64,000 nucleotides of DNA from Heptranchias perlo (Eukaryota), in assembly GCF_035084215.1 (NCBI RefSeq), contig NC_090326.1:60636001-60700000 (forward strand), in the 5' to 3' direction. The position numbers and the translations under genes were made by a program. The first letter of the stretch is position 1. Every line of letters begins with the position of its first letter. Positions 1-64,000 of the stretch are shown in pieces. The notes beneath the pieces are model-generated. The model was not told the DNA's origin and made no database searches. It saw nothing but the letters and a program-made list of their open reading frames with translations.

Positions 1-13589: not shown

Positions 13590-13932
13590 TCTCCTGAAGG
13601 AATGTAGCTCCTTGCTGGGTACAATTCCACAGGCACAGGTCACCATACAGTAGTATGCCTAAGTGGCCTTTGGCAGCTAGAGGTGGCAAACTACGTGACC
13701 ATGAGGACCATGCCAGCCAAGCTTAATCCTGACTTGATGCTCACACACAGCTTCCAGCATTGAAGAGCAGGGGCTCTGGCTGATTTTGTTTCCCTTCCCT
13801 AACGTAGAGTTGCTAGGATCAATTGTAGAGCCTGACTAAGATAACTAACTCAGCACAGACTGAGGATCAAACTTAATCAAATTTGGTCTGTATGGCTCAG
13901 TTTACTCACTAGATAAACTTGCTGATCCATTA
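13590..13932 (-). mobile_element. Probable decayed tRNA-derived SINE
   Basis: Minus strand starts with a tRNA-like head (CTGAGCCATACAGACC...GTTTGATCCTCAGTCTGTGCTGAGTTAG); family not identified. Confidence 0.4.
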
Positions 13933-15851
13933 GGAGAGTACAGAGGATAAGATTTTAATTCATTGAATGCTGGAGAAAAGATTTAGAAATTATGCAAGTG
14001 CTCAATACATTCTCCACAGGATTTCAACAAAGGTCTCAAAAATTGGCCTCTGAGATCCTAAATTTTAAAGCATACTTTTGCATAAATTTTTACTGACCCC
14101 AATTATAACCTAATGAGCAAAAAAAAAGTTGTGTTCTTTTGACAGCTGGGGCTAACAGTTCTTCAATAATGAATAATTTGTGACATAATAGGCCAAAATG
14201 AGGCTCTGAAACCACCAGACTTGGCATATTGGATATTGTCAGTGCGTTTGCTGTATCAAAGTTACCAACATAAGAAATTGTTTTTTCCCAGGATGTTCTG
14301 TCCTTGGGTGGAATGGGGGATGAAGCTCACTCAAAATCTTTTGGCTTTAAATCAGTTAGAGATGTACTGTACTGTTATATGTAAAATCCACAGAATCAGG
14401 GTTGTCCTTCGAAAAATGGACCATTGACAGGCAACTAACTGTTATTCTGAACACAGGCCCTGAAGAGCAATTAAACAAAGCTTTAAGAAATGTATCCACG
14501 TTTATTACTGATATAAACTGTGTCCTCTCTTTCACCTCTTCTTTGCCCCTTTCATTGGCATGAAAACAACTCATTCTTTGGGCATTAATTAATACAATAA
14601 ATTTTGCAACTGAAATAAGCTGAGATGTGTGGAAAAAATCAAACCTTTGCTGCTTATAATCATCTCATTTATTTTAAGTGTCTTTTCAAGTTGGGTAACA
14701 TTTGTAATGAGTTGTTGGTTTAATGGCAAAGCAATAAAAGCTGATTCCTGAAATGTACACCTCCATATTGTTATGAATTTCTTACCCAGCTGTTGGGTTG
14801 TGACAGACAGGCAGCAGATTGTCAGTTTTTTTGTTCTGTCTGTCACACTACACTTACCTCCTGATGCTCGAAGTAATCAATACCGGACTGAAATCACCTA
14901 CCACTACCTCTGCTACTCCTATTTTGTCCAGTCATAAATTATGAATCCCCGCACAACATCAAGTATAAAATTTCTATTGCATTTGCTAATCATTGATCAA
15001 TAATTCAGAGGCCTCTCCTCTTCAAGGGTCCTCGGTTTCCTGGAACATATGGTGCAGACCTGACAGCATTCAGGAAGCAATTCCCTTATCACAAAGGTAG
15101 CAAGGGAAAACAAGTTGTTTAAAGTTGTTTTTCTAAGGCTGACTTTTGTTCCCCCCATGTTAGGTTTAATGACTGCACAACCACAGTAGCTGCAGTGTAT
15201 GTAACAGCAGTGTAATTTACAGTTGTTCTAGCACTAGCCTCTGCAGTTATTAGCAGTTTGAAGGCTTGTCTTCAGCACAGAGACTCTCCCAAATGCTTCA
15301 AATAGGGACTTTACCTAGCTGGTCATTTCAAGCAAGAAATATTCACAGCCAATAATTCCCCAAGCATATTTATTGCTTTTATTTCCTGAGTCACGTGACA
15401 TATCATCTATGGACAAGCAAATACAACTATATCATGTAAGCATTTGAAAATCAAGATTGTTACTGCTTTCCTGTTGGTTGCACAGGGATTCATGGTTGTG
15501 ATAAATGACACATCTAACAATGAGGCACTAATGAATGGGAAAGATGTCTATTTATTGAAGGTGTAGCACAGAAGTCCCTGTTTTGGTGCGAGGGCAGGTG
15601 GTGATAGAACAAGCAACTCTAGCCTAAAGTTTTGTCGATTATAACTTTAATGCCTCAGAGGCTGCAGTAATGTTTCTTCGTCAATTCCAAAATAATGCAA
15701 GGTCACATAAGGTATTAACATTTTTTTCTCAAATTAGACTACAGATACAGGCATGCTCTTTGCTGTCATCTGTTCTGACTTAGAGCAGGCAGATGCTTGC
15801 AGTTTTAACAACCAGTTGATTTTTATGCTCCGTTTGCCATGATCGTTAAAT

Positions 15852-16748
15852 ATAGAATCATAGAATCATAGAAGTTTACAACATGGAAACAGGCCCTTCG
15901 GCCCAACATGTCCATGTCGCCCAGTTTATACCACTAAGCTAATCCCAATTGCCTGCACTTGGCACATATCCCTCTATACCCATCTTACCCATGTAACTGT
16001 CCAAATGCTTTTTAAAAGACAAAATTGTACCCGCCTCTACTACTGCCTCTGGCAGCTCGTTCCAGACACTCACCACCCTTTGAGTGAAAAAATTGCCCCT
16101 CTGGGCCCTTTTGTATCTCTCCCCTCTCACCTTAAATCTATGCCCCCTCGTTATAGACTCCCCTACCTTTGGGAAAAGATTTTGACTATCTACCTTATCT
16201 ATGCCCCTCATTATTTTATAGACTTCTATAAGATCACCCTTAAACCTCCTACTCTCCAGGGAAAAAAGTCTCAGTCTATCCAACCTCTCCCTATAAGTCA
16301 AATCATCAAGTCCCGGCAGCATCCTAGTAAATCTTTTCTGCACTCTTTCTAGTTTAATAATATCCTTTCTATAATAGGGTGACCAGAACTGTACACAGTA
16401 TTCCAAGTGTGGCCTTACTAATGTCTTGTACAACTTCAACAAGACATCCCAACTCCTGTATTCAATGTTCTGACCAATGAAACCAAGCATGCTGAATGCC
16501 TTCTTCACCACCCTATCCACCTGTGACTCCACTTTCAAGGAGCTATGAACCTGTACTCCTAGATCTCTTTGTTCTATAACTCTCCCCAACGCCCTACCAT
16601 TAACGGAATAGGTCCTGGCCCGATTCGATCTACCAAAATGCATCACCTCACATTTATCTAAATTAAACTCCATCTGCCATTCATCGGCCCACTGGCCCAA
16701 TTTATCAAGATCCCGTTGCAATCCTAGATAACCTTCTTCACTGTCCAT
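15852..16748 (-). mobile_element. Young 5'-truncated CR1 LINE, ORF2 C-terminus intact (269 aa)
   Basis: Uninterrupted ORF 15939-16748 (LQRDLDKLGQWADEWQMEFN...[17 protein letters not shown]...FFTQRVVSVWNELP); (ATTCTATG)n tail at ~15852-15872. Confidence 0.96.
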
Positions 16749-17710
16749 GATCTGGATCAGGATTGGAACTGTTTTGGGTGCACTGACACTTGTTTTGAGA
16801 GGAGTTGAATTTGCAGCCTACTACTCCCAGATCTGTTTTTCCCCCCTAAAATCATGCTTGGACAAGAAATAGTGTCATTTACTATTCTCAGCCCTGTTTC
16901 TTCCCATAGAAAATAAACAAAAACAGTTACATTGAGTTTACAGCACAAGAACAGGCCATTTGGCCAACTGGTCTATGCCGACATTTATGCTACGCATGAG
17001 CCTACTTCCGCCCCACTTTTGTTTAACCCAATCAGCATGCTCTTCTATTCCTTTCTCCCTCATGTGCTTATCTAGCTTCTTCTTAAATGTATCAATGCTT
17101 TTTGCCTCAACTACTCCTTGTGGTAACGCATTCCACACGCTTACCATTCTTTGGGTAAGGAAGTTTCTCCTGAATTCCCCATTGGATTGATTAGTCACTA
17201 TCTTATATTTATGACCTCTAGTTTTGGACTCCGCCACAAGTGGAAACATTGGGGAAAAAATTGGATAGGGGCTGTTTTTGGGTGTAGGTAGCGTGATGTG
17301 CTATTACCCCGTGCCCAACGGCCCCTGTACAGGCAAGACGCAAGTTTCGGCCCACCCGAGGACTCGCCTGTAATTAGCGTTCCATTCCAGGCCTTGCATG
17401 TGGAATCAATGCAATTCACACTTTCTACCACCAGGGGAGCTCAATCTCTTAAAGGGAGGATGTTTCTTAGAAATCTCTTAAGGTAGCTGGTACCTATTAT
17501 TTGCTGAAAATAACAGTCCATTGTCTGCACGGAGTCTGAACGGAGATCAGACATCGCACATGCAAAACAGATGCAAACTCCATCCCTAAGTTTACACACT
17601 GATGAGTTATTTTAAAACATTTAAATAAGGTTGCACACTACTAAATCCCACAACCTCCAATCTGCATGCCAGACCTCACCAATCTGCTAATCTGAGTTGG
17701 TACCAGGCCT

Positions 17711-18226
17711 GTGAGAGTCCATGCACCAAGGTTCTCTGCTGATGCACTAGAGACCTTGACGCAAGAGGTGGACAGAAGGAGAGATCCTATATCCGAGGTG
17801 GGGAGGCGGGGGCAGCAAGAGGCCCACCAGACATGTATCCAAAAGGCAGTGGGGGGCAGCGAGGGACAAAGTCAATGCCAGGTGCACAGCATCATGAACA
17901 TGGATACAATGCAGGAAGAAGTTCAATGCTTTGACATGAGTGGTCAAGGTGAGTGAGTTCAACTGTCAAGTGGTGTCTCCTACCAACTGCACTACGCACT
18001 ACATCATCCACATACCAACAAACTCTTTTCCTCAGTACTCAACTCTTCCAACCAGATGTTTCCTCTCACCCTTACACATTACCACTGTTGCAAGCCGCCC
18101 ACCCACAACTCACAGGCCACACACACTGGCAGGTATTCAACCATGACAGGCACATCACCCAGACACACGTCCCGCTTTCTAGCAGGAGAAGGTGGCGCAT
18201 AACAGGAGGCAGCAAGTGGCAATGGC
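17711..18226 (+). pseudogene. Harbinger Myb/SANT-like DNA-binding protein gene remnant (two exons, intron ~17949-18185)
   Basis: RVHAPRFSADALETLTQEVDRRRD, then after a frameshift KRQWGAARDKVNARCTAS*TWIQCRKKFNALT*VVK; donor AAG|GTGAGT; acceptor TTTCTAGCAG| followed by EKVAHNRRQQ. This matches the trihelix Myb/SANT (NAIF1-like) pattern. Confidence 0.82.
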
Positions 18227-18460
18227 ATTTAGCCCCTTGAGCCTGTTCCACCATTCAATGAGATCATGGTGGACCTGTCACCTCACTCCATATACCCGCC
18301 TTAGCCCCATATCCCTTAATACCCTTGGTTCTATTAATCTCAGATTTAACATTCACAAGTGAGTTAGCATCAACTGCCATCTGCGTGTAGAAGCATTTCC
18401 TAACTTCACTCCTGCACGTCCTGGCTCTAAATGTTAGGCTATGTCCCTGCGTCCTAGTAT
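18225..18460 (-). mobile_element. CR1 3' fragment nested inside the Harbinger element
   Basis: Peptide TQGHSLTFRARTCRSEVRKCFYTQ...KGIKGYGAKAGIWS, typical CR1 C-terminus plus 3' UTR. Confidence 0.75.
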
Positions 18461-21145
18461 TCAAGTGTAGGACGCCTCCAAAAACAGTTGTAAATGTCTG
18501 GGCAGCCAGAAACAATAATCCAGCCACTAACCTGTAAATCCTGTATTGTCCCTTCAAACGGTGCTGGTGGGGGCTCTTCCAGGCACTCTAAGACACATTC
18601 AGATGGTTTGGGTTAAGACTATGCGTAGAGTTGAGCGTTAAGTCCCAAAATGGTGTTTATCACTTTAAATCAGCATTGCACACTGATTGAAGCCATTTTC
18701 TCCCTACTTTACATGATTCCAGCATTCGTTATCTGCGCCTGCACTAACTCCTACACCAAGATGGCGTCACGCTGGAAACGTGCGTGCGCATCCAAGACGC
18801 CATCTTGGATGTCAAAGAGGCGCTACATGGCTCAATTTAGTGCCCATCTTCTCTACGTCTACCCTATCAAACCCTTTCATTATCTTGAAGACCTCTATCG
18901 GGTCACCCTCTCTTTTCTAGAGAAAAGAGCCCCAGCCTGTTCAGCCTTTCCTGATAAGTATATCCTCTTAGTTCTGGTATCATCCTTGTGAATCTTTTTT
19001 TGCACCTTCTCCAATGCCTCTATATCCTTTTTTTAATATGGAGACCAGAACTGTGCACAATACTACAAGTGTGGTCTATCCAAGGTTCTATACAAGTTTA
19101 ATATAACTTCTCTGCTTTTCAATTCTATCTCTCTAGAAATGAATCCCAATGCTTGGCATGTCTTTTTTATGGCCTTATTAACCTGTGTCGCTACTTTTAG
19201 TATTTTGTGGATCTGTACCTCTAGGTCTCTTTGCTCTTCTACCTCATTTAGACTCTTATTATCCAAGCAGTATGTGGCCCCCTTATTCTTTCTACCAAAA
19301 TGCACCACCTCACACTTTTCTATATTGAAACTCATTAACCAATTACATGCCCATTCTACAAGTTTATTAATGTCCTCTTGCATTTTGATGCATTTTCCTT
19401 TGTATTAACTATAATCCCCAAGTTAGTGTCATTCGTAAATTTTGAAATTGTATTGAGTCTAAATCGTTAATGTAAATTGTGAACAACAGTGGTCCCAGCA
19501 CCGATCCCTGTGGAACACGACTTCCCACCTTTTGCCAGTCTAAGTAACTACCCTTACCGCTTTTTCTCTGTTTTCTAGCCAGCTTGCTATCCATTCTGCT
19601 ATTTGTCCCCTGAATCCACATGCTCTGACCTTAGTCATGAGTCTACAATACACTACCTTATCGAAGGTCTTTTGAAAATCCAAATACATTACATCTACTG
19701 CATTACCCTTGTCTACTCTTTCTGTTACTTCTTCATTAATGAATGTTAAAGAATTCAATAAGATTAGTCAAGCATGACTTTCCCTTTTGAAATCCGTGCT
19801 GACTATTCTTTATTATATTTTCATTTTCTAGATGTTTTTCTGTTACATCTTTGAGTAAAGATTCCATTTTCTTTCCTACCACTGATGTTAAACTAATTGG
19901 TCTATAGTTCTCTGGACTTGTTCTATCTCCCTTTTAAAATATAGGAATGACATTAGCTGTCTGCCAGTCCTCTGCGCTATTCCCTTTTCTAATAAATTTT
20001 TATATATAGTGCCTCTGCTATCCCTTCCCTAACTTCTTTAATAAGTGCAGATGCAATCCATCTGAAGCAAGGTTTTTATCCTCTTAGTTTGATTAGTTTA
20101 TCCAGTCGGACATCAGCTATTTGTAAATGTTCTAGTCCCAACCTGATGACAATTCAAAGCAGACCATCAATGCCAGTGTGAATGAGATGGAAAACTTATC
20201 TAAACTGTCATATTCTTACACTGAGTATCACATGCACCTGTGGACTGGACTGGTTCAAACATGCACAACGTACTGCATCATGACAACTTCATTTTTATGT
20301 TAATCTGCTTATATCATCTTAAAGTGGTTGAATTAAGTCCAAACTAAGCTGGTTCCAAGCTTGAGCTTGCAACATGGATTCAAAGCATTGATTGAGGAAT
20401 ATCCTGAATGAAAAGCTCAACATTTGGTTTCTGGAGGTAGGTTTAGCAAATATATATAGAGAGAATAATAATAGATAACCAGGATAAATCTCAGACATAG
20501 GTATATATTGTTTCTTGGCTTCCACTCATGAACCCAGAAACTCCCAAATCAACGAGAAGCCCCAGACATACCTGTAAATCACAATCAACTATATGTTGTT
20601 CAGTATAGTGTCCACAAGAGATATATGATTCTCATTTCAGTCTGTGTAAAGTGACCTGTCCTCTGTCAGAGAGAACTATCTGCACAGGAGAGAACCTTGA
20701 TAAGGAAAAACAACGGACGTGTGATGTCACAGCCGCAATAAAACAATGGGTATCTGATGTCAGAGGTGCAAAATTACAGACAAACTATCTGCGCTATTCT
20801 GACAAGTGAATGTACAGTTTACTGGGGTATCATTTTCAGAGAATACAGGGGTAAAATACCTATTATATATTATTGATATTTTTTTGTAATTAGATAATCA
20901 ATGATGTAATTGTCATCAAGCTAGTCAGTATGGCTATGGTGCGGTGCTATGCACAAATCTGATGTGATCACTTGGTCCTCATCTGAAGAAGATTGGTAAC
21001 ATCATTACAGTTACAAAACAAACACGGGTGTATTTTTGACCTTCAGTTTACTGATATACAATATCTGAAAATGTAATCTGATTAAACAAGTTCATTCTGC
21101 CTAACGTTAATGCTGCTGCCACTTGACTACCCTTTCTACATTATA

Positions 21146-21349
21146 GGGTAGATTTTATAAAATATGACCGGAAGCAGAAATGTATATTGGAAATTTGGGC
21201 CCAGAGGCCAGTGAACCTCTCAAGATTTTCCATTAAATTGAATGGACGGAAAATCCTGCTGGGCTGCTGACCTCCACGCCCAAATTACCAATATGCGATG
21301 CCAAAAGGTGAAACTCCACGCCAAGAGCACAAATTTGTAAAACCTCCCC
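21146..21349. mobile_element. Palindromic MITE (GGGTAGATTTTA.AAA TIR family)
   Basis: TIRs GGGTAGATTTTATAAA / TTTGTAAAACCTCCCC; internal inverted arms ATATTGGAAATTTGGGC / GCCCAAATTACCAATAT. Confidence 0.65.
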
Positions 21350-21385
21350 TTAAAATTTCAGTCAGGGTAGCTCCAGTCACACAGA

Positions 21386-21560
21386 AAGGATAATTTTGAC
21401 ATTGGACGATGTGCGATATTGGCTCAGCCACCTGTCAAACACCTCCCTCGATTTTTGTTGCCGTTTAAGTCAAGGAAACAAAAATCAGGAGAGGTGTTTA
21501 AAGGGCAACCAAGCTGATATATTGCATTTTACACTATCGTTTAAAGTCAAAATTACCCCC
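21386..21560. mobile_element. Palindromic MITE
   Basis: GGATAATTTTGAC / GTCAAAATTACCCC termini; inner arms AAACACCTCC..GATTTTTGTT / AACAAAAATC..GAGAGGTGTTT. Confidence 0.65.
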
Positions 21561-22329
21561 AGTGCGTTGCACAATGCAATGCATTAACACATTGTAGTGT
21601 GGAGAGGTGGTATGATGCATGACCACTGTGTCCCACGTACAGTCCCTTTCCCAGTCAAGGTATTGGGGAAGGAGTAAAACCACAGAGTGAATTTCAGAGG
21701 ATAAATCAATCTGAATTGTTGCTCATTTGCATCTCTTAGCAACCAGAGCAAGAGTATCATTGTCAAAGGTTTGTGAACTAGTAAATAGCTTGAAGAGAGA
21801 AATTAATGGCGTCAGAGTATTCCTGTTAATAAATAAGGGAGAGACCATGACAAAGCAAAATACATATGGTCTGTTAGAAGAAGCAGACTTGATGGATTAT
21901 TTGTCCTTTTCTCACCCATTTTTCCCTGTCAGTTTTCTCCCCACTTCCCTCCCTTTCCTTTCCCCTCCTTTCCTAGCAGCATTGACTATTTACTGGAGTA
22001 TAGTTTTATGGGCATTGGATGCCTTCTGTTACCGTGCCAATTAGTAATTAATCATATAGAGATTGATAAGGACAACCGCCTTCTAAACCTTCAGTCAACT
22101 TTCTTATGCTTATCAGTTTACGTCAGGGAAGTAACTTATAAAATAGGAAGAAAAATAGAAGTGTATTGTGTAACAACGCCATTTACTTAGCATTACACTT
22201 TAAATACAATTAATTTGAGTCTGATTGGGAGTAATGAGCAACAAAAAGTGGATGTCAGCACTATGGGGGAGAAATTCAACTCAAAGCCATCCGTTCTGTG
22301 CCTGAAAAATGGCAGCAAGCAGTTCCAAA

Positions 22330-22530
22330 CATATGAGCGTGCGAAATTGACGGGCAGGAAAAGACCAGCTGGTCCATCAAGCCTGCCCCACACATCATGA
22401 TGGCTGAAGCATCAAGACTAGACACTTCCCACTCCACCCGCTCCCATCTAACAGAAAGAAAGACTTGTATTTATATAGTGCTTTTCATGACCTCAGGAAT
22501 TCCCAAAGCATTTTACCTCCAATGAAGTAT
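22330..22530 (-). mobile_element. LINE 3' tail remnant followed by an L2-type/SINE tail
   Basis: GGAAAAGACCAGCTGGTCCATCAAGCCTGCCCC (CR1-like 3' UTR); AGAAAGACTTGTATTTATATAGTGCTTTTCATGACCTCAGGA, similar to the tail at ~27453-27525. Confidence 0.55.
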
Positions 22531-22539
22531 GCAATCTCC

Positions 22540-23110
22540 TGGGAGAGGCAAAAAACTCTGGAAAATTCCTCTCCGACCAGTCCAGAAGTTGACATGCACC
22601 AAGTATTACCAAGTGAAAACCAAAGGAGCATCTCAGCTGTGCTTTGATGCCCAAGGCCAGTCTGATGCAATATTCAGGCGGGCCTGTAAATGGGCGCGTA
22701 ACCGGCCTGACTGAACCCCTGGGCGGTTGATTAAGTATGCAAATCGGGGTCCTACGCTGCTCGTATGACCCCAATTGGAAAATTCGGGTGCAAATGGGCA
22801 CAGCATGTGTCCTGCACACTCTGCCCAGGTGTTGAGCAGCCTAGCCAATGGTCCTTAAAGAGACTGCTGGAGGCCGCTCAAAAAATGGCCCAGGAAATTT
22901 TGAATTTGAGGAGTGCTCCTCCTGGGCCGACAAAAGAATTCCAACCTGCTGCTGACCCATTTAAGGCCTCCCCGGATCGTCTCCCCCCCCCCAGACCCAA
23001 CCTGCCAGCTGGCTCAGTGTGGGAGCAGGCTGATTTTCTACCCACCCACAGCCAATGAGCTGCAGTGGGGCACTCTACCAACTTTCAGGCAGAGGTTGAA
23101 TTTCTCGGCA
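22540..23110. mobile_element. Non-autonomous Harbinger-like element, decayed
   Basis: Shares TATGCAAATCGGGGTCC and TGCTCCTCCTGGGCC motifs with the TIR elements at 32.2, 55.6 and 62.6 kb. Confidence 0.5.
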
Positions 23111-23621
23111 TGTCACCGAACCAAATAGCTGTATAGATGAATCTGCACAACAAAGTTTAAATTATTAAAGTGAAATGAAATGAATTTGGCAACCAACATA
23201 TGAGCATATCAAATTTTCCATATACAAGCAGTGATTGTGGGGCATTAAAGCTTAAATATAATAGAGTGCAAGATGCTGAAAACTTATTTGTTAGATCCTT
23301 GTATCTTTTAGGGTGTCTTAAAGTAACCGTGCTATCATATTGTTGTATTTGCAGGTTGACTTTTTCTGTAACAACCAGGAACAGCCAGTTATGTTGGAGG
23401 ATGGAACAGTGCCACAGAAAGCACCATTGCTGCAGTTTGACTTTTTCCTGAACACCGTGTCCTTTAATCTCTTTTTTTAAGTACTGGTCACTACATTTGT
23501 TGTTTTGAGCAAATGGAGTGTTTCTGTGCATTCAGCAGGATAAGGGCTGAATGTTCTCCTGACCAGTGTATGAGGTGACAGGATAACCAACTAAAACAGC
23601 CCTCAGTACAGCACGATGTTT

Positions 23622-23805
23622 GAGGTAATTTGGACTTTGTGCGATAGTGTAAAACCGGTGATAGCGAATCGGCAGCCCGTTTTACATCTCTCCCTATTTT
23701 TATTTCCACCAACTTCAATGGAAATAAAAATTGGGAGAGATGTAAAACGAGCTGCCGATTCGCAATCACCCTTTTTACACTATTGCACAAAGTCCAAATC
23801 TACCC
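23622..23805. mobile_element. ~185 bp fully palindromic MITE
   Basis: Left and right ~85-bp arms are near reverse complements (TTTGGACTTTGTGCGATAGTGTAAAA... / ...TTTTACACTATTGCACAAAGTCCAAA); TTT on both flanks. Confidence 0.9.
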
Positions 23806-24256
23806 TTTTCAATTCCTGCTTTGAAAATTCGGAAAAAAAACGCACAGAAGTGATCTTTTTTGTATTCATAGGTGATAAAAGGGCCTTTCCCAGCTTGATC
23901 TAATATCAGTGGCTTACATCACATTGCACTGACCACACACAGTGAAGACACATAAGACAAATCACACAGATCCATGAACAAACACGTGTGCACGACAAAT
24001 GCACCAGCCTATCTTTACCTTCTACTAAGTTTTTCCAAAGATAATGTTCAGGACACCTCTTGACAAACCTCAGTGGAACAGCTGAATAATGGATAGGTAG
24101 GAGGGAGTTACAAGACAGTAACACAATCGAGGGGTTCATGTGGCATAAGAACCTGCAAGGGTGAAGTTCAAATGGTTTTATACATGTTACCTGAACTCTG
24201 AGCTTGTGTTACTGCTTTTGTCTCCATCCTACCTATGAGAAAATATGGACAATATA

Positions 24257-24405
24257 GGGTAGAATTTACAAATTCACACTCCCACTACCATTAACAGATA
24301 AAAGAAATCAGGCAGGTACCACTGACCTCTGTGCCCAAATTCCCCTATATGTGCTCCAGGCAGGTGAAGCTTTGAACTGGGAGTGCAAACTTGTAAAATC
24401 TACTC
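24257..24405. mobile_element. MITE related to 21146-21349
   Basis: TIRs GGGTAGAATTTACAAATTCACACTCCCA / TGGGAGTGCAAACTTGTAAAATCTACTC. Confidence 0.72.
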
Positions 24406-26419
24406 TTGTATATGCTTGTTGGCATTTAAAAGGACAACCTCCGATCATTATGGAGTGACATCAATGACGGGATATTCCAAACCTTTGTAACGTAAGCAGA
24501 ATAGATGATATCATTCACATGATTAATAGAAGGACATTGCAAGGTTTGTTTGTTTGCATGGGATACCCGATTATTAACTATTATATATGTATATATATAT
24601 TTATGCAACACTTTATTTAATGATAGAGCATAACATAAAAATTGAGATTTTAAACTCAATGCTGGCACCTTATTTATCTTTCCTACCTATGCAAGCTAAA
24701 CTTATATTTTTTAAAATGTGTGTACACACTGAAAGTATATACATGTATTACCATATTTGTTATGTCCCAACAGTAACAGTCAGCATTCACATCTCATACT
24801 TTAGCATTATGATTTTGGTTCAAGTAGGATATATTTCATAATATAACTGCTAAGTTTATGAATTGTTTCACTGATATGAATGGAGCAGAATCTATCTGTT
24901 TGGCCCAGTTTCCTGTATTAACAAACAGACACTGCCCTTACAATGTAGCATCTGCCTGTCTTAAGATACACAACTTTTCACCATTGCATCGATAGTGATC
25001 TGGCTCCACTATAAATGCAGTAGAATAATATTGAAAGTGGAAAAAAAGACATGTATAAATCATTCAGACCTTTCTCACAATGTTCAGAGAATTTCTGTCT
25101 TCAGAAGATTAAAATTGACAAATTTTAACACAAAAGAGAGTCGTTCTGACATCCAATAATCTTTGCTGCTTGAGTGAGCAGTAATGTCTACACGCATGAA
25201 AAATTAAAGTTGTTATTTTTTTACCTCAGCAAAGATGTCCCTGGTATTATGATCATAGCTAAACTGTCAGAATAATCAGTTGTTATAAAGTTCCAATGGC
25301 ATGTTTTCCAAGTAGAGTTGGATTACGAGGAAAGGATAACTTGCACAAATTTTGCATCACTCGGATTTCAGCAGATTAGTCATATTGGATGCTTTTCTCA
25401 GCTATACTTCAGTGAATTAAACAGTAAATAAATCTTACTTTACAACTGGAAACTTAGTTCCTAAATTATCAATATCTGCATTGTCTCAGTGTACTTTGAT
25501 CATTATTCATATATCCTTAATCAGCAGACATATGTATCCCCTGAAATTTGGTCACAGAAATGAGAAATCTGTATGTTGCCTGCATCTGGTTTTAATATAT
25601 TATAATGTATAAAGGAGTATTAATATTTGTACATAGGAGTATCAATATTTCTGTAAAATAACATTTTTTCTTATTAAAAACTTTTACTGCCAGCTGAACA
25701 CATTACAATCTTGAGGATGCATTACGTTACCAATATTCACTCTGCCACATGAAAAAAGGGCCAGACACAAAACTCAGCAACCACAGCCAATGGTCCTCGT
25801 TGTATCATACCTTCACAATCTTTGCTGCCACAAGACTAACAGCCAGTGGTTAGCAGTTTTTTGTCTGTATTGAACATCTGTCAATTTTCTGCTATGAATG
25901 TCTACCAACTTTCTTCTTTCTGATTGGTTAAGTGTGCACAATCATAGTCTGTGTTTTCTGCTTTGCAATTAGTCATTTTGTACCTTTGCTATCTGAAGTA
26001 AAAAATAATTGCCGAACCATAATTGCAGTTAAACAAATTTCTGTGAGATACCGTAGCAATTTCTACCCATCCCTTTCTATATGACCAAAAGTAATATTTC
26101 TAACATAATAAACCTAACATCAAAAATATACCTGCATGAGTAAATAACATGTGAATAACATAGCGTGCCAGACCATAGAGCTCCAGCAGAGAAAAGCAAT
26201 GCTTCCACTGCTGCACAACAATGGCGCAATTCCAAAATCAGATTTCTTAACTCCTGTGACTCCTTAGGATACATCTTATAAATTTGCACATCAAGGGCCT
26301 CAGCCACTAATGCACTCCTGACTGAGCACTGGTCCTCCCATTTTCCCAGCCTCCTCACTCATATTCATAACAGTCATTACTGTACAATGTAGGGATTAAT
26401 GACGAGGCAGAGGCTCCTT

Positions 26420-26606
26420 GGGGTAGATTTGGACTTCGTGCGATAGTGTAAAACGGGTGATAGTGAATCGGCACCCCATTTTACATCGCTCCCCATTTTT
26501 ATTGCCATTGAAGTCGGTGGAATTAAAAATTGGGAGAGGTGTAAAACGGGCTGCCGATTCGCTATCACCCGTTTTACACTAATGCACAAAATGAAAATCT
26601 AACCCC
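26420..26606. mobile_element. Second copy of the ~185 bp palindromic MITE
   Basis: Highly similar to 23622-23805 (core inverted); GGGGTAGATTT / AAATCTAACCCC; flanks CTT/TTG allow a 2-3 bp TSD. Confidence 0.9.
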
Positions 26607-26619
26607 TTGTCTTTCCCAT

Positions 26620-37832: not shown

Positions 37833-40764
37833 CAATTTGTGTCTTGAATGTGTGCCCTGCTGAAATATGGGTATGCATGAGATGCAACGAAAGAGCTGTA
37901 AGGTTGATTGAGCAGTAAATGTGGAATGTGTTGAGAAGCAACATGGAACCTTTGGCCTGATAAATGGTTCTGTCTAGTTGTTTTCTCTTGCCACATTAAA
38001 GTGTAACATCTTCTCCCTCTTCTGTTCACAGGCCCTACAAATACTGTACAGACCATTGAGCCTGGCCACCACCATAGGCATGGTGCACTGCTGTCCTCCA
38101 GGGAAAGAGCCCTCAGAGTATTAAACAGGGCAACCCTCCTTGCATGCATCTCGTACAGATGCATGTCCACATGTCCACTTCATCAGCCATCAAGTGAGGA
38201 TTGGGTGCTGTATCACTCCATCACTTATCCACTTCATGCCGACACATTGGTTTTCTTTTCACTTTGATTTTGTTTAACACTGCTACTCCCCATCCCCCTC
38301 CACAGCCATGGATAAGGCTAAAAAAGAATTGAAAGATATTCTGACCTTTACATGGTTCAAACCCAGATGAAGCTACATATCTTAAAGTGGTCGCACCCCT
38401 TTAAATTTGAGCTGCTATCCAGATTTTCCACTTCTTCCATTTGGCTGCCTCCTGGCACAAGGTCAAAAGTGTGCTTTTGGCTAGTTTTGTTCAAGCAGCT
38501 TGCCTTTCCTGGTTCCATTTCCCTGGTCCAAATGTTAAGGCTTAATTCTATGATCCTGTGTTCCCATTAGGGATTCACGCTTGTAGGGAGCAATGTTGCA
38601 GCCTTTCTCCATCCCGCACTCCCTTTGAGTGTGGCTTCCTTGCTGGGATCTCAGGATCATGGAGTTGACCAGTCACAGCCAGCATGGTTTCCCCAATTAG
38701 CTTTGATCACTCCCTCATATGGTCATCCCCTCCCCTGAGACAATTAAAAAAAGTACTCTACAATATCTATCTACATCTACTTTTCCAATACTTGAACCTG
38801 GCCAATTGTTATAACAGCAACTTGATGACATAATCTTGGGAGGAAAATAAAACTTGATAAGGTTTTGTCAATGTCATAGAAAGTTACATTACAAAAGATT
38901 TCACCATATAGATCCGGTATTTCTGTTTAAAAATCTATACATTCTTCTCCCTTCAAATAGCTGCCCACACATATGCTTCATCATCCTTGATTATGAGGAC
39001 AACAGAATTCAGCATATGGATATCTTCAGCAATGGCAACAATTCCATTCCTTGGATGGCCTACAAGAAAGTCCAATATAAAAAAGCACAAAGGAATCCCA
39101 ATTTGTCCAGGTAAGCAATGCGGGACACTGGCAATTCTACCAAAGAAAGTCAAATCCCAAATCCTATTCCAGATCTTTGGTACAGTTCCCCAAATATTGC
39201 AAGAAACATATGTGTAAAACAGCATAGGAGATTGGCATCAAAATTGATTTAATTTAAAATTAAACAAGAAATATTAAAATCATGTTTAGTCTGAGTATGA
39301 AATGTGTGGGATTTATAAAATTGTTGATATTTATTATTCCTCCAAGTTATAAAATTTGTTTTATTTTTTTAACTCTCTTTAAATTTCTGCAGGGCATGTG
39401 CCAATTCCTGGCCACAGTGGCAGATCTGTTCACAGGCTTCTGCCAACATTGCTCTTGATGCGGTTACAAGAAGATGTGCAGAAGTCACCCATAATGGCCC
39501 CTCCTCTGACTTTTTTTTGTTCCTCATGGATAAATGGCCATCCTCTGCTTAGCTCCTCACATTGATGGTACAACCAAGATGAGGAAATTGTAGACTTGAA
39601 CCAATGTCCTACAACTGGATGACAAAGTGCCATGGTGCTTTACCTCCATGCCTACACTTTCTAAACTCTGAAGGTCACATCTGTAGCTGTATCCAAGACA
39701 TTGTTTAGCTTTATAACGAAGAACACCATTGATCCAAAATAAGTTGCATCTTAAACCTTTTCTCTGTCGCCAAGGATAACCTATTTTTTTAAATTGCAGT
39801 TAGCACAGTATTTAGGACAGTGTTTAATTTTGGATCTGTACGAATGTCAGACTTCAAGTTTGTTTTTGTTCATCTGTAATCTCATGTTACAGTACTGTGC
39901 TATTATTTTACATACTAACCAGAGGTTAACCCTCTAACCATAACACAACTCAAGACTATTATCTGCTTTGGACACTTAAAGTGGATTTTTGAGGCAGTAA
40001 AATGTTGTTTAAATATTTGCCTAACTGCTTTCCTTTCACATCAACTGTTCATATTGAAGTGGTTTCCCAGATACCTATCAGGTAGGAACAGGAGCAATGT
40101 TTGGAATATTAAAAGTGAGTTTGTGCGAAGTATAGCACATTACTTTCACACTGAGTCCATTAAACTGAAAGAAAGTAAGCTCAGACTTTATCAGAACAAA
40201 AACAAGATAACTAAACAGGTACCTTTTTTGTAATGAAACCTCTCATGAAGTATTAATTTGATTAAAATGCCGACTGGCCATTAATAATGTGTAAAGTGTA
40301 GTCTGGAGGCTCAGTAGATGAAACCAAATCAGCTGGTCAGATTATCAATTATTCCAAATGGCTACTCCACTTACCAGACTCTGGTTGTACACAGCTACAG
40401 TACTTCTCACTCAGCACCAAGCAGAAAAACTGGAACAAGTTCAAATGATTCATTGTCACATTTCCTACTGTGATATTTAATATTGTTCACTTTTTCACAA
40501 AACAATTGTGTATATTAAACAAGTCAGGTGTATCCCCTTTGTTTACACATCACACCGCTCTTAATTGATAGATGGTACCTGTTAAAAGCCATAACTCCGT
40601 TTTTTGGGGGTATTCAGTTTTTGGTTTCATAGGAAGGTGAACGTAAGAAAAGATTGTTCAGTTCATCTAGTTTGCTCAGTCACTTGTGCCTAAGTACAGG
40701 AGCTCCAGGATCTTCTTCCTGTATTAGGTCCGTAATCCTCCACTTTATATTGAGTCTGGAATAT

Positions 40765-40898
40765 GGGGATAGAAATTAGTCTTGGACAGTAGGGCTAACC
40801 GGCAGGGAATGGAGCTGAGTATCAGGCGGGCAGTATAACGAGCGGCCGATACGATAGCGCCTGTTTTGCACTAACTGCTCAAGATGGATTTTTACCCC
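40765..40898. mobile_element. Short MITE
   Basis: TIRs GGGGATAGAAATTAGTCTTGGACAGT / ACTGCTCAAGATGGATTTTTACCCC. Confidence 0.6.
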
Positions 40899-41219
40899 AT
40901 TGTCTTTTTATCCTATGGAGAAAGAAACACTTTAAAAATCCTTTGTTGCTGCTGCTATTTACTACACTACCTATTTACCTGCTATATTTATCGGAATCTA
41001 ATTGTAAAATACTTGTGCACAGTGTTGGTGTGTATACATATGGATGTGTGCTTCTTACACACCACTATTGCAACTTTGTAAAGGGAAAAAAATCAACCTG
41101 ATCCTAACTGAGCTAAGTTTTGAAAGTTATGAATAACCACCAATAACTCAATTAATAGCACCTTAGCTTATGAATTAGTTTCCACTCTCTTCTCTAGTAT
41201 CAGTCTCATTAATGATTAC

Positions 41220-41356
41220 GATGTGGAGATGCCGGTGATGGACTGGGGTTGACAATTGTAAACAATTTTACAACACCAAGTTATAGTCCAGCAATTTTAT
41301 TTTAAATTCACAAGCTTTCGGAGGCTACCTCCTTCCTCAGGTGAACGATGTGAAAA
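41220..41356 (-). mobile_element. Penelope-like pLTR / retrozyme-like mini-element with 12-bp TSD
   Basis: Flanked by ATTAATGATTAC at 41208-41219 and 41357-41368; homologous to 49229-49323; contains a hammerhead core. Confidence 0.82.
41307..41345 (-). ncRNA. Minimal type-I hammerhead ribozyme motif
   Basis: RNA UUCAC-CUGAGGA-A-GGAGG-UAG-CCUCC-GAAA-GCUU-GUGAA: stem I UUCAC/GUGAA, CUGANGA box, 5-bp stem II, GAAA box, palindromic AAGCUU in place of stem III. Confidence 0.75.
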
Positions 41357-43724
41357 ATTAATGATTACAACAGTATTTTACATATTGTGTGGCTCAGTAT
41401 CTGAAGCAGTGTAGTATCTGATTCTCAATCAGAATCTTTACAGTTCAGAATTCTGGGTTTCCTGTTTCTCTAACTATCAGCCCTGTGGAGAAAGTTAATC
41501 AGCTCTCAGCAAGGCCTTCAGATGAAGCAGCACACAGGGGTGAAATGCTTGATCTTCAAGGGGACAAAGAAGACAGTATTCCCATTCCACACTGTTCAAA
41601 TGCACCTCCTGATGAGTCAATTGGGGAGCAGAATAGCCAATAGAGGAGAGCTGTGTGGATTGAGGGAAAGGAAATTTATTTGAGAGACAAAAAATGCAAG
41701 TTTCTCTTTATGGCATGTTATTTATGAATATATCCACTGAAATCTCAGATACTGGCCAAATAGAAAACCTTAAGTTGCAAAACATGATTTTAATGAAATG
41801 TCAAAGTGTTGGTGGTCATTTAGAAATGATGTATCTCCCAGTTAAAGATATAGGACTGAATTTTTAGCTTGTATCTTTAGGCAAAATGCTTTCCGAGGCT
41901 TCATAGACCTACTTTCAGGTCCAGTGCTGGAACAAATGTTTGCTCCACATTGGCGATGATTCTATTTATACCTCAAGCAAATGGCCTGCTAGAAGTAATA
42001 CCAGCTGAGAGCCGGTGTGAGAGCAGTGTGATTTAAAATAGAAAGAGCCTACTCCTGTGTGGCAGGAGCTCAAATGACGTATTTTTTGCTCCCTGGGGAT
42101 GTGGGGGTCGGGGGGAGGGGGGTTCCAAATATTATTTTTTTAAAAACCATCAAAACTTTTATAAATGTTGAGATGTTTTACTCTAAGCCTGATGTTCAGT
42201 TTTCTGCTGATGCTGATTCAAATATGGCCGCCAGAGCAGAACAAAAGATCTGCATCTGCGTGGCCATGTCATTTGCATATATTAACAATGCCAGACTACA
42301 CTGGGCTTGACAATACAGTTTTTCTTAGCTGCTTAAATATGAAATGTTTACACTGTGTTAGCTAAAGGAATAGCATTCGTCTTTTGTTTGTGCAAAAATC
42401 CAACCCTTAGCTTTTTACTCGTTTTATTTAAAGCAACTATTATTATTAATCTATTTTTTTGATGCCTTTAACCGTGTAGCATTGAAGCATTAGATTTTTC
42501 ATATTGGCTGTGTTCCAAACAACGAGGTATAAGAAATGAGGATATAGGGTGCAATACATCGTATGAAAATTATCATATAACATATAGTTAAAAAAGGCTT
42601 ACCAATAACTCGAGTTCACTTATTGCATCCTAATTGACATCAGCAGAGGCCAGATAACTTTTCTCAGTCACTTTGCAAAGAACAAGACTAAAATTATTCT
42701 TTTTTCAGAATGTTCTGCACAAAAAGACAAATGTCTTATCGCTATTAAATTCAGGGCATAAGTCATACCAGTTCATCCAGTTCTATACCCTGCAAATCTA
42801 AAGTACAACTTATTAAACTTCCTCACTGGAAAAGCGGGAGAGCTGCAAGTTGGGAACTCTAAACTCTGTGGCCAATTGCCCAATCTGCACTCCCACCGAG
42901 CAAGGCCCCATACCAAGAGCAAAGCTTTGCAAAACTTGCCCTATAGTTTTTCAGAATTACAGAAAAAAATGAGACACCTCGTATGAGATGCAATGTAACT
43001 TATAATCATTGATATAAGCCTCACAGTGGGACAGGTGCTTGTTCGCTTTACAACATGTGCAGCAATTTCTGTGGTTGATTTTTTTTTATTTAGCTAAAAG
43101 GAATAATTATGGAAAGAAAAGGGAAACAAAGCTGCCCATGGAAACATGAACCACCTTTCAAAGAAAGTAACAACTTTTTACACAAGAATAAGATAATAAC
43201 TTTTCCTTAAGTCATGATAATGCTGTCATAACACTATTTATTAAAAAGAAATTAGAGATTCAAATTAAGGGATTTCATGACTTATGATTCTTTTTACATT
43301 CTAATAATTGTTGACTAATTAACTTGTTTCTAGCAGTTTCTTTGACTTTAATGATGTAATCCCATAAGATCTTGTTGTTCATGTAGATGCAAATAGTGAT
43401 GCATTTCAATAATTAGTAATGAGTTTTATGGTATGCAATCTTACTTATATCCTGCATGTTCATAATGTATAAAGCCATTCAGAGTCACATAAAATTATAA
43501 TAGCATTACGCAATTATTGACATCACAAATTTCAAGTTTAATTTATTAATTCATATAATATGTCTATTATTATTGTTATTCTGATTTTAATGTCCTGATT
43601 CTGGTGAATTAAATGCATTTGTCTTTTTACGATTCTTGAACTTTGGAAGTGTACTGCCATAGCCAGTAGAATTACTGCTGTAGTAAAAGATTTTCAAGTC
43701 TGTAAATATATTAACTAATGATTT

Positions 43725-43878
43725 AAGAACATAAGAAATAGGAGCAAGAGTAGGCCATATGGCCCCTTGAACCTGCACCCCATTCAATAAGGTCGTGGCT
43801 GATCTTCTACCTCAACTCGACTTTCCCGGCCTATCCCCGTATCCCTTGATTCCCTTAGTGTCCAAATATCCATCAATT
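43725..43878 (-). mobile_element. CR1 3' tail (AAGAACATAAGAA family)
   Basis: TAAGAACATAAGAAATAGGAGCAAGAGTAGGCCAT...CCCTTGATTCCCTTAGTGTCCAA, similar to 6430-6580. Confidence 0.85.
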
Positions 43879-44585
43879 TAATTCAAGATCGAAAGCAATA
43901 ACTACTTTGCCCATTTATTCACCGATGTTAAGTTACAAAATAGCCTTCATAGTTAAAATATATCTGTGGTGGCAATAAAACTAGATAACGACCTTGGCTC
44001 CATTGCTGGTAGAAACACCACACCATGAGCAAAAGTCATGTAAGAGTTCAGTATTATCAACAGCTTACCCCCTTGATAGTCTACAATTTCCCTCCCCCTT
44101 CTCCTTCATTCACCTATTCAACAACAACAACTTGCATTTATATAGTGCTTTAATACAGAAAAACGTCCCAAGGCACTTAAAAGACAAAGATTGACACTGA
44201 GCCGTATTAGGAGTGTTGACAAAAAGCTTGGCCAAAGGGGGCGGTTTTAAGGAAGCTCTTAAAGGAGGGGAGAGAGAGGTGGAGAGATTTAGAGAGGGAA
44301 TTCCACAGCTTAGGGTCTTGACAGCTAAAGGCAATGGTGGGCAAAGGTAGTGGGGGATGCACAAGAGGACAGAGTTGGAGGAACACAGAATTTTCAGAGG
44401 GTTAAAGGGCTGGAGGTTACAGAAACTGGGAGCGGTGAAGTCATGAAAGGATTTGAGTAAGAGGATTAGAATTTTAAATTTGAGGTGTTGAGGTACTGGG
44501 AGCCAATGCAGGTCAGGTTGCACAAGGGTGATGGCTGAGCTGGAGTTAGAATATGGGCAGCAGAGTTTTGGGTGAGCTGAAGTTA

Positions 44586-47500
44586 CATGTAATTACATAG
44601 AATTATATAGAAAATACAGCACAGAAACAAACCATTTGGCCCAACAGGTCCATGCCGGTGTTTATGTTCCACAGGAGCCTCCTCCCTCCCTTCTTCAACT
44701 AACCCCATCAATATATCCTTCTATTTCTTTCACCCACATAAGTTTAGCTTCCCCTTAAATGCATTTATGCTAGTTGCCTCAATTACTCCTTGTAGAAGCG
44801 AGTTCCACATTCTAACCACTCATGGGTAAAGAAGTTTCTCCTGAATTCCCTATTGGATTTATTAGTGATTATCTTATATTTATTGCCCCTAGTTCTGGTC
44901 TCCCCTGCAAGTGGAAACATCTTCTCTACGTCTACCCTATCAAACCCTTTCATAATCTTAAAGTCCTCTCTCAGGTTATCCCTCAGTCTTCTCTTTTCCA
45001 GAGAAAAGAGCCCCAGCCTGTTCAATCTTTCCTGATGGGTATAACCCCTCAATTCTGCTATCATCCTAGTAAATCTTTTTTGCACTTTCTCCAGTGCCTC
45101 TATATCCTTTTTATAATATGGAAACCAGAACTGTTCACAGTACTTCAAGTGTGGTCTAACCAAGGTTCTATAAGTGTTTACTATAATTTTCCTGCTTTTC
45201 AATTCTATCCCTCTAGAAATTAACCCAGAGCTTTGTTTACTTTTTATACGGCCTTATTAAAATACATCGCTACTTTTAGTGATTTGTGTATCTGTACACC
45301 CAGATCCCTGTGCTCCTCTCCCCCATTTAGACTCTTATTTTTCCTACCAAAATGTAATACCCCACACTTACCTATATTGAAATTTATTTGCCAGTTACAG
45401 CCCATTCTGCAAATTTATTAATGTCTTCCTGTATTTTGTTGCTGCCCTCCTCAGTATTAACTGTACCCCCAAATTTGGTCCGCAAATTTTGAAATTGTAC
45501 TTCCAATTCCCAAGTCCAAATCGTTTATGTAAATGGTGAACAACAGTGGTCCCAGCACCAATCCATGTGGAACACCACTTCCCACCTTTTGTCAGTCTGA
45601 GTAACTACCTTTAACTCCTACTCTCTGTTTTCTGTTTTGTAGCCAGCTTGCTATCCAGTCTGCTACTTGTCCCCTGACCCCACATACTCTCACTTTAGTC
45701 ATGATTCTACTATGCGGTACCTTATCGAAGGCCTTTGGAAAATCTAAATATATTGCATCTGTTGTATTACCCTTGTCTATTCTTTCCATTACTTCTTCAA
45801 AGAATTCAATAAGGTTGGTCAAGCATGACCTTCCCTTTTGAAATCCGTGCTGACTATTCTTCATTATATTATCGGTTTCTAGATGATTTTCTATTAAATC
45901 TTTGAGTAAGAGTTCCATTATCTATCCTACCACCGACGTTAAGCTAATTGGTCTATAGTTCCCTGGACTTGTTTTACCTCCCTATTTAAATATATGAATC
46001 ATATTAGCTGTCTGCCAGTCCTCTGGCACTATTTCCTTTTCTAATGATTTTTCATATATACATGTAATAGTGCCTCTGCTATCTCTTCCCTAACTTCTTT
46101 TAACATATGCGGATGCAATCCATCTGGACCAGAGGATTTATCCTCTCTAAGTCTGATTAATTTATCAATTATCTCCCCCCTTTCTATCTTAAATGTCTTT
46201 ATATCGTTTTTGATCTTCTTCTTCTAATGTCATGCCCAACATGTTAGTCTCCCTGGTAAATACTGAAGCAAAATAATTATTTAACATTTCTGCCATTTCG
46301 CTGTTATTACCTGTGAGCTTATCATATGTATCCCTTAGTGGCCCTATCCCTATCCTGATTTTTCTTTTCTTATTTATGTGTCTGTAGAATACTTTACTAT
46401 TTCTTCTTTATATTCTTTGATAATTTAATTTTGTAGTTACTCTTTGCTTTCCTAATTGTTTTATTGACATCCTTCCTAACCTCATCGTATTCTCTTTTGT
46501 CATCCTCTCCTTTGTTGTTTACGTACTTAGTGTATGCCTTTTTCTTTAGTTTCAATTTTGCTCTTATTTCTGTTTTCAACCATGGTGTGCTATTACTGGC
46601 TAGGTTGTTCTTGCTTTTTAGTGGAATATATTTCTCCTGGACTCTGTTGATCACCGTTTTAAATGTTTCCCACTGCTGCTCTATTTCTTCATTTGTCAGT
46701 AAATTTTTCCAGTTTACTTTCCCTTGTTCCAATCTCATCCACTTAAAATCAGTTTTTTTTCCCAATTTATTACTTTGGTCTTTGTCTTACTTATGTCCTT
46801 CTCAATCTTTATCTTAAACCTTATTATGTTGTGATCACTATTGCCTAGATGTCCCCTATGCTTACTTCTCTTATCTGTTCTGGTTCATTTACAATTACTA
46901 GATCCAGCAGTGCTTCCTCTCTTGTTGGGCTTTTTACATACTTGGTAAGAAAGGAGTCCTGCACACAATGTAAAAACTCCAATCCCTGTACCCCTTTACT
47001 CACCTCTTCTTACCAGTTTATTTGGGGGTGGTTAAAATCTCCCATGATTATTATTCTCTGTCCTTTACTCATTTCACATATTTGCTTACATATTTCTTCC
47101 TCCACCTTCATTCCACTATTAGGTGATCTGTAGTATATCCCTATTAGCTTGATCGATCCCTTATCTTTTATTTCAATCCACATGGATTCTGTTCCTATCC
47201 TTCTGTTAGTATGTCCCTCTTTTCTACTGCCATTATATTATCCCTAATTAGTACAGCTATTCCACCCCCTCCTCCCACGTCTTCCTTCCCTATCCTTTTT
47301 GATTATGTTATAACCTGCAATATTTAATTGCCAGTCCTGTTCTTCACGTAGCCATGTTTCAGTTATTCCTACTACATCTGGTTTCTTGCTACGGATTATT
47401 GCCTTCAGTTCCCCCATCTTATTTTGAACACTGTGTACAATGCTGTACAAGCAGTTTCATTTGTCTTTAATAATTGTTCCTTTTACTTTATTTTTAACAG

Positions 47501-47807
47501 TCCTTTTATACTTCTGTTTTCTAAGTGTATTTGTTCATTAACCGTTTATGTTATCTTTATTTCTTATCCTGGACTGACCTTTACACTCATCTCCTGTTTC
47601 TTTTATCTTTAGGCTTTTGTCATTGTTACTAGATCCCTCCCCCCATCTTGCTAGTTTAAAGCCTTACCCACTGCCCTATTTATCCTTTTCGCTTGAACTC
47701 TGGTCCCATTTCGGTTCAGATGGAGCCCATCCCAGCGGTACAGCTCCTTTCTGTCCCAGTACTGTTGCCAGTGTCCCATGATATGGAACCCCTCCTTCTC
47801 ACACCAC
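44586..47807 (-). mobile_element. CR1 LINE: complete decayed ORF2 plus the C-terminus of the ORF1 SGNH esterase
   Basis: Endonuclease start NKMGELKAIIRSKKPDVVGITETWL; RT QHGFQKGRSCLTNLIEFF, YLDFPKAFDKVPH; at ~47650-47805 KWCEKEGFHIMGHW...RWDGLHLNRNG (esterase DxxH motif). Confidence 0.94.
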
Positions 47808-49202
47808 TTTAACGGAGGATAGAGGATGGGAGGCCGGTGAGGATAGCATTGGAATAGTCAATTCTGTAGGTAACAAAGGCATGGATCAGGGTTTCAGCAG
47901 CAGATGGGCTGAAGCAGGGGAGGAGACAGGCGATGTTGCAGAGGTAGAATTAAATGGTCTTTGTGATACAGAGAATATGTGCTCGGAACATTAGCTTGGG
48001 GACGAATAGCATGCGATGGTTGAGAGCAGTTGGATACAACAGTGGCCAGAGAGGGGTTGGAATTAGTGGCGAAGGAACTAAGTTTGTTGAGGGGGTGGTG
48101 GGGGGGAGGCGATGGATTTGGTCTTCCCAGTGTTTAACTGGAGGAAACTGTGGGTGCATCCAGGACTGGATGTCGGATAAGCAGGGGGATAATAGAGAGC
48201 CAGTGGAGTGGTCAAGAGATATTGAGGAGAGGTACAGCTGGGTGTCAGCATACATGTGAAACCTGATGTCATGTCTTTAGATGATGTCACTCATTGAGGA
48301 GCAGCATATAGATGACAAATAGGAGTGGGCGAAGGATAGATATTTGGGAGACTCCAGAGATAACGGAATGGGGGCGGGAAGAGAAGCCATTGCTGGAGCT
48401 GCTCTGGTTATGATTAAATAGGAAACAGTGTAACCAAACGATGGTAGTCCTACTTAGCTGGACAACAGAGGATTGGCATTGGTGGAGGATGGTGTAGTCG
48501 AATGTGTCAAAGGCTGCATACAGATCAAGAAGGATAAGGACGGATAATGCACATAGAATCATAGAATCATTGAATCATAGAAAGGTTACAGCATGGAAGG
48601 AGGCCATTCGGCCCATTGAGTTCGCGCCGGCTCTATGCAAGAGCAATCCAGCTAGTCCCACTCCCCCGCCCTTTCCCCGTAGCCCTGCAAATTTTTTCCT
48701 TTCAAGTACTTATCCAGTTCCCTTTTGAAGGCCATGGTTGAATCTGCCTCCACCACCCCCTCAGGCAATGTATTCCAGATCCTAACCATTCGCTGTGTAA
48801 AAAAGCTTTTCCTCATGCCACCTTTGGTTCTTTTGCCAATTACCTTAAATCTAAGTCCTCTGATTCTTGACCCTTCCGCCAATGGGAACAGTTTCTCTCT
48901 ATCTACTCTGTATAGACCCTTCATGATTTTGAATACCTCTTTCAAATCTCCTCACAACCGTCTCTGTTCCATGGAGAACAACCCCAGCTTCTCCAGTCTA
49001 TCCACATAACTAAAGTCCCTCATCCCTGGAATCATTCTAGTAAATCTCTTCTTCACCCTCTTTAAGGCCTTCACATCCTTCCTAAAGTGCAGTTCCCAGA
49101 ACTGGACACAATACTCCAGTTGTGGCCGAACCAGTGTTTTATAAAGGTTCATCATGACTTCCATACTTCCATACTTTTGTACTCTATGCCTTTATTTATA
49201 AA

Positions 49203-49323
49203 TAACTCTATGCCTTTATTTTTTCCATACCGTTCACCTGACGAAGGAGGAAGCCTCCGAAAGTTTGTGGAATTAAAAATAAATTTGTTGGACTATAACT
49301 TGGTGTTGTAAAATTGTTTACAA
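49203..49323 (+). mobile_element. Second hammerhead-bearing Penelope-like mini-insertion, inside the CR1, 12-bp TSD
   Basis: TTTATTTATAAA at 49191-49202 and 49324-49335; body homologous to the reverse complement of 41253-41350. Confidence 0.8.
49233..49271 (+). ncRNA. Minimal type-I hammerhead ribozyme motif (variant)
   Basis: UUCAC-CUGACGA-A-GGAGG-AAG-CCUCC-GAAA-GUUU-GUGGA; core boxes and stem II intact, stem I has one G-U pair. Confidence 0.68.
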
Positions 49324-51754
49324 TTTATTTATAAAGCCTAGGATCCCGTATGCTTTTTTAATCACTTTCTCAACCTGTCCTGCCACCTTCAATGATTTGT
49401 GCACATATATCCCCAGATCTCTCTGTTCCCTTTTAGAGTTGTGCCCTCGAGTTTATATTGCCTCTCCTTGTTCTTCCTACCTAAATGTATCACTTCGCAT
49501 TTTTCTGCGTTAAATTTCATCTGCCACGTGTCCGCCCATGCCTCCAGCCTGTCTATATCCTCTTGAAGTCTATTACTATCCTCCTCACTTCCAAGTTTTG
49601 TGTCATCTGCAAATTTTGAAATTGTGCCCTGTACACCCAAGTCCAAGTCATTAATAAATATCAAAAAAAGCAGTGGTCCCACCACGGTCACAGTCACAGA
49701 GGATATCATTTGTGACTTTGATTATGGACTTTTTCGTGCAGAAACCGATTCAGAGAGATTCAGGTATAGAGTTGTGGGAAAAATGGGCACGGATTTGTGA
49801 GGCGACAACATGTTCAAAGACTTTGGAGAGGAAAACAAGGTTGGACAGAACAGTCAAGGATGAGTTTTTTAAAAAGAGGGGCGATGACAGTGGTTTTGAT
49901 CGGGAGGGGGACAGTGCCTGGGAAGAGTGAACTATTTATAATGTCAGGTAGCATGTGGGCTAGGAAGGGAAGTTGGATGGTTAGCAATTTAATGGGAATG
50001 GAGTCAAGAGAGCAGACGGTGGGTCTCATGGACAAGATGACCTTGGAGAGGGCATGATAGAAATAGGAGAGAAGCTAGAGAAAGGTGCAGGTTCAGGGCT
50101 ATGGCAAGGGGGTTCCTTGGAGGAGGTTTGGCTTGGTGGACAAAGGGAAGCGGGGATATGGCAAAAGCAACTGAATGGATGGTCTCAATCTTAGTGACAA
50201 AGAAGTCCAGGAGCTCCTCGCACTTGTTTTTGGAGGTGAGGGTGGGAGGGACAAGGGAGACAGTTTGTAGTGTAGAAAAGAAGCCGGGGATTATCTTTGC
50301 ATTCCAAAACAATCCTGGAGTATTGAGCAGTTTTGGCAGAGGATAGAAAGGTCTGATTGCATTTGATGTCATCAAACCAGATCGGTCGATGGATGGCTAA
50401 ACCAGTTGTGTGCCAGATACATTCAAGTCTGCATCCTTTGGACTTGAGGACGCAAAGATGAGGGCCATAAAAGGGGGAACGAGAAGGGTAGGAGAGAGTA
50501 AGGGTTTTACTGAGGACAAAGGCATCAAAAGTGGAGGTGAGGGAATGATTGAGCAGATTGAAAGATTGGAGGGTTAAACGCTAAACAGTTGGGAGTTTGA
50601 AAGTGCAGTTGTAAATGACTTGGGGGAGAGTTTTTTCCAGGGACAGATGCAGGGGGAAGTGGGGTTGGAAGAGGGTAAGGGGTAATGCGTGGTGAGAGGT
50701 ACAAGGATATGGGGAGGACAGAAGGGCAGTGAACTCAGAGAGAGGAGAAGGTGCGTTGAAATGGAGATTGAAATCACCGAAAACTAAGTCATTCAATGCA
50801 GAGGCTGAGGGAGAAAATGAGGGAGGATCTCAAGGTGAGAAGCTCGAGGTGGGGCTTGGGGAAGGGGGGGGGATGGTAGCGAATGAGGATCACTAAGGAG
50901 AGGCAAGAGTGGTGGAACAAAGTGAGGTAATCGAAAGGAGGAGAAAGTGCCTGAGGAGTAGGGGGAGAGACCAAGGTGGCAGTTCCCTATTTCTAGTGCT
51001 CAGAGACGAGGTAAAATCACATGCCTTGCTGAAGTACTAACTTACTACAACCACTGATGCTCTTGTCGGTCCTAGCTTTCACTGGCAGGAACATTTGTCC
51101 ATTTTTCAAGCAGTGGAGAGGGAACTTTTCCCTGAGAATAGCCACTGTTATTCCTGACTTCAGATTGATGGATGTATCACTAGTTACAATGTGGAAAAAT
51201 ATTCCATTCCGCATCATTGCCATCCCGTACTTGGATGGACTCATACCGACAAAGAATATTTCTTTGAAAGAGAAGGGAACTTTCTCAGAGAACTAATTTT
51301 AAACAGCTTGGTAGGGAGATATCTGAGCCATTTTAAACAAAAGCCAAAACAAAGTTTCGTATTAAAATGCATTGAGATTGCTGAACATAAGGCTAAATTG
51401 TATTGCCCCAAGCAATAAGATGTTTTCTTTTCCAGAGAGTTGTGTGCTTGTGTTTTCAATCGGAAAGTGTGTATTTGGTGTGACATATAAAAAATGGATG
51501 AAAGACATATAAAGGATGAGACAAATCAAGAATATTTACACACTACAATTCCCCTAATATTAAAATATTCTGTTATAAATATGTACACACTTTAAAATAA
51601 CGGTAAGAGCTTTTGTTTTCATTTCATACAATTACATTAAAGATCTTGAGGCAAATAAGGATGCAAGAACAAGAAATTATGCCAGCCCATCTCCTCACTT
51701 TGTTATCCAAGTCCAGTTTCAAACCCAATCTGACTTTTTTTCTCATTGTGTCAT

Positions 51755-53305
51755 GTTACATCGAGTTACATCGAAACTACAGCACAGAAACAGGCCTTTC
51801 AGGCCAACTGGGCTATGCCAGCGTTTATGCTCCACCCTCCCTATTCCTATCAGGATACCCCTCCATTCCTTTCTGCCCCATGTGTTTATCTAGCTTCCCC
51901 TTAAACACATCTATGTTATTTGCCTGAACTACTCCTTGTGGTAGCGCATTCCACATTCTTGCCACTCTTTGGGTAAAGGGTTTGTCCGGAATTCCCTATT
52001 GGATTTATTAGTAACTACTTTATATTTATGACCTCTAGTTTTGGACTCACCCACAAGTGGAAACATTTTCTCTACATCTATCCTATCAAACCCTATGATT
52101 ATCTTGAAGGCCTCTATCAGGTCACCCCTCAACCTTCGCTTTTCCAGAGAAAAGAGCTCCAGCCTGTTCAGCCTTTCCTGATAAATATATGCTTTCAGTT
52201 CTGGTATCATCCTGGTGAATCTTATTTGCACCCTCTCCAATGCCTCTATATCCTTTCTATTAAATGGAGACCAGAATTGTGCACAGTACTCCAAGTGTGG
52301 TCTAACCAAGGTTCTATACAAGTTTAACAAAGTTTCTCTGCTTTTCAATTCTATCCCTCTAGAAATGAGCCCCAGTGCTTGATTTGCTTTTTTTATGTCC
52401 TGAGTCGCTACTTTTAGTAATTTATGTATCTGTACCCCTAGATCCCTTTGCTCCTCTATCCCGTTTAGACTTACTATCCAAGCAGTATGTGGCCTCCTTA
52501 TTCTTCCTACCAAAATGCATCACCTCACACTTACTTATATTGAAATTCATTTGCCAATTACACACTCATTCTGCAAGTTTATTAATGTCCTCCTGCATTT
52601 TGACCCATTCTTCCTTTATATTAACGATACCCCCCAAATTAGTGTCGTCCGCAAGTTTTGAAATTGTCCTTCTGATTCCCGAGTCCAAATCATTAATGTA
52701 AATTGTGAACAACAGTGGTCCCAGCACTGATCCCTGTGGAACACCACTTCCCACCTTGCCAATCTTTGTTTTCTGTTTTGTAGCCAACTTGCTATACATT
52801 CTGCTACCTGTCCCCTGACTTCACATGCTCTGACTTTAGTCATGAGTCTACAATGCGGTATCTTATCGAAGGCCTTTTGAAAATCCAAATATGTTACAAA
52901 AGGGTCCAGAGGGGCAATTTTTTCACTCAAAGGGTGGTGAGTGTCTGGAATGAGCTGCCAGAGGCAGTAGTAGAGGCGGGTACAATTTTGTCTTTTAAAA
53001 AGCATTTGGACAGTTACATGGGTAAGATGGGTATAGAGGGATATGGGCCAAGTGCAGGCAATTGGGACTAGCTTAGTGGTATAAACTGGGCAACATGGAC
53101 ATGTTGGGCCGAAGGGCCTGTTTCCATGTTGTATACTTCTATGATTCTATGATTCTATCTACTACATTACCCTTGTCTACTCTTTCTGTTACTTATTCAA
53201 AGAATTCAATAAGGTTGGTCAAGCATAACTTTTCCTTCTGAAATTCGTGTTAACTATTCTTTATTATATTTTCATTCTCTAGATGTTTTTCTATTGCATC
53301 TTTGT
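51755..53305 (-). mobile_element. CR1 LINE fragment (same family as 44586-47807), interrupted at ~52895-53158
   Basis: ORF 51929-52513 and [21 protein letters not shown]...SKLADDT, YLDFQKAFDKIPH. Confidence 0.92.
52895..53158 (+). mobile_element. Young CR1 3' end, near-identical to the reverse complement of 15855-16115
   Basis: YKRVQRGNFFTQRVVSVWNELPEAVVEAGTILSFKKHLDSYMGKMGIEGYGPSAGNWD; tail TTCTATGATTCTATGATTCTAT. Confidence 0.95.
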
Positions 53306-53319
53306 ACACATGTGCATTC

Positions 53320-53412
53320 AGATTTTGATTTTTGCAATAGGGTAAAGCAGGTGACAGTGAAACGGCAGCCCGTTTCACATCTCTCCCAATTTTTATTCCC
53401 ATTGAAGTCAAT
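53320..53412. mobile_element. Half copy of the ~185 bp palindromic MITE
   Basis: CGGCAGCCCGTTTCACATCTCTCCCAATTTTTATTCCCATTGAAGTCAAT matches one arm of 23622-23805. Confidence 0.75.
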
Positions 53413-55067
53413 ATGCTTTAAAATTGTTGATCTTTTCCAAAATGGAAATCTCTTGCATCTCAGTAATGTGTCTCGTTGAGCCCTCCTCTGTACATTTACC
53501 AATACTTTCCATTGGTTTTCATCTGTTTCTACTTCACTAACACATATTAATAGAGAAGAAACTTCAGAATCAAAATTCTGAGCTGAACAAGATCTATTAA
53601 GAAAAATCAAACCGAAAACAAACACTTGGCTTTACAGCTTGATCTGTCCCTTTAAGAAATGTGTAAAAAGAAAAGAAAACTTTCCTGAATTTCAGCCGTT
53701 TTGAGCAGACTACACCAGTTATACCGGCTACACAGTGATTTGTCATTTTTATAATGTTCTAATAATGTGAGTCTGGCAGAACAACCAGGTGGAAAGCATG
53801 TGCACAGGCATTTAATTTGGACAGGAAGCAGGCTAAACATTTCGTCAGAAGAGAAGCAAGTGCTGGCAAGCAGAGAGTAGATTGAGTTTGCAGCAGGAAG
53901 CAAAGCAAGTTGGAGTGTCTTTGACCTGCAGGGAGCGACAAACCTGGGAAGAGGAAACTGGAACACAGATGATGGTCTGAACTTAAGTACCCTGCCGGGC
54001 TTTCATGTTGGGTGCAGGCTAGTGTTAGGGCTTGCAGTGCACGTTATGTGCCTCAGTGTTTTACAATACCTTGCAGTTAGTTGTGGCAGCAATACCAGAT
54101 TTGAGCATATTATGAAGCTTCTTTGCTAGTGCTAACATATTTATGTTTAAAATTCATCACTGAAGTAAATTGCCTACTGAAAATTACAATTGTATTCTCT
54201 CGTTGGGGTATTTAATGTTTCTATGTACGATATTTCATGTCTTCCTGTGTTTAGAATTACAATGGCATCAATCCTATAATATTAGTTGTTAATATGGTTG
54301 TTGCAAGCTCGCTATCACCCTCTTTCGTAAACATGACCTTCCTTGTTAAAGATCAATCTTAAAAAGAAAAAAGAAACATTAAAATAATTAGTAGCAAAAC
54401 ATGTTCTCGCTACAATTTATAGGATGTGGGTTGTTTTCATTGTACGTCTTAAAATGGTTGAAACCTGTTTTATGAGACAGAGCAGCTTTAAATAGCTGCT
54501 ATGGTTGTGCTGGTGGTTGGGTTCAAAGGTCAGCCCTTGCTCCAAGCACATGAGTCAGCGTCACATTGAATAAATTTTTACCACAAAACCAGCCTGTTTT
54601 GTTCATCCTTACTAATTACACTCTTAAGAGAGTTCTGGATAGACTCAAGCCTTATATCCCAACTTTAAATAGTACAAATAGACATTGGTAATTCCTACAT
54701 AAATGCTAACACCCTCATTTACAGCAATAAAACATTTTGCTAAAATGGGAAGAAAAATGTTGATACAATGAAAACCATGTTACATTTCCATTGAATAAAA
54801 GTTCAAAAATGTTATCAAAACTTACATTTTAGATCGTTATCTTAATTTAATTTAGTAACTTTTTTGCTTGTACCCCAAAAGATAAATAGATCCTCTTATT
54901 CTCCCTTCTCCACTTTTCTTAAATGATGTACTTCATTTTGCAGATATGTATTAAGGTAAAAGGCAAAGGAGAAGTTCAAATGAGTAAAGATGTGAATGTT
55001 GTCTGTGTGCTAAGTTACTTTAAGAAAACAAGAGGATATTTTGCATCTGTTAGTTACTGATGTTATT

Positions 55068-56660
55068 CAGGCCATCGTGCCTGTGCTGGCTCTTTGAAAG
55101 AGCTATCCGATTAATCCCATACCCCTGCTCTTTCCCCACAGCCCTGCAATTTTTTTCTTTTTCAAGTATTTATCCAATTCCCTTTTGAAAGTTACTACTG
55201 AATCTGCTTCCACCACCCTTTCAGGCAATGCATTCCAGATGATCGCAACTTGCTGCGTTAAACAAATTCTCCTCATTTCCCCCCTGGATTTTTTGTCAAT
55301 TATCTTTAATCTGTGTCCTCTGGTTACTGGTCTGCCTGCCAATGGAAACAAATTTTCCCTATCTACTCTATCAAAACCCATTATAATTTTGAACATCTTA
55401 TTAAATCTCCCCTTAACCTTCTCTGCTCTCGGGAGATCAATCCCAGCTTCTCTAGTGTCTGAAGTTCCTCATCCTTGGTGTCATTCTAGTAAATCTCCTC
55501 AGCACCCTCTCTACGGTCTTGACATCCTTCCTAAAGTGTGGTGCCTAGAATTGGACACAATACTCCAGCTGAGGCCTAATCAGAGATTTATAAAGATTTA
55601 GGATAATTTCCTTGCTTTTGTACTCTATGGGGGTCATTTTAACCCCCAAGAATGGGTGGGTTGAGGGCGGGTGAACAGTAAAAATAGTGGATTTTTGAAA
55701 TGGGACCGCATCCCGGCTCCAACGTGCCCACTTCTGGGTTTGACCAAGGCGCGTTTGAATGCGCACATGCAACAGATACCCGGAAGTCCCGTCACCGCTT
55801 AAAGCCGGTGGGCTGATACTTAAAGGGGTAATTTACCTCATTGCGATAGTTGAGGTACTTAATTTTTTGCGTATTACAAAAATAAAACAACTTTAACTTT
55901 ACCTGTTCGGGTTACCCAAAGATTCCAATTCATGTTAGGTGAAAGCAGGCGGGAAGGGCCAGATTCATGAGGTGAGTGCATTTATTGCACTGCTTGTGAG
56001 CCCGGAGGAACAGGAGAGCTTCTTCCATGCCCAACAAACTCACAAGAGTGACATGACCCTGCGATCAGCTGATCCCCTTCCCCCCACCCCTCCCATTGCT
56101 GGACCCCGCCCAACCCAATGCTGGATGCCCCGATGATGGAACGCCCCCCGATGCTGAACCCCCCTTGTTGCTGAACCCCCCCAAACTTATCCAAGCCCAC
56201 CCAATGTCGTCCACGTCCCTCCACCTCCCCGCACCCCTCCGATTTCTTCCAGGGCCCAGGATTTTTTTCTCCATCCTTCCCTCCCTCTCTGATTCGCGGC
56301 TCCTTTCCCTCACAACAGGCACCCAGCCTGTCAATCTAGTTTCATGGTGCATGGGAAAACCGGAAGCACAATTACTTACCTTCAATTGAGTTGCGATCAC
56401 AAATTGCGACGCACTCATTTGGCTTCCAGGTTGCCCAAGCGAACATCTACAGACGGGCTGGGTTCCCGGCTCCCAGCTAAAATCATGTCCTAATTCTCTA
56501 TTTATAAAGCCAAGGATCCCATATTCTTTTTTAACAGCCTTATCAATTTGTCCTGCCATCTTCAAAGATTTGTATATATGAAACCCCAGCTCTCTCTGTT
56601 CCTGCACCCCTTTAAAATTGTATCATTTAGTTCTATAGTTCATATTACCTAAATGCATCA
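55068..56660 (-). mobile_element. CR1 fragment (55068-55628 and 56491-56660) split by a TIR element
   Basis: FKIIMGFDRVDRENLFPL..TRGHRLKI; [26 protein letters not shown]; continues with KAVKKEYGILGFINR after the insert. Confidence 0.85.
55629..56490. mobile_element. Non-autonomous Harbinger-like element
   Basis: TIRs GGGGGTCATTTTAAC / GCTAAAATCATGTCC; flanks TAT/TAA; interrupts a CR1; internal homology to 62635-63446 in the opposite orientation. Confidence 0.8.
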
Positions 56661-57059
56661 TTCATGCAAGGTGAGAAGTGCTGCTTCTCAGTCCCAAATC
56701 CACTGAATGACTTTCACACGGTGCCTGTATTCAAAACCTGTTAACAAAGTTACGCTAGCAAATAAAAACCAATAGGCACTTTTGCGCTGGCACTGTTGTG
56801 TGAAAGCGGCATCATGCTGCTTTCACACAACATCTCTGTATTCACACAGCTAAAGCTGGTCCCATAATCCCTGTGATATAATCATAGACCCATGAAAAAG
56901 TGCAGAACTAAACAAGCACTGCTGTAAAAGTGGCTTGTGAGAGTTTAAATGCTCATAGCAACAGTTATGAGAGGAGACTTGAGACACCGGAAGTAAAATT
57001 TAACTTCGGCAGGGGCGACTGCCCATTTTGTGTCCCCACCAAAACTGAATTTTAACCCC

Positions 57060-57472
57060 ACTGGGACTATTTCTACTGAAACAGAGAAGACTAAAAGGAG
57101 ATTTAGTGGAGGTTCTTAAAATTATGGAGACTTTTGATAGAGAGCATAGGGAAAGATTATTTCCTCTAGTTGAGGAGTCAGTGACGAGTGGTCATCAATT
57201 TATAATTGTCACTAAGGAAGTGAGATTAGGGGATATTTCTTTTACAAAGAGTTGTTAAAGCATGGAATGATTTGCCTCAGGGAATGGTTGAAGGAAAGAC
57301 CTTACATCTTATAAGGGAAGAGTAGATAAACATTTGAAATAGTGTAAGATACAGGGATATTGGAACAGAACAGGGCAGTGGGATTAGTTTTTAATTGTTC
57401 TAGCAAAGAGTCAGCACAGACATGATGGGCCGAGAGGCCTCTTTCTGTGCTGTAAATGTCAATGGCTCTATA
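57060..57472 (+). mobile_element. Old CR1 3' fragment
   Basis: LGLFLLKQRRLKGDLVEVLKIMETFDREHRERLFPL...TSGHQF; 3' UTR GATGGGCCGAGAGGCCTC. Confidence 0.8.
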
Positions 57473-58120
57473 GTAACAGACTGCGGGCAAAGCAGTACAG
57501 TAAGCAGGAACACAGTGGCTCACTCTATTAATCAGTTAAAAATACTTTAATTAAAAGTAATTGTCTTCCCACAGTACTTTCCCCCTCTTTTATGTGTTTC
57601 ATCACTGCTTCATCCCTAGACTTCAGCCAATGCTGCTCCATAGCTGGCTGATAAGAGAAATGCAAAAGTGAACATCATAGGTCCATTTATCTAAATCTAT
57701 CTTTAGGTACACATAGCAAGTCGTAATCCATGACCTTGTCTCAAGATGTCTTTGTTGGACCTCAAATAACCTTGTGCACAGTGAACTCTCAAGATAAATC
57801 CATTTGTCAAGGTCAATAATAATATAATTTATATGAAATAGTACATATCTTTTCAGCTATTGTGGTCGCTATCACCAAGTAACAAAATTACATTTTTTTT
57901 TACTCTAGCAAAGAGACAACAAGGATTAAATGAAGCTATGGTCCAATAGATCCAATGAGCAGCATATACTAAACTTAATGGGTACAAGATAATCAAACTT
58001 CAGAGAGTGATTCAGAAAAAAGGGAGAGGCATAGGTGGACACACAAATGGAAAAATAGATTATGATTTTTCTTGGGAACGACTATAAGCCAAATCAGCAA
58101 CATTATCATATGGAGTTAGT

Positions 58121-59186
58121 GGGCTGAATTTTGAAATGGCGGTGGGTTGGCAGCAGGGGGGGTGTGCGTGTTAGGGGGGGTGAAGGTGGAGGTGGCAAAC
58201 CCGAATAAAAAACTTACCTTTTCCGAAGCGATCACGATGTAATTGAGGGTGATTAAAGTTGTTTCCGGGTTGACAGGCTGGCTGCCGAAAGGAGCTGCAA
58301 CGCCAAGTCGGGCGGAGAGAAAAAGAGAGAGCAAGACATCATCCAGCACTGGAACAGAGATTGGAGGGTGCTGAAGATCGGGGGGGGGGGTGGGGGGAGA
58401 GGGGAAGATTTGGGGAGGGAGAGGGGAAGATTGGGGGGGGGAGAGGAAGATTGGTTGGGGGAGAGGGGAAGATTGGGGGGGGAGAGGGGAAGATTGGGGG
58501 GGGAGAGGAAGATTGGTCGGGGGAGAGGGGAAGATTGGGGGGGGGAGGGGAAGATTGGGGGGGAGAGGGGAAGATTGGGGGGGGAGAGGAAGATTGGTCG
58601 GGGGAGAGGGGAAGATTGGGGGGGGGAGAGGGGAAGATTGGGGGGGAAGAGGGGAAGATTAGTTGGGGGAGAGGGGAAGATCGGAGAGGGACATTGGAGA
58701 GGAAGACATCAGGGGCTAAGAGGGATATCGGAGAGGGAGACATCGGGGGGAGAGGGGGACATCGAAGCAGGGTGGAAAGGTAGGTTTATTTTGTTTTTCA
58801 ACTTTGCACAATGATTTTTTATTTAATTTATTTTGTTTATTTTTGCCTGATCTAGCCCTTCACGTCTGGTTTCACCAGGCATGAATTGGAAGCCGTGGGA
58901 AAGCCGCCCAGGTAAGTTTAAAATCATTTTAACTATCTACTACGTCAGAAATAAAGTACCTTCAGTACCTCAATGAGGTATTTTTGGTTCTTTAACTATC
59001 ATCCCGCCGGCTTTAATTGCCGGCGGAACTTCCGCGTTCGTGAGGCGTGCGTGCACACAGACACGTCTGTGGGGAACCCGGAAGTCGGTGGGTTGGAGCC
59101 GGCTTCCTCATCTGCTCGGAATTTCCCTGATTGGCAGAGGCCCGCCCCCCACAATGCACCCACAATTTCCTTTGAAAATCGGGGCC
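58121..59186. mobile_element. Non-autonomous Harbinger-like element with perfect AGT TSD
   Basis: TIRs GGGCTGAATTTTGAAA / TTTGAAAATCGGGGCC; AGT at 58118-58120 and 59187-59189. Confidence 0.82.
58372..58765. repeat. G/A-rich minisatellite (~20-bp unit GGGGAGAGGGGAAGATTGGG)
   Basis: About 15 or more tandem GAAGATTG-anchored units inside the TIR element. Confidence 0.93.
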
Positions 59187-59557
59187 AGTCTCTGTCAAGA
59201 AGAGAGTGAACAATCTGTTTAGATGAAAACTTTAGTTTTAATAATGGGCTGCTTGCAGAATTTCCCAGCAGCATCATTTGCAAGTAACAAACATTCAGAA
59301 TTGGAAAACAGCTATCCCAATGTATGTAATTAAACTGGGCGATTATTGCCAAAAAAGCAAACTCGTTAGGATGTGATAAATTATTGGCACAGTTGTTTTT
59401 CATCTGCTCTTTTTTGAAACACAAATCACTTTTTTCTAGTTATCCCTCAAGCATACAGGGAAAAAATATTTAATTTCTCTCTTTAAGATGGTGAGGACAA
59501 TCACAAAATTGCTGCTCATCAGATTTGAACTTCCATCCCTCTGCACATCAGGCTATT

Positions 59558-61325
59558 AACAGGAGTAGGCCATACAGCCTCTCGAGCCTTCAGTAAGATA
59601 ATGGCTGATCTTCTACCTCAACTCCACTTTCCCGCCCTTTCCTCATATCCCTCGATTCACTCAGCGTCCAAAAATCTATTGATCTCAGTCTTGAATATAC
59701 TCAATGGCTGAGCATCCACAGCCCTCTGGGATAGACAATTCCAAAGATTCACAACCCCCTGATTGAAGAAATCTTTCCTCACCTCATTCTAAATGGCCGA
59801 CCCCCTATCTTGAGACTATGACCCCTAGTTCTAGACTCTTCAGCCAGGGGAAACAGCCTCTCAACATCTACCATGTCAAGCCCTCTAAGAATTTTATATG
59901 TTTCAATGAGATCACCTCTCATTCTTCTAAACTCCAGAGAATAAAGGCCCATTCTACACAATCTCTCCTCACAGGACAATCCTTTCATCCCAGGAATCAA
60001 TCCAGTCAACCTTCATTGCACCTCCTCTAAGGGAAGTATAGCCTTCCTTAGGTAAGGAGAACAAAACATTTTTTTTTATTTGCTCATGGGATGTGGGCGT
60101 CACTGGCGAGGCCAGCATTTATTGCCCATCCCAAATTGCCCTTGAGAAGGTGGTGGTGAGCCGCCTTCTTGAACCGCTGCAGTCTGTGTGGTGAAGGTTC
60201 TCCCACAGTGCTGTTAGGAAGTGAGTTCCAGGATTTTGACCCAGCGACGATGAAGGAACGGTGATATATTTCCAAGTCGGGATGGTGTGTGACTTGGAGG
60301 GGAACGTGCATGTGGTGTTGTTCCCATGTGCCTGCTGCTACTATCCTTCTAGGTGATAGAGATCGCGGGTTTGGGATGTGCTGTCGAAGAAGCCTTGACG
60401 AGTTGCTGCAGTGCATCATGTGGATGGTACACACTGCAGCCACAGTGCGCCGGTGGTGAAGGGAGTGAATGTTTAGGGTGGTGGATGGGGTGCCAATCAA
60501 GCGGGCTGCTTTGCCCTGGATGGTGTCGAGATTCTTGAGTGTTGTGGGAGCTGTACTCATCCAGGCAAGTGGAGAGTATTCCATCACACTCCTGACTTGT
60601 GCCTTGTAGATGGTGGAAAGGCTTTGGGGAGTCAGGAGGTGAGTCACTCGCCGCAGAATACCCAGCCTCTGACCTGCTCTCGTAGCCACAGTATTTATAT
60701 GGCTGGTCCAGTTAATTTTCTGGTCAATGGTGACCCCCAGGATGTTGATGATCGGGGATTCCGCGATGGTAATGCCGTTGAATGTCATGGGGAGGTGGTT
60801 AGACTTTCTCTTGTTGGAGATAGTCATTGCTTGGCACTTGTCTGGTGCCAATTTATTTGCCACTTATGAGCCCAAGCCTGGATGTTGTCCAGGTCTTGTT
60901 GCATGTGGGCACGGACTGCTTCATTATCAGAGGGGTTGCGAATGGAACTGAACACTGTGCAATCATCAGCGAACATCCCCATTTCTGACCTTATGATGGA
61001 GAGAAGGTCACTGATGAAGCAGCTGAAGATGGTTGGGCCTAGGACACTGCCCTGAGGAACTCCTGCAGCAATATCCTGGGGCTGAGATGATTAGACACCA
61101 ACAACAACTGTACACAGTACTCCTGTTATGGTCTCACCAGAGCCCTATATAATTGCAGCACGACCTCCTTACTCTTATATTCCAACCCCCTTGCAATTAA
61201 GGCTAACATACCATTTGCCTTACTAATTGCTTGTTGTACCTGCATGTTAACCTTTTGTGATTCACTTACAAGGACACCCAAATCGCTCTGATGACCAACA
61301 TTTCTTAGTCTCTCACCTTTTAACA
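59558..61325 (-). mobile_element. CR1 fragment (59558-60067 and ~61106-61325) split by a LINE of the 213-3214 family
   Basis: LIPGMKGLSCEERLCRMGLYSLEFRRMRGDLIETYKIL and QVQQAISKANGMLALIARGLEYKSKEV; rejoins as GGAGA.CAAAAC-TGTACACAGTACTCC. Confidence 0.88.
60068..61105 (-). mobile_element. 5'-truncated copy of the 213-3214 LINE family, C-terminal ORF intact (259 aa)
   Basis: ORF 60084-60863; poly(T) on the plus strand at 60069-60077; high similarity to 225-1240. Confidence 0.95.
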
Positions 61326-62581
61326 CTATAATGACTCTTTGAAGGCTAAAATCAAGGCCCTTTTCTTTTGTATCTGACCTCTTAAGACTGCTTAACTGCA
61401 TGTGGGCTTCCATTGATAATTGGAGAAGAACTCAGGGAAAGGAAAGCAACTTTTTTAAAAGGGGTTTGATTAAAAATAGTATTTTGTTTACCTATTTTAC
61501 ATACCAATGTTCATTCTGCTGTTAACAAAATATTTATCTTAGATTTCAACATTGCTTAAATGGCAAACATTCTTTGACTGAGATCAAAACCTGGAAATAG
61601 TTTAACGTGACGTGAGAAAAGAGTTGTCAATATTTTAACAATTGCCACACAAAACACACTTTGCCAAAGAATTAGGAGACAACTCAACAATGCTTAGAAA
61701 GCTGAGAAATGCTACCAAAAATTCAACTCACAATCCTGAAACCATCAGAAGTTTACCACACATTGAGCTCTCTCTATGAGATTCAGTACTTCAAATCCCA
61801 AAGGGCCATAAGACATCCTGACAGCAGAATTTAGTGTATTACATTAAAAATAAATCCTAGGCTGATAGTTGGTGTCATACCACCAGGCAGCTGGTAATGT
61901 AAACCTTTGACTTGTTCAGTTCAATTGTATTTACATTTTTACATAGACGATATTTAACAGCAGTACGACTCTAAGCCATATTTGCTGCAATAGTATATGA
62001 AAAAAAATACCCCCTTCTCAAACTTTTGGGATAGTTTCAGACATTGTTCCTTTCTGGAAGAACATTTCCAATTACTTAATAGAATACAAATGTACGTTCC
62101 CACACAAAGCCAACTTTTTTTTTCCGTAAACATGTTTCTTATATTAAAAGTTCATCTGACAGGAAGCATTTATCCTTCTAGTAATAGAAATTTCGAACTT
62201 ATACCACAAATATAGGAGTACACAAAGCTACTCCGTGTTTCCTAATTTGTATAAAATGCTCTAGCTTCACAAGTGGAAAAGAAATGCACATCCACAGCTA
62301 TCTAAAATGTTGTTCTTTGATTCATATTTCCAGACCACATCAATTGTTCCTATCATTAGAGAAATCAAACAGATTTACCATGCAGTAGCTTTTGAATTGC
62401 GGGCCACCACTGCCAGAATCACATGCATCGCTCAGGCCTTTAGCACACCAAAAATTCACTATGTTCCCACTAAATAATTTAATAAAAGAATTTTAACATC
62501 ACTGAAATGGTTGGACTGTTCCACTTCTCAATCATCTTAGTAATCTTCTTAAAACATTTTGACTGGGCCTTAACTCTGATC

Positions 62582-63948
62582 CAGTGTTGTCCAACACGTT
62601 AGCCGCTGGCCACATAGGCTAATTGGGAATCCAGGGGCATGATTTTATCGAGGGGGCAGGGGGGGTGGAATTCCTGACGGGAAACCCGGGAGTACAGGTT
62701 TCCTGGATGTCCTTATGATTTTGATGTAAGGATGTCTTTAATTTTGTTTTTGATGGTTTTCCGCCCGACAGGCCGGCCTGATTTACAGGCTGTGCTCAGT
62801 TGGACGGGAGAAGAGGAAGAAAGAGGATGTGAACAGGTAAGTTGGGGAGGGGGTCATCGGGGGGAGGGGGGAGGGTCGAGGGTCATTGGGGAGCTCAGAC
62901 ATCGGGGGGTCAGTCATTGGGGGTCATCGTGAGGCTCAGTCATTGGGGGGGTTACTCATCAGGGGTCATCGGAGGGGATCAGTCATCAGGGGGCTCAGTC
63001 ATCGGGGGGGGTCAGAGATCGTGGGGGGAGTCGGAGATCGTGGGGGAGTCGGAGATCGGGGGTGGGAGGGTCACTGCAGGTAGGCTTGTTGGATCTAGGG
63101 GAAGTTCACCTGCTCCTCCAGGCCTTCAAGCTATGATATAAAGGCACTTACCTGCAGTTTCAGGCCTTCTCGCCTCCTCTCGTGTGGCGTGAAGTAGAAG
63201 GCCCAGGAATCCCAGCCCCCAAGGGTTAAAAACAAAAAACCTATCAAAATGGAGCCCCGCGGCCATCTTGAAAGCTTTTACTGACCAACCCGCCTCCTGA
63301 GAGCGGGTTGGTTGGCCACCCCTTGTCCCGCCTCCATGAAAACCGGAAACGGGCGGGTTGGGGGCAGGTTTTAGATTTTTAAAATTTTTACTGCCACCCC
63401 TCACGCACCCCCAACCTACCCATTTTTCCCATTTAAAGTCATGCTCCAGATGTGGCTAATTGCATTTTTCATTAGTAAATAAAAATGATTATTAGAAACC
63501 ATTGTGTACGTGACCTCAATACTCAGATTTGCATTATGTGCATGCGTACTTCAACATTTTTGTGCGTTTGTTGGTAAAATAGTAAGACAAAAAGCAGAGT
63601 GTGTTAGTGTTTTTTCATCGTTGGTGTATGCGTAACATCCTTGGTTACTGCTTATTGGTTATTTGTTAAAATGCTGACTTTAGCACCGCAGAAACACCGG
63701 CAACATTGCATGGAGAGGGGATCTTGACCAATCAGGATAACCGTGCCAGGCCAGCAGAAGAATGCAAGTCCAACCAATAATGAGCTGCTCCAACGGGGTA
63801 TGTCGTGCCAAAGGGCAAGCAGCATCCAACCACATTCTGGATGGAGGGCAGGGATGGGTGTGGCATGTCTCGTTGTGCAAGTCAGCATTCTCAGCAATCA
63901 CTCTGATGAAGTCAAAGCATCGTTAGCAACTGCTGGACAAAAACCTAG
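62582..63948. mobile_element. Possible older hAT-like element hosting the 62635-63446 insertion
   Basis: Left end CAGTGTTGTCCAAC resembles hAT termini; weak counterpart GCTGGACAAAAACCT at ~63933-63947; no 8-bp TSD seen. Confidence 0.3.
62635..63446. mobile_element. Non-autonomous Harbinger-like element with CAG TSD and internal G-rich repeat
   Basis: TIRs GGGCATGATTTTA / TAAAGTCATGCTC; CAG at 62632-62634 and 63447-63449; GGGGTCATCGG-type repeats at ~62845-63075. Confidence 0.82.
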
Positions 63949-64000
63949 AAGCTACACAAAGATGTGGAGTATCTGATTAATTCAAGCCAGAATTCCAGAC

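Follow-up and report, generated by a model that had tools for sequence, protein, structure and literature searches.

Background

EN+ Penelope-like elements (PLEs) of the Neptune/Nematis type carry a hammerhead in their pLTRs and a single ORF coding for a reverse transcriptase (RT) plus a GIY-YIG domain at the C-terminal end, with a CX2-5CxxC linker upstream of GIY-YIG that is common to both clades, and their insertions are described as partial tandems with an inverted 5'-truncated arm, a tail of 30-40 bp and target site duplications (TSDs) of ~8-14 bp (PMC8557442; PMC3846280). That the tail lies at one side only is known qualitatively (PMC8557442; PMC3846280), and Arkhipova et al. interpret pairs joined head to head as the outcome of self-priming, the template being antisense (PMC3846280). 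A transcription start has been placed inside the pLTR, and the rebuilding of a promoter-bearing partial tandem was left without an obvious mechanism (PMC2377424). For PAc/Poseidon of Anolis, in vitro work indicates that the tail is flanked by two neighbouring internal sites at which RT starts, that both strands of AT-rich targets are cut and extended, that ribozyme cleavage is dispensable for insertion and RNA downstream of the start sites is required, and that the protein is a predicted dimer (PMC11167929). Minimal PLE hammerheads have an extra base (positions 9/10.1), a G-C pair closing stem II, palindromic positions 15.2-16.2 and no loop 3, and occur mostly singly or as opposite-strand pairs, which were attributed to truncated PLEs (PMC4209133). 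Non-LTR retrozymes are defined by tandem repeats bearing the hammerhead ribozyme (HHR), which yield circular RNA (PMC7229834; bioRxiv 10.64898/2026.07.22.740005).

The insert studied here lies in a 64,000-nucleotide stretch of Heptranchias perlo DNA (the window) and had been predicted to be a hammerhead mini-retroelement. It resembles non-LTR retrozymes in being short, non-coding and of low GC, with a type-I hammerhead, a relationship to PLE pLTRs and a long TSD, but it is itself a single copy, and its family is almost wholly single or head-to-head, with few tandem junctions, fixed ends and no permuted or seamless unit junction (PMC7229834; bioRxiv 10.64898/2026.07.22.740005). It is an ordinary stub of a known retrotransposon class, within the insertion spectrum of EN+ PLEs. 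Its value lies in family statistics, as tens of thousands of young copies provide sharp numbers on the PLE cycle, namely two 3' registers each used once per event, a stagger of 12-14 bp and a TATA-linked 5' wall. These numbers bear on the origin, within that cycle, of the pLTRs, of the tails and of the head-to-head pairs.

The insert in the window

Position 0 of the element numbering is C3, the leading C of the core of the hammerhead (41340, minus strand). The predicted 12-bp TSD, ATTAATGATTAC, was found intact on both sides of a 137-bp insert (Table 1), and the probability of such a flanking repeat arising by chance was roughly estimated at ~6e-5.

Table 1. Coordinates of the insert and of its parts in the window
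Feature	Position	Strand	Basis or remark
TSD copy at the 3' (tail) side of the element, 12 bp, ATTAATGATTAC	41208..41219	.	sequence; compare the family TSDs
TSD copy at the 5' side of the element, 12 bp, ATTAATGATTAC	41357..41368	.	sequence
Whole insert, 137 bp, equal to PLE pLTR/5' leader positions -16..+120	41220..41356	-	
5' leader as far as stem I; starts one base inside the family 5' wall (-17)	41346..41356	-	
Hammerhead stem I, 5' strand	41341..41345	-	fold and arm comparison
Hammerhead segment from core C3 (41340) to stem II	41333..41340	-	arm comparison; PMC4209133
Stem II, 5 bp, with 3-nt loop	41320..41332	-	fold and arm comparison
GAAA box and palindromic AAGCUU replacing stem III	41312..41319	-	predicted to be cleaved between 41312 and 41311
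Hammerhead stem I, 3' strand	41307..41311	-	fold and arm comparison
Remaining pLTR to the first 3' end point of the family (~+85)	41255..41306	-	3' end distribution
PLE 'tail', 35 nt, stops at +120, one base ahead of the ORF ATG in ORF-bearing copies	41220..41254	-	

The original prediction had also described a terminal duplication, ACGATGTG at 41218-41225 and again at 41345-41352, the left copy sharing two bases with the TSD, as the mark of a permuted 127-nt unit. The duplication is present, but it does not define such a unit: the element itself carries CCACATC twice, in the leader and at the tail end, and the family tail continues with A rather than with GT, the GT of the window copy being derived from the TSD. 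The apparent redundancy therefore consists of the element's own duplicated motif plus two TSD bases.

Neither a TATA box nor a partner hammerhead is present in the insert, which is thus likely inert. We regard it as a likely dead by-product, informative on the way in which PLEs copy themselves, rather than as a new circular-RNA element.

On the plus strand, a polypyrimidine tract and an AG are followed by a 53-codon frame running to a stop (41481-41643), which is a candidate last coding exon. If so, the insert would be intronic, in antisense orientation and ~110 bp upstream of the acceptor. A second, older short copy is found at 49222-49325 (+); it covers -16..+86 with 90% identity, has no tail, and is accompanied by a 12-bp TSD (49191-49202 / 49324-49335) and by filler DNA repeating the target flank.

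Source element and copy number

The search for an RT and GIY-YIG Penelope with the same pLTR, suggested with the original prediction, was successful in the same genome. The insert is colinear from -16 to +120 with an ORF-bearing copy (L035), with 135 of 137 nucleotides identical and 2 differences. In ORF-bearing copies, the ATG of the ORF begins with its A at +121. The L035 ORF codes for 902 amino acids with an RVT_1 match, and GIY-YIG/CCHH-like motifs can be read from the sequence at its C-terminal end. Pfam made no GIY-YIG call on the L035 protein, and PF01541 is present in some homologs. A CX4CxxC linker was found by a script scan in 6 of 9 long loci, L035 having a Ser at one Cys, and the closest named homologs are shark proteins (80-97%). 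Judged from these motifs, the source of the insert is an RT and GIY-YIG PLE with a Neptune-type linker, resident in the same genome. The predicted non-coding unit mobilised in trans is thus non-coding, flanked by a TSD and dependent on a PLE protein, but it is no separate mini-retroelement, being colinear with the pLTR end of an autonomous element.

As in the described EN+ PLEs, a tail (35 nt), inverted insertions (48 of 69) and partial tandems (L208, L190 and L178) were observed (PMC8557442; PMC3846280). PAc differs in that its ORF starts inside the hammerhead and its tail lies within the ORF (PMC11167929), whereas both hammerhead and tail are upstream of the AUG here.

Copies in the 3.25-Gb genome were counted by pattern searches with exact probes. 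The 30-mer of the hammerhead core (0..+29) gave 6,221 matches, a 34-mer covering +36..+69 gave 44,996 and the tail-ATG junction 209. The core is uniform, 94 of 101 arms being identical across 80 nt. Uninterrupted PLE reading frames of 918 residues occur in tandem and partial-tandem arrays on contig 1 (two in L190, and L188, L172 and L178), which indicates that the family is young.

The hammerhead fold

On the minus strand, TTCAC pairs with GTGAA as stem I, and the other parts are CUGAGGA, a single additional A, stem II with 5 bp, GAAA and GCUU. The minimal type-I hammerhead of the Penelope type that had been predicted is therefore borne out, with its core boxes, the extra base 9/10.1 and the palindromic minimal stem III, and the motif shows no difference from the minimal PLE hammerheads as described in PMC4209133; its cleavage here is a prediction. 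Folding z-scores were weak (about -1.8 to -2.0), and Rfam returned nothing at gathering score and no hammerhead match up to E 10. The pairs of stems I and II are, however, kept in 253-289 of 289 related arms. C-G pairs of one subfamily are replaced by T-A in another, and G-C pairs by A-T, although these arms are related by descent, so that the swaps are not independent events, and positions 0-1 and 22-28 were set by the alignment anchors. It is this retention of the helices with compensatory swaps, rather than folding energy alone, that supports the fold. For the AAGCUU palindrome a duplex of -4.3 kcal/mol was computed. When two hammerheads were folded together, the result was a dimer with swapped stems and not the active double hammerhead.

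3' ends and head-to-head pairs

The 69 insertions with an exact core comprise 48 head-to-head pairs and 21 that, like the insert in the window, consist of a single arm. TSDs of 9-14 bp flank all 48 inverted pairs, and they measure 12-14 bp in 46 of them. For the single arms, a narrow search found TSDs of at least 8 bp in 7/21 (control 30/1,380), and several further single arms have filler DNA. Among 123 arms the 3' ends are bimodal, 62 lying at +81..+94 and 61 at +117..+129, a pattern shared with the two adjacent internal RT starts of PAc/Poseidon (PMC11167929). One tailed and one untailed arm were found in 45/46 inverted pairs (p 1e-12; one mis-binned locus, L036, and L052, a duplicate of L051, left out). 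When 47 pairs (without L052) were classed by arm length, 36 were short-short, 11 long-long and none mixed, where 17 mixed pairs were expected. The inverted junctions vary from locus to locus.

At least 5 nt of the ORF start are reached by 21 of 99 tailed arms (control 2/1,287), which makes it likely that the template extended into the ORF; these bases could also come from the source copy's own long terminal tail.

Several independent insertions were noted at or near one AT-rich site of another abundant repeat (window 49324-49350; L002, L042, L173, L178, L205, L207), which is a possible target hot spot. Judged by its translation, the repeat may be CR1-like.

5' ends and the TATA box

In a sample made up of the first 100 listed matches of contig 1, and thus not a random draw, 69 arms started at -17..-1 (mode -17/-16) and four at -37..-18; the stretch -59..-38 held no start, and 26 arms extended beyond -60. 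Start calls based on extension may overshoot by 1-2 bases through filler or microhomology; starts of long arms were taken from BLAST bounds, ungapped-extension calls at -63, -146 and -170 being indel artefacts. Genome-wide, a probe covering -25..+9 had 1,852 matches against 6,221 for 0..+29, a rough comparison since the probes differ. The original prediction had named beforehand, as the outcome speaking against it, copies that are simple truncations without permutation. This is largely what was found, except that the 5' ends stop at a fixed wall and are not random truncations.

In the subfamily of the window copy (A type), the TATA box TATAAATG starts at -46, 29 nt above the wall at -17, and the A at -17 lies within TCATTTC, which is Inr-like. 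We take both motifs to fit the TATA/Inr consensus and spacing. In the sister subfamily (B type; 1,513 matches) the box lies at -38, and 16/28 arms are short ones that begin at -8..-1 (Mann-Whitney p 1e-5; L139 and L154, which are A-type upstream, left out of the B sample). Box and wall thus shift together between subfamilies, 29-30 nt apart in either case, whereas the spacing between wall and ribozyme differs. We infer that the wall is where transcription of the mRNA starts, set by the pLTR TATA/Inr. Unlike the EN+ PLEs as described in the available text of PMC8557442 and PMC3846280, ~70% of the arms here start at this fixed wall. No description of a class of short PLE copies bounded by a transcription start site was found in the openly available literature that was searched, and no discussion of the 5' ends of short genomic copies was found in the available text of PMC11167929. 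A splice-acceptor origin of the wall was ruled out, as an AG precedes it in neither subfamily.

The wall could alternatively be a place where cDNA begun at the 3' pLTR is ordinarily truncated by a stall just upstream of the hammerhead, due to sequence or structure, for instance a hairpin or the footprint of a protein. PLEs are as a rule truncated at the 5' end (PMC8557442), a palindrome is present in the B-type upstream region, and in an unbiased sample 13/50 B-type arms, compared to 3/39 A-type arms, begin in the interval from the TATA box to the predicted start; the B-type wall is thus leakier, which counts against run-off at the mRNA 5' end. We nevertheless consider a stall unlikely, because no arm of 100 that passes -37 stops before -60, because the wall keeps its distance to the TATA box and not to the ribozyme (-17 versus -8), and because mixed short/long pairs are absent (0/47). 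In addition, no stable hairpin was found at the wall in the A-type subfamily.

Proposed mechanism

The insert, a short copy of ribozyme and tail, was probably made by target-primed reverse transcription that was initiated in the tail just before the AUG and ran off the 5' end of the mRNA. The pLTR TATA/Inr would drive an mRNA beginning at about -17, and the PLE protein would bind the pLTR-ORF junction and cut AT-rich DNA on both strands, ~12-14 bp apart. The two nicks would then prime at the internal sites +85 and +121, producing the usual head-to-head pair or, as in the window, a single arm. Synthesis of cDNA would halt at the RNA 5' end, with the ribozyme copied uncut, as a passenger, and the window copy would be the single-arm, tailed product of this run-off. 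If the wall is indeed the transcription start, most insertion events copy only the element's 5' leader, and the 'solo' minimal hammerheads abundant in fish and amphibian genomes could be explained without circular RNA. Against the run-off explanation, the starts are spread across 16 nt below the wall, for which added trimming or premature stops would be needed, and the pairs may instead be products of self-priming (PMC3846280).

In retroviruses, minus-strand strong-stop DNA is primed internally by a tRNA near the 5' end of the RNA and runs off at the cap. The short copies resemble it as a functional analogy only, since here nicked target DNA would prime and the product would integrate directly. 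A more speculative extension, which we regard as doubtful, would make them the PLE equivalent of strong-stop DNA: a unit-length mRNA would start reverse transcription only at its 5' pLTR-ORF junction, a dimer would prime the two registers with run-off at the cap, and occasional transfer of the cDNA end to the identical -17..+121 of the 3' pLTR would rebuild the promoter-bearing partial tandem.

A SINE-like, non-autonomous family, whose short masters are themselves transcribed and rely on the PLE protein for mobilisation in trans, would agree with the very high copy number (44,996 matches to +36..+69) and the uniform core (94/101 over 80 nt); an internal promoter in the D. virilis Penelope (PMC2377424) and non-autonomous PLE derivatives (PMC8557442) have been reported as well. 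It is nonetheless very unlikely, as the short arms share subfamily variants with the long copies, lack a TATA box and frequently end in ORF bases, and the inverted junctions differ among loci.

Tandem copies and the ribozyme cleavage site

The original prediction ascribed permuted ends to a self-cleaved monomer or circle and proposed a search for circular permutation and for tandem arrays among the genomic copies. The ends proved to be fixed, at about +85 or +121 on the 3' side, and the seamless junction expected of a 127-nt circle had no match genome-wide. Tandem arrays do exist, although the window copy is single and they are few compared to the tens of thousands of arms. A gapped tail-to-ribozyme probe, which allowed gaps of up to 15 nt and so missed longer ones such as a full join of +121 to -17, gave 19 matches, of which 8, at 6 loci, are true short tandems. 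Its single seamless match (L115) was rejected as one arm with a chance flank match. The trimer L112/L113 (G000:C4:104.01 Mb) has a period of 136 nt, with units of -16..+119 and both CCACATC motifs kept at the junctions. This rare arrangement is consistent with synthesis having re-initiated repeatedly after run-off, and only in loci of this kind could a dimeric hammerhead form. In one contig, from a run whose type is uncertain, the tail end is joined to -4, which may represent either a genomic tandem or a circle.

Arms sampled irrespective of the ribozyme (95 minus 6 duplicates) retain sequence upstream of the cleavage site in 83 of 89 cases, so that the template was mostly uncut, in agreement with PMC11167929. 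The other six start at +27..+36, near the cleavage site, compared to four at +1..+26, and a minor pool of cleaved template is therefore possible; L175 and L204, which have an indel and an intact ribozyme, were left out of this post-cleavage count. Arms starting at or just past the predicted cleavage site (+27..+36) were noted at L164, L170, L180, L158 and L161, and at L001 and L038.

Although the helices of the hammerhead are maintained through compensatory changes, six loci hold head-to-tail short units, one of them a trimer of 136-nt period, and the tail-to--4 contig may be a circle or a genomic tandem, a retrozyme-like ~127-nt self-cleaved monomer or circular RNA reverse-transcribed with permuted ends is hardly credible against ends that are fixed away from the cleavage site, arms that span this site, the lack of any genuine seamless junction and only 8 tandem junction matches.

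Finally, in the inverted pairs L200 and L205 one arm has C and the other G at hammerhead position N7, each being a common variant of the family, which hints that the two arms of one event may come from different RNAs.
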